Shown here in pieces: positions 1 through 64,000 of a DNA stretch of 64,000 nt. The stretch comes from Oscillospiraceae bacterium (GTDB lineage: Bacteria > Bacillota > Clostridia > Oscillospirales > CAG-272). The notes below the pieces were generated by a model that was not told the origin of the DNA, searched no databases, and saw only the letters and a program-made list of their open reading frames with translations. The translations under genes were made by a program, and so were the position numbers. The first letter of the stretch is position 1, and each line of letters begins with the position of its first letter. The stretch spans positions 2,883-66,882 of the forward strand of contig SVRJ01000007.1 of assembly GCA_015064885.1 (NCBI GenBank), read 5' to 3'.

Positions 1-457
1 AGATATACATGCGTCTTTCCGAAAGAGCTCTTACGTATTGATCTATGCGTTCACCGATCTCCTTGAGTATATATTCCTCCTGAACATCATGCTCGTCAAT
101 GAGAATGTTTTCAAAGTCGGATAGGGGATCAATAATATCAGGCGGGATTCGTTTCTTTCTTGTTTTCTGTCTAAAGCGGTCGGTTGCTATATTGCGCATT
201 ATTCTTGTAAGAAAGGCACGCAGAATCGCAGGTCTCTCGGGAGGCATTGAGTTCCAAGCGGCAAGATACGTGTCGTTCAGGCATTCCTCACTGTCAAGAT
301 TGCTGTGAACTATGCGTTCAGCTACGGAAAAAAGATATTTTCCGTATTTTATATCTGTTTGCTTTATTGCGTCCTCGCTCCGTGCAAAATAAAGATCTAT
401 TATTTCTTTGTCGCAAAGCTCGGAGACAATATTGCTTTTATGACTGTGACGCGACAC
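1..457 (-). CDS. ECF-type RNA polymerase sigma factor, 3' end outside window (paralogue of 2309..2902)
   Basis: Not in ORF track because it runs off the edge. Manual translation from GTG at 457 (RBS GGAGG 466-470): MSRHSHKSNIVSELCDKEIIDLYFARSEDAIKQTDIKYGKYL...EECLNDTYLAAWNSMPPERPAILRAFLTRIMRN...SERRMYI, colinear with the 197-aa sigma. Confidence 0.9.
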   Translation of the reverse strand, partial: MSRHSHKSNIVSELCDKEIIDLYFARSEDAIKQTDIKYGKYLFSVAERIVHSNLDSEECLNDTYLAAWNSMPPERPAILRAFLTRIMRNIATDRFRQKTRKKRIPPDIIDPLSDFENILIDEHDVQEEYILKEIGERIDQYVRALSERRMYI

Positions 458-539
458 CGACTGCACCTCCCTTGCCAAGAATTCTCCTCATAAATATAAG
501 TAGTCAAAACGTCCGGGATACGTAATACTTTTTAAAAAA

Positions 540-568
540 ATTATATCATAAAGTATGACTTTTGTCAA
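540..568 (-). promoter_or_regulatory. sigmaA-type promoter for the edge ECF sigma gene
   Basis: Minus strand TTGACA-17 nt-TATAAT with TG extension. Confidence 0.75.
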
Positions 569-580
569 GAAAATAAATAT

Positions 581-608
581 TCCCCACAAAGATTTTTCAG
601 TGTGGGGA
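581..608 (-). terminator. Probable intrinsic terminator after the anti-sigma/SBP fusion gene
   Basis: TCCCCACA...TGTGGGGA inverted repeat just after the stop at 618, followed by an A/T-rich tract. Confidence 0.55.
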
Positions 609-617
609 AAGTATACG

Positions 618-2312
618 CTATTTGGTTGGTTTGAACGATTGCGACAAGCCGTAAAAATCTTCGGAAGGTCCTTTCAAAGACTGCGAAAGTAGCGGATCGA
701 GAGATTTGGATACAGCAGCCCAGTTCTGTCTCTTTGCCGCACTGGTTGCCCAATCGTTATATAATCCGAAATTAGAGGGAAAGATAAGCATTCTGCCAAC
801 GTCAAGCGAGATAGTTCTCTTCATAACGTTAAAGCTTTCAAGATCATTTTTTCTTGCCTGAGTATTATTTTCTTCGATCTCGGTTTCCGGAAAAAGAGTG
901 TCAAAAACCGTAGGAGAGGTAGTACTCTGAGCGAAGTATCCCATCGCCTCTATTATTGCCGCTGAGATCACCTCTCTGTCATAGTCCCGCGAGGAGGAAG
1001 ATATTCCCCATTGTGTGAATGGAATACCCGGAGTGGTTATATAATTCTTTTGCTCGGTATCGTATTTCGGAATCGGTAAAAGTCCGTAACGCAAGTTCGA
1101 GCTTTCCGAAAGTAAGAACTTCTCGATATCCCGTATACGGAGTATCATAGATATGTCGTTTCCGAGTGAAAAATGCACCGCGGCAGACGAGTCGTTATAT
1201 CCCGAGTTTGATGTCATTATTTTTCCGAGAGCATCTGCTATCTCTATAGCTTTGCTTCCCGAATGGTCGGAAGAAAGCGTGATCAGCTTATCGGCAGACG
1301 GCGGACTTGAGTTTATGCTTACCATACTGAGCCCGGCGCCGAAATATACCGACTCGAGATGATACGTATATGTGCGCAGTCCGACACCGTCAGCTTCTGT
1401 TTTCTTTCCGTTGGCGTCGAGATCGTTCCAATAGCTTCCGACAAGCTTATACATCTCCTCAAGTGTCCACTTCTGTTCTTTTACAAGTGTATAAAGGCTG
1501 TCGGACGTATATCCGATATCGTTATTTTTGTCTATAAGGTCCTTGTTGAATATAAATCCAACCATAAGATACAGTGTATTTGTGGATATGTCACCGGTTA
1601 CGTAATAGGTGTTTCCGCCTATATCGGTGTCCTTTTTAATGCTTTCGGGATACCACGGATTACTTAGATTTATGTAATCGTGATAATAGTTTAGCGGCAA
1701 AAGATGTCCCTTTTGCGCAAGCAAAGCCGAGGTCCTCGAATAAAGAGCTATGACGTCGAGAGGCTCGCCTGAGGATTCGCACCGCTCTACGTATGCAAGT
1801 ATCGTAGCTTTTTTCCCCGAATCATCATCCTGAACGTTGAATGCGAGTTTAATGCCAAGAGCCTCGGAAACCTTTTTGTTCCTTTCAAAAATAGCCTCGT
1901 TTATATCATTTGAACCGATGATCTCATTTGCGGTAGCTTCAAATTCCTGATGTTCACTGTCCCAGCAGAGTATGTTTACTGATCTTCCGGAATATTTTTC
2001 GGAAAACAAGCTCATGTCAAAAAGACCTTCCTTGTTATCCGCACCCGATGAGGTAGGCGCAGAGTCGGGTGAGGATGTGCTTTCATGCGGGGCTGTTTCT
2101 GACGGTAAAAGCGAATTGCGTATGATAAAACCCGCCCCCGCAGCAATGCAGAGACAAAGGCATGCCGCCACCGTTCTTCTTATTATTGCAAGAGTCCTCT
2201 TTCGACGGCTTTCTTTTTTGTGCTTTATAATGCGCTCGTCTTCTCGTATGAATTTTTCAACTATACTTTCGTCAATGCCGTCAAATGCGTCTCGTAATTC
2301 GTCCTTTTTCAT
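618..2312 (-). CDS. Putative anti-sigma factor with an extracellular ABC solute-binding-protein domain
   Basis: ATGA overlap with the upstream ECF sigma. Short helical N-terminus (DAFDGIDESIVE), basic stretch, one TM (TVAACLCLCIAAGAGFII), S/T/P linker, then a domain colinear with SBP 49139..50707 (NILCWDSEH, YYVTGDISTN, KWTLEEMYKL, YGLLPIPKYD). Confidence 0.8.
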   Translation of the reverse strand: MKKDELRDAFDGIDESIVEKFIREDERIIKHKKESRRKRTLAIIRRTVAACLCLCIAAGAGFIIRNSLLPSETAPHESTSSPDSAPTSSGADNKEGLFDMSLFSEKYSGRSVNILCWDSEHQEFEATANEIIGSNDINEAIFERNKKVSEALGIKLAFNVQDDDSGKKATILAYVERCESSGEPLDVIALYSRTSALLAQKGHLLPLNYYHDYINLSNPWYPESIKKDTDIGGNTYYVTGDISTNTLYLMVGFIFNKDLIDKNNDIGYTSDSLYTLVKEQKWTLEEMYKLVGSYWNDLDANGKKTEADGVGLRTYTYHLESVYFGAGLSMVSINSSPPSADKLITLSSDHSGSKAIEIADALGKIMTSNSGYNDSSAAVHFSLGNDISMILRIRDIEKFLLSESSNLRYGLLPIPKYDTEQKNYITTPGIPFTQWGISSSSRDYDREVISAAIIEAMGYFAQSTTSPTVFDTLFPETEIEENNTQARKNDLESFNVMKRTISLDVGRMLIFPSNFGLYNDWATSAAKRQNWAAVSKSLDPLLSQSLKGPSEDFYGLSQSFKPTK

Positions 2313-2902
2313 ATTACAAATCCCTCACTTTCGAGCTTCTGACGTAAGCCTATTTTTATTGACGCTATTTCGTTGTATACAGTAGACCTGCTCACCCCAA
2401 GTGAGTCGGTTATTTCTTCTATAGGGCGAGAAAAATAGTATCTTGCCATAAATATATACAGCCTTCTTTCCGGGATCGATCGAAGATATTCATTTATGCA
2501 TTTGCGGATATCATTGACGTTATATTCCTCCTGAATATCCGTACCGTCGCTCAGAATATCCTCAAAATCCGAGATCGGGTCTATAAGCTCAGGAGGAACA
2601 CGCTTTTGTCTTCTCTTATGTCTAAAACATCTTGTAGCCGTTTTCCTCATTATAGCCGTCAGAAACGCCCGGAACAGTCTCGGTCTTTCGGGTGGTATGG
2701 AATTCCAGGTGGCTATGTACGTGTCGTCGAGACATTCCTCGCAGTCAAGCCTGTCGTGTACGATATAGTCGGCAACGCCGAGCAGATACTTCCCGTACTT
2801 TATGTCGGTGAATTTTATAGCATCTTCGTTTCTTTCAAAATAAAGTTCGATTATGGCTTCGTCACTTAATATTTTGTCTTTGCTTTTATGCCTGAGCTCC
2901 AT
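2309..2902 (-). CDS. ECF-type RNA polymerase sigma-70 factor
   Basis: 197 aa; region 2 (DCEECLDDTYIATW, FRAFL) and region 4 (RRLYIFMARYYFSRPIEEITDSLGVSRSTVYNEI); RBS AAGGAGG. Confidence 0.9.
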   Translation of the reverse strand: MELRHKSKDKILSDEAIIELYFERNEDAIKFTDIKYGKYLLGVADYIVHDRLDCEECLDDTYIATWNSIPPERPRLFRAFLTAIMRKTATRCFRHKRRQKRVPPELIDPISDFEDILSDGTDIQEEYNVNDIRKCINEYLRSIPERRLYIFMARYYFSRPIEEITDSLGVSRSTVYNEIASIKIGLRQKLESEGFVI

Positions 2903-3017
2903 TGCTTACCTCCTTGTGGAATTAAAAAATACCCCTCATAGATCAAAGTAGCCGTTTTTTGAAAAATGTCCATCCTTAAAAAAATTTAAAAAAAATAATC
3001 GAACAAGCACTTTTTTG

Positions 3018-4379
3018 TCATTTCGTATCTCTGGCAAGATCTTTCATCCAGTTGAAGCTGTTTATTTTGAAATAAGCTACAATGCATTTCAGTATCTGAT
3101 CGCATTTTAGACATGCAAAAACTATCCACGCAGGAGCTCCCGTATTAAGCGCGATAAGCGCGGAGGGAATTACGACGCAAAAAACAAAGATCGTGTCGTT
3201 TTTGAATACGAATCCTACGTCGCCTCCTGCCTTTACAAGTCCCGCGAGGCACGCTGCCTGATAGGACGTTCCTATTGAGGTTACCGCAAGAACGTTTATA
3301 AACTGCATAGAATATACTGCCGCATCTGCAGATATTCCCTTGTAGAGGGCGATAAATGGAGCTCTTATTGTAAATATCAGTCCACCCGTCATGATGCCAA
3401 GTAAAAGAAAAAGTATCTGTGTAGTTCTTGCATATTCTTTTATAAGCTCTGTTTTTCCTTCACCGATCGTCTTTCCGGTTATTATACCTACCGCAGATGA
3501 CATTCCGTTTATGGCGATGTATGCAAGAGAATTCATTGTGTTGGCAACGCTGACAGCGGAGATGACTTCTTCAGAGAAGCGTCCGAGTATAGCGGAGTTC
3601 GTCATGAGATTTATGCTCCATACGATGTTTCCGCTGATCACGGGAATAGAATACTTTATAAAATCACGTGTGATCACCCTGTCCGTTTTGAAGAAATCTT
3701 TTACACGCATACCGAGTCGTTTGTCAAAAAACAGCACGTACACCGTAATTATGAGACATTCGGCGACTCTTGATATAAGTGTAGCTATAGCGGCGCCTTG
3801 CAGCCCCATCGGAGAAGCTCCGAGTTTTCCGAATATCAATATATAGTTCAGTCCTACGTTTATAAACAGAGAACACAGAGAAACGTACATTCCCGTTTTT
3901 GCTATCTCAACGCTTCTCATTGCGGCGATCAGAGACTGCGTAATGCAGAAGAAAATATAAGATAGGCATACTCTCCTCAGATATGCCGATCCATCGGATA
4001 TTACCGATGCCTCCTTTGTCAGAAGCGAGATAATGGAGGAGGGAAACAGAAGACATACCACAGTCAGGATAGATCCGACCGCTACCGAAACCCTGATTCC
4101 GAATGAAACAATATTTTTTATGCTTTTTGTATCACGCTTTCCCCAATACTGTGCCGCAAGAATAAGGATGGTTGCTTCCACTCCTCCCGAGAACATCTGC
4201 AGAAAGGTCTGAAGCTGGTTCGCCATATATACTCCCGATACCGCACTGTCTCCGAGGCTGCTGACCATAACGTTATCCGCAAACGACACCGCAAATGTTA
4301 TAAGATTTTGCAGTGCGACGGGGATAGCGAGCGATAAAAGAGATCTGTAGAAGGATCTGTCTTTAGTGAAAAGTCTCAT
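3018..4379 (-). CDS. MATE family efflux transporter
   Basis: About 12 hydrophobic segments; LAIPVALQN, DNVMVSSLG, NYILIFGKLG..MGLQGAAIATLISR; start moved to ATG after GAGG. Confidence 0.9.
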   Translation of the reverse strand: MRLFTKDRSFYRSLLSLAIPVALQNLITFAVSFADNVMVSSLGDSAVSGVYMANQLQTFLQMFSGGVEATILILAAQYWGKRDTKSIKNIVSFGIRVSVAVGSILTVVCLLFPSSIISLLTKEASVISDGSAYLRRVCLSYIFFCITQSLIAAMRSVEIAKTGMYVSLCSLFINVGLNYILIFGKLGASPMGLQGAAIATLISRVAECLIITVYVLFFDKRLGMRVKDFFKTDRVITRDFIKYSIPVISGNIVWSINLMTNSAILGRFSEEVISAVSVANTMNSLAYIAINGMSSAVGIITGKTIGEGKTELIKEYARTTQILFLLLGIMTGGLIFTIRAPFIALYKGISADAAVYSMQFINVLAVTSIGTSYQAACLAGLVKAGGDVGFVFKNDTIFVFCVVIPSALIALNTGAPAWIVFACLKCDQILKCIVAYFKINSFNWMKDLARDTK

Positions 4380-4433
4380 TCCTTGTACCTCATTTTCCGA
4401 ATCTGAAAATAGTATGCGCATATATTGCGCTAT

Positions 4434-5123
4434 TTATTTTGCGTGCGTTTGATTGCGTTTCATACGCTGCCAATTAAAAAATCCGTAAAGATCGTTAAAA
4501 AGAAACATTACAAAGCATGCCGCCATAACTATATACGAGGGATCGCCAACAGAGGCTATTATCCAAAGAATTATAAGAACAATATCGTTTGCCGAGTATG
4601 CAAGCGCATAGTAGGGGCTCCTCAGAAAGGTAAGAGCGGATGCTATATAGCTGGTTGTTACCGAAATCGTACTGACGAGAAGACTTGCGGTGCCGAGCCA
4701 CTTAAGTATAAAGTAAAAAACAAAAGTAACGACAGCCGATGATAAGAGCAGGAGAAGCCCATTCTTTTTTGAAATGGTAGATATTTCAACCTCGGAGCTG
4801 TCCTCGTAAGGGTGCTTTATCCACGCAATAAGCGCGCAAAGAGCCATCGGTGCGCTCATGCATACGTATGTTATCATTTCTCCGTAGTATTTCAGTTCAA
4901 GAGATATGATCCCATATAAAACAGCGAAAACTATGGTGAGAAGCTGACCTACGGCATGCCCCTTTGCAACAAAAATAAGAGCCGTTACACCTATGAGCGA
5001 CGCTATGAAATTCAGCGACCCGTTTTCGGGAGCGACCACGTATCCGACGATCATTACACTACAGGATAATATCCAAAGGGATAATTCAAATTTTGTGAGT
5101 GCTAAAGTACTTCTTTTTTTCAT
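4434..5123 (-). CDS. pnuC: PnuC-family vitamin/nucleoside transporter
   Basis: ASLIGVTALIFVAKG, YYGEMITY, YSANDIVLIILW, FNDLYGFFNW; start at ATG 5123 after GGAGG (the ORF-track extension is leader sequence). Substrate uncertain. Confidence 0.8.
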   Translation of the reverse strand: MKKRSTLALTKFELSLWILSCSVMIVGYVVAPENGSLNFIASLIGVTALIFVAKGHAVGQLLTIVFAVLYGIISLELKYYGEMITYVCMSAPMALCALIAWIKHPYEDSSEVEISTISKKNGLLLLLSSAVVTFVFYFILKWLGTASLLVSTISVTTSYIASALTFLRSPYYALAYSANDIVLIILWIIASVGDPSYIVMAACFVMFLFNDLYGFFNWQRMKRNQTHAK

Positions 5124-5230
5124 CGTGACCTCCAAAAAATGAAAATGCATCCGCCGACACATCTTCAAAGACCTAACGATGTGTGGACGGATGCATATTT
5201 GCACCTCACTACCCGGTGGCAGTTTATTGT
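5124..5230 (-). promoter_or_regulatory. Structured 5' leader (attenuator or riboswitch candidate) of pnuC
   Basis: Small hairpin ACUGCC-ACCG-GGUAGU, then long hairpin AUGCAUCCG..ACACAUC..GAUGUGU..CGGAUGCAU and a U-rich tract before the RBS. Confidence 0.5.
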
Positions 5231-5235
5231 AGAAT

Positions 5236-5264
5236 ATTATAACACATCAAATGTAAAATGTCAA
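5236..5264 (-). promoter_or_regulatory. sigmaA promoter of pnuC-MATE
   Basis: TTGACA-17-TATAAT on minus strand. Confidence 0.8.
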
Positions 5265-5271
5265 TAGCTTT

Positions 5272-5583
5272 TCAGATGAATCTTTCAACTATGAAAACTA
5301 TGATGCACGCCCCTGCCGCAACTACAATGAGACTTTGCTCAAAATATGCAAGGAGAAGAGCTACACACAGACCTGCAGCAGCCGACGCAACAGACGACGT
5401 CGAGTACAGTATGGCGGGCACTGTCATTGCCGCAAGTACAGCGTACGGGATGTAGTGGAAAAACGATTTGAGAAATCTGCTTTTTATCTTTTTACGAAAA
5501 AGCACTAAGGGAAGCATACGTACAAGATAAGTTATCCCCGCCATGCAGATAAGACAGATGAAAAAGTATTTTATATCACTCAT
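5272..5583 (-). CDS. azlD: AzlD-family branched-chain amino acid exporter small subunit
   Basis: TYLVRMLP, FFHYIPYAVLAAM; overlaps the azlC end; RBS GAGGAGG. Confidence 0.85.
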   Translation of the reverse strand: MSDIKYFFICLICMAGITYLVRMLPLVLFRKKIKSRFLKSFFHYIPYAVLAAMTVPAILYSTSSVASAAAGLCVALLLAYFEQSLIVVAAGACIIVFIVERFI

Positions 5584-6298
5584 CCTCCTCCACCTCCTTG
5601 ATCGGGCATATAAGCGCAAAGATCGCAGAAACGAGAACAGCGCATATTATTATCGAGAAGCCTTCAGAGATAAAGCCCGAAAGAGGAGTGTACTTTATCA
5701 GACAGCTGACAGTTGCCGCGGAAAGTATAACTCCGAGTACGGGAAGGCTTTTCTTTGCTACGGGAATTATTATTGCAACGAACATTCCGTATATTGCTAT
5801 GCCAAGACAGGATATAAGAGCTGCCGGAAGTATTTCACCGAGAAGCGCTCCGCACAGAGTACCGAGGCTCCATCCGATATACGGCAGTATAGCGAGAGAG
5901 TACATGTATTTACGGCCTATGCTCCTCTTACTTGATGAAACCGCAAAGATCTCGTCGGTTATAAAAAAGGATATTAAAAATCTGTCTGCCGTTTTTACAG
6001 AAGCGTCTGTCTTTTGAGAAAGAGAGAGAGACATCAGTGCATATCTCAGATTTATAACGAGCTGGGAAAGTGCGATCTCGAGAAAAGGAGCCCCGAGAGA
6101 CATCAGCGTTACACCCGCAAGCTGACCTGCGGACGTAAGATTTGTCATAGAGATCAGTAGTGCCTGAAGCGCGGAGAGACCTCCGTTTACCGAAAATATT
6201 CCGAAGGCAAAGGATACGGGAAAGTACCCAAGTCCTATAGGCAGTCCGTCATGGAGGGCCGAGAGAAATTCAGTGTTTTTATTTTTTGTGTGTCGCAT
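5576..6298 (-). CDS. azlC: AzlC-family branched-chain amino acid exporter
   Basis: PIGLGYFPVSFAFG, SAGQLAG, INLRYALMS, ITDEIFAV. Confidence 0.9.
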   Translation of the reverse strand: MRHTKNKNTEFLSALHDGLPIGLGYFPVSFAFGIFSVNGGLSALQALLISMTNLTSAGQLAGVTLMSLGAPFLEIALSQLVINLRYALMSLSLSQKTDASVKTADRFLISFFITDEIFAVSSSKRSIGRKYMYSLAILPYIGWSLGTLCGALLGEILPAALISCLGIAIYGMFVAIIIPVAKKSLPVLGVILSAATVSCLIKYTPLSGFISEGFSIIICAVLVSAIFALICPIKEVEEDE

Positions 6299-6335
6299 GG
6301 TAAACCTTAAACGATAATGTTATTATTAATTATAA

Positions 6336-6364
6336 ATTATATCACCGATCTTAGGATTTGTCAA
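6336..6364 (-). promoter_or_regulatory. sigmaA promoter of azlCD
   Basis: TTGACA-17-TATAAT with TG extension; divergent TTGCTT-17-TATAAT at 6424-6452 on plus strand. Confidence 0.7.
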
Positions 6365-6484
6365 TGCTTTTTTTGCTTTGAATTATAAAATAATTTTTTA
6401 TGTGTATTTTTCTTTGTAATCACTTGCTTTATTTTGTGGGTTGTGGTATAATGTAAATATCAAATAAAAATCCCGGAGATGTTT

Positions 6485-6958
6485 ATGAAAATAATGTTTG
6501 TCTGCCACGGAAATATCTGCAGATCTCCTATGGCTGAATTTATATTCATGCATATGGTATATGAAAAGCGTATGGGATGCCGTTTTTCCGTTTCGTCAAG
6601 TGCGACCAGTGACGAGGAAATATCGGGAGGAGTAGGAAATCCCATATATCCGCCAGCAAAGGCCGAGCTTAAAAAGCACGGAATATACTGCGATGGAAAA
6701 TACGCGGTTCAGCTGCAGAAAGAGGATTATGCAAACTACGATCTCTTTGTCGGAATGGACAGTGAGAATATAAGAAATATGCACCGCATTTTCGGCGGAG
6801 ATCCCGATTCGAAAATATATAAGCTGCTTTCCTTTGCCGGAAGCGACAGAGACGTTTCCGACCCGTGGTATACGGGAAGATTTGACGTAGCATACAGAGA
6901 TATATACGAGGGGTGCAAAGCGCTTTTTGATTCTCTCGCCACGAAAGCGTTTTGTTGA
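6485..6958 (+). CDS. Low-molecular-weight protein-tyrosine phosphatase
   Basis: P-loop VCHGNICRSPMAE and DPWY motif. Confidence 0.92.
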   Translation: MKIMFVCHGNICRSPMAEFIFMHMVYEKRMGCRFSVSSSATSDEEISGGVGNPIYPPAKAELKKHGIYCDGKYAVQLQKEDYANYDLFVGMDSENIRNMHRIFGGDPDSKIYKLLSFAGSDRDVSDPWYTGRFDVAYRDIYEGCKALFDSLATKAFC

Positions 6959-6975
6959 ATATAGGAGGGATAAGT

Positions 6976-7764
6976 ATGAGAAATGACAAGCTTTGCTTTT
7001 CAACGCTCGGATGTACAGAATATTCGATATCCGAGGTCATAGAGCTGTCAAAAAGATTTTCGGTAGGGGCAATAGAACTGCGCGGCCTTTGCGGAAGGAT
7101 GAACGTGTATGAGTGCGAAGATTTTTTGCCTGAAAATATAGATTCTACCCTGAAAAGATTTTCGGATGCGGGTATATCCTTCCCGGTTCTCGGTACGTCG
7201 GTATCATGTCACGAGGTGTTTGAGGGTAAGCGAAAGCTCGAAGACACTTTGAAGGATATAGCCTTTGCGAGAAAAATAGGAGCAAAATATATACGCGTTT
7301 TCGGGAACAAAAAGACAAAGTCCTGCTCATCCACCGAGGTTGCATCGGTTCTTTCCGGACTGTGCGCACTTGCAAAGCCTTACGGGATAAGCGTTTTGCT
7401 CGAGGTACACGGAGACTATAACACTGTCGGGATGCTCTCTCCGATACTTTCCATGCTTTCCGCTACCGAAAATTTCGGTCTTATCTGGGATATATGCCAT
7501 ACAGATGCCGTTTACGCAGACGGATGGGAAGAATTTTATCTTGCGGTAAAACCTTTTATAAAGCATATACACGTGAAGGACAGATGCCGCGAGACTATGA
7601 AGCTCATGCCCCTCGGAAAAGGAGATATACCGATAAAGGCAATAACCGACCGCCTTACAGCAGACGGATTCGAGGGATATATTTCTCTTGAATGGGAAAG
7701 GAAATGGCATCCCGAGCTTTCTACGATAGAGGACGCGCTCTCCGATTTTACTGAAATGCTTTGA
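6976..7764 (+). CDS. Sugar phosphate isomerase/epimerase (AP endonuclease 2 / xylose isomerase-like TIM barrel)
   Basis: Metal-binding pattern LEVH, WDICH, HIHVKD, SLEWE; start after GGAGG. Confidence 0.82.
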   Translation: MRNDKLCFSTLGCTEYSISEVIELSKRFSVGAIELRGLCGRMNVYECEDFLPENIDSTLKRFSDAGISFPVLGTSVSCHEVFEGKRKLEDTLKDIAFARKIGAKYIRVFGNKKTKSCSSTEVASVLSGLCALAKPYGISVLLEVHGDYNTVGMLSPILSMLSATENFGLIWDICHTDAVYADGWEEFYLAVKPFIKHIHVKDRCRETMKLMPLGKGDIPIKAITDRLTADGFEGYISLEWERKWHPELSTIEDALSDFTEML

Positions 7765-7831
7765 TATTTACGCAAACAAAAGCAACAGCTATCGTCTACG
7801 CGTATCTCGGGAAATTTAAATCTCTTTACGT

Positions 7832-7866
7832 AAGAGCGTCTGCATTCGGACGCTCTTCCTTTTTTT
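7832..7866 (+). terminator. Intrinsic terminator
   Basis: AAGAGCGTC...GACGCTCTT followed by a T run. Confidence 0.65.
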
Positions 7867-7919
7867 GCTCACCGTTTGGACAAATGTTGTTATAATTTGA
7901 TAAAGTATTGTCACATCTA

Positions 7920-7948
7920 TTGACAAAAGGATATTGGCGTGGTAAAAT
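7920..7948 (+). promoter_or_regulatory. sigmaA promoter of the 7989-14494 cluster
   Basis: TTGACA-17-TAAAAT with TG extension. Confidence 0.7.
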
Positions 7949-7988
7949 ATAAACGTAAATATTTTTATAAAGAAGGAGACTGTTTGGT

Positions 7989-8852
7989 ATGAGTAAGGTG
8001 TTTTTTTCAAGAGATATTTCTCCCGAGAAGGTGCTTGAGCTCTATAAGCTTACCGGCAAATATCTTACCGGTAACGTTGCCGTTAAGGTGCATTCCGGAG
8101 AGAAGGGAAATCAGAATTTTTTAAGGCCGGATTTCTGGAAGCCGATGATAGATTTTGTCGGTGGAACGGTTACCGAATGTAATACGGCATACGAGGGACA
8201 AAGAAATACTACCGAGAAGCATATGGCTCTTATAAAGGAGCATGGCTGGAGTGATCTTTTTCCTTTTGATCTTCTCGATGCGGAGGGGCCGGATCTTGAG
8301 CTTGATATTCCGAACGGTAAGGTAATAAAGAAAAACTACGTTGGAAAGAACACGTCGAAATATGATTCAATGCTTGTGCTTTCGCACTTTAAAGGCCATC
8401 CCATGGGAGGCTACGGAGGAGCGATAAAACAGCTTTCGATAGGAGTTGCTTCATCATTCGGTAAGGCGTATATTCACGGAGCGGGTGTTCCCGAAAATAT
8501 TTGGACTGCCGATCACGATCTGTTCCTTGAATCAATGGCAGACGCCGCTTCATCTGTCGTTGAGCTTTTTAAGGGTAATATAGTTTATATCAACGTGATG
8601 AAAAATCTCTCTGTAGACTGCGATTGTTGTGCGGTTGCCGAGGATCCCTGCATGAAGGATATCGGTATACTCGCATCCACAGACCCTATAGCAATAGATC
8701 AGGCGTGCATAGATCTCGTTTACGCATCAAAGGACAGAGGCAGAGATCATCTTGTAAAGCGAATAGAATCAAGAAACGGAATACACACGATAGAAGCGGC
8801 GGCAGATCTGGGATACGGATCAAGAGAATATGAGCTTATTGAAATAGAGTAA
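7989..8852 (+). CDS. DUF362-domain (Fe-S) protein
   Basis: VAVKVHSGE, SHFKGH..GYGGAIK, DCDC, ASTDPIAIDQAC. Confidence 0.8.
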   Translation: MSKVFFSRDISPEKVLELYKLTGKYLTGNVAVKVHSGEKGNQNFLRPDFWKPMIDFVGGTVTECNTAYEGQRNTTEKHMALIKEHGWSDLFPFDLLDAEGPDLELDIPNGKVIKKNYVGKNTSKYDSMLVLSHFKGHPMGGYGGAIKQLSIGVASSFGKAYIHGAGVPENIWTADHDLFLESMADAASSVVELFKGNIVYINVMKNLSVDCDCCAVAEDPCMKDIGILASTDPIAIDQACIDLVYASKDRGRDHLVKRIESRNGIHTIEAAADLGYGSREYELIEIE

Positions 8853-8861
8853 GGTGAAAAA

Positions 8862-9596
8862 ATGAATATCTCAAATGAATATCTGAAAAAGCTTTCGGCC
8901 CTTATAGACGAAGTAGCTGAAAAGGAAGAAAAAAATATAGACGCCGCAATCAAGGCCTGCTTTGAGTCTCTGAAAAACGGAAAGATGCTGTACACCTTCG
9001 GTACAGGTCATTCCCATCTTCTTGCCGAAGAGATATTTTACAGAGCGGGCGGGCTTGTAAGGGTGTATCCTATACTTGATGAAGGATTGATGCTTCATGC
9101 GGGAGCGGCAAAGAGTACAACTCTTGAAAGACTTGAGGGCTATGCCGGGGTGCTTGCCGAGCATTATGCGCTCGAAGAGGGAAGCACGCTTCTTATCTTT
9201 TCAAATTCGGGAAGAAATGCCGTTACCGTAGAAATGGTCCTTGAAGCGAAGAAGAGAGGACTTACCGTAATCGCAATAACAAACATGACTCATACGTCTG
9301 CCGCAGCATCCAGACACAGCTCGGGGAAAAAGCTTTGCGACGTTGCGGATATCGTAATTGATAATCACGGATGCTACGGAGACGCTTCGATGGAGATCGG
9401 AGAGCTTCGCGTGTCACCTACCTCGACGTCTGTCGGGGCGGCTATCCTTCAAGCGATAGTGTGCGGAGTTGTAAAGGCGGCAAGCGAAGAAGGCGTAGAT
9501 ATTGAAGTCTTTTCAAGCAGTAATATAGACGGGGGAGACGCTATCAATCAAGCACATATCAATAATTTCACGGAAAAAATAAGACCTCTTTGGTGA
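8862..9596 (+). CDS. SIS-domain sugar isomerase-like protein
   Basis: FGTGHSHLLAEEIFYRAGGL, SNSGRN, DIVIDN, PTST. Confidence 0.85.
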   Translation: MNISNEYLKKLSALIDEVAEKEEKNIDAAIKACFESLKNGKMLYTFGTGHSHLLAEEIFYRAGGLVRVYPILDEGLMLHAGAAKSTTLERLEGYAGVLAEHYALEEGSTLLIFSNSGRNAVTVEMVLEAKKRGLTVIAITNMTHTSAAASRHSSGKKLCDVADIVIDNHGCYGDASMEIGELRVSPTSTSVGAAILQAIVCGVVKAASEEGVDIEVFSSSNIDGGDAINQAHINNFTEKIRPLW

Positions 9597-9618
9597 AGCA
9601 TGAAGAAAGGAAAACGAA

Positions 9619-10947
9619 ATGGAAAAAACGAAATTACTTTGCGGATATGCAGATATGGAGATAACCCCGAAAAGACATGTTTATCTTGACGGATTTGCCG
9701 CAAGAAGCGAACCGTCGGTGGGGGTAAGAGATCCTCTTTATGCGAAGGCTCTTATGCTGAAGGATGCTTTCGGTACAGAATGCCTGATCCTTGTTTTTGA
9801 CGTTCTTGGATTTGATGCCTGTCTTTCGAAAAAAATAAGAGACGCGGCATTATCAGCGTCAGGTCTTTCCGACGAAAACATTATGATACTTTCCACACAC
9901 ACTCACTCGGGACTTGCATCGGGGGGGCTGTATGCACTTCCTAAGGACGAAGAGCATTGGACTGACGTAGTTTGCCGCATCGGAGACCTTGTTGACAGAG
10001 CGAGAAAAGATCAAAGAGAAGTATCACTGAGTCTTGACGAGGCTGAGATAAAGATAGGAATGAACCGCCGCGCTATTGTGGACGGTAAGGTCGTTATAGG
10101 AATGAATCCTGATAAAATGAGAGACGATTCGCTTCGTATCCTCAGCTTTTCTTCGGGAGATAAGACTGTAGGAGCGCTTGCCAATACCTCCTGCCACCCT
10201 GTAAATCTTTCCGCCGCAAACATGCGTGTATCTGCCGATTATCCCTCCGCGCTTCACGCATATGCAAGGGAGAAAGAAGATTTCTTTGCAATTTTCACTA
10301 ACAGTGCTTGTGGAAATATCAACCCTCTGCGCCCGTACGGCGATGACGAGGAAGCAAACGTCACTGCGTGCGGAAACGAGGTCGTAAAAACACTCGAGAA
10401 CGTTCTTATGAAAAACGCGGGCAAGACGTCCTCGTATATTAAGATAAGCTGCTATGCAAAGGATGCGCTTCTTCCTCTTCAAAGAACGTATGATGAGTCT
10501 ACACTTAAAGAGAAATATGAATATTGGAACCACCGCAAGCTTAACGATACGGATAAAAACAGCGTTTACAGAGCAACGGTGTATTCTAATTGGTACGCTA
10601 TACAGCTCGCGGAAATAGCAGAGAATAAAGATCCGTCGGTAAATGCAAGAGTCCGTCTGTTTGAGCTTGGAGACGTTGCAATACTCTCACTTCCGTTTGA
10701 GACTTTTGTTGAGACCAGGAAGGCACTTTGTGACGCATATACTGAGATAACGGGTAAGAGACTTATCGTTTGCGGATGTGCGGACAGAGTTTTCGCATAT
10801 CTGCCCGATCCCTTATCGCTTTCAGAGGGCGGATACGAGACAGAAGGCGCGTGCGCATGGTACGCAGTTCCGGGAAAATATACACAAAATTCAGAGCCGG
10901 CACTTGTTTTTGCGTGCAAAGAGCTTTTTGCCGAGACGGTAAAATAA
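9619..10947 (+). CDS. Neutral/alkaline ceramidase-like metallo-amidohydrolase
   Basis: DITP-like start, RDPLYAKAL, THTHSG, CHP, SADYP, GNINP, LPFE, YLP..GGYE; no signal peptide. Confidence 0.75.
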   Translation: MEKTKLLCGYADMEITPKRHVYLDGFAARSEPSVGVRDPLYAKALMLKDAFGTECLILVFDVLGFDACLSKKIRDAALSASGLSDENIMILSTHTHSGLASGGLYALPKDEEHWTDVVCRIGDLVDRARKDQREVSLSLDEAEIKIGMNRRAIVDGKVVIGMNPDKMRDDSLRILSFSSGDKTVGALANTSCHPVNLSAANMRVSADYPSALHAYAREKEDFFAIFTNSACGNINPLRPYGDDEEANVTACGNEVVKTLENVLMKNAGKTSSYIKISCYAKDALLPLQRTYDESTLKEKYEYWNHRKLNDTDKNSVYRATVYSNWYAIQLAEIAENKDPSVNARVRLFELGDVAILSLPFETFVETRKALCDAYTEITGKRLIVCGCADRVFAYLPDPLSLSEGGYETEGACAWYAVPGKYTQNSEPALVFACKELFAETVK

Positions 10948-10951
10948 CAGT

Positions 10952-11899
10952 ATGAGAAAATATTACGTAGGAATAGACGGCGGCGGAACCTATACGAAGG
11001 CGGTCGTCGTATCACGCGACGGTGAGCTTATATTCCGTACCGCAGGGGAAACCGTAAATTTTTGTGCCGTAAGATTTGATACCGCACGAAAAAATCTTGA
11101 GGACGTGATCACCCGTATAACCGAGGTGATCCCGGAGGAAGAGATCGCACACGTTTTTATCGGCTGTTCGGCTCTTGAATCAAAGGCGGATGCTGATACT
11201 ACGAAAAGGCTTATGGGCAGATATTCAAATATATCCGCCGATATGGACAGTGACCTGTACGTTGCGCTCTACGGACATTCCTTTGGAAAGCAGGGAGCGA
11301 TGATAGTAAGCGGGACCGGCTCTATGGGCGTCGCTATTACCGAAAACGGCTCGATCATAACGTGCGGTGGCTGGGGATATGCCTTCGGAGACGAAGGAAG
11401 CGCATATTATATTGCGGTGGAAGGTCTCAGATACGCTTCTAAAATGGCGGACGGCAGAGAAGAGAAAACAAAGCTTTACTATGCCGCACTCAAGCATTAC
11501 GGAGTGGACGACCTCTATAAAATAATAGATGCTCTATATCTTCCCGAATACTCAAGAAATAAGGTTGCGGACTTTTCCAAGGTAGTGGCACAGTGCGCAG
11601 ATGAGGGAGACAGCATATGCGAGAGCATTCTTGATAATGCCGCGCGAGAGCTGTGCTCGCTTTCTTCCGCACTTTTGCGCCGATCCGGAAAATATGATAC
11701 TATCGCAGTATACGGCGGAGTCCTTCAGAACAACCGATACGTTCTTTCAAGGCTTACCGAGTACCTTTCAGAAGAATTCCCCGGAATATCTGTAGTACCT
11801 CCCGCAGCACTGCCGGAGTTCGGAGCTGTGGCGGCGGCTATGAACGCTGACGGAATACTTAACGAGACTTTAATAAAAAAACTTTGTATACTAAAATAA
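10952..11899 (+). CDS. BadF/BadG/BcrA/BcrD-type N-acetylglucosamine/MurNAc kinase-like protein
   Basis: GIDGGGTYT, SGTGS, GGWGYAFGDEGSAY, GGV. Confidence 0.85.
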   Translation: MRKYYVGIDGGGTYTKAVVVSRDGELIFRTAGETVNFCAVRFDTARKNLEDVITRITEVIPEEEIAHVFIGCSALESKADADTTKRLMGRYSNISADMDSDLYVALYGHSFGKQGAMIVSGTGSMGVAITENGSIITCGGWGYAFGDEGSAYYIAVEGLRYASKMADGREEKTKLYYAALKHYGVDDLYKIIDALYLPEYSRNKVADFSKVVAQCADEGDSICESILDNAARELCSLSSALLRRSGKYDTIAVYGGVLQNNRYVLSRLTEYLSEEFPGISVVPPAALPEFGAVAAAMNADGILNETLIKKLCILK

Positions 11900-11926
11900 C
11901 TAAAAAACAAATACAAGGAGATTGAT

Positions 11927-13510
11927 ATGAGATACGTATATCCTAAACTCAAAAAGATCGACAGCAGAGACGGAGAGTGCCTCTGCAGGGTAAAGCTTTC
12001 AGGCGATATCGAAAGAATAGCAAAGCAGGTCGGACTTGACTTCGGTACTCACGATACTCCCACCCACACGCTTACACTTGAACCTCTTTCCGCATACGGT
12101 GAGAGCGTGTATTCAAACGAGCAGTTCGCTGCCGCAATAACCGAGAATACAATAACCTTGTATGCCGATACGGAAAGAACGGCTTCATACGCACTTAAGC
12201 GCGTATATGAAATGCAAAAATACGGTAAGATAAAGATGGGTAAGTTCAGAGACTGGCCCTCTACTCCCAGACGAGGAATAATCGAAGGCTTTTACGGAAA
12301 GCCTTGGTCGCTTGAGCAGGAGGTAGACGCTATACATAACCTTTGGGAAAACGGAATGAATACGTATATTTACAGCCCGAAGGACGACGAGTACCACAGA
12401 GCAAAATGGAGCGAGCTCTATCCTGAAGATAAGCTTACAAATCTTCTCACACTTCTTCACACGTGTGATAAGAACTACGTTGATTTCTATTATATGCTAG
12501 CACCGGGTCTTTCAATAAAATATTCTTCCGAATCTGATTTCGATCTTCTTATGAGGAAGTACCGTCAGATATACGATCTCGGTGTCCGCCACCTCGGACT
12601 CCTTCTTGACGATATTCCGAAAGAGCTTATTCACGATGAGGATAAAGAGAAATATACCGATTACTGCGAGGCGCATATAGAACTTTGTCTTAAGGCTTAT
12701 AACGCGCTCAAGGAGATAGATCCCACAGTTTCCTTTACGATCTGCCCCACTGTCTATAGAGGCGATACCGCTCAGGATTATATAGTGCGTATGGGAAAGG
12801 CTATGCCCGAGGACGTATCTATTTTCTGGACAGGACCTGCAGTATGCTCGTTTGACCTTACGGAAAATCATACTGCGGCATTTCTTAAAAACACGGGACA
12901 CAGACCGTTATATTGGGATAACTATCCCGTTAACGACTATACAATGCTTCATGAAATGCATATCGAGCCGATACGCTTCAGAGATTACGGCCTTGCCAAG
13001 CTTTCGGACGGAGTTATAGCTAACGTTATGGAGTACATGGAAGCCTCGATGCTCTCTGTTATTACGTACGCCCACTTCCTTTGGGAGCCCAACGCATACG
13101 ATCAGAACAGGAGCTACAGTGAAGCTATCGAGCAGCGTCTCGGCACAAGCTCTGTTATAGGTGCGCAGATATTTATGGAATTCTGCTATAAGTCTTATAT
13201 CAGCTACCACTATAATGAAAAATTCAGCCGCCTCCTTCTTATGAAAGATACTCCTTGTGACATTCTTACCGAATACGCACGCTACTGTAAGCTTGAGCTC
13301 GTCAGACTCAGAGACAACTGTGAGAACAGAGCCTTCGTAAAGGAAGTCGGACGCTGGCTTGATAAGGCGATCCTCTTCTGTGATATAGTATGCGGCTTCT
13401 GCGATAAGAACAAAGACCGCGCAAAGCTCAGGGAGGAGCTTGAGGCATACCTTGCAGATCCTACCGAGATATGCAGATTTGAGGCAGAGCTCATGCTTGA
13501 AAAAATATGA
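11927..13510 (+). CDS. GH84 beta-N-acetylglucosaminidase (O-GlcNAcase-like), no signal peptide
   Basis: RGIIEGFYGKPWS, YIYSPKDD, catalytic LLLDDI, FWTG, WDNYPVND. Confidence 0.9.
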   Translation: MRYVYPKLKKIDSRDGECLCRVKLSGDIERIAKQVGLDFGTHDTPTHTLTLEPLSAYGESVYSNEQFAAAITENTITLYADTERTASYALKRVYEMQKYGKIKMGKFRDWPSTPRRGIIEGFYGKPWSLEQEVDAIHNLWENGMNTYIYSPKDDEYHRAKWSELYPEDKLTNLLTLLHTCDKNYVDFYYMLAPGLSIKYSSESDFDLLMRKYRQIYDLGVRHLGLLLDDIPKELIHDEDKEKYTDYCEAHIELCLKAYNALKEIDPTVSFTICPTVYRGDTAQDYIVRMGKAMPEDVSIFWTGPAVCSFDLTENHTAAFLKNTGHRPLYWDNYPVNDYTMLHEMHIEPIRFRDYGLAKLSDGVIANVMEYMEASMLSVITYAHFLWEPNAYDQNRSYSEAIEQRLGTSSVIGAQIFMEFCYKSYISYHYNEKFSRLLLMKDTPCDILTEYARYCKLELVRLRDNCENRAFVKEVGRWLDKAILFCDIVCGFCDKNKDRAKLREELEAYLADPTEICRFEAELMLEKI

Positions 13511-13528
13511 TCGGAGTGAAATGTAAAT

Positions 13529-14494
13529 ATGGAATTTGACGTGAAAAACGTAAAAAGATTCGGTGCTGTAGGAAGCGGAAGCGGGGACGATACTGCCGCA
13601 ATACAGGACGCACTTGATTCTTTGAAGGATAGCGGAGGAACCGTTTTCTTTCCGGCAGGTGTATACCCGATAAGTAAGTGCTTGCTTTACTACTCAAATC
13701 AGCGTCTCATATTTGAAAACGGAGCGGTCCTCATGCGTGCTAATGACAAAATGATGTATATTCTTGCAAACAGTACGACGTCGGATCAGGGCGGATACAG
13801 CGCGACGCATAACATTGATATCATAGGAGCAACCTTTGACGGAAACGCGGAGATAGACTATAAAGCCACTCTCCTAAATAATAGCCATATGTCAGACCTC
13901 AGAGTGAAAAACTGCAAGTTCAGAAACGGTCATACCTGGCATTTTTATGAGTGTAACAGCAGCAAATACGTACATGTAGACGGATGTATTTTTGAAAATT
14001 CGATGAGAGGTACAGTCAAGTCAGAATACATACAGCTTGACAGCGCGCTTATCGGAGCGTACGGAACTACACCTATAGCTCCCGACGATACCGTCTGCTC
14101 GTATATAACTATAAGTAATTGCAGATTTGAGTGCTCCGGCTTTTCTCCCGCGATCGGAAACCACTCGCACAAAACACATAACAATATCAAGATATATTCG
14201 AATAGCTTTATCGGAGGATCGGGAAACAGAGGTAATATAGATCTTATGTCTACCGTTCACTCGCTCGATATCTACGGAAATTCTTTTGAAAATGCGGATA
14301 AGGGCGTATGGCATACAGATGACCTGCCAGCACCTAAGGATGAAGCGGAAAGGAAAAAATACTTCCAGGACAAGGTCGTATACGACAGAGAGAGACCTTG
14401 GTTTGTCCACGGAAACAGATTTACAAACGTAAATACCGTTTGCGCAGATGACGTAGTGTCGTTCGGAAATATACTCAACGGAAAACAAATATAA
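13529..14494 (+). CDS. Right-handed parallel beta-helix protein (pectate lyase-3 / GH28-like N-terminus)
   Basis: NVKRFGAVGSGSGDDTAAIQDALD..GGTVFFPAGVY and repeated V/I-x-NC-x-F rungs. Confidence 0.8.
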   Translation: MEFDVKNVKRFGAVGSGSGDDTAAIQDALDSLKDSGGTVFFPAGVYPISKCLLYYSNQRLIFENGAVLMRANDKMMYILANSTTSDQGGYSATHNIDIIGATFDGNAEIDYKATLLNNSHMSDLRVKNCKFRNGHTWHFYECNSSKYVHVDGCIFENSMRGTVKSEYIQLDSALIGAYGTTPIAPDDTVCSYITISNCRFECSGFSPAIGNHSHKTHNNIKIYSNSFIGGSGNRGNIDLMSTVHSLDIYGNSFENADKGVWHTDDLPAPKDEAERKKYFQDKVVYDRERPWFVHGNRFTNVNTVCADDVVSFGNILNGKQI

Positions 14495-14497
14495 AAA

Positions 14498-14531
14498 ATA
14501 CCGCCGAGGCAAGAAAAAGTCTCGGCGGTAA
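14498..14531 (+). terminator. Stem-loop after the beta-helix gene (weak U tract)
   Basis: TACCGCCGAG...CTCGGCGGTA inverted repeat. Confidence 0.5.
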
Positions 14532-14549
14532 TTAAAAGTGAGGAAATAA

Positions 14550-15767
14550 ATGAAATACGATTTTATAACCGTTATGGACAGAAGAGGAAAGGATTCTGTG
14601 GCAGCAGACCTGAATGCATGGACCGGATCTATTGTCGAGGGTAAGAGGAGAGAAGGCTTTGATACTATCCCGATGTGGGTCGCAGATATGAACTTTCCTA
14701 CCGCACCGTCTGTAACAGACGCAATGATCGAGCGAACAAAACATCCTGCGTTCGGATATTTTTTTCCGCGCAAGGAATACTATGACTCGATAATAGAATG
14801 GCATAGAACACGCAACGGCGTTGAAGGCATCCTTCCCGAGCATATAGGTTACGAGAACGGAGTTCTCGGAGGTGTTCTCAGCGCGCTTAATATTATGACG
14901 TCAAAGGGAGGAAACGTCCTTCTTCATTCTCCGACTTACGTAGGTTTTACGGGAAGTCTTCAGAATAACGGATATAATATAATCCACTCTCCACTTGTTC
15001 TCGATGAAAACGGTGTATACCGTATGGATTTTGAGGATATGGAGAGAAAGATAATATGCAATAACATACATAGCGCAATATTCTGCTCTCCTCATAATCC
15101 CTGCGGCAGAGTGTGGGAGAGATGGGAGATAGAAAAGGCTATGGAGCTGTTCAAAAAGCACGAGGTTTTTGTAGTGTCTGACGAGATCTGGTCTGATCTT
15201 ATCCTTTACGGAAATAAGCATATTCCCACTCAGTCGATATCCGAGGATGCTAAAAACAGAACTGTAGCAATGTATGCTCCGTCAAAGACCTTCAATCTTG
15301 CGGGGCTTGTGGGAAGCTATCATATAATCTACAACAAATATCTCCGTGACAGAGTAAGAAAGGAATCCTCTCTTTCTCACTATAATGAGATGAACGTTCT
15401 GTCAATGCACGCTCTTATAGGTGCCTACTCAAAAGAGGGCGGAGAATGGGTGGACGAGCTTTGCTTTGTTCTCGGTGAAAATATTAACTACGCATGTGAT
15501 TATATAGACAAGCACTTTGAGGGAGTCAGATATTCAAAGCCGCAAGGAACGTACATGCTCTTCCTTGACTGTACCGAATGGTGCGCCAAGCATAAAAAGA
15601 CGGTAGAGGAGGTCCAGAGAGCAGGCGTGGAGGTAGGAGTAATATGGCAGGACGGAAGAGCCTTCCACGGCCCTTGCCATATCAGAATGAATCTTGCTCT
15701 TCCGCTTTCAAGAGTGAAGGAAGCGTTCGACAGGCTTGACAAATACGTTTTTAACTGTGATAAATAA
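14550..15767 (+). CDS. PatB/MalY-family PLP-dependent C-S lyase
   Basis: PMWVADMNF, CSPHNPCGRVW, SDEIW, PSKTFNLAG, RMNLA. Confidence 0.9.
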   Translation: MKYDFITVMDRRGKDSVAADLNAWTGSIVEGKRREGFDTIPMWVADMNFPTAPSVTDAMIERTKHPAFGYFFPRKEYYDSIIEWHRTRNGVEGILPEHIGYENGVLGGVLSALNIMTSKGGNVLLHSPTYVGFTGSLQNNGYNIIHSPLVLDENGVYRMDFEDMERKIICNNIHSAIFCSPHNPCGRVWERWEIEKAMELFKKHEVFVVSDEIWSDLILYGNKHIPTQSISEDAKNRTVAMYAPSKTFNLAGLVGSYHIIYNKYLRDRVRKESSLSHYNEMNVLSMHALIGAYSKEGGEWVDELCFVLGENINYACDYIDKHFEGVRYSKPQGTYMLFLDCTEWCAKHKKTVEEVQRAGVEVGVIWQDGRAFHGPCHIRMNLALPLSRVKEAFDRLDKYVFNCDK

Positions 15768-15771
15768 AAAA

Positions 15772-15809
15772 GAGGAGACGGCGCCGTTAACCGATCACGC
15801 CGTCTCCTC
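15772..15809. terminator. Terminator hairpin between convergent genes
   Basis: GAGGAGACGGCG...CGCCGTCTCCTC with an A run on the left. Confidence 0.7.
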
Positions 15810-15853
15810 AATAAATTTACTTTTTTCGGTCTGTGCCCTGCACGGCCGCTTTT

Positions 15854-16813
15854 TTATTTTATAAGCTCGAGTATCTCAGCTTTACTTGGCATTACCTTTA
15901 GCGCTCCCTTTCTCGTTGTGATGATAGAAGCTCCGGCATTTGCAAAGGTCAGAAGGGATAAAAGCTTATCCTCGGTTAAATCATCCACACTGTTTTCGAG
16001 AAGAAAACTCAGCGCACATCCCATAAAAGTGTCGCCTGCGCCTGTTTTTTCTATAGCCTTTAGGTCGGTGAATGCGGGCACATCAACGCGGATATTTTTG
16101 AAATATGCTCTGCTTCCGTCCTTGCCGAGTGTCAAGAGGAGAAGCTTTATGTTTGGAAAGCTTTCACGCAGAATGTTTGCCGCTGCATCAAGATCTGCAC
16201 ATCCCGTAACGAATTCAAGCTCATTATCCGATATTTTAAGCACGTCGCATTTTGACAGCCCGTATTCTATCTCGTTTCCGGCGTCGTCAAGAGAATTCCA
16301 CAGAGATTCCCTCAGATTCGGATCGAAGGATACGGTAACACCGTTTTCTTTGGCTATATTTATCGCATACCTTGTAGCCTCTCTGCAGTTTGTGTGAGTG
16401 GAGGAGAGAGTTCCAAAGTGGAATATCTTCGACGATAGTATCAGCTCCTCTTTTACGTCCTCCTTGGAGAGCATCATATCCGCTCCCGGGTCTCTGTAAA
16501 AGCTGAATTCACGCTCACCCTCATCCAGAGTGTGCACGAACGCAAGCGTAGTACGCGCGGCTTTGTCAAATATCAGACCCTCGGTATTTATTCCGCAATC
16601 GCTCACCGTTGCGGCAAGCATCCTTCCGAAAATATCGTCTCCGACTTTTCCGATAAAGGCGGTCTTTTTACCGAGTCTTGAAAGCATGGAAAGAACGTTG
16701 CACGGCGCACCGCCGGGATTTGCCTCGAACTCAAGATTTCCCTGTACGCTTACACCGCTTTCTGTGAAATCTATAAGTAACTCTCCGAGAGCCGTAACGT
16801 CAAAACGTTTCAT
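15854..16813 (-). CDS. PfkB-family carbohydrate kinase (fructokinase-like)
   Basis: GELLIDF, PGGAPCNV, FDPNLR, TGAGDTFMG. Confidence 0.9.
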   Translation of the reverse strand: MKRFDVTALGELLIDFTESGVSVQGNLEFEANPGGAPCNVLSMLSRLGKKTAFIGKVGDDIFGRMLAATVSDCGINTEGLIFDKAARTTLAFVHTLDEGEREFSFYRDPGADMMLSKEDVKEELILSSKIFHFGTLSSTHTNCREATRYAINIAKENGVTVSFDPNLRESLWNSLDDAGNEIEYGLSKCDVLKISDNELEFVTGCADLDAAANILRESFPNIKLLLLTLGKDGSRAYFKNIRVDVPAFTDLKAIEKTGAGDTFMGCALSFLLENSVDDLTEDKLLSLLTFANAGASIITTRKGALKVMPSKAEILELIK

Positions 16814-16833
16814 AATTTGTCTCCGTTTGTTTT

Positions 16834-18117
16834 TTAGTTCTTTTTCGGAACGGTTGCCCCGAGTGCCGAAAGATCATCCTTCAGTTCATTGATATTTATA
16901 TTTCCTACGTCAAGGTTCCTTTTGGAAGCTATTGCGGCGGCGACTCCGGCAGCGGTTCCCATAGCCATGCACGACGCTTGAACTCTTACCGCGCTGTTGG
17001 TATCCGAGTCGCTCGATACGGTACGCCCCGCAACGAGAATATGTCTTGATCCCCTTGGTATCATTGCGCTGTACGGAAGAGTGGGAACTACACCCTCTTC
17101 AAAATATACGTTGTGTATTCCGTCAAGCCTGTGTGCGTCTACAGGATAGAAGCAGTAGCATACCGCATCATCGTAAACGTATCCCGATATGAATTTATCT
17201 ACAGTCATCGTGGTCTCTCCCACTATTCTGCAGGTCTCACGGATACCGCATTCCGCGGCAAAGATCTTTACCTTGATATTTTCGCATCCGGGAACGGTTC
17301 TGTATACCTCAAGCATTCTCGCAAGCACCTCGTGACCTTCAAGCTCCATTGCGGTCTTTTCCGCAGAGCTTTCCGCACCGGGGCAGGGAATATGCATATC
17401 TATCTTCCTTCTCTTCAGCATTACGTACGGACTCTTCCAACTGAAAAGAACCGGATCGAGATATCCTTCATCGAATGCTTTGGAAAAAGCTTTGTCAACG
17501 TCCTCTTCTTTTATATCTTCGAATATATATCCGTCAAGCCTGTTTGCATATGTAGCCGGCTGAAGCACCTCGCCGCGCACTCTCTCATATCCGAGCATGC
17601 CTGCAATATTCGCGTCTCCGGTAGCATCGATGACCTTTTTTGCTCTTATGCCCGTCATACCCTCCTTGCCGGTTATAACAAGCGTAACACCGTCATCATC
17701 CTCACGCGCAAAGGATACCATACTGTGCATAAGGATATGTACACCCGAGCTTTTGCACGTGCGCTCCATTTCAACTGCAAGCAGAAACGGATCCGTCTGT
17801 ATCTGCTGAGATGAAGTTCTCTTTGGCGCATATTCATTTTTTGGCATTTTTACAGCGCCTATTTTGTCAAGACGCAAAAACATATCCCAACACGGACCCG
17901 TGACCAGCTGTCTTCCCCAAAAGTGAAATATTCCGGGATAGCATACGTATGCGGACGTGGAGGTTCCGCCGAGCATACCGTTTTTTTCTACGAGAATAGT
18001 ATTTGCACCCGAGCGCGCCGCGGCATCCGCAGCAAAAACACCTGCACTTCCGCCGCCGATAACGGCAACGTCATATTCTTTTTCAATGCTTACGTTCAGA
18101 TCAAGAAGTTTCTTCAT
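16834..18117 (-). CDS. FAD-dependent oxidoreductase
   Basis: VIGGGSAG, LGGTST, IDATGDA, GIRETCRI, VAGR..S..RVQASCMAMG. Confidence 0.85.
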   Translation of the reverse strand: MKKLLDLNVSIEKEYDVAVIGGGSAGVFAADAAARSGANTILVEKNGMLGGTSTSAYVCYPGIFHFWGRQLVTGPCWDMFLRLDKIGAVKMPKNEYAPKRTSSQQIQTDPFLLAVEMERTCKSSGVHILMHSMVSFAREDDDGVTLVITGKEGMTGIRAKKVIDATGDANIAGMLGYERVRGEVLQPATYANRLDGYIFEDIKEEDVDKAFSKAFDEGYLDPVLFSWKSPYVMLKRRKIDMHIPCPGAESSAEKTAMELEGHEVLARMLEVYRTVPGCENIKVKIFAAECGIRETCRIVGETTMTVDKFISGYVYDDAVCYCFYPVDAHRLDGIHNVYFEEGVVPTLPYSAMIPRGSRHILVAGRTVSSDSDTNSAVRVQASCMAMGTAAGVAAAIASKRNLDVGNININELKDDLSALGATVPKKN

Positions 18118-18152
18118 TTCTTTTCTCCTTTACAGATATATGGATTGTAATA

Positions 18153-18282
18153 ATTATATACTTTTTTTGTTATTTTGTCAATAGCATAATATCATCTTTT
18201 TAAAAGAAACGGACATAAGCCAAAAAAGCAATGCCAATATTCATAATTAGTTCTTGACAATTTTCCTCTTGTGTGTTATAAT
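18153..18282. promoter_or_regulatory. Divergent sigmaA promoters
   Basis: Minus TTGACA-17-TATAAT at 18153-18181; plus TTGACA-17-TATAAT at 18254-18282. Confidence 0.7.
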
Positions 18283-18326
18283 TAAAACAGAAGTGCCAAG
18301 GCACGTTATAAGCGAAAGGAGAACGC

Positions 18327-19556
18327 ATGAAAAAAAAGAGTTTTTTGCCCTTTGTTATACTGCTTGTTCTCCTTTTTCTGTTTTGTTCATGCGCTCCGGG
18401 ACATGGAGATACAGGTGAGTATGTGTCCTCGGATACGACAGAAACGCAGAAAAGCGGTGACACCACCGACACGTCCGAAAACGTTGCCACTCTCACTTTG
18501 GCCGAAGATCTTAAAAGAGAGCCTACGGATGAGAATACCCTGAGATTCCTCGTTTTCTCCGACCTTCACTACAAAAGATTTATGTACGTGGCAACTACAG
18601 ACGACGTTGACAAGGTGCTTAAAAGAGCGGATGAAAACAGTGTGGATTTCGTCATTCAGCTGGGTGATTTTTGCAATGAGTTTTCAAAATCTCCCGAGCT
18701 GTTCGGTACCTACCTCAATAATAAATACGGTCTCCCTGCATACGGTGTCTGCGGGAACCACGATATGGAGGGACCGCTGAATACGGTTGACTTTATCCGA
18801 ACAAAGCTTTGTAACAGAACGGTGAATTTCGGCAGATCCAAAAACGGTAAGGGAACGGCATATTGGTATACGGATATAAAAAACTTTCGTATAATAGGTC
18901 TTGATACCAATTATTCTTATTCAACCGCGACTCAAAGCTGGGAACGCAATAAAGCTAATACCTCACACGCCCCGAAGGAAAATGAGAAGGGAAACAGTCT
19001 CGGTCCGGACCAGCTTTCATGGCTGCGCGCAAGGATCAAGGAAGCAAGCGAAAAAAATATGAAGGTGCTTGTTTTTTCACACGTTTCATTTTCGGATTCG
19101 TGGAGCAGATCTCCGGATGCGGATGCGGTGCGTAAGATATTTGCGGATTATGAAGGAACTGTCCTGCTTGCTTCTAACGGACATTCGCATACAGACCACT
19201 TCAAAACTATCGGTAAAACAGTTTATTTTGACGTTAATTCTGTGCGAAACGGATATTGGTATTCGCAAAGCACGCATCACTACAGCAATACGCACACCTA
19301 CAAATATTATAATTACGTGGACGGAGTTGTAAGCGGCGATCCCGTTACTATACCGCTTACCACCCTTTCGCAAGCGAAGAACACATGGTTCTTTACCGAG
19401 CCGCTGAGTGCTGTAGTTACGGTAAGTGAGGACGGAACGGTAAAGGTAGAGGGTGCGGTAACGAGATGGATGTATGATATTTTGCCCGATTCAAAAAAAG
19501 ACGGAACAAAGCCTATGATAGGCTATTACGTGTACGACGGAAAAGAGGTAAAGTGA
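18327..19556 (+). CDS. Lipoprotein calcineurin-like metallophosphoesterase
   Basis: Signal peptide with lipobox-like FCSC, T/S linker, SDLH, LGDF, GNHD, FSH, GHSH. Confidence 0.85.
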   Translation: MKKKSFLPFVILLVLLFLFCSCAPGHGDTGEYVSSDTTETQKSGDTTDTSENVATLTLAEDLKREPTDENTLRFLVFSDLHYKRFMYVATTDDVDKVLKRADENSVDFVIQLGDFCNEFSKSPELFGTYLNNKYGLPAYGVCGNHDMEGPLNTVDFIRTKLCNRTVNFGRSKNGKGTAYWYTDIKNFRIIGLDTNYSYSTATQSWERNKANTSHAPKENEKGNSLGPDQLSWLRARIKEASEKNMKVLVFSHVSFSDSWSRSPDADAVRKIFADYEGTVLLASNGHSHTDHFKTIGKTVYFDVNSVRNGYWYSQSTHHYSNTHTYKYYNYVDGVVSGDPVTIPLTTLSQAKNTWFFTEPLSAVVTVSEDGTVKVEGAVTRWMYDILPDSKKDGTKPMIGYYVYDGKEVK

Positions 19557-19559
19557 ATT

Positions 19560-20744
19560 ATGAGAAAATTTTTTTACATAGTGTTATTTCTTTTGATGGC
19601 TTTTGCCGTGTCATTAAGTTTTGGATGCGCTCCCGCCGTAGAAGACATTCCGGATGAAAGCGGAAGCACGTCCGAAACGACTACAGAGGAGATGACCACT
19701 ACCCAAGAGAGCACGACCGAGTTTATTGAAGAGGAGAATGATGACGAAGTGAAGTTTTTGATTTTTGCGGATTTTCATTACAAAAAGAAAATGTATGCGT
19801 CAAGTATAGAGGATATGAATAAGCTCCTCGACCGTGCGGCAAATCATGACGTTGATTTTGTTATACACCTCGGTGACTTTTGTAACGATTATATCGGATC
19901 TCCCGAGCTTTTCGACGCATATCTCAATAACAAACACGGTATCCCGGTATTCGGGGTTCTGGGTAACCATGAGCTTGAAAGCGCGGGTAACACTATGAAG
20001 ATAATAGTTCCGAGACTCTCGAACGCCGATGTTAATTTCGGAGGAGAAGAGGTAGGATATTGGTATTATGATATCAAGAACTTCAGACTTATAGGCCTTG
20101 ATACGAATTATTCGCATTCTGCAACAGAAGGTTGGATGCACAATAAGGGAGCCAGCCATACGTATCCGAGCGGAAATACTCTGGGATATAGCCTTTCTCC
20201 CACTCAGCTCAAATGGCTTGAGGAGACAGTAGCCGACGCAAGCGAAAAAAACCTCAAGGTAATGATATTCTCGCATGCGGGATTTGCTACGGGATGGTAT
20301 GCGTCTCCCGATGCGGTAGCAGTCAGAAGAATATTCCGTACGTATCCGAATACAGTTCTTTTTGCTGCAAACGGACATCTGCATACAGATAGATTTGAGG
20401 TAATAGACAACGTTGCCTTCTTCGACGTCAATGCGGCTATCAATGCATATTGGAAGTCAAGCACAACTCATCACTATACCGACGAGCATACCTTTACGTA
20501 CGTTAATTACGTCGGAGGAGAGCCGCAGGAACCGAGAACGATGCTCCTAAAGGATCTTTCGCAGGGCAAAAATACGTGGTTCCTCGAGGACCCTATAAGT
20601 GCCGTTGTGAGTATAACCACCGACGGAAGTATAGATATCAAGGGAAGCGTCAGCCAGTGGAGATACGGAATAGCGCCTCCGACAACAAGCACAGCCGTAA
20701 AGCCGTCTATACTCAGCCGATCTGTAAAACTTGAGATAGACTAA
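19560..20744 (+). CDS. Lipoprotein calcineurin-like metallophosphoesterase (tandem paralogue)
   Basis: Lipobox-like SFGC, T/E linker, ADFH, LGDF, GNHE, FSH, GHLH; colinear with the upstream gene. Confidence 0.85.
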   Translation: MRKFFYIVLFLLMAFAVSLSFGCAPAVEDIPDESGSTSETTTEEMTTTQESTTEFIEEENDDEVKFLIFADFHYKKKMYASSIEDMNKLLDRAANHDVDFVIHLGDFCNDYIGSPELFDAYLNNKHGIPVFGVLGNHELESAGNTMKIIVPRLSNADVNFGGEEVGYWYYDIKNFRLIGLDTNYSHSATEGWMHNKGASHTYPSGNTLGYSLSPTQLKWLEETVADASEKNLKVMIFSHAGFATGWYASPDAVAVRRIFRTYPNTVLFAANGHLHTDRFEVIDNVAFFDVNAAINAYWKSSTTHHYTDEHTFTYVNYVGGEPQEPRTMLLKDLSQGKNTWFLEDPISAVVSITTDGSIDIKGSVSQWRYGIAPPTTSTAVKPSILSRSVKLEID

Positions 20745-20804
20745 AAAGAAATCAAATACCGAAGGGTATATAAAATATTTATCAAGCGAAAGGAAATAAG
20801 AGAA

Positions 20805-21950
20805 ATGAACAAGTTTATGCTTAATGAAACGTCCTATCACGGTGCAGGTGCTATTACAGCTATCCCCACCGAGATCAAAAACAGAGGATTCAAGAAGGTC
20901 TTTGTTGCTACTGACCCTGACCTTGTAAGATTCGGTATCAGCAAGAAGGTAACAGACTTGCTTGATAAAGAAAATATCGCATACAGTGTATTTTCGGATA
21001 TCAAGCCCAACCCCACGATCGAAAACGTTCAGAACGGAGTTGCGGCATTCAAAGCCGCAGAGGCTGATTCTATCGTAGCTATAGGCGGCGGCTCCTCGAT
21101 GGATACTGCAAAGGCTATAGGTATAATAATTACTAACCCGGAGTATGAGGACGTGAGATCTCTTGAGGGTGTTGCTCCGACAAAGAATCCCTGCGTGCCG
21201 ATAATTGCAGTTCCCACAACTGCAGGTACCGCTGCAGAGGTTACGATAAACTACGTTATTACAGACGTTGAGAAGAAACGTAAGTTCGTATGTGTTGATG
21301 GCCACGATATTCCCGTAGTAGCAGTAGTAGACCCCGATATGATGTCTTCTATGCCCAAGGGACTTACGGCAGCTACAGGTATGGATGCTCTTACACACGC
21401 TATCGAAGGATATATTACAAAGGGCGCATGGGAGCTTTCCGATATGTTCCATATCAAGGCTATAGAGATAATTGCGCGTTCTCTCAGATCTGCAGTTGCA
21501 AATGAGAGCGAGGGCAGAGAGGGAATGGCTCTCGGTCAGTATATCGCGGGAATGGGCTTCTCAAACGTAGGTCTCGGTGTAGACCACTCTATGGCTCATA
21601 CTCTTTCCGCTTACTATGATATGCCTCACGGAAAGGCATGCGCTACTCTCCTCCCCGCAGTTATGGCGTATAATGCAGAAGCAACGGGTGAAAAATACCG
21701 TGAGATAGCACGCGCTATGGGAGTTAAGAACGTTGACTCTATGACTCAGGAAGAGTATCGCGCTGCAGCTGTAGAGGCTGTAAGACAGCTTGCCGAAGAC
21801 GTCGGAATAGTTACGTCTCTTAAGGGCGTGGCTAAGGAAGAGGATATCCATCAGATGTCTGTTGACGCCTACAATGACGCTTGCAGACCGGGTAATCCGA
21901 AGGATACCAGCGTTGAGGATATCGAGGCTCTTTACCGTAGCCTTATGTAA
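20805..21950 (+). CDS. fucO: Lactaldehyde reductase (Fe-containing alcohol dehydrogenase)
   Basis: LNETSYHGAGA, GGGSSMDTAKAIGII, PTTAGT, GMDALTHAIEGY, HSMAH, PHG. Confidence 0.9.
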   Translation: MNKFMLNETSYHGAGAITAIPTEIKNRGFKKVFVATDPDLVRFGISKKVTDLLDKENIAYSVFSDIKPNPTIENVQNGVAAFKAAEADSIVAIGGGSSMDTAKAIGIIITNPEYEDVRSLEGVAPTKNPCVPIIAVPTTAGTAAEVTINYVITDVEKKRKFVCVDGHDIPVVAVVDPDMMSSMPKGLTAATGMDALTHAIEGYITKGAWELSDMFHIKAIEIIARSLRSAVANESEGREGMALGQYIAGMGFSNVGLGVDHSMAHTLSAYYDMPHGKACATLLPAVMAYNAEATGEKYREIARAMGVKNVDSMTQEEYRAAAVEAVRQLAEDVGIVTSLKGVAKEEDIHQMSVDAYNDACRPGNPKDTSVEDIEALYRSLM

Positions 21951-21964
21951 TTGTTATAAAATTA

Positions 21965-21998
21965 AGGGGTGCCGAAAACGGCACCTCTTTTCCTTTTC
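21965..21998 (+). terminator. Intrinsic terminator after fucO
   Basis: GGGGTGCCG-AAAA-CGGCACCTC followed by a T-rich tract. Confidence 0.75.
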
Positions 21999-22082
21999 TC
22001 GGATAAAATTTTCAAAGCTCTATTGAAATTTTTCTTCGGGTATGATATAATAATAGCAGTAAAATATATGTGAGGTTATACT

Positions 22083-22700
22083 ATGAAGGTTCTTTTAATA
22101 AACGGAAGCCCAAAGCCAAACGGAAATACCGCAATATCTCTCCGTGAAATGGAGACGGTCTTTCGCGAGGAGGGAATAGAGGTAGAAACCGTTCGGGTAG
22201 GAAGCGAAGCGATAAGAGGATGTACCGCTTGCGGATTCTGCCACAGAAACGGTAAATGTGTTTTTGATGACATTGTAAATGAAACAGTGCCTAAATTCGA
22301 AGAATGCGACGGTATCGTTGTTGCTTCTCCCGTCTACTATGCATCGGCTAATTCAACGCTTACCGCTTTCCTTGACAGACTCTTCTACAGCTCAGGGTTT
22401 GATAAGACGATGAAAGTGGGCGCAAGTGTTGCGGTCGCAAGAAGGGGAGGCCTTTCGGCTACCTTTGACCAGCTTAATAAATATTTTACGATAAGCGGAA
22501 TGCCGGTGGCGTCAAGTCAGTATTGGAACAGCGTTCACGGAGGCGCTCCGGGGGATGCACTCGAGGATGAAGAAGGACTTCAGACAATGCGTACTCTTGC
22601 ACGCAATATGACCTTTCTTATGAAGAGTATTGCGCTTGGAAAAGAAAAATACGGCCTCCCCGAAAAGGAAAAGCATAAGTGGACTAATTTTGTCAGATGA
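22083..22700 (+). CDS. Flavodoxin-family iron-sulfur flavoprotein (NADPH-dependent FMN reductase-like)
   Basis: INGSP, CTACGFC..C, SPVYY, RRGG. Confidence 0.85.
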   Translation: MKVLLINGSPKPNGNTAISLREMETVFREEGIEVETVRVGSEAIRGCTACGFCHRNGKCVFDDIVNETVPKFEECDGIVVASPVYYASANSTLTAFLDRLFYSSGFDKTMKVGASVAVARRGGLSATFDQLNKYFTISGMPVASSQYWNSVHGGAPGDALEDEEGLQTMRTLARNMTFLMKSIALGKEKYGLPEKEKHKWTNFVR

Positions 22701-22730
22701 CATAAAAATAAAAGAAAAGAGGAATGTAAA

Positions 22731-23546
22731 ATGAAAATAGGAATCAATATTAATTGTTACCCCGGTGTCTCTGTCGAGGATCAGATAAAGCTCATGAAGG
22801 ATAACGGATTTGAAGGTTGTTTTATGGGAAGCGAAAGTCCTGTCTTTGACGATATCGTAAAGACTATTCAGGAAAGCGGAATAGTTATAGAGACACTTCA
22901 CGCGCCCTTTACCAAGAGCCGTACAGAGCCCGTATGCGATATAAACGATATGTGGTATGAGGGGGAAAAGGGAGACGCCATGATGGCAAGACTTGTTACA
23001 TGCGTTGAAAAGGCGGGAAGATATAATATTCCGGTCGTAGTCGTTCACCTTTCCTCGGGACTTGTTCCTCCCATGGTCAACTCTGTCGGTAACGCACGCT
23101 TCGGTAAGCTTATGGAGGTGGCAAAAGAAAATAACGTTACCATAGCATACGAGAATCAAAGAATGCTCGGCAATATAGCACACGCATTTGATTATTACAA
23201 GGATGCGGGATTTTGCTGGGATATAGGACACGAAAGCTGCTTTACCCCCGGAAGAGAATATATGCCTCTCTTCGGAAAGAAGCTTGTTGCGCTCCACGTT
23301 CAGGATAACATGGGTGCGCCTGCAGACCTTCACCTCATTCCGTATGACGGGATAGTTGATTTTGAAAAGGCAGCGCGCTACATAGCAGAAAGCGGATTTG
23401 AAGGCTCTGTAATGCTTGAAGTGCTTAAGAAACAGAGTAATTACTACGACGACGTGACCCCCGAGGAGTACTATAAAAAGGCTGCCGCGGCTGCAAGAAA
23501 GCTTGCAGACAGAATAGAATACTATAAGAATGAAAAGTCTGAATAA
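22731..23546 (+). CDS. Sugar phosphate isomerase/epimerase family TIM-barrel protein
   Basis: LHAPF, YEN, WDIGHE, LHVQDN, DLHLIPYDG, MLE. Confidence 0.82.
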   Translation: MKIGININCYPGVSVEDQIKLMKDNGFEGCFMGSESPVFDDIVKTIQESGIVIETLHAPFTKSRTEPVCDINDMWYEGEKGDAMMARLVTCVEKAGRYNIPVVVVHLSSGLVPPMVNSVGNARFGKLMEVAKENNVTIAYENQRMLGNIAHAFDYYKDAGFCWDIGHESCFTPGREYMPLFGKKLVALHVQDNMGAPADLHLIPYDGIVDFEKAARYIAESGFEGSVMLEVLKKQSNYYDDVTPEEYYKKAAAAARKLADRIEYYKNEKSE

Positions 23547-23928
23547 AAAAAGACTCGCGTATCTTTCGCTTTTTCTGTCACTGCTCTTTATTGAGATCAT
23601 CATAGCACTGTTCGTCAGAGACAGATTCATACGTCCGTATGGCGGAGATATTATAGTCACAGTGCTTATTTGCGCATTTCTGAGGGTATTTTTTCCCGAG
23701 GGAATAAGGCTTCTTCCGATATACGTTTGTATTTTCGCTTTTGCAGTCGAGATAGGACAGTATTTTGATTTTGTAAGTCTTATGGGGCTTGCGGATAACA
23801 AATTCTTTGCTATACTGCTTGGAAGCACGTTCTCCTTTGCCGATCTGATATGCTATGCTACAGGCTGCATCGTATTTGGGTTAGGTGAGTACTCTATAGG
23901 ATCGATAAAGCGCAAAAATGATCGGTAG
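23530..23928 (+). CDS. DUF2809-family membrane protein
   Basis: FIRPYGGD, VEIGQY, LGSTFS..DLICY. Confidence 0.75.
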   Translation: MKSLNKKRLAYLSLFLSLLFIEIIIALFVRDRFIRPYGGDIIVTVLICAFLRVFFPEGIRLLPIYVCIFAFAVEIGQYFDFVSLMGLADNKFFAILLGSTFSFADLICYATGCIVFGLGEYSIGSIKRKNDR

Positions 23929-23936
23929 TAATATCA

Positions 23937-23971
23937 AAAAAAGGTGTCCGAAAATAATGGACACCTTTTTT
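23937..23971 (+). terminator. Intrinsic terminator
   Basis: AAAAAAGGTGTCC...GGACACCTTTTTT. Confidence 0.75.
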
Positions 23972-24084
23972 ACGGATTTGCTCTTGAAAAAAACATTAAA
24001 ATGTGATATAATGTATATGTATTTTATATTACTATAACGTTATGGCTTGCCCCATAGTATCTGTATGAAAGGAATAACGCCATT

Positions 24085-26010
24085 ATGAGAAAAACAGACA
24101 AGCTGTTTTTATTGCTCATTTTACTTATATCATCATTACTTCTGCCTATAGCTTCACCGATCGTTACGTTTGCCGAGACGTCTGCAGAGTTTGAGACGCC
24201 CGATTCACCCGAGCTTACAGACAGTGATAAAAAGGCACTGCTTTCCGCACTTTATGAGGCGGATATAGCTACCGTGAGAGAGGCAATATTGCTCAGACTG
24301 ATCACATGCAGAGAGCTTACAGCATATTATCTTGAACGAATCGAAAAATATAATCCGGTATACAATTGCTTTATAACCATGTGTGATAATGCACTTGAGG
24401 AGGCAAGCAAGCGTGATGCACTCCTTGCCTCGGGAAAAGCCGAGGGAACTCTTTTTGGCGTTCCGATAGTCGTAAAAGATAATATAGACTATATCGGATA
24501 CCATACTACAAACGGATTTAAAAAATCAAGCGATCAGATAGCCAAGGCAAACTCGGCTATAGTTGAAAATCTTATAAAGGAAGGCGCAGTGATACTTGCC
24601 AAGGCTAATATGAGTAAAGAGGCTCAGGAGGCGAGAATATCCAAAAGCGCGTCTGTCGGTGAGACAAAAAACGCATATGACCCGCTCCTCGCAAGCGGCG
24701 GATCGTCCGGAGGCTCCGCTGTAGCCACTTCGCTCAATTTTGCGCTTGCAAGCCTCGGAACAGACACTAATTCATCGCTCAGATACCCCGCGGCACTCAA
24801 CGGTTGTGTTTCACTCAGACCGACGGCAGACCTACTGTCAAGAGAGGGAATAGTGCTTTTGAATAAAGCGCGTGATACTGCAGGCTCAATAACCAGAACT
24901 GTTAAAGATCAGGCTATAATGCTTGATGCTCTTGTAGGAGGAGGAAAATATGCTGAAAGCCTGAATTCCGGAATCCTTTCGGGTATGCGTATAGGTGTTC
25001 TTAAGGAGCTTTCCGGTCCCGTCTCGGGAAGAAGTGACAGGACCGCGGCTAAAGTGGATGCAGAGATACTTGCGGCATTCAACAGCGCGGTAGAAGAACT
25101 CAAAGCATGCGGAGCAGAGGTAGTCACTGTATCTATGCCTAAGATCTTTACTATGTCTTCTGCTTGCGCCGAAAGTAAGTCCGGGTATACTGATGCAAAG
25201 AAAAGCTTCTATTCCGCATTTGAAAAGCTTTTTACCGATTACGCTGTATCGGCAGTAATATTCCCAACCTATCTGCATGCTCCGCAGTGGACGGGAGTCA
25301 ATGAGTCCGGTGGACTTAAGGTATACGATCAGACGTACATAACAAACGCCCCCATACTTTCCCCACCGCTCGGAATTCCCGAAATATCCGTACCTATAGG
25401 CACCCACTCGAGAGGCGCGGGAATAGGTATGGAAATAGCAACCCTCAGAGGCGGAGATCAGCTTCTCCTTGATATTGCATATTCCTACAGTGAAAAATGC
25501 GATCACCGTGCAGTGCCCGCGGGTGCACCGGATATATACGCGGAATATAACGCCGGTACTCTTGAAGAATTCATTCGCAATTATAAGGATTCTCTTACAC
25601 AAACAGATACGGAGACCGAGACGGTTCCGATAACCTCAGATGTTACAACACCTGAAGAGACAACAGAGGAAAGTACGCCGATCATTGAAGAAACAACTGT
25701 GAAGGAACCTCATACAAATGACGTTACCACTTTCGGGCAAACAGACGACGAGAGTAAAGATCCGGTCGTTAAGCTGCAAACGTGGTATATACTCGGAGTG
25801 GTTGCCGTTATGGCTATCTTCCTTTGTGCGGTTCTTATTCCTCACCGAAAAAATGATATTTTTGAAGACGTAGATGCTGAGTTCACCAAGGGAAGTGAAG
25901 AAATAACCGATTTTATCGGTTTTGGGCAAGAGTTTGAGGAATCGCCAAAAGAAGATAATACCGCGGCAGACGCAAAAAACGAAGAAAAAACAGATAAAGA
26001 CGCAGACTAA
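24085..26010 (+). CDS. Secreted, C-terminally membrane-anchored amidase-signature enzyme
   Basis: Signal peptide; GVPIVVKDN (Lys), GGSSGGSA, GTDTNSSLRYPA (Ser nucleophile); T/E/P linker; TM WYILGVVAVMAIFLCAVLI; acidic tail. Confidence 0.85.
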   Translation: MRKTDKLFLLLILLISSLLLPIASPIVTFAETSAEFETPDSPELTDSDKKALLSALYEADIATVREAILLRLITCRELTAYYLERIEKYNPVYNCFITMCDNALEEASKRDALLASGKAEGTLFGVPIVVKDNIDYIGYHTTNGFKKSSDQIAKANSAIVENLIKEGAVILAKANMSKEAQEARISKSASVGETKNAYDPLLASGGSSGGSAVATSLNFALASLGTDTNSSLRYPAALNGCVSLRPTADLLSREGIVLLNKARDTAGSITRTVKDQAIMLDALVGGGKYAESLNSGILSGMRIGVLKELSGPVSGRSDRTAAKVDAEILAAFNSAVEELKACGAEVVTVSMPKIFTMSSACAESKSGYTDAKKSFYSAFEKLFTDYAVSAVIFPTYLHAPQWTGVNESGGLKVYDQTYITNAPILSPPLGIPEISVPIGTHSRGAGIGMEIATLRGGDQLLLDIAYSYSEKCDHRAVPAGAPDIYAEYNAGTLEEFIRNYKDSLTQTDTETETVPITSDVTTPEETTEESTPIIEETTVKEPHTNDVTTFGQTDDESKDPVVKLQTWYILGVVAVMAIFLCAVLIPHRKNDIFEDVDAEFTKGSEEITDFIGFGQEFEESPKEDNTAADAKNEEKTDKDAD

Positions 26011-26327
26011 CTTTTTAGTGGAGTGACAAAAATGACAGAAATAAAACTCAACCGTTTTTGTAACACCTTTAAATTAAAATTTTGGATACTTCCGACCGTA
26101 TTTGCACTCGCCTTTTGTGCATTGCGCCTTTTGGAAACGGTCGACAGCAAAGATCTTTTCTTCCCGAGATTTTTATGTTGCACAGAATTTGAGGCTAAAA
26201 AACATGTGGATAAAATAGAACCTCAGAAGATCCACACAATCACGGGAATCAGGCAATTCTCAAAAATGAGGCCCTTGCTTGAAAGAGAAATTAAAAAATA
26301 ATTGAAATAGGAAAAGGAATATTTCTT

Positions 26328-27710
26328 ATGAACATCTTGGTTATTAACGGAAGTCCTAAGGGAAAAAACAGTATCACTCTTCAAACGGTTAATTATTTAC
26401 AGAAGCTGTATCCGAAGCATACTTTTGATATTTTGCACGTCGGTCAGCTTATAAAGCTTTACGAGAAGGACCTCACAAAGCCGAAAGAGGCGATCGAAAA
26501 AGCAGAGCTAATAATTTTTTCATATCCTGTTTATACGTTTATAGCACCGTATCAGCTTCACAGATTCATTGAGCTTATCAAGGAGTCGGATATTTCTCTT
26601 GAAGGAAAATACGCAACACAGATAAGTACGTCAAAGCATTTTTATGACGTTACCGCGCACAGATATATTCAGGACAACTGCGCGGATCTCGGAATGAGCT
26701 ACATAAAGGGGCTTTCCGCAGATATGGATGACCTTCTCTCTGAAAAGGGAAGACGCGAGGCGCGAGACTTCTTCAGATTCGTTATGTTTTCAATTAAAAA
26801 CAGAGTATTCGAGTCCTCGCTTTATATACGCGGTACTGATGCACACGTTCTCACTACAGTTCCAAGCTCCGATACAATGGAAAAGAAGGGTGACGTAGTG
26901 ATCCTTACCAACTGTGAGGACGGAGATACTTCTCTCCAAAATATGATAGATCGCTTTGCCGCGGTTTTTCCACGCAAAACAAGAGTGGTCAATATCGCAA
27001 AATATCCTTTTAAAGGCGGATGCCTCGGATGCTTTAACTGTGCCGTTTCGGGAAAATGTATCTACAAGGACGGATTTGATGAGTTCTTGCGCAACGATAT
27101 ACAGACGGCAGAGGCTATAGTATTTGCCTTTACGGTAAAGGATCACTCTATGGGTGCATCCTTCAAGCTTTATGATGACAGACAGTTCTGTAACGGACAC
27201 AGAACGGTAACCATGGGAATGCCGATGGCATATCTTATCAGCGGAAGCTATTCCCGCGAATTCAATCTTCAGATGATAGTAGAAGGGCGTGCGCAGGTAG
27301 GCGGAAACTTCCTTGCCGGAGTTGCTACCGACGAAAAGGATCCCGATGCGGAAATAGATGCACTCGCGCGTTCGCTTGACTATGCGCTTAAAGCTAAGTA
27401 TGTCCCTCCGCAAAACTTCTACGGAGTAGGAGGAATGAAGATATTCCGAGACCTTATCTGGCTGATGCAGGGAATGATGAAAGCCGATCACAAGTTCTAT
27501 AAGGAGCACGGTCAGTACGACTTCCCGCAAAAGAATATGGGCAGAATGCTTTCTATGTATCTGGTGGGCGCACTTATATCTTCTCCAAAGATAAAAGCAA
27601 AAATGGGAAACAAGATGACTGAGGGTATGCTTATGCCTTATAATAAGGTGCTCTCTGATGCAGACAAAGAAAAATGCCGTAAAAACAAATCGGCGAATAA
27701 AAATTCTTAA
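26328..27710 (+). CDS. NAD(P)H-dependent oxidoreductase with two flavodoxin-like domains and an Fe-S motif
   Basis: INGSPKG, YPVY in domain 1; CLGCFNC..C in domain 2. Confidence 0.75.
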   Translation: MNILVINGSPKGKNSITLQTVNYLQKLYPKHTFDILHVGQLIKLYEKDLTKPKEAIEKAELIIFSYPVYTFIAPYQLHRFIELIKESDISLEGKYATQISTSKHFYDVTAHRYIQDNCADLGMSYIKGLSADMDDLLSEKGRREARDFFRFVMFSIKNRVFESSLYIRGTDAHVLTTVPSSDTMEKKGDVVILTNCEDGDTSLQNMIDRFAAVFPRKTRVVNIAKYPFKGGCLGCFNCAVSGKCIYKDGFDEFLRNDIQTAEAIVFAFTVKDHSMGASFKLYDDRQFCNGHRTVTMGMPMAYLISGSYSREFNLQMIVEGRAQVGGNFLAGVATDEKDPDAEIDALARSLDYALKAKYVPPQNFYGVGGMKIFRDLIWLMQGMMKADHKFYKEHGQYDFPQKNMGRMLSMYLVGALISSPKIKAKMGNKMTEGMLMPYNKVLSDADKEKCRKNKSANKNS

Positions 27711-27733
27711 AATATTATATACGGAGGACCAAC

Positions 27734-28903
27734 TTGATAAACCTTTTAGCTAAACTTTTTATAAAAGATCATAAGAATATAGAATCCCCAAAGGTAAGAA
27801 ATGCGTACGGCAGCCTTTGCGGTATAGCGGGAATAGTGCTTAACGTAATTCTTTTTGCGGTAAAGCTTATTGCGGGAAGCATCAGCGGTGCTATCTCGGT
27901 AATGTCTGACGCGTTTAATAACCTTACCGACGCCGCATCGTCTCTTATAACCCTTCTCGGCTTTCATATGTCAAGTCAGAAGGCGGATAAAGATCACCCC
28001 TTCGGACATGGAAGAATAGAATATATATCCGGTCTTGTAGTGTCTTTGCTCATCCTTCTCGTCGGATTCGAGCTTGCCAAGGGCTCTGTAGAGAAAATGA
28101 TATCTCCGGAGGAGATAGAATTCAATATTACAGCAGTTATTATTCTGGCTGTTTCTATCGCGGTAAAAGGGTATATGGCTTTCTATAATTTCAAGATCGG
28201 AAAGAAGATATCCTCCGCAGCTATGAAGGCCACGGCTACCGATTCGCTTTCGGATTCTGTAGCCACACTTGTGGTTCTTGTTTGCCTGCTTGTTTCCGGT
28301 ATATTCTCTGTTAATATAGATGCGTACTGCGGTCTTGCGGTATCACTCTTTATTCTTTATTCGGGTATCCGATCCGCAAAGGAAACGATGGACCCTCTTC
28401 TCGGCGTTCCGCCCACAAAAGAGTTTATAGACAGAATATCCGGTATAGTTTTTGCTCATGAGGACGTGAAGGGAATACACGACCTTATAGTACACGATTA
28501 CGGTCCCGGCAGAACCATGATCTCCCTCCATGCCGAGGTGTCAGCGGATTCGGATATGCTGGAGACTCACGATATGATAGACAATATCGAAAAGGAGCTC
28601 CGTGAAAAGCTGTTGTGTGACGCCGTTATTCATATGGACCCTATAGTTACCGATGATGCGACGGTCATCGAGGTAAAGGAAAAAATAGCGGCTCTCGTGA
28701 CGTGCATCGATCACAGACTTACCATACATGATTTCCGAATGGTAAAGGGTCCCACACATACGAATATAATATTTGATATAGTAGTTCCGTTTGACTTTAA
28801 GAAAAGTGACAGCGATATCAAATCCGATATTGAGATTATCGTCAAGACTATAGATAAGTCTTATTTCTCGGTAGTAAATATAGATAAATCCTATTTGAAC
28901 TGA
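27734..28903 (+). CDS. Cation diffusion facilitator transporter
   Basis: SDAFNNLTD, HPFGHGRIEY, DSLSD, duplicated C-terminal HD domains; TTG start after GGAGG. Confidence 0.9.
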   Translation: MINLLAKLFIKDHKNIESPKVRNAYGSLCGIAGIVLNVILFAVKLIAGSISGAISVMSDAFNNLTDAASSLITLLGFHMSSQKADKDHPFGHGRIEYISGLVVSLLILLVGFELAKGSVEKMISPEEIEFNITAVIILAVSIAVKGYMAFYNFKIGKKISSAAMKATATDSLSDSVATLVVLVCLLVSGIFSVNIDAYCGLAVSLFILYSGIRSAKETMDPLLGVPPTKEFIDRISGIVFAHEDVKGIHDLIVHDYGPGRTMISLHAEVSADSDMLETHDMIDNIEKELREKLLCDAVIHMDPIVTDDATVIEVKEKIAALVTCIDHRLTIHDFRMVKGPTHTNIIFDIVVPFDFKKSDSDIKSDIEIIVKTIDKSYFSVVNIDKSYLN

Positions 28904-28930
28904 TTTTGATACATTATAAGGAGAAATAAA

Positions 28931-29515
28931 ATGAGAAAAAATTTCGGTCCCGCACCTGCGGTATATCCCATGCCCGTGTTTATTATAGGCACTTATGACG
29001 AAAACGGAATCCCTAACGCTATGAACGCCGCATGGGGAGGTATCAGCGAGATGAACGAGATCTCTATTTGCGTAAGCGCAGATCACAAAACAACTAAAAA
29101 TATTCTTCTCAAAAAAGCGTTTACAGTTAGTATGGCAACCGCTGATTTTGTCGAGGAATGCGATTACGTAGGTCTTCGTTCGGGCAATAGTACACCCGAT
29201 AAGCTCTCAATATGCGGTTTTCACACAGAGAAGAGCGAATTTGTAGACGCTCCGCTGATCAAAGAGCTTCCTATGGCTATCGAATGCAAGCTCAAATCAT
29301 ACGACGAGGAAACCTGCCGCCTTGTTGGAGAAATCGTAAATCTTTGCGCGGACGAACGCGTTCTTACCGACGGAAAAATAGATCCGGTAAAGCTCCGCCC
29401 TATAACGTACGACCCAAGCGGACACGCTTATTACGTCCTCGGTGAAAAGGTTGGAAAAGCATTTAAAATCGGAATCAGAATTATCAGAAGATCAGAATCA
29501 TCAGAGAAAAACTGA
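28931..29515 (+). CDS. Flavin reductase family protein (flavoredoxin-like)
   Basis: YPMPVFIIGTYD, NAMNAAWGG, APLIKELP..ECK. Confidence 0.85.
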   Translation: MRKNFGPAPAVYPMPVFIIGTYDENGIPNAMNAAWGGISEMNEISICVSADHKTTKNILLKKAFTVSMATADFVEECDYVGLRSGNSTPDKLSICGFHTEKSEFVDAPLIKELPMAIECKLKSYDEETCRLVGEIVNLCADERVLTDGKIDPVKLRPITYDPSGHAYYVLGEKVGKAFKIGIRIIRRSESSEKN

Positions 29516-29528
29516 CGGTTTAACATGA

Positions 29529-29566
29529 AAAAAGCTCGGGTACATTTTTTTGTGCCCGAGCTTTTT
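29529..29566. terminator. Bidirectional terminator
   Basis: AAAAAGCTCGGG...CCCGAGCTTTTT between convergent genes. Confidence 0.8.
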
Positions 29567-29567
29567 G

Positions 29568-30875
29568 TTATGATATTACCTTGTGTATCAGAGGTTCTTT
29601 ATTTGTGCGGTTGTCGCTGAAAACGAGTGACGAAAGAAGACATTCTCTTGACGCTTCAAGTGTTTCTTCCTTTTCGGTATAAAGACGTGCTATGACGTCT
29701 CCCTTGCTTACTTTGTCATACGTCTTCTTTGACAGAATTATTCCCGCACGATGGTCGATAGTCGATTCAGCGGTCTGTCTTCCGGCTCCGAGTATCATGG
29801 CGGCAATGCCTATTTTTTCGGTATTGCAAGAGGATATATATCCGTCTGTATCAGAGATAACGTCCATGGAATATTTTGCTTTGCCAAAGTTTGCGGGATC
29901 GTGAGCGTATGAAACGTCCCCTCCCTGAGCTTCTATCCATTCGCAGAATTTTTCATACGCCTTTCCGCTTTTAAGCGTATTCTCAACTCTTTCTCTTGCA
30001 TCTTCGTGAGGTATATTACACGATCTCTCTATCATAAGCGATGCGAGAGTGAGACATACCTCGCGGAGATCATCCGGACCGTTTCCGTTCAAAACGTCGA
30101 TAGCCTCTGTAACCTCGAGAGAGTTTCCTATAGCATACCCGAGAGGAATATCCATATTGCTTATTATTGCCGCGGTCCGCCTATTATGATAGTTTCCTAT
30201 TTTGACCATCATATTTGCAAGCTTTTCGGCATCCTCCTTGGTGTGCATAAAAGCTCCGCTTCCGTACTTGACGTCAAGTACTATAGAGCGCGTTCCCGCG
30301 GCAAGCTTCTTGCTCATGATAGAGGATGCAATGAGGGGAATAGAATTTACCGTAGCAGTTACGTCCCGCAGGGCATACAGCTTTTTGTCTGCGGGTGCAA
30401 TATCCGCGCTTTGACCGATCACGGCAATGTTGTGATCCTTTACTTGGTTTGCAAATTCATCTGCGGAGAGGGTGGTGCGGAAGGAAGGGAATGATTCGAG
30501 CTTATCAACCGTTCCGCCGGTGTGACCGAGTCCGCGTCCGCTCATTTTTGCCACTATTCCTCCGGAAGCAGCAACAAGCGGCGCAACTATAAGAGTCGTC
30601 TTGTCTCCGACCCCTCCGGTAGAATGCTTATCAACGCTTCTGCTTCCGAATGCGGAAAGATCCACAGTATCGCCCGAAAGTGCCATAGCCTCGGTTAGCT
30701 CAAACGTCTCTCGGTCACTCATTCCGCGGAAGCACACAGCCATAAGCCATGCCGACATCTGATAGTCGGGGATATTTCCTTTGGTATATTCATTTATCAT
30801 AGAGAATATCTCGTCACGAGTGAGTTCTTCACCGTTTTTTTTCTTCTCTATGATATCGTACATTCTTATGCTCAT
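29568..30875 (-). CDS. pdp: Pyrimidine-nucleoside phosphorylase
   Basis: DKHSTGGVGDK, KMSGRGLGHTGGTVDKLES, YALRDVT, SIMSKK. Confidence 0.93.
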   Translation of the reverse strand: MSIRMYDIIEKKKNGEELTRDEIFSMINEYTKGNIPDYQMSAWLMAVCFRGMSDRETFELTEAMALSGDTVDLSAFGSRSVDKHSTGGVGDKTTLIVAPLVAASGGIVAKMSGRGLGHTGGTVDKLESFPSFRTTLSADEFANQVKDHNIAVIGQSADIAPADKKLYALRDVTATVNSIPLIASSIMSKKLAAGTRSIVLDVKYGSGAFMHTKEDAEKLANMMVKIGNYHNRRTAAIISNMDIPLGYAIGNSLEVTEAIDVLNGNGPDDLREVCLTLASLMIERSCNIPHEDARERVENTLKSGKAYEKFCEWIEAQGGDVSYAHDPANFGKAKYSMDVISDTDGYISSCNTEKIGIAAMILGAGRQTAESTIDHRAGIILSKKTYDKVSKGDVIARLYTEKEETLEASRECLLSSLVFSDNRTNKEPLIHKVIS

Positions 30876-30890
30876 ATATACCTCCGAAGG

Positions 30891-31310
30891 TCATTCCATA
30901 TTAGCCTTCACAAAGCTCTCGGGGAGAAGCTGTGAAAGAGTGAATATGCGCGGCTCTTTGCCGTCGTACAGGATCACTTGAAAATCCGGGCTGCAGAATT
31001 CACACATTACCTGTCTGCATACGCCGCACGGTGCGCAGTATGAGGATATCTCCTCATTGCTTTTACCGCCTACTACCGCAATAGCGGAAAAGTTTCTTTC
31101 TCCATTGTGAACCGCAGTGAAAAACGCAACACGCTCTGCACAAACCGTAGGTGAAAATGAAGCAGACTCAATATTTGCCCCGGTAAAGATCTTTCCGTCA
31201 TTAGTGAGAAGTGCCGCTCCGACAGAGAATCCCGAATATGGAGAATAACTTTTGTTTCTTGCCTCTGTTGCGGCAGAAACGAGTGCTTTTACAGTTGTTT
31301 CGTTTAACAT
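30891..31310 (-). CDS. cdd: Cytidine deaminase
   Basis: YSPYSGFSVGAA, CAERVA, PCGVCRQ. Confidence 0.95.
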   Translation of the reverse strand: MLNETTVKALVSAATEARNKSYSPYSGFSVGAALLTNDGKIFTGANIESASFSPTVCAERVAFFTAVHNGERNFSAIAVVGGKSNEEISSYCAPCGVCRQVMCEFCSPDFQVILYDGKEPRIFTLSQLLPESFVKANME

Positions 31311-31320
31311 ATTTCCTCCG

Positions 31321-32436
31321 TTAAAGCAAATAATCTGCTATCACCTTGCTTATATGATCGAATCCGTTTACCGTTCCTATGTTTTTTGGTGAAATAGATC
31401 TTCCGTAGCAGATATACGGAACGTATTCGCGTGTGTGGTCGGTGCTCTTGAAGGTGGGGTCACATCCGTGGTCAGCGGTTATGATGAGCATATCCTCTTC
31501 CTTCATGCTTGACATGAATCCTCCGAGCCATCCGTCAAATTCATTCAGTGCATTGGCGTATCCGACAGCGTCTCTTCTGTGTCCGTAAAGCATATCAAAG
31601 TCAACGAGATTTATAAAGCACAGACCTTCAAAATCACGTTTCTGAACCGAAGATGCAATTTCCATTCCCTCTGTGTTTCCGTGCGTGGGGTGGCTTTCCG
31701 TAATGCCCGACATTGCGAAAATATCTCCGATCTTTCCGACACCGATAACGTCTTTTCCTGCCGCTTTCAATCGGTTAAGAAGAGTGTCTTTCGGAGGAAT
31801 AAGAGAAAAATCACGTCTGTTTGCCGTTCTGATAAAATTCGGAGCTTCTCCCGTGAACGGACGCGCGATGACGCGGCCCACCCCGTGCTTCCCGACAAGA
31901 ATGCCTCGTGCGATCTCGCATATTTTATAAAGCTCTTCTGTAGAAACTATACTTTCATGCGCCGCTATCTGGAATACGCTATCGGCTGAGGTATAGACTA
32001 TAAGAGCTCCCGTCTTTAGATGCTCCTCACCGTAGTCGTTTATGACCGCAGTTCCCGAATAGGGAAGATTACATAATATTTTGCGGCCTACCGCAGTTTC
32101 AAACGCCTCTGTTACCTCTTTCGGAAATCCATTCGGATAAGTGGGCATAGGCTCCTTTGAAACAAGTCCGGCAATTTCCCAGTGACCCGTGGTGGTGTCC
32201 TTGCCTTTGCTGAGCTCGCGAAGTCTGCCTACCGTGGCGCAAGCAAGTTCGGTCTTGGGGAGAGAGGAAACTCCGTCTATGTTTCCGAGGCCCAGAGAGA
32301 TAAGATTGGGAATGTTCAGTATACCCGTGTCTGCTATACTCTTTAATGTGTTTGCTCCCGCGTCACCGAAATCCTTTGCGTCTGCCGCTTCTCCTATGCC
32401 GAAGGAATCAAGGACTGTTAAAAAAACTCTTTTCAT
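31321..32436 (-). CDS. deoB: Phosphopentomutase
   Basis: VLDSFGIG, GKDTTTGHWE, YTSADSVFQIAAH, GRVIARPF, YGHRRD, ADHG, DHTRE. Confidence 0.95.
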   Translation of the reverse strand: MKRVFLTVLDSFGIGEAADAKDFGDAGANTLKSIADTGILNIPNLISLGLGNIDGVSSLPKTELACATVGRLRELSKGKDTTTGHWEIAGLVSKEPMPTYPNGFPKEVTEAFETAVGRKILCNLPYSGTAVINDYGEEHLKTGALIVYTSADSVFQIAAHESIVSTEELYKICEIARGILVGKHGVGRVIARPFTGEAPNFIRTANRRDFSLIPPKDTLLNRLKAAGKDVIGVGKIGDIFAMSGITESHPTHGNTEGMEIASSVQKRDFEGLCFINLVDFDMLYGHRRDAVGYANALNEFDGWLGGFMSSMKEEDMLIITADHGCDPTFKSTDHTREYVPYICYGRSISPKNIGTVNGFDHISKVIADYLL

Positions 32437-32440
32437 ATTT

Positions 32441-33160
32441 TTACTCCGAGATCGCAACGTTGAGAGCGATCTTCATCATATCTGTAAACGTGTTCTGTCT
32501 CGCATCCGAATCGAGCGCCTCTCCGCGGAGAATATGGTCGGATACCGTGCATATTGCAAGTGCTTTCTTTCCTGCCGCCGCAGCGTTCATATACAGAGCC
32601 GCAGCTTCCATCTCAACACCGAGTACGCCCATCTTATACCAACCGTCGTTGAATTTAGGGTTTGCATTGTAGAAAACGTCGGAGGAGAGAAGATTTCCTA
32701 CGTGGTAGCGTACGCCGAGAGCTTCAGCCTCGGAAACGGCGCGCCTTAGCAGGGAAAAATCAGCTATCGGAGCAAAGTTACCTCCGAGTCCGTACTGCTC
32801 TTGGTATGCGGAGTTTGTGCAGGCACCCATTCCGATGATAACGTCGCGAAGCTGAACGTCATCTCCGAGTCCTCCCGCCGAGCCTATTCTTATAATGTTT
32901 TCAACACCGAAGAAATTATAAAGCTCGTATGAGTATATACCTATAGAAGGCATTCCCATTCCGCTTGCCATTACGGATACGGGAACTCCCTTGTAGGTTC
33001 CCGTATATCCTTGAATACCACGCACGTTGTTTATAAGCTTTGCGTCGGTAAGAAAGTTTTCTGCCACGAATTTTGATCTGAGCGGGTCACCGGGCATAAG
33101 TACCGTTTTGGCGAAATCGGCACTTGTGGCCTTTATATGAGGGGTGTATTGATCTTTCAT
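32441..33160 (-). CDS. deoD: Purine-nucleoside phosphorylase DeoD-type
   Basis: TPHI, MPGDPLR, GMGMPSIGIY, VEMEAAALY. Confidence 0.95.
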   Translation of the reverse strand: MKDQYTPHIKATSADFAKTVLMPGDPLRSKFVAENFLTDAKLINNVRGIQGYTGTYKGVPVSVMASGMGMPSIGIYSYELYNFFGVENIIRIGSAGGLGDDVQLRDVIIGMGACTNSAYQEQYGLGGNFAPIADFSLLRRAVSEAEALGVRYHVGNLLSSDVFYNANPKFNDGWYKMGVLGVEMEAAALYMNAAAAGKKALAICTVSDHILRGEALDSDARQNTFTDMMKIALNVAISE

Positions 33161-33187
33161 ATCAGTAATTCCTTTCGTAAATAAATA

Positions 33188-33856
33188 TCAATATCCGGAA
33201 GAGCTTTTCTCGCTCTTGGCGATCTTAACTATGCGGCTTGTTCCGAGTCTCTTTGCTCCGAGAGCGATAAAATCCTCAGCATCGGCAATAGAGGATATTC
33301 CTCCCGCCGCCTTGATGAGAACTCCTTTTCCGACGTGCTTTGCAAAAAGTTCAACGTCTGCCTTGGTAGCGCCTCCCGTTGAAAATCCGGTAGACGTCTT
33401 AATATAGTCGGCACCCGAAAGGGTAACAAGCTCGCACATCTTTATTTTTTCCTCGTCTGTAAGAAGGCAGGTCTCTATTATGACCTTGAGTATTTTTTCA
33501 CCGCAAGCCTCTTTAAGAGCTTTGAGCTCGCAGAGAATAGCGTCGTATTTTTTTGCCTTAAGATCGCCTATGTTGATAACCGTGTCTATTTCGTCTGCAC
33601 CGTTCATAAGCGCGTCCTTGCATTCAAACACCTTTACTGCCGTAGTGGAATATCCGTTCGGAAATCCTATTACAGTACAGATGGCAAGTTTATCCTTGAC
33701 GTATTCTTTTGCCTGCTTTACAAAGGAGGGGGGAATACATACCGAAGCGGTATTGTACTTTATACCGTCGTCGCATATGCCTTTGATATCATCCCACGTA
33801 GCTCCCTGTGCAAGAAGTGTGTGATCGCAATAAGTAAGTATTTGTTCAATATTCAT
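33188..33856 (-). CDS. deoC: Deoxyribose-phosphate aldolase
   Basis: DHTLL, VIGFP, GADEID, KVIIET, KTSTGF, KAAGG. Confidence 0.95.
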
Positions 33857-33957
33857 GATATAAACCTCACTATAATTTTTTCTGTTTTAATTATACCATA
33901 TTTTTTAGAAAAAATAAAGAGTTATCTTGAAAAAAACTATAAAAACAAAAGAAAATA

Positions 33958-33986
33958 TTGCATTATACGATCGTTTAGTGTATAAT
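33958..33986 (+). promoter_or_regulatory. sigmaA-like promoter upstream of the ECF sigma at 34084
   Basis: TTGCAT-17-TATAAT. Confidence 0.55.
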
Positions 33987-34083
33987 ATATGCAGATCCTT
34001 TATTTTTTACTGTAATATTTTTTAATTTGATCCGTACTATACTGTGAACCGATTCAAAGGATTTCCGAGGAAGGAGGAATCAT

Positions 34084-34641
34084 ATGCGCGATGAAGATTT
34101 ACTGCGTCTTTTAAAGAAGGATCCCGAGCGCGGGATGGATATTCTTATAAATGAATACAGCTCTCTTCTTTATGCAGTCGTGAAAGCAAAATTTCAAAAC
34201 GGCGAATACTATTCCTCGGATATTGAGGACTGTGTTTCGGATACGTTTACGAAGTTCTATCTTGAGCTTGACAGATACCGACTCTCGAAGGGAAGTGTCG
34301 CTTCGTATCTGTGCGTTATGGCGCGTAACCGCGCGATCGACGTTGCCCGCAAAAGGGGAGTTGAGCTTGCATATATGAGGCGTGAGGATGAAACGCTTTT
34401 TCAGATCGACGACATGCTTCGGATAGAAGAAGAGCTTATATCAGAGGAGATCATTTCTGAGATAGTAAGCGAGATAAGCAATCTCGGTTATCCGGATAAG
34501 GAAGTAATATACCGTAAATTCTATCTGTCGCAGAGCTCGGCTCAAATAGCAAAGGCGCTGAATATCAGCGAAACAAACGTAAACGTAAGAGTACACAGAG
34601 TTATAAAAAAGCTGAGAGAAAAATTTGGAGGTAAACAGTAA
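34084..34641 (+). CDS. ECF-type RNA polymerase sigma-70 factor
   Basis: DIEDCVSDTF, SYLCVMARNRAID, region 4 IYRKFYLSQSSAQIAKALNISETNVNVRVHR; RBS AGGAGG. Confidence 0.9.
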   Translation: MRDEDLLRLLKKDPERGMDILINEYSSLLYAVVKAKFQNGEYYSSDIEDCVSDTFTKFYLELDRYRLSKGSVASYLCVMARNRAIDVARKRGVELAYMRREDETLFQIDDMLRIEEELISEEIISEIVSEISNLGYPDKEVIYRKFYLSQSSAQIAKALNISETNVNVRVHRVIKKLREKFGGKQ

Positions 34642-34645
34642 AGCA

Positions 34646-35983
34646 ATGAGTAAGAAGGATCTTCACGGTATCTTGGATAATATGAGCGCAAAGGATCTTG
34701 ACTCTCTGGATTGCCAAAAAGCAGGTATAGAACAGATCGACCGCGCTTCTCTTGAGCGTATAAAAAGCAGGACGCTCTCAAAATGTATTAAAAACAGTAA
34801 AAAAACAAACAGTACACGCTTTTTCCGTATTCTTTCTCCTTTGGTTGCCGCATCTCTCGTAATATGTGTTGGTATAGGAATCGCCTTTTCAATTGGACCG
34901 GTGATGAATTATATGCAGTCACTCAAGGTACCCGTAGGTGATGGAATGATAACAACGCGCCCAAGCAGTACGGTCACTGACGAGCCGGCGTTAACAGATG
35001 CCAAAACTACAAGTAAACCGGTCGAGTCCGGAACAGAACCTCCTTCTGTCGTTGTGCCGGAGAGCTTTCTTCCCGTAAGAGACAAAACCAACCTCTTTCT
35101 TATGAATATGCGTGTGGAGGAGGAGACAGGATATCCTGACGTGTATGCCACTCTTACTCCCGGAGTTGACGAGCGGATAGAGGCATGCGTTCAGTACAAC
35201 GAGCAGGTGAAGGATTACGGATGCTACTTTCAGGTAGGGCTCAAAACGAGAAGCAAGGGAACTCTAAGTATAACCGTTGAGGGTGCTGACCAAGCGAAAT
35301 CAAGCGTCAGCGTCTGGGTAAAGGAGCCCGATTCGGATGAGTACGTTCTTTGCGCTAATTCATATGAGGTAAAGGATTACGGAAGCAAGAAATATGATAG
35401 CGAGATAATATTCTTTGTTACGCAAAACGAGTTTCTGAACAGTTACGTGGAATCCGGAAGCGTGAATATCACGTTTGCGGATAATGAATGCGGATACGTA
35501 ACGGAAGCGGCTCACTTTAAGTATTCTTATTTACACAAGCATATTGTACCTCCCGGCGGGAACGAGAGTGACGCTGTAGACGTTTGCGAGGTATACGTAG
35601 AGAAAAGTGCGTCCTTTCCGAACGTCGAGGGTCAGCTCGTCACAGATGAATATATAGAACTGTTTTTTGCGGATATAAATGAATATACGAAAGGCCCGAA
35701 CGCTATACGTATCTTATCTCAAGGAGAGCTCTTTACCGCAGCGGTTGCTCTTAAAGAGGGTATGTATCTTTATGAAGCGGTGTATCTGCTGAACGATACT
35801 TATCTCAGAAATATTGCGGACGTATCTACGCTGGTCTATGGTTCTGAAAACGCTAAAACTCTGCTTATTCATGCTGACTGCAATTACGTTATAACGTCTA
35901 TAGAGCTTGTAGATGAATATAACCCACCGGAAACGTCCTTCGATACTACCATGGATACTGTCACCGAGCCACTCTCTCCGTGA
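34646..35983 (+). CDS. Putative single-TM anti-sigma factor with an unrecognised extracellular domain
   Basis: Directly follows the sigma; cytoplasmic helical N-terminus (SLERIKSRTLSK), TM (LVAASLVICVGIGIAF), T/P/S linker. Confidence 0.7.
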   Translation: MSKKDLHGILDNMSAKDLDSLDCQKAGIEQIDRASLERIKSRTLSKCIKNSKKTNSTRFFRILSPLVAASLVICVGIGIAFSIGPVMNYMQSLKVPVGDGMITTRPSSTVTDEPALTDAKTTSKPVESGTEPPSVVVPESFLPVRDKTNLFLMNMRVEEETGYPDVYATLTPGVDERIEACVQYNEQVKDYGCYFQVGLKTRSKGTLSITVEGADQAKSSVSVWVKEPDSDEYVLCANSYEVKDYGSKKYDSEIIFFVTQNEFLNSYVESGSVNITFADNECGYVTEAAHFKYSYLHKHIVPPGGNESDAVDVCEVYVEKSASFPNVEGQLVTDEYIELFFADINEYTKGPNAIRILSQGELFTAAVALKEGMYLYEAVYLLNDTYLRNIADVSTLVYGSENAKTLLIHADCNYVITSIELVDEYNPPETSFDTTMDTVTEPLSP

Positions 35984-35996
35984 TTTTCGAATAAAT

Positions 35997-36031
35997 AAAC
36001 GGCAATACCCGAAAGGATATTGCCGTTTTTT
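35997..36031 (+). terminator. Intrinsic terminator
   Basis: AAACGGCAATA...TATTGCCGTTTTT. Confidence 0.75.
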
Positions 36032-36083
36032 ATTCCTAACCTCGACTTTGGATCCACTCAATTTATTATAATTGCTTTGTCAA

Positions 36084-36122
36084 GAAAAAAGTGCCCGAAG
36101 GACCGTTTGATCCTTCGGGCAC
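36084..36122 (-). terminator. Intrinsic terminator of the giant ECF gene
   Basis: GTGCCCGAAGGA...TCCTTCGGGCAC followed by a T run on the minus strand. Confidence 0.75.
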
Positions 36123-36140
36123 TGATAGATTTTTACAGGC

Positions 36141-39100
36141 TCACTTTCCTTCGTCGTCCATGACAGTTCTGACGCGGTCAATATATTCCTTGAACCTTTC
36201 TTCGTCACGAACCGAGTTGAACCACTCCCAACCACGTTTTGCGGTCAGACCGTAGTACATATCGTCTATTCCGCAATCAAACAGATGATCGTATGAGAGT
36301 GTTTCCTTCGTTCCGTCGGGAAGCAGGATGTATTCCTTCCCGAGAGCTACCTTTATGCCTCCGTAAACGAGAGCATCGCCAACGTCAAGAAGGTCGCCCT
36401 TCTTCTGTGAGGAGCACTTCTTAATGCTCTTAAGCGCTCTTTCAAGATATTCGTATCCTTCCTCTTTGTTCTTGCTTCCGAAAAGGGCGCAAGCGGTACG
36501 AAATTCGGTGAGTGCGTAAAATCCGTACCATGCCGGCGGTATATCTCCTCCCTCCGAAAGAGCTTCTACAGTTCTGAGTCTATGTTTATTCCACGCCGCA
36601 GCATTCAAAGGCGCCTTCCAATAGCGTGAATCACGTCCAAGGAAGTGTGTGAGTATATGGAAATTATTTACCGCATGGCGCAATCTGCTTTCTTCATGCT
36701 TACCAATATCCCAAAGTTGATCCTCTTCCACCTCTCCTGCGATCGCGGCGTACTGCGTGATCGGAGAGGATTTTTCACGTATTCCCGCTCTGTCGGCAAA
36801 TATAAGTATATCTCCGTCACCGCTACCGTCATCGGCATAGATGTATTCGGTGCTTGCGACAAAGCCGTCTGTAAGACCGAGCGCATCATATCTGCGGAAG
36901 AGACCGTCCGCAACCGGCATATAGCCTTCGCCCTTACCCTCATATGATGTAAGCTCGTACACAGCCGTCTTTATTCCTTCCGCATATTCGCTCTCAAAAC
37001 GGACGATACCTACGCCTTTTGCAAAATAGTACACCTTTCGTCCTCCTCTGTAATTGAGCCCGCTGCTGTCTTCAAATCCGCTTATGTCAAGCGTCAGCTT
37101 TATGCAGTCCGCGAATCTTCCTGCCTTGGTTTCTATAGGATCGCTTTCTTCACAGAGTATCTTTGTCTTCATCGGTCTGCGTTCCCAAAGCATAAATTCT
37201 ACGGTAGGCTCGGCACCGATACGCCATTCATCAGACCATATGCAGTTTGTAGCATCTTTAAGAATACCGTATATGTCGTTAAACAGTATAGGGTAGTAAG
37301 CATCCCCCATAACGCCTGTGTTCTTAAGCTCAAAGTCGAAGCGTGAGTCGCGGTCATCAAGCGTCACGGTTCCGTCTTTTACGCATACCGTACTTCTGTT
37401 GAAGAAATTCCAATGCCCGGTTGCCTTGCACTCGGGGTTGAATTTTGGATTTGTATCCATTATTCTCTGAGCCACCGAGCAGGCTGCTCTTGTGTGAGCT
37501 ATCTCGGACCGAGTCTTGGCAAGCGCTCTTGCTCTTTCTATGGGATAAGAAACGTCGCATACTCTGTCCTTGCCGTTCACCTCACGAAAGTATTCGTTTC
37601 TTATTTGAAGGACCATATCTATCCATGAATTTTCGTTATGCGATATGCGATCATATTCAGCCTTTTGCGATATGATAGCCTTTTTATCATCCGCATACTC
37701 AACGGTAAGAGACATGCCGTAGCGTAGGAATTTTTCTGAATGTGTGGGGTTGTGAGTCATCGTATATTCCCACGTGTTGCCTGTTGCCAGAGGTAGAAGG
37801 CCCCTTCCGCCGATTATACTGTAAGCCTTGAGAAGTCTCACCTCCGGGATCCCCGAGCTTTTTCTTATCTGTTTTACAATGCCGACTCCGTTTTTATAAT
37901 ATGTTTTGACAGTAGTGCCCTTGTTTTTTACGATCCAAAGCTCACATCCGTCAAATATTCCCGCGGGAGTACTTACACTTTCACAGTCCGAAACAAACGT
38001 AAGCTCGCTTTTGTCAGAGCCGATATGCGTCTCACCAACCGAGAGGGAAGACAGTGTGAAATTTCCGTCACAATATGCGGCATTTTTCAGAATAACGTCA
38101 TTATCTACGTCAGCTGAGTAAAGGTTACCCAGCGAGAGCCAGTCGCGATTATAATGCAGAGGCGTGCCGTCTATAATCTTAAGCTCGGTTACCGCAGAAA
38201 GAATGAGATAGTTGTTTATATCCTTATCAGCATACTCTCCATAACGCTTATCTCTTGCAGTCATTGCGGCTTTTGTGTAAGCATAGTAAAAATCCGACGG
38301 TGAGAGGAGAGACAAAACCTTGTTATAAGCATCATAACCCTTTTCCTTCTCGCCGCTTTCGAAATATTCGTACGCAAGCCAGAACCACTCGTGAGCAAGC
38401 GCTTTAACAAAGCCCGCTGCCTCAAGCCTCGGTATCTGCTTTTCACGGATAAAATCTATTTTTGATTTTCCGTAAACACGGGAGTCCTCTCGGCTTAAGA
38501 CAAACTGCATTACCTCTTCGTTTTTACTTGCTTGTGCCGCAGCCTTTATGCGTGCAAAGGTCTCGTCGTTCTTTTTTCCGGGTATCCACCACCATCCGCT
38601 GAGGAGAACGTCTGCGAGAGCGTGATCCTTATCCCTCGACTCGGGAAGCTCCTCCACCTCTTTGAGGACGTCCTTATATATTACCTCAAAACCGTTTTTG
38701 TTGTTTTTGAGCCTCCATAGCTTCAGCTCTTCAACCTTTTTCATTACACGTACCGTAAGCGTGTCGTTCCATTTTTCATTCATTGCACATAATTCCTTTC
38801 TGATTCGTTTTCTTCGGTCGTGAAGCTGCCATTTTACCGTCCCGACAGAAGCGTTCATTTTTTCCGCTATATCAACGATAGACAGCCCCTCGAAGTAGTG
38901 CATACGTATTACCGTACGTACCTTTTCAGGCAGCATTGATATGCTTCTTTGCAGCTCCTCGCTCTCCTGTTGCTTTTCTTCTTTTCTTGCATATACCTCT
39001 GCGGGGTCCTCGTTCTGCTCTTCATTTATACTGACGTTCTCGAGAACTTCAAGCGGAAGAAAGCTCCGAAAACGTCCTACCATGTTAGCAGCACAGTTTT

Positions 39101-39341
39101 TTGCTATGCGGCACACCCATGCACCGAATTTTGACGGTTCCTTAAGTGTATTGAGCTTCATCCATGCCGTAACGAAGGCATCCTGCGCCGCGTCCTCAGC
39201 CATGAATTGGTTGCGAGTTACAGATATAGCTGATGCAAGCACCGCTTTTTCATAACGGACTACAAGAGCCTCGTAAGCGTTTTGTTCACCTGCAAGCGTA
39301 AGCATTACGAGGGTTTCATCGTTGTGATTCTGATACAGCAA
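36141..39341 (-). CDS. ECF sigma factor with a ~880-aa soluble C-terminal extension
   Basis: Likely TTG start at 39341 after AAGGAGG. Region 2 AEDAAQDAFVTAW..FGAWVCRIAKN; region 4 LPEKVRTVIRMHYFEGLS..IAEKM..GTVKWQL; no obvious TM; TPR-like helices and two PAG/KAG-F..GVGIV repeats. Confidence 0.85.
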   Translation of the reverse strand: MLYQNHNDETLVMLTLAGEQNAYEALVVRYEKAVLASAISVTRNQFMAEDAAQDAFVTAWMKLNTLKEPSKFGAWVCRIAKNCAANMVGRFRSFLPLEVLENVSINEEQNEDPAEVYARKEEKQQESEELQRSISMLPEKVRTVIRMHYFEGLSIVDIAEKMNASVGTVKWQLHDRRKRIRKELCAMNEKWNDTLTVRVMKKVEELKLWRLKNNKNGFEVIYKDVLKEVEELPESRDKDHALADVLLSGWWWIPGKKNDETFARIKAAAQASKNEEVMQFVLSREDSRVYGKSKIDFIREKQIPRLEAAGFVKALAHEWFWLAYEYFESGEKEKGYDAYNKVLSLLSPSDFYYAYTKAAMTARDKRYGEYADKDINNYLILSAVTELKIIDGTPLHYNRDWLSLGNLYSADVDNDVILKNAAYCDGNFTLSSLSVGETHIGSDKSELTFVSDCESVSTPAGIFDGCELWIVKNKGTTVKTYYKNGVGIVKQIRKSSGIPEVRLLKAYSIIGGRGLLPLATGNTWEYTMTHNPTHSEKFLRYGMSLTVEYADDKKAIISQKAEYDRISHNENSWIDMVLQIRNEYFREVNGKDRVCDVSYPIERARALAKTRSEIAHTRAACSVAQRIMDTNPKFNPECKATGHWNFFNRSTVCVKDGTVTLDDRDSRFDFELKNTGVMGDAYYPILFNDIYGILKDATNCIWSDEWRIGAEPTVEFMLWERRPMKTKILCEESDPIETKAGRFADCIKLTLDISGFEDSSGLNYRGGRKVYYFAKGVGIVRFESEYAEGIKTAVYELTSYEGKGEGYMPVADGLFRRYDALGLTDGFVASTEYIYADDGSGDGDILIFADRAGIREKSSPITQYAAIAGEVEEDQLWDIGKHEESRLRHAVNNFHILTHFLGRDSRYWKAPLNAAAWNKHRLRTVEALSEGGDIPPAWYGFYALTEFRTACALFGSKNKEEGYEYLERALKSIKKCSSQKKGDLLDVGDALVYGGIKVALGKEYILLPDGTKETLSYDHLFDCGIDDMYYGLTAKRGWEWFNSVRDEERFKEYIDRVRTVMDDEGK

Positions 39342-39465
39342 AGCGTACCTCCTTAATGATTTGAAAATTTTCATTTTTAAGCGCTTGTCTTATAGACACG
39401 AAGAAAGAAGAAAAGGTTGGGTAAAAACGAAAAAAATTTTTTCGGAAAGAATTCTGCCTGCATTT

Positions 39466-39533
39466 ATTATATCATATATGGATTTTGATTTCAAGAGCTT
39501 AATGTTGACAAAAACTGTTTTGTATGATATAAT
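39466..39533. promoter_or_regulatory. Back-to-back sigmaA promoters
   Basis: Minus TTGAAA-17-TATAAT (39466-39494); plus TTGACA-17-TATAAT (39505-39533). Confidence 0.7.
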
Positions 39534-39576
39534 ATAAAACAACAGATCTTCATACGTAAAATATACCGCCTTTCGG

Positions 39577-39753
39577 ATGCAGGATCGTATATTGCTGTGT
39601 AAGATCGGGGAATATTTGAAGGGTGATACGGTGCGGTTGAAAAAATATTTTTACGTTCTTCGCCCGATCCTCGCCTGCAGATGGATACTTTCGGAGGGAA
39701 CGCCTCCGCCGATGCTTTTTCGAACGCTTATGGATAAATTATCATTACTTTGA
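39577..39753 (+). pseudogene. Fragment of a YcgL/RlaP-like predicted nucleotidyltransferase
   Basis: 58-aa ORF below the track cutoff: ...EYLKGDTVRLKKYFYVLRPILACRWILSEGTPPPMLF..., recognised as this family's C-terminal-half motif; the catalytic N-terminus is absent. Confidence 0.65.
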
Positions 39754-39765
39754 GAGGAAAAATCA

Positions 39766-40242
39766 ATGTTCAGAGAGCTTACAAGAAAAAACAAACGACT
39801 CGAAAATTCTGAGTGTATAGAACTTCTTAAAAATGAGACGCGTGGCGTCTTGTCGGTGCTTGGAGACGGAGACTATCCTTACGGTATGCCGATGAATCAT
39901 TTTTATAATGAGTGCGACGGAAATATTTATTTTCATTGCGGAAGGAGTGGACACAGACTGGACGCGCTGAAAAAGCATGACAAGGCTTCTTTTTGCGTAT
40001 ATGATAAAGGAGTCAGAGAAAACGGAGAATGGGCGTATAAGGTGAGTAGCGTTGTCGTATTCGGGAAAATAGAAATAATTGACGACGCCAAAGTAATTTC
40101 CGATATATGCACAAGGCTCAGCCGTAAGTTTACGGATGATGAGGACTATATAAGAAAAGAGATAGAGAATCATGGCCGTAATACGCTTCTTCTGAAGCTT
40201 ATACCCGAGAATATTTGCGGAAAGCTTATAACAGAATCATAA
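39766..40242 (+). CDS. Pyridoxamine 5'-phosphate oxidase-like / NimA-family flavin-binding protein
   Basis: MFRELTRK, GVLSV..DYPYGMP, YFHC..GH.LD, SVVVFG. Confidence 0.85.
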   Translation: MFRELTRKNKRLENSECIELLKNETRGVLSVLGDGDYPYGMPMNHFYNECDGNIYFHCGRSGHRLDALKKHDKASFCVYDKGVRENGEWAYKVSSVVVFGKIEIIDDAKVISDICTRLSRKFTDDEDYIRKEIENHGRNTLLLKLIPENICGKLITES

Positions 40243-40258
40243 AAAAGGAGAATGAACT

Positions 40259-40714
40259 ATGCTTGAAACAGGAACAAAAGCTCCGGATTTTACTCTCAAT
40301 GATAAGGACGGTAAAAGCGTGTCTTTGTCCGATTTTATCGGGAAGAAGGTAGTGCTTTACTTTTATCCGAAGGACAGTACTCCCGGCTGTACACGGCAGG
40401 CTTGTGCCTTTGCGGGAGTATACGGAGAATTTAAAAAGAAAAACGTTGAAGTAATAGGAATAAGCAAAGATAGCATCGCATCACACGTTAAGTTTGCCGA
40501 AAAATACGGTCTTCCGTTTATACTTCTTTCTGACCCCGAGCTTGAAGCTATACAAGCATTCGGAGTGTGGCAGGAGAAAAAGCTTTACGGTAAGGTGAGT
40601 ATGGGAGTTGTACGTACTACCTTTATAATAGATGAGAACGGTGTTATTGAAAAGATCATGCCGAAAGTAAAGCCTGATACAAACGCCCTTGAAATACTTG
40701 AGTATCTTAATTAA
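40259..40714 (+). CDS. bcp: Thioredoxin-dependent thiol peroxidase (peroxiredoxin Q)
   Basis: YFYPKDSTPGCTRQAC, RTTFII. Confidence 0.93.
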   Translation: MLETGTKAPDFTLNDKDGKSVSLSDFIGKKVVLYFYPKDSTPGCTRQACAFAGVYGEFKKKNVEVIGISKDSIASHVKFAEKYGLPFILLSDPELEAIQAFGVWQEKKLYGKVSMGVVRTTFIIDENGVIEKIMPKVKPDTNALEILEYLN

Positions 40715-40750
40715 AAAAACGGCTCTCCCGCCTATGGGAGAGCCGTTTTT
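40715..40750. terminator. Bidirectional terminator
   Basis: AAAAACGGCTCTCCC...GGGAGAGCCGTTTTT. Confidence 0.85.
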
Positions 40751-40755
40751 ATGCT

Positions 40756-40992
40756 TTAATTTAATTTGAGTATTCCTTCAGCCAAAAGACCGCAAAAGTC
40801 ACATTTTATATTAAAATGGGTTTCGGGTGCCTTGCTGAACAATTCGTCTGCGCTGATAAGAATGGCGGTTTCCTTTTTCTTTTGGCACTGCGGACATACG
40901 TATTCGACCGTAGCCATGTATCCGATGTCATCACACATGTTGATTCCCGTACAGTAAGCATACACCTTGGGATATTCTTTATTATCGTTCAT
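40756..40992 (-). CDS. Small putative zinc-ribbon protein at the end of the arg operon
   Basis: ATG abuts the argF stop; CPQC and CDFC pairs; ends just before the terminator. Confidence 0.6.
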   Translation of the reverse strand: MNDNKEYPKVYAYCTGINMCDDIGYMATVEYVCPQCQKKKETAILISADELFSKAPETHFNIKCDFCGLLAEGILKLN

Positions 40993-41904
40993 TTATTTGT
41001 TTTCAAAGCACTTTACAAGTACTGCCTTTTGCGCGTGCAGTCTGTTTTCTGCCTCGGTGAATATTTCCGAAGCGTGTGCCTCAAGCACCTCCGCGGTTAT
41101 TTCCTCCCCTCTGTGTGCAGGGAGACAGTGAAGGACCATTGCGTTAGGCTTTGCAACGCTCATCACGTTAGCATTTACCTGATATTTTCCTTCAAATACA
41201 AGACGTCTTTTTTCTGCTTCGGATTCCTGACCCATAGATGCCCACACGTCTGTGTATACTACGTCGGCATCCTTTACCGCCTCGAGAACGTCAGGAGTGC
41301 AAGTATAATCTCCGTTTTCCTTCGCCCACTTTATGATCTCAGGATCGGGAGTGTAGCCGTCGGGGCAAGCGGTGGCGACCTTCATGCCCATTTTTATGCC
41401 GCCCACGATGAGAGAGTTGGCCATATTGTTTCCGTCACCCACGTAAACAAGCTTGAGTCCTTCAAGCATGCCTTTTTGCTCGCGAATCGTCATAAGATCT
41501 GCGAGCACCTGACACGGATGGCAATAGTCAGTGAGTCCGTTTATGACAGGGATCCTTCCGTACTCGGCAAGTGCCTCTACCTCTGCCTGTGCATACGTGC
41601 GGATCATTATAGCATCGAGATATCCGGAAAGAACTCTTGCCGTGTCCTCTATCGGCTCACCTCTTCCGATCTGAAGATCGTTTGAGCTGAGGAAGAGCGC
41701 CGAGCCTCCGAGATCATACATGCCGACTTCGAAGCTTACTCTTGTTCGTGTAGAGGATTTCTGAAATATCATTCCGAGGGTCTTGCCCTTGAGGATATGA
41801 TGCTCGATGCCGTTCTTCTTCTCGTATTTAAGCTGATCGGCAAGGTTGAGAATATCTGTTATCTCTTTTTTTGAGAGATCCATAAGCTTTAGTAAATGTT
41901 TCAT
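40993..41904 (-). CDS. argF: Ornithine carbamoyltransferase
   Basis: STRTR, HPCQ, DVWASMG, HCLP. Confidence 0.96.
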   Translation of the reverse strand: MKHLLKLMDLSKKEITDILNLADQLKYEKKNGIEHHILKGKTLGMIFQKSSTRTRVSFEVGMYDLGGSALFLSSNDLQIGRGEPIEDTARVLSGYLDAIMIRTYAQAEVEALAEYGRIPVINGLTDYCHPCQVLADLMTIREQKGMLEGLKLVYVGDGNNMANSLIVGGIKMGMKVATACPDGYTPDPEIIKWAKENGDYTCTPDVLEAVKDADVVYTDVWASMGQESEAEKRRLVFEGKYQVNANVMSVAKPNAMVLHCLPAHRGEEITAEVLEAHASEIFTEAENRLHAQKAVLVKCFENK

Positions 41905-43064
41905 TCGGATATTACCTCTTTAAGTATAGTTATTGCTTTTTTTAAGTCTTCTGTCGGGATGTTGAGCGAGGGAAGAAGTCTTACCTTGGATTTTGCACTT
42001 ATAACGAGAACACCGCGTTCAATACACTTGAGTATAACGTCCTTGGCGTTCTTTTCGCAATCGATTCCGATCATAAGCCCCATTCCGTTAACAGATCGTA
42101 CACCCTTACATGATGAGAGCTCGCTTTTAATGTATTCACTCTTGGCACGAACCTCAGAAAGGAGGTTGTCGTCGATTCGGGAGAGAACGTTTATCGCAGC
42201 TGCACAGCATATTGGGTTTCCGCCGAAGGTCGATCCGTGTGTCCCGTATGTGAATGCGTCTTTTGCCTTTTCACCGAGAAGTGTAGCACCGATCGGAAGC
42301 CCACCGCCGAGTCCCTTCGCTGTGCTCACAATATCAGGGATCACACCGTAGTTCATATATGCGTATAGCATACCCGTTCGGCCATTGCCTGTCTGTACCT
42401 CGTCGGCTATTGTAAGAATATCAAGCTCTTTTGCGAGCTCGAATATTTTCTTCACAAATTCCTTGTCAAGAGGCATAACACCGCCTTCACCCTGAATAGG
42501 CTCAAACATGATAGCGGCACACTTATACTTGTGTGCAAACTCCTTTACGCTTTCAAAGTCGTTTGCATCAGCGTATACAAAGCCTTCTGTAAATGGATGA
42601 AATTCAGTGTGGAAGCTATCCTGTCCGGTAGCAGCAAGCGTTGTTACGGTTCTTCCGTGAAAGCTGTTTTTAAGTGTAATGATCGTGTGGTGCCCATCTC
42701 CGTACTTGAGAAATGCGCGTCTTCTCGCAGCCTTGATCGCGCATTCGTTTGCCTCAGCTCCCGAATTTGAGAAAAACACCTTTTTCATTCCGGTCCTTTC
42801 ACAGAGCATTTTCGCAAGGGTGGAGCAAGGCTCTGTGTAGTATAGGTTTGATGTGTGCTGCAGGGTAGAGAGCTGCTTTGTTACAGCGGATATCCATTCA
42901 TCGTCGCAAGCTCCGAAGGTGTTTACTGCAATACCGCTTGCGAGATCTATATACTCTTTCCCTTTATCGTCATAAAAGCGTGAGCCCTTTCCCGATACGA
43001 TGCTGACGGGAAACCTCGAGTAGGTTCCGGCTACGTATTGATTGTCTGTTTCGTAAATATTCAT
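41901..43064 (-). CDS. argD: Acetylornithine aminotransferase
   Basis: NSGAEANE, FHGRT, EPIQGEGG, DEVQTG, AKGLGGG. Confidence 0.93.
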   Translation of the reverse strand: MNIYETDNQYVAGTYSRFPVSIVSGKGSRFYDDKGKEYIDLASGIAVNTFGACDDEWISAVTKQLSTLQHTSNLYYTEPCSTLAKMLCERTGMKKVFFSNSGAEANECAIKAARRRAFLKYGDGHHTIITLKNSFHGRTVTTLAATGQDSFHTEFHPFTEGFVYADANDFESVKEFAHKYKCAAIMFEPIQGEGGVMPLDKEFVKKIFELAKELDILTIADEVQTGNGRTGMLYAYMNYGVIPDIVSTAKGLGGGLPIGATLLGEKAKDAFTYGTHGSTFGGNPICCAAAINVLSRIDDNLLSEVRAKSEYIKSELSSCKGVRSVNGMGLMIGIDCEKNAKDVILKCIERGVLVISAKSKVRLLPSLNIPTEDLKKAITILKEVISE

Positions 43065-43076
43065 AGCTACCTCGCT

Positions 43077-43928
43077 TTATACGAACATTGTTCCGATACC
43101 CTCATCGGTGAGTATTTCTATGAGGATAGCGTGGGGAACCCGTCCGTCGATAATAAATACTTTGTTTACTCCGCGGCGTATAGCCTCTGTACAGCACTCT
43201 ACCTTCGGGATCATTCCGCCTGAGATTATACCTTGGCGAACAAGCTGAGGAGTATCGCTTACGTTTATCTTTGAGATAAGAGTAGAAGGATCGTCCTTGT
43301 CTCTGAGAATGCCCACTATATCTGTCATTGATATAAGGCTCTCTGCTTTAAGCTCGCTCGCAATTTTAGCGGCAGCAGTGTCTGCGTTTATATTATAGGC
43401 ATTTCCGCTATCGTCATATCCTACCGTTGATATAACGGGGATGTAGCCCTTCATCAGAATGTCCTCGATAAGTGCAGTGTTTACCTCTGTTATCTTGCCT
43501 ACGTATCCGAGTGCTTCGTCAAGCTTTTCCGCTTTGATGAGGCCTCCGTCCATTCCGCATATGCCGACGGCTTTTCCGCCTATACTCTGGATAAGTCCGA
43601 CCAGGCTTTTGTTTATTTTTCCCGCGAGTACCATCTGAACGATCTCTGCAGTTTCTTTGTCGGTAACACGCAGACCGTTGACAAACTCACTTTTCTTGCC
43701 GACTCTTGTAAGCATATCGCTTATTTCGGGTCCACCGCCGTGGACGAGAACTACCTTTATGCCTATGAGAGAGAGGAGAACTATATCCTCCATTACAGAG
43801 TTTTTGAGCTCGTCGTTTATCATAGCGTTTCCGCCGTATTTTACTACTATTATTTTGTTATTGTATTTTTGAATGTAGGGAAGAGCTTGCGTAAGTATCT
43901 CCGCCCTCTGTGCACTTGTAAGCTTCAT
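43077..43928 (-). CDS. argB: Acetylglutamate kinase
   Basis: KYGGNAM, VHGGGP, NINAD, GGMIPK. Confidence 0.96.
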   Translation of the reverse strand: MKLTSAQRAEILTQALPYIQKYNNKIIVVKYGGNAMINDELKNSVMEDIVLLSLIGIKVVLVHGGGPEISDMLTRVGKKSEFVNGLRVTDKETAEIVQMVLAGKINKSLVGLIQSIGGKAVGICGMDGGLIKAEKLDEALGYVGKITEVNTALIEDILMKGYIPVISTVGYDDSGNAYNINADTAAAKIASELKAESLISMTDIVGILRDKDDPSTLISKINVSDTPQLVRQGIISGGMIPKVECCTEAIRRGVNKVFIIDGRVPHAILIEILTDEGIGTMFV

Positions 43929-43937
43929 ACGATCTCC

Positions 43938-45152
43938 TTATGTTCTGTAGTCACCGTTTATCTTTACGTAATCGTAGGTCAAATCACATCCCCAGGCGCG
44001 GCTCTCGAAATCTCCGTCGTTAAGATCGATCTCAACGTTTATCTCATTTTCGGACAAAACCTTCTTTGCGATCTCCTCGGAAAAATCAATTGCCGAACCG
44101 TTTTTGCATACCGATACCTCGCCTGCCGACGAAACGAATTTAACGTCTATCTTGTTTACGTCAACGTCAGCTCCCGAGTAGCCTATAGCGCAGAGAACTC
44201 GGCCCCAGTTTGCATCGGCTCCGAACATTGCCGCCTTAAAAAGAGAAGAGCATATTACCGATTTTGCAACAGTTCTTGCGCACTCATTGCTTTTTGCATT
44301 ATACGTGTGACATTCGATGAGCTTTGTTGCTCCCTCTCCGTCCTTTGCGATAAGCTTGCAAAGAGTCTGAGTTACCCCGGCGAGTGCCTCACAGAAGCAG
44401 TCAAAGCTTTCGCCTTCGCTGTCTATTATATCGTTTCCCGCAAGACCGTTTGCTATTACGGATACCATATCGTTTGTGGATGTGTCACCGTCAACGCTAA
44501 CCATATTAAAGGAAGCTTTTACATCCTCGGAAAGTGCCTTTTGAAGCATTGCGGGAGATATATTGGCATCCGTCGTTACAAAAACGAGCATTGTCGCCAT
44601 ATTCGGATGTATCATTCCCGAGCCCTTGGCAATACCGCCTATCCTACATTCCTTACCGCCTACCGTGTATGTGAAGGCTACCTCCTTTACGATAGTGTCG
44701 GTGGTCATTATTGCGTTTGCCGCATCAAGACTTCCGTCATATGAGAGAAGTGATGTCAGAGATTCCATTCCGTTTGCGATGGGAGTAATATCAAGAGTCT
44801 GACCTATAACACCGGTAGAGGCTACGATAACGTCGTTCCTTTTTACTCCGGTATGCTTTTCGACAAGCGAACACATCTGCTCTGCTATTTCTATTCCGTT
44901 TGCATTGCATGTGTTTGCATTACCGCTGTTGCAGATAATTGCTTGTGCATATCCGTCCCTTATATTGTTTTTTGTGACTGTGATCGGTGCACCTTTAACA
45001 AGGTTTGTGGTATAGACCGATGCAGCGGCCGCACGGACGTCGCTCACTATAAGAGCGAGGTCTTTTTTTATTTTATTTTTTCTTATTCCGCAGTGAATAC
45101 CGCTTGCCTTAAAGCCCTTCGGGGCTGTAACGCCCCCGTTTATCTTTACCAT
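43938..45152 (-). CDS. argJ: Ornithine acetyltransferase / glutamate N-acetyltransferase
   Basis: NSGNAN, STGVIG, IMTTD, KGSGMIHPNMATML, DGEGATK. Confidence 0.96.
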   Translation of the reverse strand: MVKINGGVTAPKGFKASGIHCGIRKNKIKKDLALIVSDVRAAAASVYTTNLVKGAPITVTKNNIRDGYAQAIICNSGNANTCNANGIEIAEQMCSLVEKHTGVKRNDVIVASTGVIGQTLDITPIANGMESLTSLLSYDGSLDAANAIMTTDTIVKEVAFTYTVGGKECRIGGIAKGSGMIHPNMATMLVFVTTDANISPAMLQKALSEDVKASFNMVSVDGDTSTNDMVSVIANGLAGNDIIDSEGESFDCFCEALAGVTQTLCKLIAKDGEGATKLIECHTYNAKSNECARTVAKSVICSSLFKAAMFGADANWGRVLCAIGYSGADVDVNKIDVKFVSSAGEVSVCKNGSAIDFSEEIAKKVLSENEINVEIDLNDGDFESRAWGCDLTYDYVKINGDYRT

Positions 45153-45170
45153 TATAAAGTACCTCGTGTA

Positions 45171-46097
45171 TTAAAATATCAATCCGTCGTATGGGTCTCG
45201 TCCCATCATAATATTCATGCATTCTATTGCTGCTCCGGATGCTCCCTTTCCGAGATTATCGTACAGTGCGGTAAGAATTATTCTTTCCTCGTTTCCGTAA
45301 ACAGAAACACGCATCGAATCCTTGCCGTAAAGCTCGGCAGCCGAGAGCATAGACTCGCTTCCTTCAACGTATTTGACACATTCGGATGTATAAAGTCCGG
45401 AATATACGTTCTTTATATCGTTTGCCGAGAAGCCGCTGTTAAGCTGAGATGAGAAAAGTTGAACCGTCATTTCCATTCCACTGTAAAAATCATCTACTAT
45501 CGGAGAGAATACCGGCGGGTTATCCAGACCGCATATTTTCTTCATCTCGGGAAGATGCTTGTGCGACTGGGTGAGCCCGTACTGTCTCGGAGCAAAGAGG
45601 AGAGCATTCTTTTCATTTGCTTCATATTCGGCTATCATTTTTTTACCGCCGCCGCTGTATCCCGTGAGAGAATGACAGCAGAGAAGAGCGTCCCTCGGAA
45701 GGATCCCTGCGTCGACAAGCGGCTTCACAAGAACGATAAATCCGCTTGCGTGACATCCGGGAACAGCAATTCTTTTTGCTTTTCCGATCATTTCAGCCTG
45801 TAAGGGTGAAAGCTCCGGAAGACCGTATACCCACTCGGAATTCGTTCTGTGAGCGGTGGATGCGTCTATTATTCTGACGTTTTCGTTTTCTATAAGAGAA
45901 ACGGATTCTACAGCCGCCGCGTCAGGGAGACAGAGAAAGGTTACGTCTGATGAATTTATTGCTTGCTTTCGCGCATTTTTATCCTTTCTGAGTTCTTCCG
46001 GAAGGGTGATAAGCTCAACGTCTTTAAACGCGCTTATTCTGTCAAATATCCGAAGGCCTGTAGTGCCTTCCTTTCCGTCTATAAAAACTTTAATCAT
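45171..46097 (-). CDS. argC: N-acetyl-gamma-glutamyl-phosphate reductase (type 2 form)
   Basis: FIDGKEGTTGL, DASTAHR, PGC, GYSGGG, DNLGKGASGAA. Confidence 0.93.
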   Translation of the reverse strand: MIKVFIDGKEGTTGLRIFDRISAFKDVELITLPEELRKDKNARKQAINSSDVTFLCLPDAAAVESVSLIENENVRIIDASTAHRTNSEWVYGLPELSPLQAEMIGKAKRIAVPGCHASGFIVLVKPLVDAGILPRDALLCCHSLTGYSGGGKKMIAEYEANEKNALLFAPRQYGLTQSHKHLPEMKKICGLDNPPVFSPIVDDFYSGMEMTVQLFSSQLNSGFSANDIKNVYSGLYTSECVKYVEGSESMLSAAELYGKDSMRVSVYGNEERIILTALYDNLGKGASGAAIECMNIMMGRDPYDGLIF

Positions 46098-47469
46098 TAT
46101 TAAGAAAATCCTCTACGTATTCTATTTGCTTTTTTATCTGTTCGAATCCTGTTCCGCCCTCTGATATCCTTTTCTCCACACAGGTCTCAAGAGATATCTC
46201 CTTGTAAAGATCTTCGCAGAACAGATCGGAAAACTCCTTGTATTTTTCTATCGGTATCGAGAGGAGCGTTTCGTTTGCGTTTATCGCATATCCGACGATA
46301 GTTCCGACAGTCTTGTATGCGCTTCTGAAGGGAAGTCCCTTCTTTACCAGATAGTCGGCAAGGTCGGTGGCATTTATAAATCCGCCCTCTGCCGCACGGT
46401 ACATATTATCCTTCAGAGGCTTTATACCTTCAAGCATCGGAGTAAATACCTCAAGGCACTTTTTTACCGTCTCTATACTGTCAAACACTGCTTCCTTGTC
46501 TTCTTGCATATCCTTGTTATACGCAAGCGGAAGTCCTTTTAGAGTTGTAAGAAGAGCCATAAGATCTCCGTACACTCTTCCGGTCTTTCCACGTACGAGC
46601 TCGGCAATATCCGGATTCTTTTTCTGTGGCATTATGCTGGAGCCGGTGGTGAATGAATCGTCAAGCTCTATAAATTTGAATTCCCAGGATGCCCAGAGGA
46701 TTATCTCCTCGGAAAATCTCGAAAGGTGAGTCATTATAAGTGACATAGCAGACATAAGCTCAACACAGAAATCTCTGTCCGAAACACCGTCGATGCTGTT
46801 TACGGTAACCCCGTCAAATCCGAGGGCAGATGCCACCATCCTCCGGTCTGTAGCATACGTTGTTCCCGCAAGAGCGCAGGAGCCGAGAGGGGAATAGTTC
46901 ATTCTTGCTACGGCATCCGAGATCCTTGTGCAGTCGCGCATGAACATCATCGCGTAAGCAAGAAGATGATGTGCAAAGGATATAGGCTGACCTCTCTGCA
47001 GATGGGTGTAACCGGGCATTATGGTGTATACGTTTTCGGATGCCTTGTTTTTTATTGCTTCTATAAGCTTGTGAAGAGAGCCTTGTATTTCTGCGGCCTC
47101 GTCGCGCAGATACATTCTTATGTCAAGAGCCACCTGATCGTTTCTGCTTCTTGCCGTATGCAGTCTCTTTCCCGTGTCTCCTATTCTTTTGGTAAGCTCC
47201 GCCTCGACAAACATATGAATATCTTCGCTTGACATATCAAATTCGAGCTTCCCGCATTCAATATCTGCAAGTATCTCTCCGAGCGTTGAAATTATCTTTT
47301 CGCTTTCTTCATTTGATATGATCCCCGTAGCCCCGAGCATAGCTGCATGAGCCATAGAGCCCTTTATATCTTGCTTGTACATTTTGCAGTCAAAATGTAT
47401 CGATGAGTTGAAATCGTCGGCAAGCGCATCGAGCGCTTTGGCGAATCTTCCCGCCCACATTTTATCCAT
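46090..47469 (-). CDS. argH: Argininosuccinate lyase
   Basis: WAGRF, RSRNDQ, YTHLQ, GSSIMPQKKNPD; start moved to MDKMW. Confidence 0.96.
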   Translation of the reverse strand: MDKMWAGRFAKALDALADDFNSSIHFDCKMYKQDIKGSMAHAAMLGATGIISNEESEKIISTLGEILADIECGKLEFDMSSEDIHMFVEAELTKRIGDTGKRLHTARSRNDQVALDIRMYLRDEAAEIQGSLHKLIEAIKNKASENVYTIMPGYTHLQRGQPISFAHHLLAYAMMFMRDCTRISDAVARMNYSPLGSCALAGTTYATDRRMVASALGFDGVTVNSIDGVSDRDFCVELMSAMSLIMTHLSRFSEEIILWASWEFKFIELDDSFTTGSSIMPQKKNPDIAELVRGKTGRVYGDLMALLTTLKGLPLAYNKDMQEDKEAVFDSIETVKKCLEVFTPMLEGIKPLKDNMYRAAEGGFINATDLADYLVKKGLPFRSAYKTVGTIVGYAINANETLLSIPIEKYKEFSDLFCEDLYKEISLETCVEKRISEGGTGFEQIKKQIEYVEDFLNND

Positions 47470-47553
47470 AATAGCACCTTCCGAAAAAAATTGAATCTTT
47501 CTAAAATCCAACGAAAGAGCCGCAATATAATTACAGCTCTTTCGTGATGAGTT

Positions 47554-48786
47554 TTATTTAACGTCTTCTGTCTTAAAAGCCTTTGCTCTTACCTTTATAG
47601 GAAGACCGAAAAGGTTGATAAATCCTGCGGCATCAGCCTGATTGTATACGTTGTCCTCGTCAAACGTAGCAATTTCGGGATTGTAGAGCGAATACGGAGA
47701 AGTAACTCCCGCGTTTATCATATTGCCCTTGTAGAGCTTGAGTGTAACGTCTCCCGTAACAGTTTCCTGAGTCTTGTCAACGAAAGCGGAGAGGGATTCG
47801 CGGAGCATTGTAAACCACTGACCGTTGTATACAAGCTCTGCAAACTTAACCCCGACGAGCTCCTTGTAGTGCTGAGTTTCCTTGTCGAGACAGATGGTCT
47901 CGAGGACCTTGTGAGCGCGGTAGAGAATTGTTCCGCCGGGTGTTTCGTAAACGCCGCGCGACTTCATACCTACAAGTCTGTTTTCAACGAGATCCGCAAG
48001 TCCTATACCGTTTTCGCCGCCGAGCTTGTTGAGAAGAGTAATGAGTTCCACTGCGGACATTTTCTCTCCGTTTACCGCTGTAGGAACGCCCTTTTCGAAA
48101 TGAATGGTAACGTAAGTCGGCTTGTCGGGAGCCATCTCGGGAGAAACGCTCATTTCAAGGAAGCCGGGCTTATTATACTGAGGCTCGTTTGCGGGATCCT
48201 CAAGATCGAGTCCCTCGTGAGAAAGATGCCAGAGGTTCTTATCCTTTGAATAGTTGGTCTCGCGATTTATCTTGAGGGGAATGTTGTGCGCTTCAGCGTA
48301 ATCTATCTCCTCTTCACGAGATTTGATATCCCATTCGCGCCAGGGAGCTATGATCGCCATATCGGGTGCAAATGCCTTGATCGTAAGCTCAAAGCGAACC
48401 TGGTCGTTGCCCTTACCCGTGCAGCCGTGACAAATAGCGTCTGCGCCTTCCTTAAGTGCAACCTCAACTATTTTCTTTGCAATGATAGGACGGGCAAAGG
48501 ATGTTCCGAGAAGGTAATCACCCTCGTATACCGCACCGGCCTTAAGTGTGGGATATATATAATCTGTGATGAACTCTTCCTTCATGTCGAGAATATAAAG
48601 CTTGGAAGCGCCCGTCTTTATAGCCTTTTCTTCAAGACCGTCGAGCTCCGTGCCCTGACCGACGTCCGCAGAAACCGCGATCACCTCACAGTTGTTGTAA
48701 TTTTCCTTAAGCCACGGAATGATGATAGAGGTATCAAGTCCGCCGGAATATGCAAGTACTACTTTTTTGATGTCTGCTTTGTTCAT
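47554..48786 (-). CDS. argG: Argininosuccinate synthase
   Basis: [30 protein letters not shown]. Confidence 0.97.
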
Positions 48787-48826
48787 TATCGTTTTCCTCC
48801 GTAGATGGATTGTTTTTTGAATGATG

Positions 48827-48861
48827 TGTATAATTATACAACAAAACTATCCATTTGTCAA
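48827..48861 (-). promoter_or_regulatory. arg operon sigmaA promoter with an ARG box over the -10
   Basis: TTGACA-17-TATAAT; perfect palindrome TGTATAATTATACA at 48827-48840 matches the ArgR/AhrC consensus. Confidence 0.8.
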
Positions 48862-48954
48862 TAGCCTTTTTAACATTTCTCTTTATTTATAATAAAAATC
48901 TACAAAATCAATAGAATTCTTGTATAAAAGAAGGGATTCATTGTGCAATAGATA

Positions 48955-48990
48955 TGTATATTTATGCATAATCTGATGCATAAATATGCA
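48955..48990. promoter_or_regulatory. Tandem upstream ARG boxes
   Basis: TGTATATTTATGCA (48955-48968) and TGCATAAATATGCA (48977-48990). Confidence 0.75.
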
Positions 48991-49075
48991 ATGCATGCAT
49001 AATAGCAATTTATCTGTTTTCTTTGCCGGATATAATACGGAAGGAAAGTAAGATAAGCCTCTAAAAGCGTGGCAG

Positions 49076-49109
49076 AAAAAAGGAGAGACTCGCACGCAAG
49101 CCTCTCCTT
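49076..49109 (-). terminator. Intrinsic terminator of the SBP gene
   Basis: AAGGAGAG...CTCTCCTT followed by a T run on the minus strand. Confidence 0.7.
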
Positions 49110-49138
49110 AATGATAGATATTTTAAATAAGTGTTATA

Positions 49139-50707
49139 TCAGGACTTGGGGGTGGGCTTAAGTGTGTCTGTAAGCTTCCAAAAATCGTTGGAGGCAGTAA
49201 GAACGCCCTGCTCGAAAAGTCTCTTGAGCATCTGTGCCTTTGTTGTCCATTTCTGAGACTTAGCGACCGCGCTCGACCATTCGTCCGCAATACCGAAGTC
49301 AATGCTTATGACCTCTGTAAAGAAGCGTCCGATATCGAAGGATGTGGTTCTTCTTATGATCTCAAAGCTTGCTGCATCCTCGGGGAACTCCGAGTATCTA
49401 CCCTTAAAGAGTGACTCGAATATAACCTCTGTTGTCTCCTGCTGGGCAAGATAACCCATATATTCGATCACGGCTGCGGCAATGACCTCCCTGTCATAGT
49501 CAACAGTATCTGCGGAAATACCCCAAAGCGTAAGCGGGTTGCCCGCAACACACTTGTAATCCGCCTGTGCGAGATCGTACTTCGGAATGGGAAGAACACC
49601 GTATCTCATATCGTTGTTTTCTGAGTCGTGTATCTTCTGAATATCACGTACACGGGTAACTATTGAAAGGTCCTTGTCCTTTGTGAAATTCCATCCGGAA
49701 TCGCTGTCGTTGCATGCATTGTTGCTTGCAAGAAGATCACCGAGTGTGTCTGCAAGGTCTATAGACTTCTGACCTATATAATCGCTTGATATTGTGATGA
49801 GCTTTCCTGCTTCTGTTGCAGAATTGTCTACTGTAAGATACTGAAGATCCGATCCCGTATAGAACGCGTCGAAATGGTAGTTGTAGGATCTGAGTCCGAA
49901 TCCGTCCTCAGTAGACTTGACTCCGTTTTCATCCGCATCGAGCCAGTAGCTTCCGATGAGCTTGTACATTTCTTCAAGTGTCCACTTGTTTTCCTCAACG
50001 AGCTTATAGAGGCTTTCTTCGGTGTAGCCTATGTCGGGATTATCCTTGAGCACGTCCTTGTTGAATATAAAGCCGTATGTCATATAAAGAAGGTTTGTTG
50101 AAATGTCTCCGGATACGTAATACGTATTACCCTTGATGTTTGTTTCGGCAACAAGAGCATCGGGATACCATGAGTTGTTGAGATTTATGTATTCGGGGTA
50201 GTAGTTTACGGGGAGAAGGTGTCCCTTCTGAGAGAGCACCGCAGCAGTTCTGGAATATACCGCCATTATATCAAAGGGTATACCGCCGTCAGCCTGCATT
50301 TCAACGTACTTAAGAACCTCGGGAGAGAGAGAAGCGCCGTCTGTATGCTCTGTGAAAACGAGTGTAACACCGAGAGCATCCTGAAGCTTCATATTTCTCG
50401 AATAAATAGCGTCAAGTAAAGGCTCGCCGCCCGAGAGCTCGGATTTGTTTACTTCAAATTCCGGGTGCTCGCTGTCCCAGCAGAGTATGTTGACAGTTTC
50501 ACCGTTGTAGGAACTCTTGAATGCGCTAACGTCGAAAAGAACGTCCTTTTCTGAATCGTCGGGGTTGGTCGTAACGCCTGCGGGGGCGGTTGTTGTATCC
50601 GAAGGAGTTGTGACATCGTCTCCGCCCTTATCGCCGGTGCAGGCAGAAAGAACAGAGAGAAGCATTGTCAAAATGATAACAAAAGATAGAATTTTTTTGA
50701 TGTTCAT
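49139..50707 (-). CDS. Orphan ABC extracellular solute-binding lipoprotein (carbohydrate-SBP-like)
   Basis: Lipobox LSAC, T/P linker, FIFNKD, KWTLEEM, D.DENG, YGVLPIPKYD; monocistronic with no adjacent permease or ATPase. Confidence 0.85.
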   Translation of the reverse strand: MNIKKILSFVIILTMLLSVLSACTGDKGGDDVTTPSDTTTAPAGVTTNPDDSEKDVLFDVSAFKSSYNGETVNILCWDSEHPEFEVNKSELSGGEPLLDAIYSRNMKLQDALGVTLVFTEHTDGASLSPEVLKYVEMQADGGIPFDIMAVYSRTAAVLSQKGHLLPVNYYPEYINLNNSWYPDALVAETNIKGNTYYVSGDISTNLLYMTYGFIFNKDVLKDNPDIGYTEESLYKLVEENKWTLEEMYKLIGSYWLDADENGVKSTEDGFGLRSYNYHFDAFYTGSDLQYLTVDNSATEAGKLITISSDYIGQKSIDLADTLGDLLASNNACNDSDSGWNFTKDKDLSIVTRVRDIQKIHDSENNDMRYGVLPIPKYDLAQADYKCVAGNPLTLWGISADTVDYDREVIAAAVIEYMGYLAQQETTEVIFESLFKGRYSEFPEDAASFEIIRRTTSFDIGRFFTEVISIDFGIADEWSSAVAKSQKWTTKAQMLKRLFEQGVLTASNDFWKLTDTLKPTPKS

Positions 50708-50740
50708 AAAACAAGCCTTTCTTGATTTTTTAAGATAGTC

Positions 50741-50791
50741 ATACTGATTTTCAGTATACTACATTATAACATGAAGAAAGGCTTTTGTCAA
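50741..50791 (-). promoter_or_regulatory. sigmaA promoter of the SBP gene plus a 7-3-7 palindrome at the start site
   Basis: TTGACA-17-TATAAT (50763-50791); ATACTGA-TTT-TCAGTAT (50741-50757). Confidence 0.65.
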
Positions 50792-50997
50792 GTTTTTTTT
50801 GCTTTTTTTAGAGAACAAAAAAACAAACTTCTGTTTGGCACCCGGAAAATCTGAAATACTATAAAAGATATACAGGAGTTATTTGCGTGAATGAAGTATA
50901 ATATAGCAGAGTATTGTGATATTTGCACAATTAAAGATTCTGATGCTATTTTCTTATTGAAAATAATCACAAACTTCAAAAAACTCTGAAAAAGTGC

Positions 50998-51026
50998 TTG
51001 ACAAACCGACTTGAATGTGGTATAAT
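50998..51026 (+). promoter_or_regulatory. Strong sigmaA promoter of the tRNA pair
   Basis: TTGACA-17-TATAAT with TG extension. Confidence 0.85.
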
Positions 51027-51062
51027 ATATAACGTTGTGAGGGGCACCTCAAAACAGACAAT

Positions 51063-51137
51063 GCTGGTGTGGCTCAATGGCAGAGCAGCTGATTTGTAAT
51101 CAGCAGGTTGTTGGTTCGACTCCGATCACCAGCTCCA
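51063..51137 (+). tRNA. tRNA-Thr (anticodon TGT)
   Basis: Acceptor GCTGGTG/CACCAGC, anticodon arm GCTGA-TTTGTAA-TCAGC, TTCGA loop, encoded CCA. Confidence 0.95.
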
Positions 51138-51141
51138 ATAC

Positions 51142-51226
51142 GGGAGCGTTCCCGAGCGGCCAAAGGGGGCAGACTGTAAATCTGTTGTCACTGACTTCGG
51201 TGGTCCGAATCCACCCGCTCCCACCA
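51142..51226 (+). tRNA. tRNA-Tyr (anticodon GTA)
   Basis: Acceptor GGGAGCG/CGCTCCC, GCAGA-CTGTAAA-TCTGT, long variable arm, encoded CCA; T-loop reads TCCGAAT. Confidence 0.93.
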
Positions 51227-51262
51227 AAATCCGAAAGCAAAAGCTTTCGGATTTTTTGTTTT
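51226..51262 (+). terminator. Terminator after the tRNAs
   Basis: AAAATCCGAAAGC-AAAA-GCTTTCGGATTTTTT. Confidence 0.85.
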
Positions 51263-51345
51263 ATCGAGAAAATATTTTTCTTGACAAATCCACCCCCGTG
51301 TGTTATAATTAAAGCACAAGCAACTGCCATAGGGAGGATACTGCC

Positions 51346-52026
51346 GTGAAGCTTTTATTTTTGGGTACCGGTGCTGCGGATTGGCCGCTTAAAAAGAAAG
51401 AGGGGATGACAGAGTTCCGCAGACTTTCATCACTTCTTATAGATGACGTTTTGCTTATAGATCCGGGACCGCAGGTCCTTGAAGCTCTGCTTGAGTACGG
51501 CAAGGACGCCTCAAATATAAAATATATTATAAATACCCACAAGCACAGCGATCACTTTAATATAGGAACGCTTGAAAAGCTTGAAGAGCTTGGTGCTGAG
51601 TTCCTTGAATTTGCCGATGGGGAAGAGAAAACGGTAGGAGACTATACGGTAAGAGCATATAGCGGAAACCACTCCACATGCAAGGGAACTGTGCATTTTG
51701 TTATATCCGACCGAGAGCGCACCCTCTTTTACGGTCTTGACGGTGCATGGCTCCTCTGCGACGAGGTAAAGGCTATCCAAAAATACACACCCGACCTTGC
51801 TGTTCTGGATGCAACAATAGGCTTTGTGGACGGAGATTACCGTGTATTTGAGCATAACAACCTGAACATGGTCCTCGAGATGAAAAAGTCTCTCGATAAA
51901 TACGTTGGCAGGTTCTGTATCAGCCATATGGCACGCACCCTGCATACAGACCATAAAACGCTCAGCGAAGCTATGGACAAATATGGCGTTCTGGCTGCCC
52001 GGGACGGATTGGAGATCGAAATATAA
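51346..52026 (+). CDS. Metallo-beta-lactamase-fold hydrolase (PhnP/RNase Z-like)
   Basis: FLGTGAAD, LIDPG, THKHSDH, H and D ligands; GTG start after GGAGG; own promoter at about 51281-51309. Confidence 0.82.
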   Translation: MKLLFLGTGAADWPLKKKEGMTEFRRLSSLLIDDVLLIDPGPQVLEALLEYGKDASNIKYIINTHKHSDHFNIGTLEKLEELGAEFLEFADGEEKTVGDYTVRAYSGNHSTCKGTVHFVISDRERTLFYGLDGAWLLCDEVKAIQKYTPDLAVLDATIGFVDGDYRVFEHNNLNMVLEMKKSLDKYVGRFCISHMARTLHTDHKTLSEAMDKYGVLAARDGLEIEI

Positions 52027-52064
52027 TATCTATATCAAATTTGTTATATATGAAGGAGATAAAC

Positions 52065-52619
52065 ATGAAGAAAACGCTGATAAACGTTATTGTTGCAGCG
52101 GTAGTCTCTTTGGCGGTCTTTTGTATTATTTCTTTGATACTTGCTGCAATTATCGAAAGTGCGGATAACAGCTTTGCAGAGAATCTTATTCTTTCGCTTG
52201 TATCCGTCGCAATATATACGTTTTCTCTCATTTATATATCCGACGTGCGTAACGGTAATGGAGAGGACGACGTCTTTTGCGATTACAGAGATGGCAAAGG
52301 GTTTGCATTTCTTGCTGACTTAAAGCTCGTAGTGAGCCGAAAGAGAACTACCATCATTACCGTATTTGCCGTTGTGCTTATATGCTTTGCTTCAAATCTC
52401 GTTTACTTTGAAGCTTTTAAAGCCGAAAGAGCCTTTCCGCTTGCTATGCTTTTTTCTGTTCTTACCTCTTTTCAGGCCTTCTTTCCCATAGCTTCTTGCG
52501 GATACTTTCTTAATTTTCTCGGCCATGTGATAAGTGCGGTAGTGATGACCTCCTCTTATATTCTTGCATTGGTATTTTACCGTAAACACATCCTTGTAAA
52601 AGTAAAAAACAAACTATAA
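52065..52619 (+). CDS. Hypothetical multi-pass membrane protein
   Basis: RBS AAGGAG; four to five hydrophobic segments; no family recognised. Confidence 0.65.
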   Translation: MKKTLINVIVAAVVSLAVFCIISLILAAIIESADNSFAENLILSLVSVAIYTFSLIYISDVRNGNGEDDVFCDYRDGKGFAFLADLKLVVSRKRTTIITVFAVVLICFASNLVYFEAFKAERAFPLAMLFSVLTSFQAFFPIASCGYFLNFLGHVISAVVMTSSYILALVFYRKHILVKVKNKL

Positions 52620-52661
52620 AAATAAGCGATTACACACCGCGAAAAGTGTGTTGCATAATGA

Positions 52662-52907
52662 ATGATCATAATGATAGAGTACTGTTTCGGAGACCGTTAT
52701 CTTTTTGGAAGGCGAGTGTCCTTTGACGAGCTTAAAGAACAGCTTTATACAATTGAAAAGAAGTATGACAGAAAAACGGATGACTTTGTTTCACTGCTTT
52801 GTATGACGTATTCGTGGCAAGAGATAGTATGGAGCCGTGTTAAAGGCTTTGATTATATCTATGACAGAGATACGGGTTTGCTGCTCAGAAAAGTTCCGGA
52901 CACTTAA
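52662..52907 (+). CDS. Small hypothetical protein
   Basis: 81-aa ORF filling the gap in a co-directional run; start uncertain. Confidence 0.5.
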   Translation: MIIMIEYCFGDRYLFGRRVSFDELKEQLYTIEKKYDRKTDDFVSLLCMTYSWQEIVWSRVKGFDYIYDRDTGLLLRKVPDT

Positions 52908-52932
52908 CAATACGGGAAGGTGATGATATTTT

Positions 52933-53496
52933 ATGGCACGTTTTGAATATCTGATGAAAGACGAATTTGATACTGTGGAACAAAAGATATTCGACATTCT
53001 CGCCGATAATATGACGCTGATTGCCCCGAGTGGGGAAAGCAGGGACGAGGACCACAGAACGTGGTATTCCGCTGTCAGAGAAGGACTTAAAGCTGAGCAA
53101 AGAAAAATAGTACTTATAAAAGAAAATAATACGGATAATATCATAGGATTTTTTCAGTATTACGTTAATTTTGAAACCTTTATGATGGAGGAGATACAGA
53201 TAATTCCCGAGTGTTGGGGCAAAGACAGTATATTCCGGGACCTTTACGGCTTTGTACTTTCTCATATCGAAGTACCCCCTCATTACGTTTCTGCATATGC
53301 TAATAAAAGTAATGAAAAGTCAGTATCCATTCTCCGCCATCTCGGACTTGAAATCGTGGGAGAAAATAAAAACGGAAACAGCTATAAGCTCAGAGGAGAT
53401 TTTTCAGCCCTTGTTATATGGTATCGATCAAGAATAGAAAACGGAGTTGTTACCGAGCAAGAGCTTAAACCGAGAAAGATCCGGAATATAAAATAA
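52933..53496 (+). CDS. GNAT-family N-acetyltransferase
   Basis: IIGFFQY, IIPECWGK, N.KS..IL..LG pattern. Confidence 0.65.
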   Translation: MARFEYLMKDEFDTVEQKIFDILADNMTLIAPSGESRDEDHRTWYSAVREGLKAEQRKIVLIKENNTDNIIGFFQYYVNFETFMMEEIQIIPECWGKDSIFRDLYGFVLSHIEVPPHYVSAYANKSNEKSVSILRHLGLEIVGENKNGNSYKLRGDFSALVIWYRSRIENGVVTEQELKPRKIRNIK

Positions 53497-53507
53497 TGGA
53501 GAAAAAT

Positions 53508-54824
53508 ATGAAAAGAAAAGTATATACCTCTATCGAAGAATTCAAAGAGCAAAACGAATACCTGAATACAAATCTGCCTATAAGTGAAAGTGCAGCTGTA
53601 CTCGGCGAAAATGTTATTGTAGGAAAAAAAACTGTCCGTAACCGACTTGTGTGTCAGCCCATGGAGGGATGTGACGGTACCGCTGACGGAAGGCCGGGAG
53701 AAAAAACGGTACGCCGATATATCCGTTTTGCAGAAGGAGGTGCGGGTCTTATATGGTTTGAAGCTACTGCATGTACGGAAGAAGGAAGGGCAAATCCGAG
53801 ACAGCTTTGGCTCACCGAAAAAAATATAGATTCTTTTAAGAGTATAGTTGACACTATACGCGAGACCTGCCTTAAAAAGAACGGATACGCGCCGATAATT
53901 ATTATGCAGAACACACATTCGGGAAGATACAGTAAGCCCGAGGGAAAGCCTGCTCCGATAATAGCATACAATAACCCGATATTTGAAAAGGATTCTCCTA
54001 TAGATAAGGAGTGTATAATTACCGACGACGGTATCGACAGAGTAAAGGATATGCTTATATCTACCGCGGTTCTTGCCGAAAAGGCGGGCTTTGACGGTGT
54101 TGATATCAAGTGCTGTCACAGATATCTGAATTCCGAGCTTCTTTCAGCCTATAACAGAGAGGGAAGATACGGCGGAAGCCTTGAAAACCGCACCCGCCTT
54201 CTCAGAGAAGCGGTCGCAGGGGCAAAAGCATCCTGCTCAAGTGACTTTATCGTTACCTCAAGACTCAATGTATACGATGGATTTGAATATCCGTACGGCT
54301 TTGGTGTTTCAAGGGATGGTGGGCTTGATTTTGATATAACAGAGCCCGTATGGCTCCTTAAAGAGCTTTACTCACTCGGAGTTGAGCTTGTAGATATAAC
54401 TATGGGTAACCCGTATTTTAATCCGCACGTAAACAGACCGTTTGCTATAGGACCTTACTCCCCCGAGGAGCATCCTCTGTGCGGAGTTGCAAGAATGCTC
54501 AAAGGAACCGCAAGGCTTAAAGCTGAGGTGCCGGATATGAAGATAGTTGCTTCGGGACTCTCCTTTCTTGGCGTTGCCGCGCCTAACGTTGCTTCCGCTT
54601 ATATAGAAAACGGTGGATTTGATCTTGCCGGATTCGGAAGGACGAGCTTTGCTTACCCTGAATTTGCGGCGGATATAGTAAATGACGGTTGCATGAAAAA
54701 GGATAAGATATGCATATGCTGCTCAAAGTGCAGCGAGATAATGCGCGGAGGGGATACACCCGGATGCGTTATACGCGATCCCATGTATACAGAGCTTTAT
54801 AAAGATTTCAAAAACAGAACGTAA
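53508..54824 (+). CDS. NADH:flavin oxidoreductase (Old Yellow Enzyme family) with a C-terminal Fe-S motif
   Basis: NRLVCQPM, GGAGLIWFE, HSGR, AGFDGVDIKCCHRYL, YGGSLENR, CICCSKC..C. Confidence 0.85.
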   Translation: MKRKVYTSIEEFKEQNEYLNTNLPISESAAVLGENVIVGKKTVRNRLVCQPMEGCDGTADGRPGEKTVRRYIRFAEGGAGLIWFEATACTEEGRANPRQLWLTEKNIDSFKSIVDTIRETCLKKNGYAPIIIMQNTHSGRYSKPEGKPAPIIAYNNPIFEKDSPIDKECIITDDGIDRVKDMLISTAVLAEKAGFDGVDIKCCHRYLNSELLSAYNREGRYGGSLENRTRLLREAVAGAKASCSSDFIVTSRLNVYDGFEYPYGFGVSRDGGLDFDITEPVWLLKELYSLGVELVDITMGNPYFNPHVNRPFAIGPYSPEEHPLCGVARMLKGTARLKAEVPDMKIVASGLSFLGVAAPNVASAYIENGGFDLAGFGRTSFAYPEFAADIVNDGCMKKDKICICCSKCSEIMRGGDTPGCVIRDPMYTELYKDFKNRT

Positions 54825-54843
54825 CTTTCCGGGAGGCTAAGAT

Positions 54844-55593
54844 ATGAAGAACGCAATAGTTACCGGCTGCCTGGGCGGAATAGGGAAGGCAGTCACCGAA
54901 AAATTTCTCGCGGAAGGATATTCTGTTTGCGGAATGAGCCGTTCCGCTAAGGACAAGGCAGATGCTCTCATATCTCATGAGAATTTCACCTTCGTTTCAG
55001 GTGACGTCTCCGATAGAGAGGCAAGAGAGCTCCTTATAAAAACCGCAATCGAAAGGTACGGTAGAATAGACGTTCTCGTAAACGTTGCCGGGGTCGCACC
55101 TAAAGTTCGCGCGGATATCCTCGAGATGAGTGAGGAAAGCTACGATCTTGTCATGAATATAAATACCAAGGGTATGCTTTTTCTCACGCAGGCAGTTTCT
55201 AATATAATGAAAGAAAATGAATTAACAGGAGAGATACGCGGTCATATATGTAATATTTCCTCACTTTCTGCGTATACCAGCTCAACCAGCCGAGGCGAAT
55301 ACTGTATATCAAAGGCAGGCGTATCCATGATAACAAAGCTCTTTGCGGATAGACTGGCCGAATACGGTATTCCCGTAAACGAGGTAAGGCCGGGCATAAT
55401 CGAGACGGGAATGACCGAAAAGGTAAAGGAAAAATACGATACACTTATTGAAGGAGGCCTTCTCCCGATCAAAAGATGGGGAAAGCCCGAAGACGTAGCA
55501 TCAGCGGTATACGCTCTTTGCTCGGGAGCGCTTCCGTACGTTACGGGTCAGTCGCTCGACGTTGACGGAGGCTTCCATATAAGAAGACTTTGA
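54844..55593 (+). CDS. Short-chain dehydrogenase/reductase
   Basis: TGCLGGIG, NVAG, YCISK, RPGII, DGG. Confidence 0.9.
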   Translation: MKNAIVTGCLGGIGKAVTEKFLAEGYSVCGMSRSAKDKADALISHENFTFVSGDVSDREARELLIKTAIERYGRIDVLVNVAGVAPKVRADILEMSEESYDLVMNINTKGMLFLTQAVSNIMKENELTGEIRGHICNISSLSAYTSSTSRGEYCISKAGVSMITKLFADRLAEYGIPVNEVRPGIIETGMTEKVKEKYDTLIEGGLLPIKRWGKPEDVASAVYALCSGALPYVTGQSLDVDGGFHIRRL

Positions 55594-55617
55594 CTTTTTA
55601 AATTACGGAGATTCAAA

Positions 55618-57525
55618 ATGGAGATAAGAACTTACGACACCGTAGTCATTGGTAGCGGTGCCGCAGGCTACAGTGCCGCATCAAGAATAAAAAGTGATGG
55701 AAGAAAAAGCGTTTGTATAGTTACCGAGGGAAAGAATAAAGGTACTTCGCGAAATACCGGAAGTGATAAGCAGACATACTATAAACTCGGTCTTGGCGGA
55801 AGCGCATCCGACAGCGTGCGAAATATGGCGAGTGACCTTTTTTTGTGCGGATGTACCGACGGAGACAATGCACTTTGCGAGGCTGCTCTCTCTGCGCGCT
55901 GCTTCTACGAGCTTTGCGAAAACGGAGTGCCTTTCCCGAGCAACAGATACGGAGAATATATAGGATATAAGACAGATCACGATCCCTGTGCAAGGGCAAC
56001 CTCAGCAGGGCCTCTTACTTCAAAATATATGACAGAGGCGCTTGAGAAAAGATCCGAGCTTCTCGGAGTCGACGTCTTTGACGGTCTTATGGCGATAGAA
56101 ATACTTAAAAACGCTGATTCCGTATGCGGAGTGCTCTGCGTTGACGTAAATACGGGTGAGCTTTCGGTGTTTAAATGCAGCTTTGCGATCATGGCTACGG
56201 GCGGACCCGCAGGAATATATGCCGATAGCGTATATCCCGAGAGCCAGAGCGGAAGCACCGGACTTGCGCTGAACGCAGGGGTGTCCCTTCAGAATATGAC
56301 CGAATGGCAATACGGACTCGCCTCGCTTTCACCGAGATGGAACGTTTCCGGAACGTATATGCAGGTGCTTCCCAGATTCGTCTCGATGGACGCGGAGGGG
56401 CGTGAATATGAGTTCTTGGCTGATTTTTTTGATGATGAATATCAGGCTCTTTCCATGGTCTTCCTTAAAGGCTATCAGTGGCCCTTCGATATAAAAAAGG
56501 TCGCGTGCGGTTCATCGGTGATAGATCTGCTCGTATACAGGGAGACTGTTATGAGGCATAGACGCGTCTACCTCGACTATACAAGAAATCCCTTCGCTCT
56601 GGAAAAAATAGAATATGAAAAATTAAGCGACGAGGCGTACGCATATCTTTCAAGAGCGGATGCGCTTTTAGGAAGGCCGATAGACCGTCTCGCTAAAATG
56701 AATATGCCCGCAATAGAGCTTTACGCAGGAAAGGGCGTTGACCTGGAAAAAGAATATCTTGAGATCGCGCTTTGCGCTCAGCACAGTAACGGAGGCGTTT
56801 CGGTAGACGCATGGTGGCAGACAGCTGTCAAGGGTCTCTTCGCGATAGGAGAGTGTGCGGGGACTCACGGAATTACAAGACCCGGAGGAAGCGCGCTCAA
56901 CTCGGGTCAGGTCGGGGCACTCAGGGCATCGCAGCGTATTATCGCTTCAAACAAAGCGGAAATATCGGATGACGTATTTCTTGCCGTGCTTAAAGAAGCT
57001 GAGGAAAGAAATCTGAGCTTTATAGATTCGGCTATGCAAAATGCTGACAACACCGATGCGGCCCTTATTAATATACAAAAGCGAATGAGTGAGTGTGGGG
57101 CGGCAATACGGAATACGGATATGATGAAAGAATTGCTTACATACGTCAGCGAGGAAATTTCGACCTTCTCTTCAAAATACGGCATTAAGGATAAGAAAAG
57201 CGTATGGAGGATATACCGGCTGAGAGATATACTTACAGTACAGATCGCCGTGCTCGCTTCTATGATAGAGTATGCACAGAACGTCGGTTCATCGAGAGGC
57301 TCCGCACTTTATACCGACAGGCACGGAACTCTTCCGAATACGCTTCCGGAAATATTCAGATCCACCTTTGATGACTCAAAGACGCAAAAGGATCTCGTGC
57401 GCGAGGTCAGACTTGACGGAATAACCCCTATGATCACCGTAAGACCGGTAAGGCCGATTCCGGATGAGGACGAGGTGTTCGAGAAGGTATGGAAAGGCTA
57501 CAGAGAAAATCAAAATATATTTTAG
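55618..57525 (+). CDS. FAD-binding protein of the SdhA/FrdA/NadB flavoprotein superfamily
   Basis: IGSGAAG, ATGG, QHSNGG, GLFAIGE, HGITRPGGSAL. Confidence 0.82.
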   Translation: MEIRTYDTVVIGSGAAGYSAASRIKSDGRKSVCIVTEGKNKGTSRNTGSDKQTYYKLGLGGSASDSVRNMASDLFLCGCTDGDNALCEAALSARCFYELCENGVPFPSNRYGEYIGYKTDHDPCARATSAGPLTSKYMTEALEKRSELLGVDVFDGLMAIEILKNADSVCGVLCVDVNTGELSVFKCSFAIMATGGPAGIYADSVYPESQSGSTGLALNAGVSLQNMTEWQYGLASLSPRWNVSGTYMQVLPRFVSMDAEGREYEFLADFFDDEYQALSMVFLKGYQWPFDIKKVACGSSVIDLLVYRETVMRHRRVYLDYTRNPFALEKIEYEKLSDEAYAYLSRADALLGRPIDRLAKMNMPAIELYAGKGVDLEKEYLEIALCAQHSNGGVSVDAWWQTAVKGLFAIGECAGTHGITRPGGSALNSGQVGALRASQRIIASNKAEISDDVFLAVLKEAEERNLSFIDSAMQNADNTDAALINIQKRMSECGAAIRNTDMMKELLTYVSEEISTFSSKYGIKDKKSVWRIYRLRDILTVQIAVLASMIEYAQNVGSSRGSALYTDRHGTLPNTLPEIFRSTFDDSKTQKDLVREVRLDGITPMITVRPVRPIPDEDEVFEKVWKGYRENQNIF

Positions 57526-57555
57526 TTCAAAAAAAACGGAGATAAAAAGATAAAA

Positions 57556-58557
57556 ATGAAGGCAGTACTTATAAGCGATAAAAAGAAAAACATTTCTGAC
57601 GTATATTCCGAGTACACCGTAAAGCGTATAGGCGGATTGACCGAGCTTGATACGGCGTATTATACTAAGGAAGACGTTCTTATGAATAAGGAAAGATTTT
57701 CGGATACAGAGTATATTTTTTCAACGTGGGGAATGCCGTCCTTTACAAAAGAGGAGATAGAGGAGTATTTTCCGTCGCTTAAATGTGTATTTTATTCTGC
57801 CGGAAGCGTGCAAGCATTTGCCCGTCCGTTTCTCGAAAGTAAAATAAAGGTGTTCAGTGCCTGGGCGGCAAATGCGGTACCGGTTGCCGAGTATACGCTC
57901 GCGCAGATATTACTTGCAAATAAAGGCTTCTTTACGCATACGTATCTTATGGATCACGGTATGCAAAAGCAGGCACGCGCACTCAAAAACGAGTATCCGG
58001 GTAATTTCGGAGAGAAGATAGGTATTATCGGAGTGGGAATGATAGGCTCTCTCGTTGCAAAGAAGCTTAAGGATTACCGACTTGAAGTGCTTGCATTCGA
58101 TCCGTTTTTACCTGAGGAGAGAGCTGTCGAGCTCGGTGTACGGCTCTGCTCACTCGAGGAGCTTTTCTCATCCTGCAGAGTTGTGTCAAACCATCTTGCC
58201 AATAATGCCGAGACAAAGGGAATGCTGAACTACGACCTGTTTTCAAAAATGCTGCCGCACTCCACTTTTCTTAATACGGGAAGAGGCGCGCAGGTGGTAG
58301 AGGATGACCTCGTGCGTCTGCTTGAGGAACGCCCTGACGTTACCGCAGTTCTTGATGTTACGTATCCCGAGCCGGCAAGGGAGGACCATAAATTCTATTC
58401 TCTTGCAAACTGCTTTCTTACTCCGCATATCGCGGGAAGTCTCGGAAACGAGGTGCACCGTATGTCTGAATATATGGCGGATGAGTTTGAAAAATATCTT
58501 TCGGGTGAGGTGTGCCGATATGAGGTAAGCCTCAGCATGCTTGAAACGATGGCGTGA
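57556..58557 (+). CDS. D-isomer-specific 2-hydroxyacid dehydrogenase
   Basis: NAVPVAE, GVGMIG, NTGRG, LDV..PEP, TPHIAG. Confidence 0.9.
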   Translation: MKAVLISDKKKNISDVYSEYTVKRIGGLTELDTAYYTKEDVLMNKERFSDTEYIFSTWGMPSFTKEEIEEYFPSLKCVFYSAGSVQAFARPFLESKIKVFSAWAANAVPVAEYTLAQILLANKGFFTHTYLMDHGMQKQARALKNEYPGNFGEKIGIIGVGMIGSLVAKKLKDYRLEVLAFDPFLPEERAVELGVRLCSLEELFSSCRVVSNHLANNAETKGMLNYDLFSKMLPHSTFLNTGRGAQVVEDDLVRLLEERPDVTAVLDVTYPEPAREDHKFYSLANCFLTPHIAGSLGNEVHRMSEYMADEFEKYLSGEVCRYEVSLSMLETMA

Positions 58558-58584
58558 TCGGATTTACAGATAGTGAGGTAAAAA

Positions 58585-59082
58585 ATGATCGAAAAAGCAT
58601 ATTTCGCAGGCGGGTGCTTCTGGTGTATAACACCGACGTTTAAAGAAACCGAGGGAGTTATTTCTGTTGTCAGCGGATACTCGGGCGGTGATGAAGCATT
58701 TCCGTCATATGAGCTTGTCAAAAGCCAGAAGACGGGGCACAGAGAGACCGTTCTTGTTGAGTACGACGGTGAAAAAGTCGGTTTTGAGGCGCTCCTTGAA
58801 ATATTCCTTTGCGGAGTCGATCTCTCTGACTCCGAAGGTCAGTTTATTGACAGAGGACATTCTTATACTCTTGCCGTGTATTTTACCGACGAAGAGCAAA
58901 AGCGCGCGACGGAAGAGCGTATCGGGCAGATAGAAGAAGAGTCGGGGCAGAAGGTGTACGTAAGTATTGAACCGTATAAAAGCTTCTATCCCGCCGAGGA
59001 GGAACATCAGGACTATTATCTTAAGCATCCCGAAGAGTTTGAAAAAGAACTCATAGAATCCGGAAGAAAGCAAACCTTATAA
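58585..59082 (+). CDS. msrA: Peptide-methionine (S)-S-oxide reductase
   Basis: AGGCFWC, GYSGG, GHRE, QFIDRG, AEEEHQDYY. Confidence 0.93.
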   Translation: MIEKAYFAGGCFWCITPTFKETEGVISVVSGYSGGDEAFPSYELVKSQKTGHRETVLVEYDGEKVGFEALLEIFLCGVDLSDSEGQFIDRGHSYTLAVYFTDEEQKRATEERIGQIEEESGQKVYVSIEPYKSFYPAEEEHQDYYLKHPEEFEKELIESGRKQTL

Positions 59083-59192
59083 TATCACCTTGACTTACAC
59101 CGCCTTTTATGTAATATAAGCAACAGAACTGTCATATAAGCTTTATCTTTCCGGTGAGTACACCGATTTTGAAAATATGTAATGAGGTAAAT

Positions 59193-60614
59193 ATGAAACC
59201 GTTTAAAATAGCAGGAAACCTTTATTTCGTCGGTACAAAGCCCGCATCGTCTCATATGATAGACACGGGAGACGGTCTTATTCTTATCGACGTAGGATAT
59301 GAACAAACAGCAGATACCGTGATTTCTTCAGTAAGCGAGCTTGGATTTGATGTTAAAGACGTAAAATATATTCTGCTTACCCACGGTCACGGAGACCATT
59401 CGGACGGAGCACCCAAGGTACGCGCGCTTTCCGGGGCAAAGATACTTATCGGACGCGAAGATGTAAAATACCTCAATGGCTTTTCTCCGGACGGTTACCT
59501 TTCGGACGGGCAAAGAATAAAGCTCGGAAATACCGAGATAGAATGCATATTTACTCCCGGGCACACCGAGGGAACCTTCTCGTTCTTCTTTAACGTAGAG
59601 GAAAAAGGAGAAATATACCGTGTAGGAACCTTTGGAGGCGCGGGAACAAATCAGTTGAAAAAGGATTACCTTGACAAACGCTCGCTATCCTATCTTCTGA
59701 GAGGGCAGTTTTTTCGATCGATCGAAAGACTCCGCTCAGAACACGTGGATATTTTTATCGGCAACCATTCCTGGCACAATCACACTGAGGAAAAATATGA
59801 GAAAAGCCTTACGTCAAGCGTAAATCCGTTTATCGACCCATCAGAATGGGTTCCTTTCCTTGATAAGCTTGACAAAAAGCTCGAGGAAATAATAATTACC
59901 GAATCGCGCGAGAAATTTGTTAACTATGCTCATAGAGGCGCGAGTGAGTATCTGCCCGAAAACACGCTTCTCTCATTCTATACGGGAATTTTTATGGGCG
60001 CAAACGGCATTGAAACGGATATAAGAAAAACCAAGGACGGTGTGCTCGTTCTTTTCCATGACAATACGCTCGAACGGGTCATGGGGGAGAGCGGCGACGT
60101 GGAAAGCCTTACTCTTGAAGAGCTTAGATCCTTCAATATAAGTAAAAACGGTTATACCGATAAAATAGTTACACTCGAGGATTTTCTCGAAAAATTTGCA
60201 TTCCGTGATATTACATTTGCGATAGAATTGAAGGGAAGCGACGTTGAACGCGAAACGGCAGATCTTTTGCGAAAGTACAACATGAAAGCGAAGACCGTCG
60301 TTACCTCCTTTAAGCTTGAATACATCAGAAAATTCAGGGAATACGCCCCGGAATTTTCTACAGGACATCTTATAAAAGAAATAAGCGCGGAAGAGATAAA
60401 CGCACTGAAAGAGCTTTCTGTCAATGAGATCTGTCCGCGTGCCTCGCTTCTCACAAAAGAGAATGTCAGAATGCTTCACCGCGAGGGCTTCAGAGTCCGT
60501 GCGTGGGGAGTTGGCGACGAGGAGACAATGAGACACGTTGCACAGTGCGGTGCCGACGGAATGACCGTGAATTTCCCTGATAAGCTCGCAGAATTTCTTA
60601 AAGTACGCGGTTAA
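59193..60614 (+). CDS. Fusion of a subclass-B3-like metallo-beta-lactamase domain and a glycerophosphodiester phosphodiesterase
   Basis: PFKIAGNLYFVG, THGHGDH, TPGHT, NH; then AHRGAS, PENTL, ETDI..TKDG..VLFHD, IELK; start after GAGG. Confidence 0.85.
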   Translation: MKPFKIAGNLYFVGTKPASSHMIDTGDGLILIDVGYEQTADTVISSVSELGFDVKDVKYILLTHGHGDHSDGAPKVRALSGAKILIGREDVKYLNGFSPDGYLSDGQRIKLGNTEIECIFTPGHTEGTFSFFFNVEEKGEIYRVGTFGGAGTNQLKKDYLDKRSLSYLLRGQFFRSIERLRSEHVDIFIGNHSWHNHTEEKYEKSLTSSVNPFIDPSEWVPFLDKLDKKLEEIIITESREKFVNYAHRGASEYLPENTLLSFYTGIFMGANGIETDIRKTKDGVLVLFHDNTLERVMGESGDVESLTLEELRSFNISKNGYTDKIVTLEDFLEKFAFRDITFAIELKGSDVERETADLLRKYNMKAKTVVTSFKLEYIRKFREYAPEFSTGHLIKEISAEEINALKELSVNEICPRASLLTKENVRMLHREGFRVRAWGVGDEETMRHVAQCGADGMTVNFPDKLAEFLKVRG

Positions 60615-60683
60615 AAAGAAGAGAAAGGCGTATTTCAGTCATATTCTTTACCGATTGTTTACAAAAAAAGTTTTCTTGTATTA

Positions 60684-60712
60684 TTGACACCGGATATTTT
60701 TTGTGATAAAAT
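60684..60712 (+). promoter_or_regulatory. sigmaA promoter of surface protein 1
   Basis: TTGACA-17-TAAAAT with TG extension. Confidence 0.7.
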
Positions 60713-60769
60713 ATCTTTATGCATGTATTGCAGAAAAAAATAATTTATTTTTTCGAAAGGAAAAAAACA

Positions 60770-61840
60770 ATGAAAAGAACACTTTCTATTCTCGTTGTTC
60801 TCGTGATGCTCGTATCTATGTTCAGCTTCATGACAACAGGCGTCTCGGCTAACGTTCTTAAGTCTACATATGAAGACGCAAAAGACGGCGATCTTCTTTA
60901 TGAAGTTAAGTTCGGTCAGTCAACAGGCGCATACCAGCCCAAGATCTTCAGAGCTCTTGAGACAGACAACGTTGACGGTGCTGTTGTTGTTTCCGACGAC
61001 GGAAGAACACTCTCCTTCACAAAGACAGACGCTACAGGCGCTCAGATGTGGTACGGCGGCGAGATCGCAGGCCTTACATGGGGCGGCGACAAGGTCTACA
61101 CAATGACCATGGAAGTTATGCTCCCCGCAAAGAGAGGCGGCGTTCACTTCAACTTCCCCACAGCTGCTAAGCAGGAAGAACTCAAGGGAACAGGCACAAC
61201 AGACAACAACTGGGCTTCCGTTATGTACGGTATCTATGGCCGTTTCGATCCCTCCGGTGACCTCGGAACAATGAAGACAGGTTCCAGAATCGCAGGTAGA
61301 TTCAGATGCGACACAGCAGGCTACAAGGAATTCGAGCCTATCATCGTTGAAGAGGGAACATTCCTCAACGTAACATACCTCATCGAGGGTTACTCCTATG
61401 CACTCTTCATCAACGGTGTATTCTGCGAAGTTGTTGACCTTGCCGAAGCAGACGTTAAGGACGTATCCGACAACCTCGGCTTCTCCGTATACCTCTACTG
61501 GGCAACCACCCTTTCCGTTAAGAACGTTAACGTTTACAAGGGCGATACAGTATCCGCTAAGGCTACATACCCCTCTTATGCTAAGTCATACGAGCACTAT
61601 GTTGAAGCAGACACTACAACTGCAGAACCCACAACTCCCGAGGAGACAACAAAGGCTCCCGATACAACACCTACACCCGCAGTTACAACAAAGGCTCCCG
61701 CTGCAACAACAAAGGCTCCTGTTGCTACAACAGCAGCTCCCAAGTCTGAAGGCGGATGCGGATCTGCTGTAGCAAGCGGACTCGCTCTCATCGCTCTCGT
61801 TTCTCTCGCAGGCGTTGTAGTTGCAAAGAAGCAGAAATAA
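60770..61840 (+). CDS. Secreted beta-rich surface protein 1 with a TTKAP linker and GGCGS-TM-basic tail
   Basis: RBS GAAAGG, signal peptide ending VSA, T/A/P linker, tail EGGCGSAVASGLALIALVSLAGVVVAKKQK. Confidence 0.85.
   Translation: MKRTLSILVVLVMLVSMFSFMTTGVSANVLKSTYEDAKDGDLLYEVKFGQSTGAYQPKIFRALETDNVDGAVVVSDDGRTLSFTKTDATGAQMWYGGEIAGLTWGGDKVYTMTMEVMLPAKRGGVHFNFPTAAKQEELKGTGTTDNNWASVMYGIYGRFDPSGDLGTMKTGSRIAGRFRCDTAGYKEFEPIIVEEGTFLNVTYLIEGYSYALFINGVFCEVVDLAEADVKDVSDNLGFSVYLYWATTLSVKNVNVYKGDTVSAKATYPSYAKSYEHYVEADTTTAEPTTPEETTKAPDTTPTPAVTTKAPAATTKAPVATTAAPKSEGGCGSAVASGLALIALVSLAGVVVAKKQK
61628..61840 (+). repeat. Near-identical 3' block shared with 62897-63109 (5' blocks 60755-60920 and 62006-62170 also near-identical); contains three ACAACAAAGGCTCC units
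   Basis: Direct base-by-base comparison. Confidence 0.85.
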
Positions 61841-61867
61841 GTTTTTACTTGTAATGCATTTATTGTA

Positions 61868-61903
61868 AAAACCGCCGCACATATGTGCGGCGGTTTCATT
61901 TTT
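61868..61903 (+). terminator. Intrinsic terminator
   Basis: AAACCGCCGCACAT-ATGTGCGGCGGTTT followed by a T run. Confidence 0.8.
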
Positions 61904-61938
61904 TAAATTATGAATGTGTGAATTTTTTAAAATCACTG

Positions 61939-61967
61939 TTGACAAACAGAAGAATATATGATATAAT
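61939..61967 (+). promoter_or_regulatory. sigmaA promoter of surface protein 2
   Basis: TTGACA-17-TATAAT with TG extension. Confidence 0.8.
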
Positions 61968-62020
61968 ATATCACAGCAGCAGAAATGCGCTTAATACAAA
62001 TTTCTGAAAGGAAAAAAACA

Positions 62021-63109
62021 ATGAAAAGAACACTTTCTATTCTTGTTGTTCTCGTGATGCTCGTATCTATGTTCAGCTTCATGACAACAGGTGTCTCGGC
62101 TAACGTTCTTAAGTCTACATATGAAGACGCAAAGGACGGCGATCTTCTTTATGAAGTTAAGTTCGGCCAGACAACAGGTGCGTACATTCCTACGCAGTTC
62201 AACGCTCAGACTCCCGGTGATGCCGATGCGGGTGCTGTTACCATTACAGATAACGGCAGAACACTTGCATACTATAAGCCCAGCCTTACCTCTGCGGCAT
62301 CCTACTACGGCGGTGTTATCGAAGGTCTTAAGCTCGCTGCAGACAAGACCTACACAATTACAATGAAGCTCTCACTCCCCACTAACAGAGGCGGTGTATA
62401 CTTCAACTTCCCGACAGGCGACAAGAAGACGGAGCTTACAGGTACATCCGGTACAGGTCTTGATAATACTTATAACGCTGTTATGTACGGTATCTACGGC
62501 CGTTTCACAGCTGAGGGCGACCTCGGTGCTATGAAGAGCGGCGGAAGAGTTGCCGGTGACTTCAGATTCGATACCGCAGGATATAAGGAATTCGATCAGA
62601 TAATAGTTGAAGATGGAACCTTCCTTGACGTTAAGTTCCTTATCGAGGGTTATTCTTATGCAGTATTTGTAGAGAATATGTTCCTTGACGTTATCCATAT
62701 TCCCGAAGAAGATATCAAGGGCGTTGCTGACGACCTCGGTTTCTCGGTATACCTCTGGCACATCAAGGAGAATACTCCTATGATCGTTAAGGACGTTAAC
62801 ATCTATAAGGGTGATACAGTTTCCGCAAAGGCTGACTATCCTACCTATGCAAGCAAGTATCCTCACTATGTTGCGCCCGTAACAACAACTGCAGCTCCCA
62901 CAACTCCCAAGGAGACAACAAAGGCTCCTGATACAACACCTACACCCGCAGTTACAACAAAGGCTCCCGCTGCAACAACAAAGGCTCCTGCTGCTACAAC
63001 AGCAGCTCCCAAGTCTGAAGGCGGATGCGGATCTGCTGTAGCAAGCGGACTTGCACTCATTGCTCTCGTTTCTCTTGCAGGTGTTGCTGTTAAAAAGAAG
63101 CAGAAATAA
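62021..63109 (+). CDS. Surface protein 2 (paralogue of 60770..61840)
   Basis: Identical signal peptide, colinear core, tail EGGCGSAVASGLALIALVSLAGVAVKKKQK. Confidence 0.85.
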   Translation: MKRTLSILVVLVMLVSMFSFMTTGVSANVLKSTYEDAKDGDLLYEVKFGQTTGAYIPTQFNAQTPGDADAGAVTITDNGRTLAYYKPSLTSAASYYGGVIEGLKLAADKTYTITMKLSLPTNRGGVYFNFPTGDKKTELTGTSGTGLDNTYNAVMYGIYGRFTAEGDLGAMKSGGRVAGDFRFDTAGYKEFDQIIVEDGTFLDVKFLIEGYSYAVFVENMFLDVIHIPEEDIKGVADDLGFSVYLWHIKENTPMIVKDVNIYKGDTVSAKADYPTYASKYPHYVAPVTTTAAPTTPKETTKAPDTTPTPAVTTKAPAATTKAPAATTAAPKSEGGCGSAVASGLALIALVSLAGVAVKKKQK

Positions 63110-63130
63110 TCTTTGAATTACAGAACATCA

Positions 63131-63161
63131 GGCGGCGCACCCTCGGGTGCGTCGTTTTTTT
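63131..63161 (+). terminator. Intrinsic terminator
   Basis: GGCGGCGCACCC-TC-GGGTGCGTCGTT followed by a T run. Confidence 0.8.
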
Positions 63162-63171
63162 ATACGTGCTA

Positions 63172-63200
63172 TTGACAAACACATGCTTTTATGTTATAAT
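63172..63200 (+). promoter_or_regulatory. sigmaA promoter of surface protein 3
   Basis: TTGACA-17-TATAAT with TG extension. Confidence 0.8.
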
Positions 63201-63237
63201 TAAAAACAAGAAGACATATATGAAAGGAGAAGAAACA

Positions 63238-64000
63238 ATGAAGAAAGCTTTGTCTTTAGCTCTTACGTTCGTTATTCTTGCGTCTGTGTTCGGCTTTGTT
63301 CCCACAGAGGCATCTTCTAATACTCTTATATCTACGTATGAGGATGCAAAGGACGGCGACCTCCTTTATGAAGTCAAATTCGGTGAGACGACCGGAGTTT
63401 ATACGCCTACGATCTTTATGGCGCAAAGACCCGCAGATGCAGTACTTGAGAAAGCTGTTGTCATTTCGGATAACGGAAGAACGCTTGCATTTTATAAGCC
63501 GGGGATTGAATCCGGAGCCTTCCGATACGGAGGTGAGATCGACGGACTTACTTGGGGAGAGAACAAAACATACACTATAACTATGAAGCTTATGCTCCCG
63601 GCAACACGAGGAGGTGTATATTTCAACTTTCCTGCAGACGCTAAGAAAGAAGAGCTGAAGGGAACAGATGCTACCAACCTTGATAACAAATATTCATCGG
63701 TTATGTACGGTATATACGGTCGATTTGACGAGTATGGCGACCTTGGAGCTATGAAAGACGGTTCCAGGATCGCAGGCAGACACAGATTCGACACCACCGG
63801 ATACAAGGAATTCGACCCCATCATCGTTGAAGGGGGAACATTCCTCGACGTAACTTTCCTTGTTGAAGATTATTCTTACTCTGTTTTTGTTAATGATTAC
63901 TTCCTCGATGTTATCGACCTTTCCGAAGATGATGTTAAGGGTATTTCCGACAACCTCGGATTCTCTGTATATCTTTATCATTTTAAGGAAAACACCCCCA
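63238..64000 (+). CDS. Surface protein 3 (third paralogue, 3' end outside window)
   Basis: Not in ORF track. Manual translation: MKKALSLALTFVILASVFGFVPTEASSNTLISTYEDAKDGDLLYEVKFG...RGGVYFNFP...VMYGIYGRF...DNLGFSVYLYHFKENTP; RBS AAAGGAG. Confidence 0.88.
   Translation, partial: MKKALSLALTFVILASVFGFVPTEASSNTLISTYEDAKDGDLLYEVKFGETTGVYTPTIFMAQRPADAVLEKAVVISDNGRTLAFYKPGIESGAFRYGGEIDGLTWGENKTYTITMKLMLPATRGGVYFNFPADAKKEELKGTDATNLDNKYSSVMYGIYGRFDEYGDLGAMKDGSRIAGRHRFDTTGYKEFDPIIVEGGTFLDVTFLVEDYSYSVFVNDYFLDVIDLSEDDVKGISDNLGFSVYLYHFKENTP

What the first reader, a model, noticed from the sequence alone, without database searches (positions are those of the whole stretch)
618..2902. ECF sigma / anti-sigma pair whose extracellular sensor is a complete ABC solute-binding protein
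Seen: the 564-aa gene is translationally coupled (ATGA overlap) to an ECF sigma. It has a ~45-aa cytoplasmic N-terminus, one TM helix, an S/T/P linker and no lipoprotein signal peptide. Its remaining ~465 aa align end to end with the lipoprotein SBP at 49139..50707 (VNILCWDSEH in both; QKGHLLPLNYY/QKGHLLPVNYY; YYVTGDISTN/YYVSGDISTN; KWTLEEMYKL in both; YGLLPIPKYD/YGVLPIPKYD; DYDREVI in both). Known: clostridial SigI/RsgI anti-sigmas use CBM, GH or PA14 modules to sense polysaccharides, and SBPs usually signal in trans through histidine kinases or MCPs. Inference: a transporter SBP was grafted onto an anti-sigma, making a receptor that couples ligand-induced Venus-flytrap closure to sigma release. 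I do not know of a characterised example.
Basis: partly seen in the sequence, partly recalled or inferred. Interest (0 to 1): 0.88.

Follow-up and report, generated by a model that had tools for sequence, protein, structure and literature searches.

The report
Sigma-factor switch with sugar-binding-protein sensor
A gut Clostridia bacterium has joined a short sigma-factor-holding segment and a membrane helix to a whole solute-binding-protein fold, giving what looks like a rare, untested way of coupling nutrient sensing to gene switching.

Summary
An ECF sigma gene (2309..2902, minus strand) overlaps by ATGA a 564-aa gene (618..2312). That protein has about 45 cytoplasmic residues, one membrane helix and a disordered linker. 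Its roughly 465-aa ectodomain is 45% identical to the lipoprotein at 49139..50707.

The ectodomain model matches sugar-type ABC solute-binding proteins (Z up to 23.5). A complex model places residues 1-32 between sigma regions 2 and 4 (score 0.86; best control 0.01).

- A second sigma/fusion pair lies directly downstream, partly off the window.
- This is one of ten paralogous sigma/anti-sigma pairs in the genome. All ten share the short N-terminal module, which no Pfam or NCBIfam model matched.
- Neither the fusions nor their lipoprotein paralogues lie beside ABC permeases, so "transporter SBP" is not shown.

The fusion arose once, inside the lipoprotein family. I found it in only three protein clusters, and in no other genome of about 600 searched. 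My paper searches found no description of an SBP-fold anti-sigma.

Verdict: real, and a new variant of a known kind (a modular single-pass anti-sigma). Ligand, regulon and release mechanism remain inferred.

The parts
2309..2902 (-). ECF-type sigma factor (sigma-1), 197 aa, with regions 2 and 4 only
   Evidence: ORF. Sigma70_r2 E 1.2e-7, Sigma70_r4_2 E 3.8e-6. TIGR02937 64.9 bits, above the 42.9 cut-off.
2309..2312 (-). ATGA overlap of the sigma stop and the fusion start (translational coupling)
   Evidence: The same 4-nt overlap is present in 10 of 10 paralogous sigma/partner pairs of the genome.
2178..2312 (-). Cytoplasmic N-terminal segment (aa 1-45), the predicted sigma-binding module. Contacts fall in aa 1-32.
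   Evidence: ipSAE 0.86/0.87/0.86, best control 0.01. Contacts are to sigma residues 74-90 and 110-168/190-197. The motif is shared by ten paralogues and by 2335 cluster representatives.
2118..2177 (-). Single transmembrane helix (about aa 46-65) carrying the family-invariant Ala-Ala (A49 A50)
   Evidence: helix 15-65; the invariant columns are M1, A49 and A50. The basic residues lie on the N-terminal side (read from the sequence).
2031..2117 (-). Disordered Ser/Thr/Pro-rich linker (aa 66-94)
   Evidence: pLDDT below 50 for residues 65-94. It aligns with the post-lipobox linker of the lipoprotein paralogues.
618..2015 (-). SBP-fold ectodomain (aa about 100-564, plus the stop codon)
   Evidence: 4rk2_B Z 23.5, rmsd 3.5, 363 residues aligned; also UgpB, MalE, CbpB and YesO at Z 18.8-22.4. 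MBP, MalE2 and UgpB at E about 1e-12; weak SBP_bac_1, E 7.9e-4.
582..607 (-). Hairpin (CCCCACA / TGTGGGG, 12-nt loop) followed by a T-rich tail, just after the fusion stop. It looks like a terminator separating the two pairs.
   Evidence: Read directly. The scanner did not list it because its loop limit is 8.
540..568 (-). Perfect sigma-70-type promoter (TTGACA, 17 nt, TG-TATAAT) in front of sigma-2
   Evidence: 12 of 12 matches, at C26 3450..3422, which is window 568..540. Sequence.
2..478 (-). 5' part of the tandem paralogue sigma-2 (206 aa in full, 61% identical to sigma-1). Its ATGA-coupled 560-aa fusion-2 lies off the window at C26:1061-2743.
2934..2949 (-). 16-nt element (ACTTTGATCTATGAGG) 32 nt upstream of sigma-1. 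Related copies lie upstream of sigma-2 (window 486..501) and of one, possibly two, further sigma paralogues.
   Evidence: Allowing up to 3 substitutions genome-wide, the intergenic copies directly upstream of a gene are at these sigma genes. Function unknown.
49139..50707 (-). Lipoprotein paralogue of the ectodomain (522 aa, lipobox LSAC). It lies upstream of argG/argH-like genes with no permease beside it.

Best explanation
The two genes form an ECF sigma / membrane anti-sigma pair. The 564-aa protein is a type II (N-in) single-pass membrane protein.

Its first 30 or so residues form one short helix plus the start of a long helix. They lie between sigma regions 2 and 4 and keep the sigma off RNA polymerase. 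This is a minimal module, class-II-like in size, not the four-helix class I domain.

Outside the cell a flexible linker carries a complete two-lobed solute-binding-protein fold. That fold was copied once from a family of roughly 500-aa lipoproteins, with the lipoprotein signal peptide replaced by the anti-sigma module and membrane helix.

Inferred mechanism: binding of a carbohydrate-type ligand changes the ectodomain from open to closed. This exposes the juxtamembrane linker to a site-1 protease. The genome's M50 site-2 protease then cuts in the membrane helix near the invariant Ala-Ala. The released fragment is degraded and the sigma is freed.

Supported by computation only: the gene pair, the fold, the single origin of the fusion and the predicted sigma contact.

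Inferred: the ligand class, the direction of the response, the proteolytic cascade and the regulon.
For: Coupled pair. ATGA overlap. 10 of 10 paralogous sigmas have the same 4-nt overlap with a downstream gene that has the motif M-x3-[helix ..L..x.IDEKyI.EA]-basic stretch-membrane helix.

Sigma binding. The complex model scores ipSAE 0.86, 0.87 and 0.86 against a best control of 0.01. Partner pLDDT is at least 82 and the runs agree in at least 94% of contacts. That mark was reached by 58 of 80 solved complexes and 2 of 110 mismatched pairs. The contacts span sigma-2 (74-90) and sigma-4 (110-168, 190-197).

Fold. AF2 pLDDT 86.3, pTM 0.79. VIA Z 23.5 to 18.5 for the top 50 entries, all SBP-fold chains (family-1 sugar or glycerophosphodiester SBPs, or E. 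coli MBP fusions), aligned over model residues about 105-551. Foldseek probability 1.00. All 10 family-invariant residues (R144, W220, G240, D241, W282, T283, G410, P413, Q421, E455) are kept in the fusions.

Origin. The 4 fusion rows form one clade, SH-aLRT 100, nested in lipoproteins.

Proteolysis parts. An M50 protease scoring 206.6 bits is present in the genome. Ala-Ala at the cytoplasmic end of the helix is invariant in 10 of 10 paralogues. From memory, not a call: RseP/RasP cuts in RseA and RsiW leave Ala-rich ends that ClpXP recognises.

Modularity. The same N-terminal module carries serpin, alpha-2-macroglobulin and LRR ectodomains in other proteins, as expected of a general sensor platform.
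Against: - No experiment. The complex score is the model's own confidence. It was obtained with my own 10-row paralogue alignments, so the calibration holds only roughly, and ECF/anti-sigma complexes of other classes are solved, so part of the pass may be likeness.
- SBP membership by sequence is weak. Pfam gives 19.9 bits against a gathering score of 26. NCBIfam gives nothing. The family profile finds 0 solved chains at E <= 0.01.
- No permease lies beside any paralogue, so even the donor family's transport role is unproven.
- No ligand could be inferred.
- No regulon was found. The lipoprotein paralogues have plain TTGACA-N17-TATAAT promoters and do not share the element found upstream of the sigma genes.
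- The fusion was not found in the 2 other species of the genus (83% and 70% complete) or in the other genomes searched. It is therefore young or dispensable.
- RNA evidence is limited to short contigs from RNA libraries, which cannot show transcription.
Confidence: 0.66

Rival explanations
1. Transport-coupled sensing. The tethered SBP fold does not signal through ligand closure alone. It docks, loaded, on a shared ABC permease as its lipoprotein paralogues may do, and the anti-sigma reports transporter occupancy or flux.
For: The ectodomain keeps every family-invariant residue. The genome has CUT1-like permease pairs elsewhere: 13 BPD_transp_1 matches, with their neighbourhoods. It also has 12 orphan SBP-like genes that would have to share permeases if they transport at all.
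Against: No permease is near any paralogue, so no partner can be named. The fusion branches are long (0.52-0.67 against a median end branch of 0.069), which fits a release from transporter-docking constraints. That comparison is confounded by sampling density.
Confidence: 0.14
2. The SBP fold is only a membrane-anchored uptake or binding protein. The sigma is released by a cue unrelated to ligand binding, such as envelope stress or protease attack on the linker.
For: Membrane-helix-anchored SBPs exist in Gram-positive bacteria and archaea (recalled). Sister anti-sigmas in the family carry protease-bait folds (serpin, alpha-2-macroglobulin), which suggests that proteolysis is the common trigger.
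Against: The fusion has been kept through at least two duplications or speciations with the full fold conserved: 47-49% identity with 175 invariant columns across 5 fusion sequences. A plain anchor would not need to sit on an anti-sigma module. Lipoprotein copies for plain binding already exist.
Confidence: 0.14
3. Chimeric assembly or decaying pseudogene with no function.
For: The genome is a 77-contig draft, 91.5% complete. The fusion is rare: 3 clusters among the 36 homologues found.
Against: There are two intact tandem copies. Database clusters hold 19, 5 and 19 member sequences. An independent run has the whole stretch in a single contig, and 11 runs from 8 studies other than the possible sources hold at least 0.73 of the sampled words. 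The frames are open and the fold is predicted with confidence.
Confidence: 0.03

Closest known systems
SigI/RsgI systems of cellulolytic clostridia
   Same: A single-pass anti-sigma in a Clostridia member whose outside domain binds carbohydrate. Release is by intramembrane cleavage: RseP cuts RsgI in its membrane helix (PMC12203970, start of the abstract in the listing).
   Different: The sigma here has an ordinary region 4 (Sigma70_r4_2), not the sigmaI-C domain (PMC7826278 passage). No RsgI_N hit was found. The sensor is an SBP fold rather than a CBM, GH or PA14 module. PMC6056542 contains none of the six search terms I tried (solute, periplasmic, SBP, sugar-binding, ABC, sensing domain).
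RsiV / sigma-V (lysozyme receptor anti-sigma)
   Same: A ligand binds directly to the anti-sigma ectodomain and triggers stepwise proteolysis (PMC4183432, title and start of the abstract in the listing).
   Different: The ectodomain fold and ligand are unrelated. Whether ligand binding triggers cleavage here is untested.
Class II anti-sigma factors (CnrY type)
   Same: A very short sigma-binding part, under 50 aa and about two helices, that touches both sigma-4 and sigma-2 (PMC7406223 passages; contacts predicted here).
   Different: I did not test sequence relatedness to CnrY. CnrY works with a separate sensor protein (recalled). Here the sensor is fused.
SBP and Venus-flytrap folds as sensors of other transducers (BvgS-type kinases, Bacteroides hybrid two-component sensors, SBP-dependent chemoreceptors and kinases)
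   Same: The same fold is used to sense solutes for signalling. The review PMC8050422 lists chemoreceptors, sensor kinases, cyclic-di-GMP enzymes and Ser/Thr kinases as SBP-stimulated receptors (abstract).
   Different: In that review 'sigma' occurs once, only in a general list of receptor types, and no SBP-to-anti-sigma link is given. Here the output is sequestration of a sigma factor rather than phosphotransfer. The BvgS and Bacteroides examples are recalled, not read.
Family-1 sugar ABC solute-binding proteins (MalE, UgpB, CbpB, YesO)
   Same: Two-lobed fold, Z 18.8-23.5 over 340-370 aligned residues.
   Different: Only 7-16% identity to those chains across the top 50. About 100 residues larger. 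No adjacent permease. Anchored by an N-terminal helix attached to an anti-sigma module.

Membership tests
ECF (group 4) sigma-70 factors | Regions 2 and 4 present, no region 3, about 200 aa | tested here: met
   Sigma70_r2 and Sigma70_r4_2, with no region-3 hit. TIGR02937 64.9 bits against a cut-off of 42.9. Length 197 aa.
ECF (group 4) sigma-70 factors | Co-transcribed cognate anti-sigma directly downstream | tested here: met
   ATGA overlap. Predicted binding 0.86 against a control of 0.01. This is computational only.
Class I anti-sigma domain (ASDI, zf-HC2/RskA type) | Four-helix N-terminal domain of about 100 aa, recognised by ASDI/zf-HC2 profiles | tested here: not met
   The cytoplasmic part is only about 45 aa with two helices. 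No Pfam hit to any anti-sigma family was found for the fusion. 0 of 10 paralogous N-termini give a significant or shared Pfam hit. The definition is from PMC7406223.
Class II anti-sigma (CnrY/NepR type) | Short (under 50 aa) two-helix peptide contacting sigma-4 and sigma-2 | tested here: inconclusive
   Size and predicted dual contact fit. Homology to CnrY was not tested.
RsgI anti-sigma-I | RsgI_N domain paired with a SigI-type sigma (sigmaI-C domain) | tested here: not met
   No RsgI_N hit. The sigma has Sigma70_r4_2.
DUF4179 anti-sigma factors of Firmicutes | Pfam PF13786 match | tested here: not met
   1 of 10 N-termini matches, at E 0.08 only. There is none in the full fusion. The family is mentioned in PMC7826278.
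ABC solute-binding proteins, family 1 (SBP_bac_1/8) | Two-lobed type II periplasmic-binding-protein fold | tested here: met
   (Z up to 23.5, 363 residues aligned)..
ABC solute-binding proteins, family 1 (SBP_bac_1/8) | Sequence match over Pfam's gathering score | tested here: not met
   19.9 bits against 26. The lipoprotein paralogue has no hit. The profile finds nothing among PDB sequences. More distant relatives do carry PF01547 (P0027; Atlas cluster with 97% PF01547).
ABC solute-binding proteins, family 1 (SBP_bac_1/8) | Encoded with, or shown to serve, an ABC permease | tested here: not met
   0 of 12 paralogues in the genome lie beside a BPD_transp_1 gene. Service in trans cannot be tested here.
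Anti-sigmas regulated by intramembrane proteolysis | Site-2 (M50) protease present; site-1 cleavage of the ectodomain or linker on signal | not testable with these tools
   An M50 protease is present and the Ala-Ala in the helix is conserved. Cleavage itself needs experiments.

The most novel reading that the evidence does not exclude
This would be the first ligand-gated ECF switch built on a Venus-flytrap fold. Closure of an SBP domain on a sugar-type ligand would license regulated proteolysis of a minimal, roughly 30-residue anti-sigma.

It would be one member of a large modular sensor platform in Clostridia that neither Pfam nor NCBIfam matched here (at least 2335 clusters at 50% identity). 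In that platform the same sigma-holding module is plugged onto binding folds (SBP, LRR) and protease-bait folds (serpin, alpha-2-macroglobulin).
Probability: 0.4. Interest if true: 0.75.

Novelty: new variant of a known kind. Interest (0 to 1): 0.6.

Why it matters
How a signal outside the cell starts the destruction of a membrane anti-sigma is understood for only a few systems. An SBP ectodomain has a well-understood open-to-closed movement, and its ligands can be screened. This pair would therefore be a tractable model for ligand-triggered anti-sigma release.

The very small sigma-binding module, together with an exchangeable sensor, could serve as a design template for synthetic ECF switches.

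It also draws attention to a large family of short anti-sigma modules in gut Clostridia that has no Pfam or NCBIfam model among those searched, and to an expanded family of orphan SBP-like lipoproteins whose role is unknown.

Tried and rejected
Lipobox reading of 'VAAC'. Rejected. The Cys precedes rather than follows the hydrophobic stretch. Forty-five mostly charged residues lie before it. Ser replaces Cys in 4 of 10 paralogues.

Regulon by shared promoter. The upstream regions of the 10 sigma genes and 4 lipoprotein genes were compared. Regex and mismatch scans found a 16-nt element only in front of sigma genes and nothing linking them to the lipoprotein genes. No regulon can be named.

The search for related loci. 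P0002 in metagenome contigs and alignment A4 in genome contigs both returned pattern matches but no relative. The context of P0002 therefore stays unknown.

Word-based search with the N-terminal profile gave only 9 proteins. The full HMMER search was needed.

ESM Atlas. The nearest clusters are SBP-type lipoproteins and none is named as an anti-sigma. No structure search was possible.

Profile against PDB sequences: 0 hits.

RNA evidence. RNA-library contigs cover only 7 of 30 bins (X18) and 8 of 30 bins (X20). These are contigs, so they show neither transcription nor an operon. Uncovered parts prove nothing.

Tree. The careful search did not finish in 288 s. The quick IQ-TREE result is what I report, with midpoint rooting only. 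P0020 and P0022 were left out of alignment A1 because they are short or partial.

Family search. 188 weaker matches were not listed, so an N-terminal match among them cannot be excluded from that call alone. One search (residues 1-200 as query, 401 genomes) listed all 14 matches, and only the two in G000 start at residue 1.

Locus inspection. In 2 of 19 loci (L020, L034) my ORF filter showed a longer spurious opposite-strand ORF instead of the homologue. The other 17 all showed lipoprotein-type signals and no anti-sigma motif.

Sigma paralogue search. It gave 11 hits. I dropped the 11th (a 1077-aa ORF, E 9.3e-5) as not being an ECF-size gene.

Paper supplements are closed and were not requested. 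The supplementary text and tables of PMC7826278 that describe anti-sigma architectures for each ECF group could bear on novelty.
Full report
OBSERVATION

The junction reads GTAATATGAAAAAGG, so stop and start overlap as ATGA, and a GAGGGA ribosome-binding site lies 8 nt upstream.

The upstream gene is an ECF-type sigma. It matches Sigma70_r2 and Sigma70_r4_2 and TIGR02937 above its cut-off.

The 564-aa protein aligns with the lipoprotein at 49139..50707(-) at 45% identity over 530 columns, E 1e-173.

In a 35-sequence alignment, the fusion's membrane helix sits where the lipoproteins have their signal peptide. The S/T/P-rich linker aligns with their post-lipobox linker.

1. The truncated ORF at 2..478(-) is a second sigma, 61% identical to the first. 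On the contig outside the window it is ATGA-coupled to a second fusion of 560 aa, 47% identical over its full length. A hairpin with a T-rich tail (582..607) and a perfect TTGACA-17-TATAAT promoter (540..568) separate the two pairs.

2. The genome has ten paralogous ECF sigmas. I dropped an 11th phmmer hit, a 1077-aa ORF. All ten overlap by 4 nt a downstream gene with the same plan: Met, a short amphipathic helix (consensus L..x.IDEKxI.EA), a basic stretch, and one membrane helix beginning with an invariant Ala-Ala. A different outside domain follows in each.

3. A profile of these N-termini finds 2335 representatives (50%-identity clusters) at E <= 0.001. In all 150 rows returned the match lies at or near the protein's N-terminus, and the proteins range from 70 to 1592 aa. 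Ectodomains seen include BspA-type LRR, serpin and alpha-2-macroglobulin.

4. No Pfam or NCBIfam model covers the module. 0 of 10 N-termini give a shared or significant Pfam hit.

IS IT AN ANTI-SIGMA?

The complex model of sigma-1 with fusion residues 1-48 scored 0.86, 0.87 and 0.86, against 0.01 for the best of three controls. Partner pLDDT was at least 82 and the runs agreed in at least 94% of contacts. The mark was reached by 58 of 80 solved complexes and 2 of 110 mismatched pairs.

Residues 1-32 contact sigma residues 74-90 (region 2) and 110-168 plus 190-197 (region 4). This is the dual interface described for all anti-sigma classes (PMC7406223 passages).

The cytoplasmic part is too short for the four-helix class I domain, which averages about 100 aa. 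It resembles class II in size. This is model confidence obtained with my own 10-row alignments, not a measurement.

IS THE OUTSIDE DOMAIN AN SBP?

The AF2 model has pLDDT 86.3 and pTM 0.79. Without relying on Foldseek, it aligns to family-1 sugar-type SBPs at Z 23.5 (4rk2_B, rmsd 3.5, 363 residues) down to 18.5 for the fiftieth entry. All top entries are SBP-fold chains: SBPs proper or MBP fusions. Foldseek agrees.

By sequence the link is weak. SBP_bac_1 scores 19.9 bits, below the gathering score of 26. The family profile finds no solved chain. All ten family-invariant residues are kept in the fusions.

IS IT A TRANSPORTER SBP?

Not shown. The genome has 12 SBP-like paralogues. Its 13 BPD_transp_1 permease matches lie elsewhere, and none of the 12 paralogues has one beside it. 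In related genomes the homologues are likewise lone lipoproteins in 17 of the 17 loci where my listing showed the gene.

ORIGIN AND SPREAD

The four fusion rows form one clade (SH-aLRT 100) nested among lipoproteins. The tree is a quick IQ-TREE run with midpoint rooting. This points to one fusion event followed by duplication.

Among 5.8 billion proteins, the word-based search found 36 homologues. Only three clusters are full-length fusions: P0001 (98% identity), P0002 (48%) and P0003 (47%).

In 201 genomes of the family, 94 have an SBP-like homologue, but a match starting at residue 1 was listed only in G000. In 401 genomes of the order, only G000 had one. Of the 150 best N-terminal-module representatives, only P0002 carries this ectodomain.

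The locus is real. One independent run holds window 400-3100 in a single contig, and 11 runs from 8 studies other than the possible sources hold at least 0.73 of its sampled words. All are animal gut or faecal material by their records.

MECHANISM

I commit, at 0.66, to a ligand-sensing anti-sigma. The SBP fold binds a carbohydrate-type solute. The conformational change exposes the disordered juxtamembrane linker (residues 65-94) to a site-1 protease. The M50 protease then cuts near the invariant Ala-Ala. The fragment is degraded and the sigma is released.

Only the parts list is supported. The sequence of events is inferred by analogy with RsiV and RsgI (listing abstracts) and with RseA and RsiW (recalled).

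The rivals are transporter-coupled sensing, a ligand-independent trigger, and an artefact. They are scored in their own sections.

NOVELTY

The main text of the ECF re-classification (PMC7826278) contains none of 'solute', 'SBP', 'periplasmic binding' or 'substrate-binding'. Its Firmicutes anti-sigma types, such as DUF4179, do not match here.

The review of SBPs in signalling names no anti-sigma partner. The clostridial RsgI survey has none of my six search terms (solute, periplasmic, SBP, sugar-binding, ABC, sensing domain). Four further full-text searches gave nothing relevant, and a fifth on anti-sigma, serpin and Clostridia gave nothing on the module family.

Supplements were closed and no domain-architecture database is at hand, so 'not in print' rests on these searches only.

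SBP folds on kinases and other transducers are well known, and carbohydrate-sensing anti-sigmas are known. I therefore rate this a new variant of a known kind, with interest 0.6.

Noticed in passing
window 2..478(-) and contig C26:1061-3360 (locus L011): Tandem second sigma / SBP-fusion pair. The sigma is 61% identical and the fusion 47% identical to the first pair. It has its own perfect sigma-70-type promoter.
   Followed up: yes
G000 contigs C49, C45, C2, C14, C9, C21 (loci L012-L017): Eight further ECF sigma genes, each ATGA-coupled to a single-pass protein with the same short N-terminal module. Their ectodomains differ and range from about 160 to about 1270 aa. One relative carries a serpin domain and others carry BspA-type LRRs.
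   Followed up: partly
protein family, not a window place: The N-terminal sigma-binding module has 2335 cluster representatives at E <= 0.001 and no Pfam or NCBIfam model. Ectodomains include alpha-2-macroglobulin (P0082, 1592 aa) and serpin (P0044). That hints at protease-sensing anti-sigmas.
   Followed up: partly
window 2934..2949(-) and 486..501(-); C49 about 18508; C14 about 44189: A 16-nt element (ACTTATAyTTATGArG-like) lies 8-32 nt upstream of three related sigma genes. A fourth copy is near the start of the C14 sigma ORF. It may be an autoregulated ECF promoter or a leader element.
   Followed up: partly
G000 C24:3354-6959, C3:26535-31301, C27:59678-62925, C60:21463-22992, window 49139..50707: An expanded family of roughly 500-aa SBP-fold lipoproteins, often in tandem, with none beside a MalFG-type permease. 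The C27 pair sits next to an ABC ATPase and an ABC-2-type permease. 94 of 201 genomes of the family have homologues.
   Followed up: partly
G000 C67:64476-77966: Two MalFG-like permease pairs are each flanked by very large putative lipoproteins (1306, 1074 and 738 aa) instead of ordinary SBPs.
   Followed up: no
G000 C2, C9, C7 and C32: A GTCT(A/T)nTATAAGT motif lies about 30 nt upstream of two other sigma paralogues, of a 198-aa gene on C7, and of a 556-aa protein on C32 whose N-terminus looks sigma-like. It may be a shared promoter element.
   Followed up: no
window 3018..4421(-): The gene directly upstream of sigma-1 on the same strand is a 467-aa multi-pass membrane protein. It looks like a MATE-type efflux protein from the sequence, but I did not run it against a family library. 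No link to the sigma pair was found.
   Followed up: no
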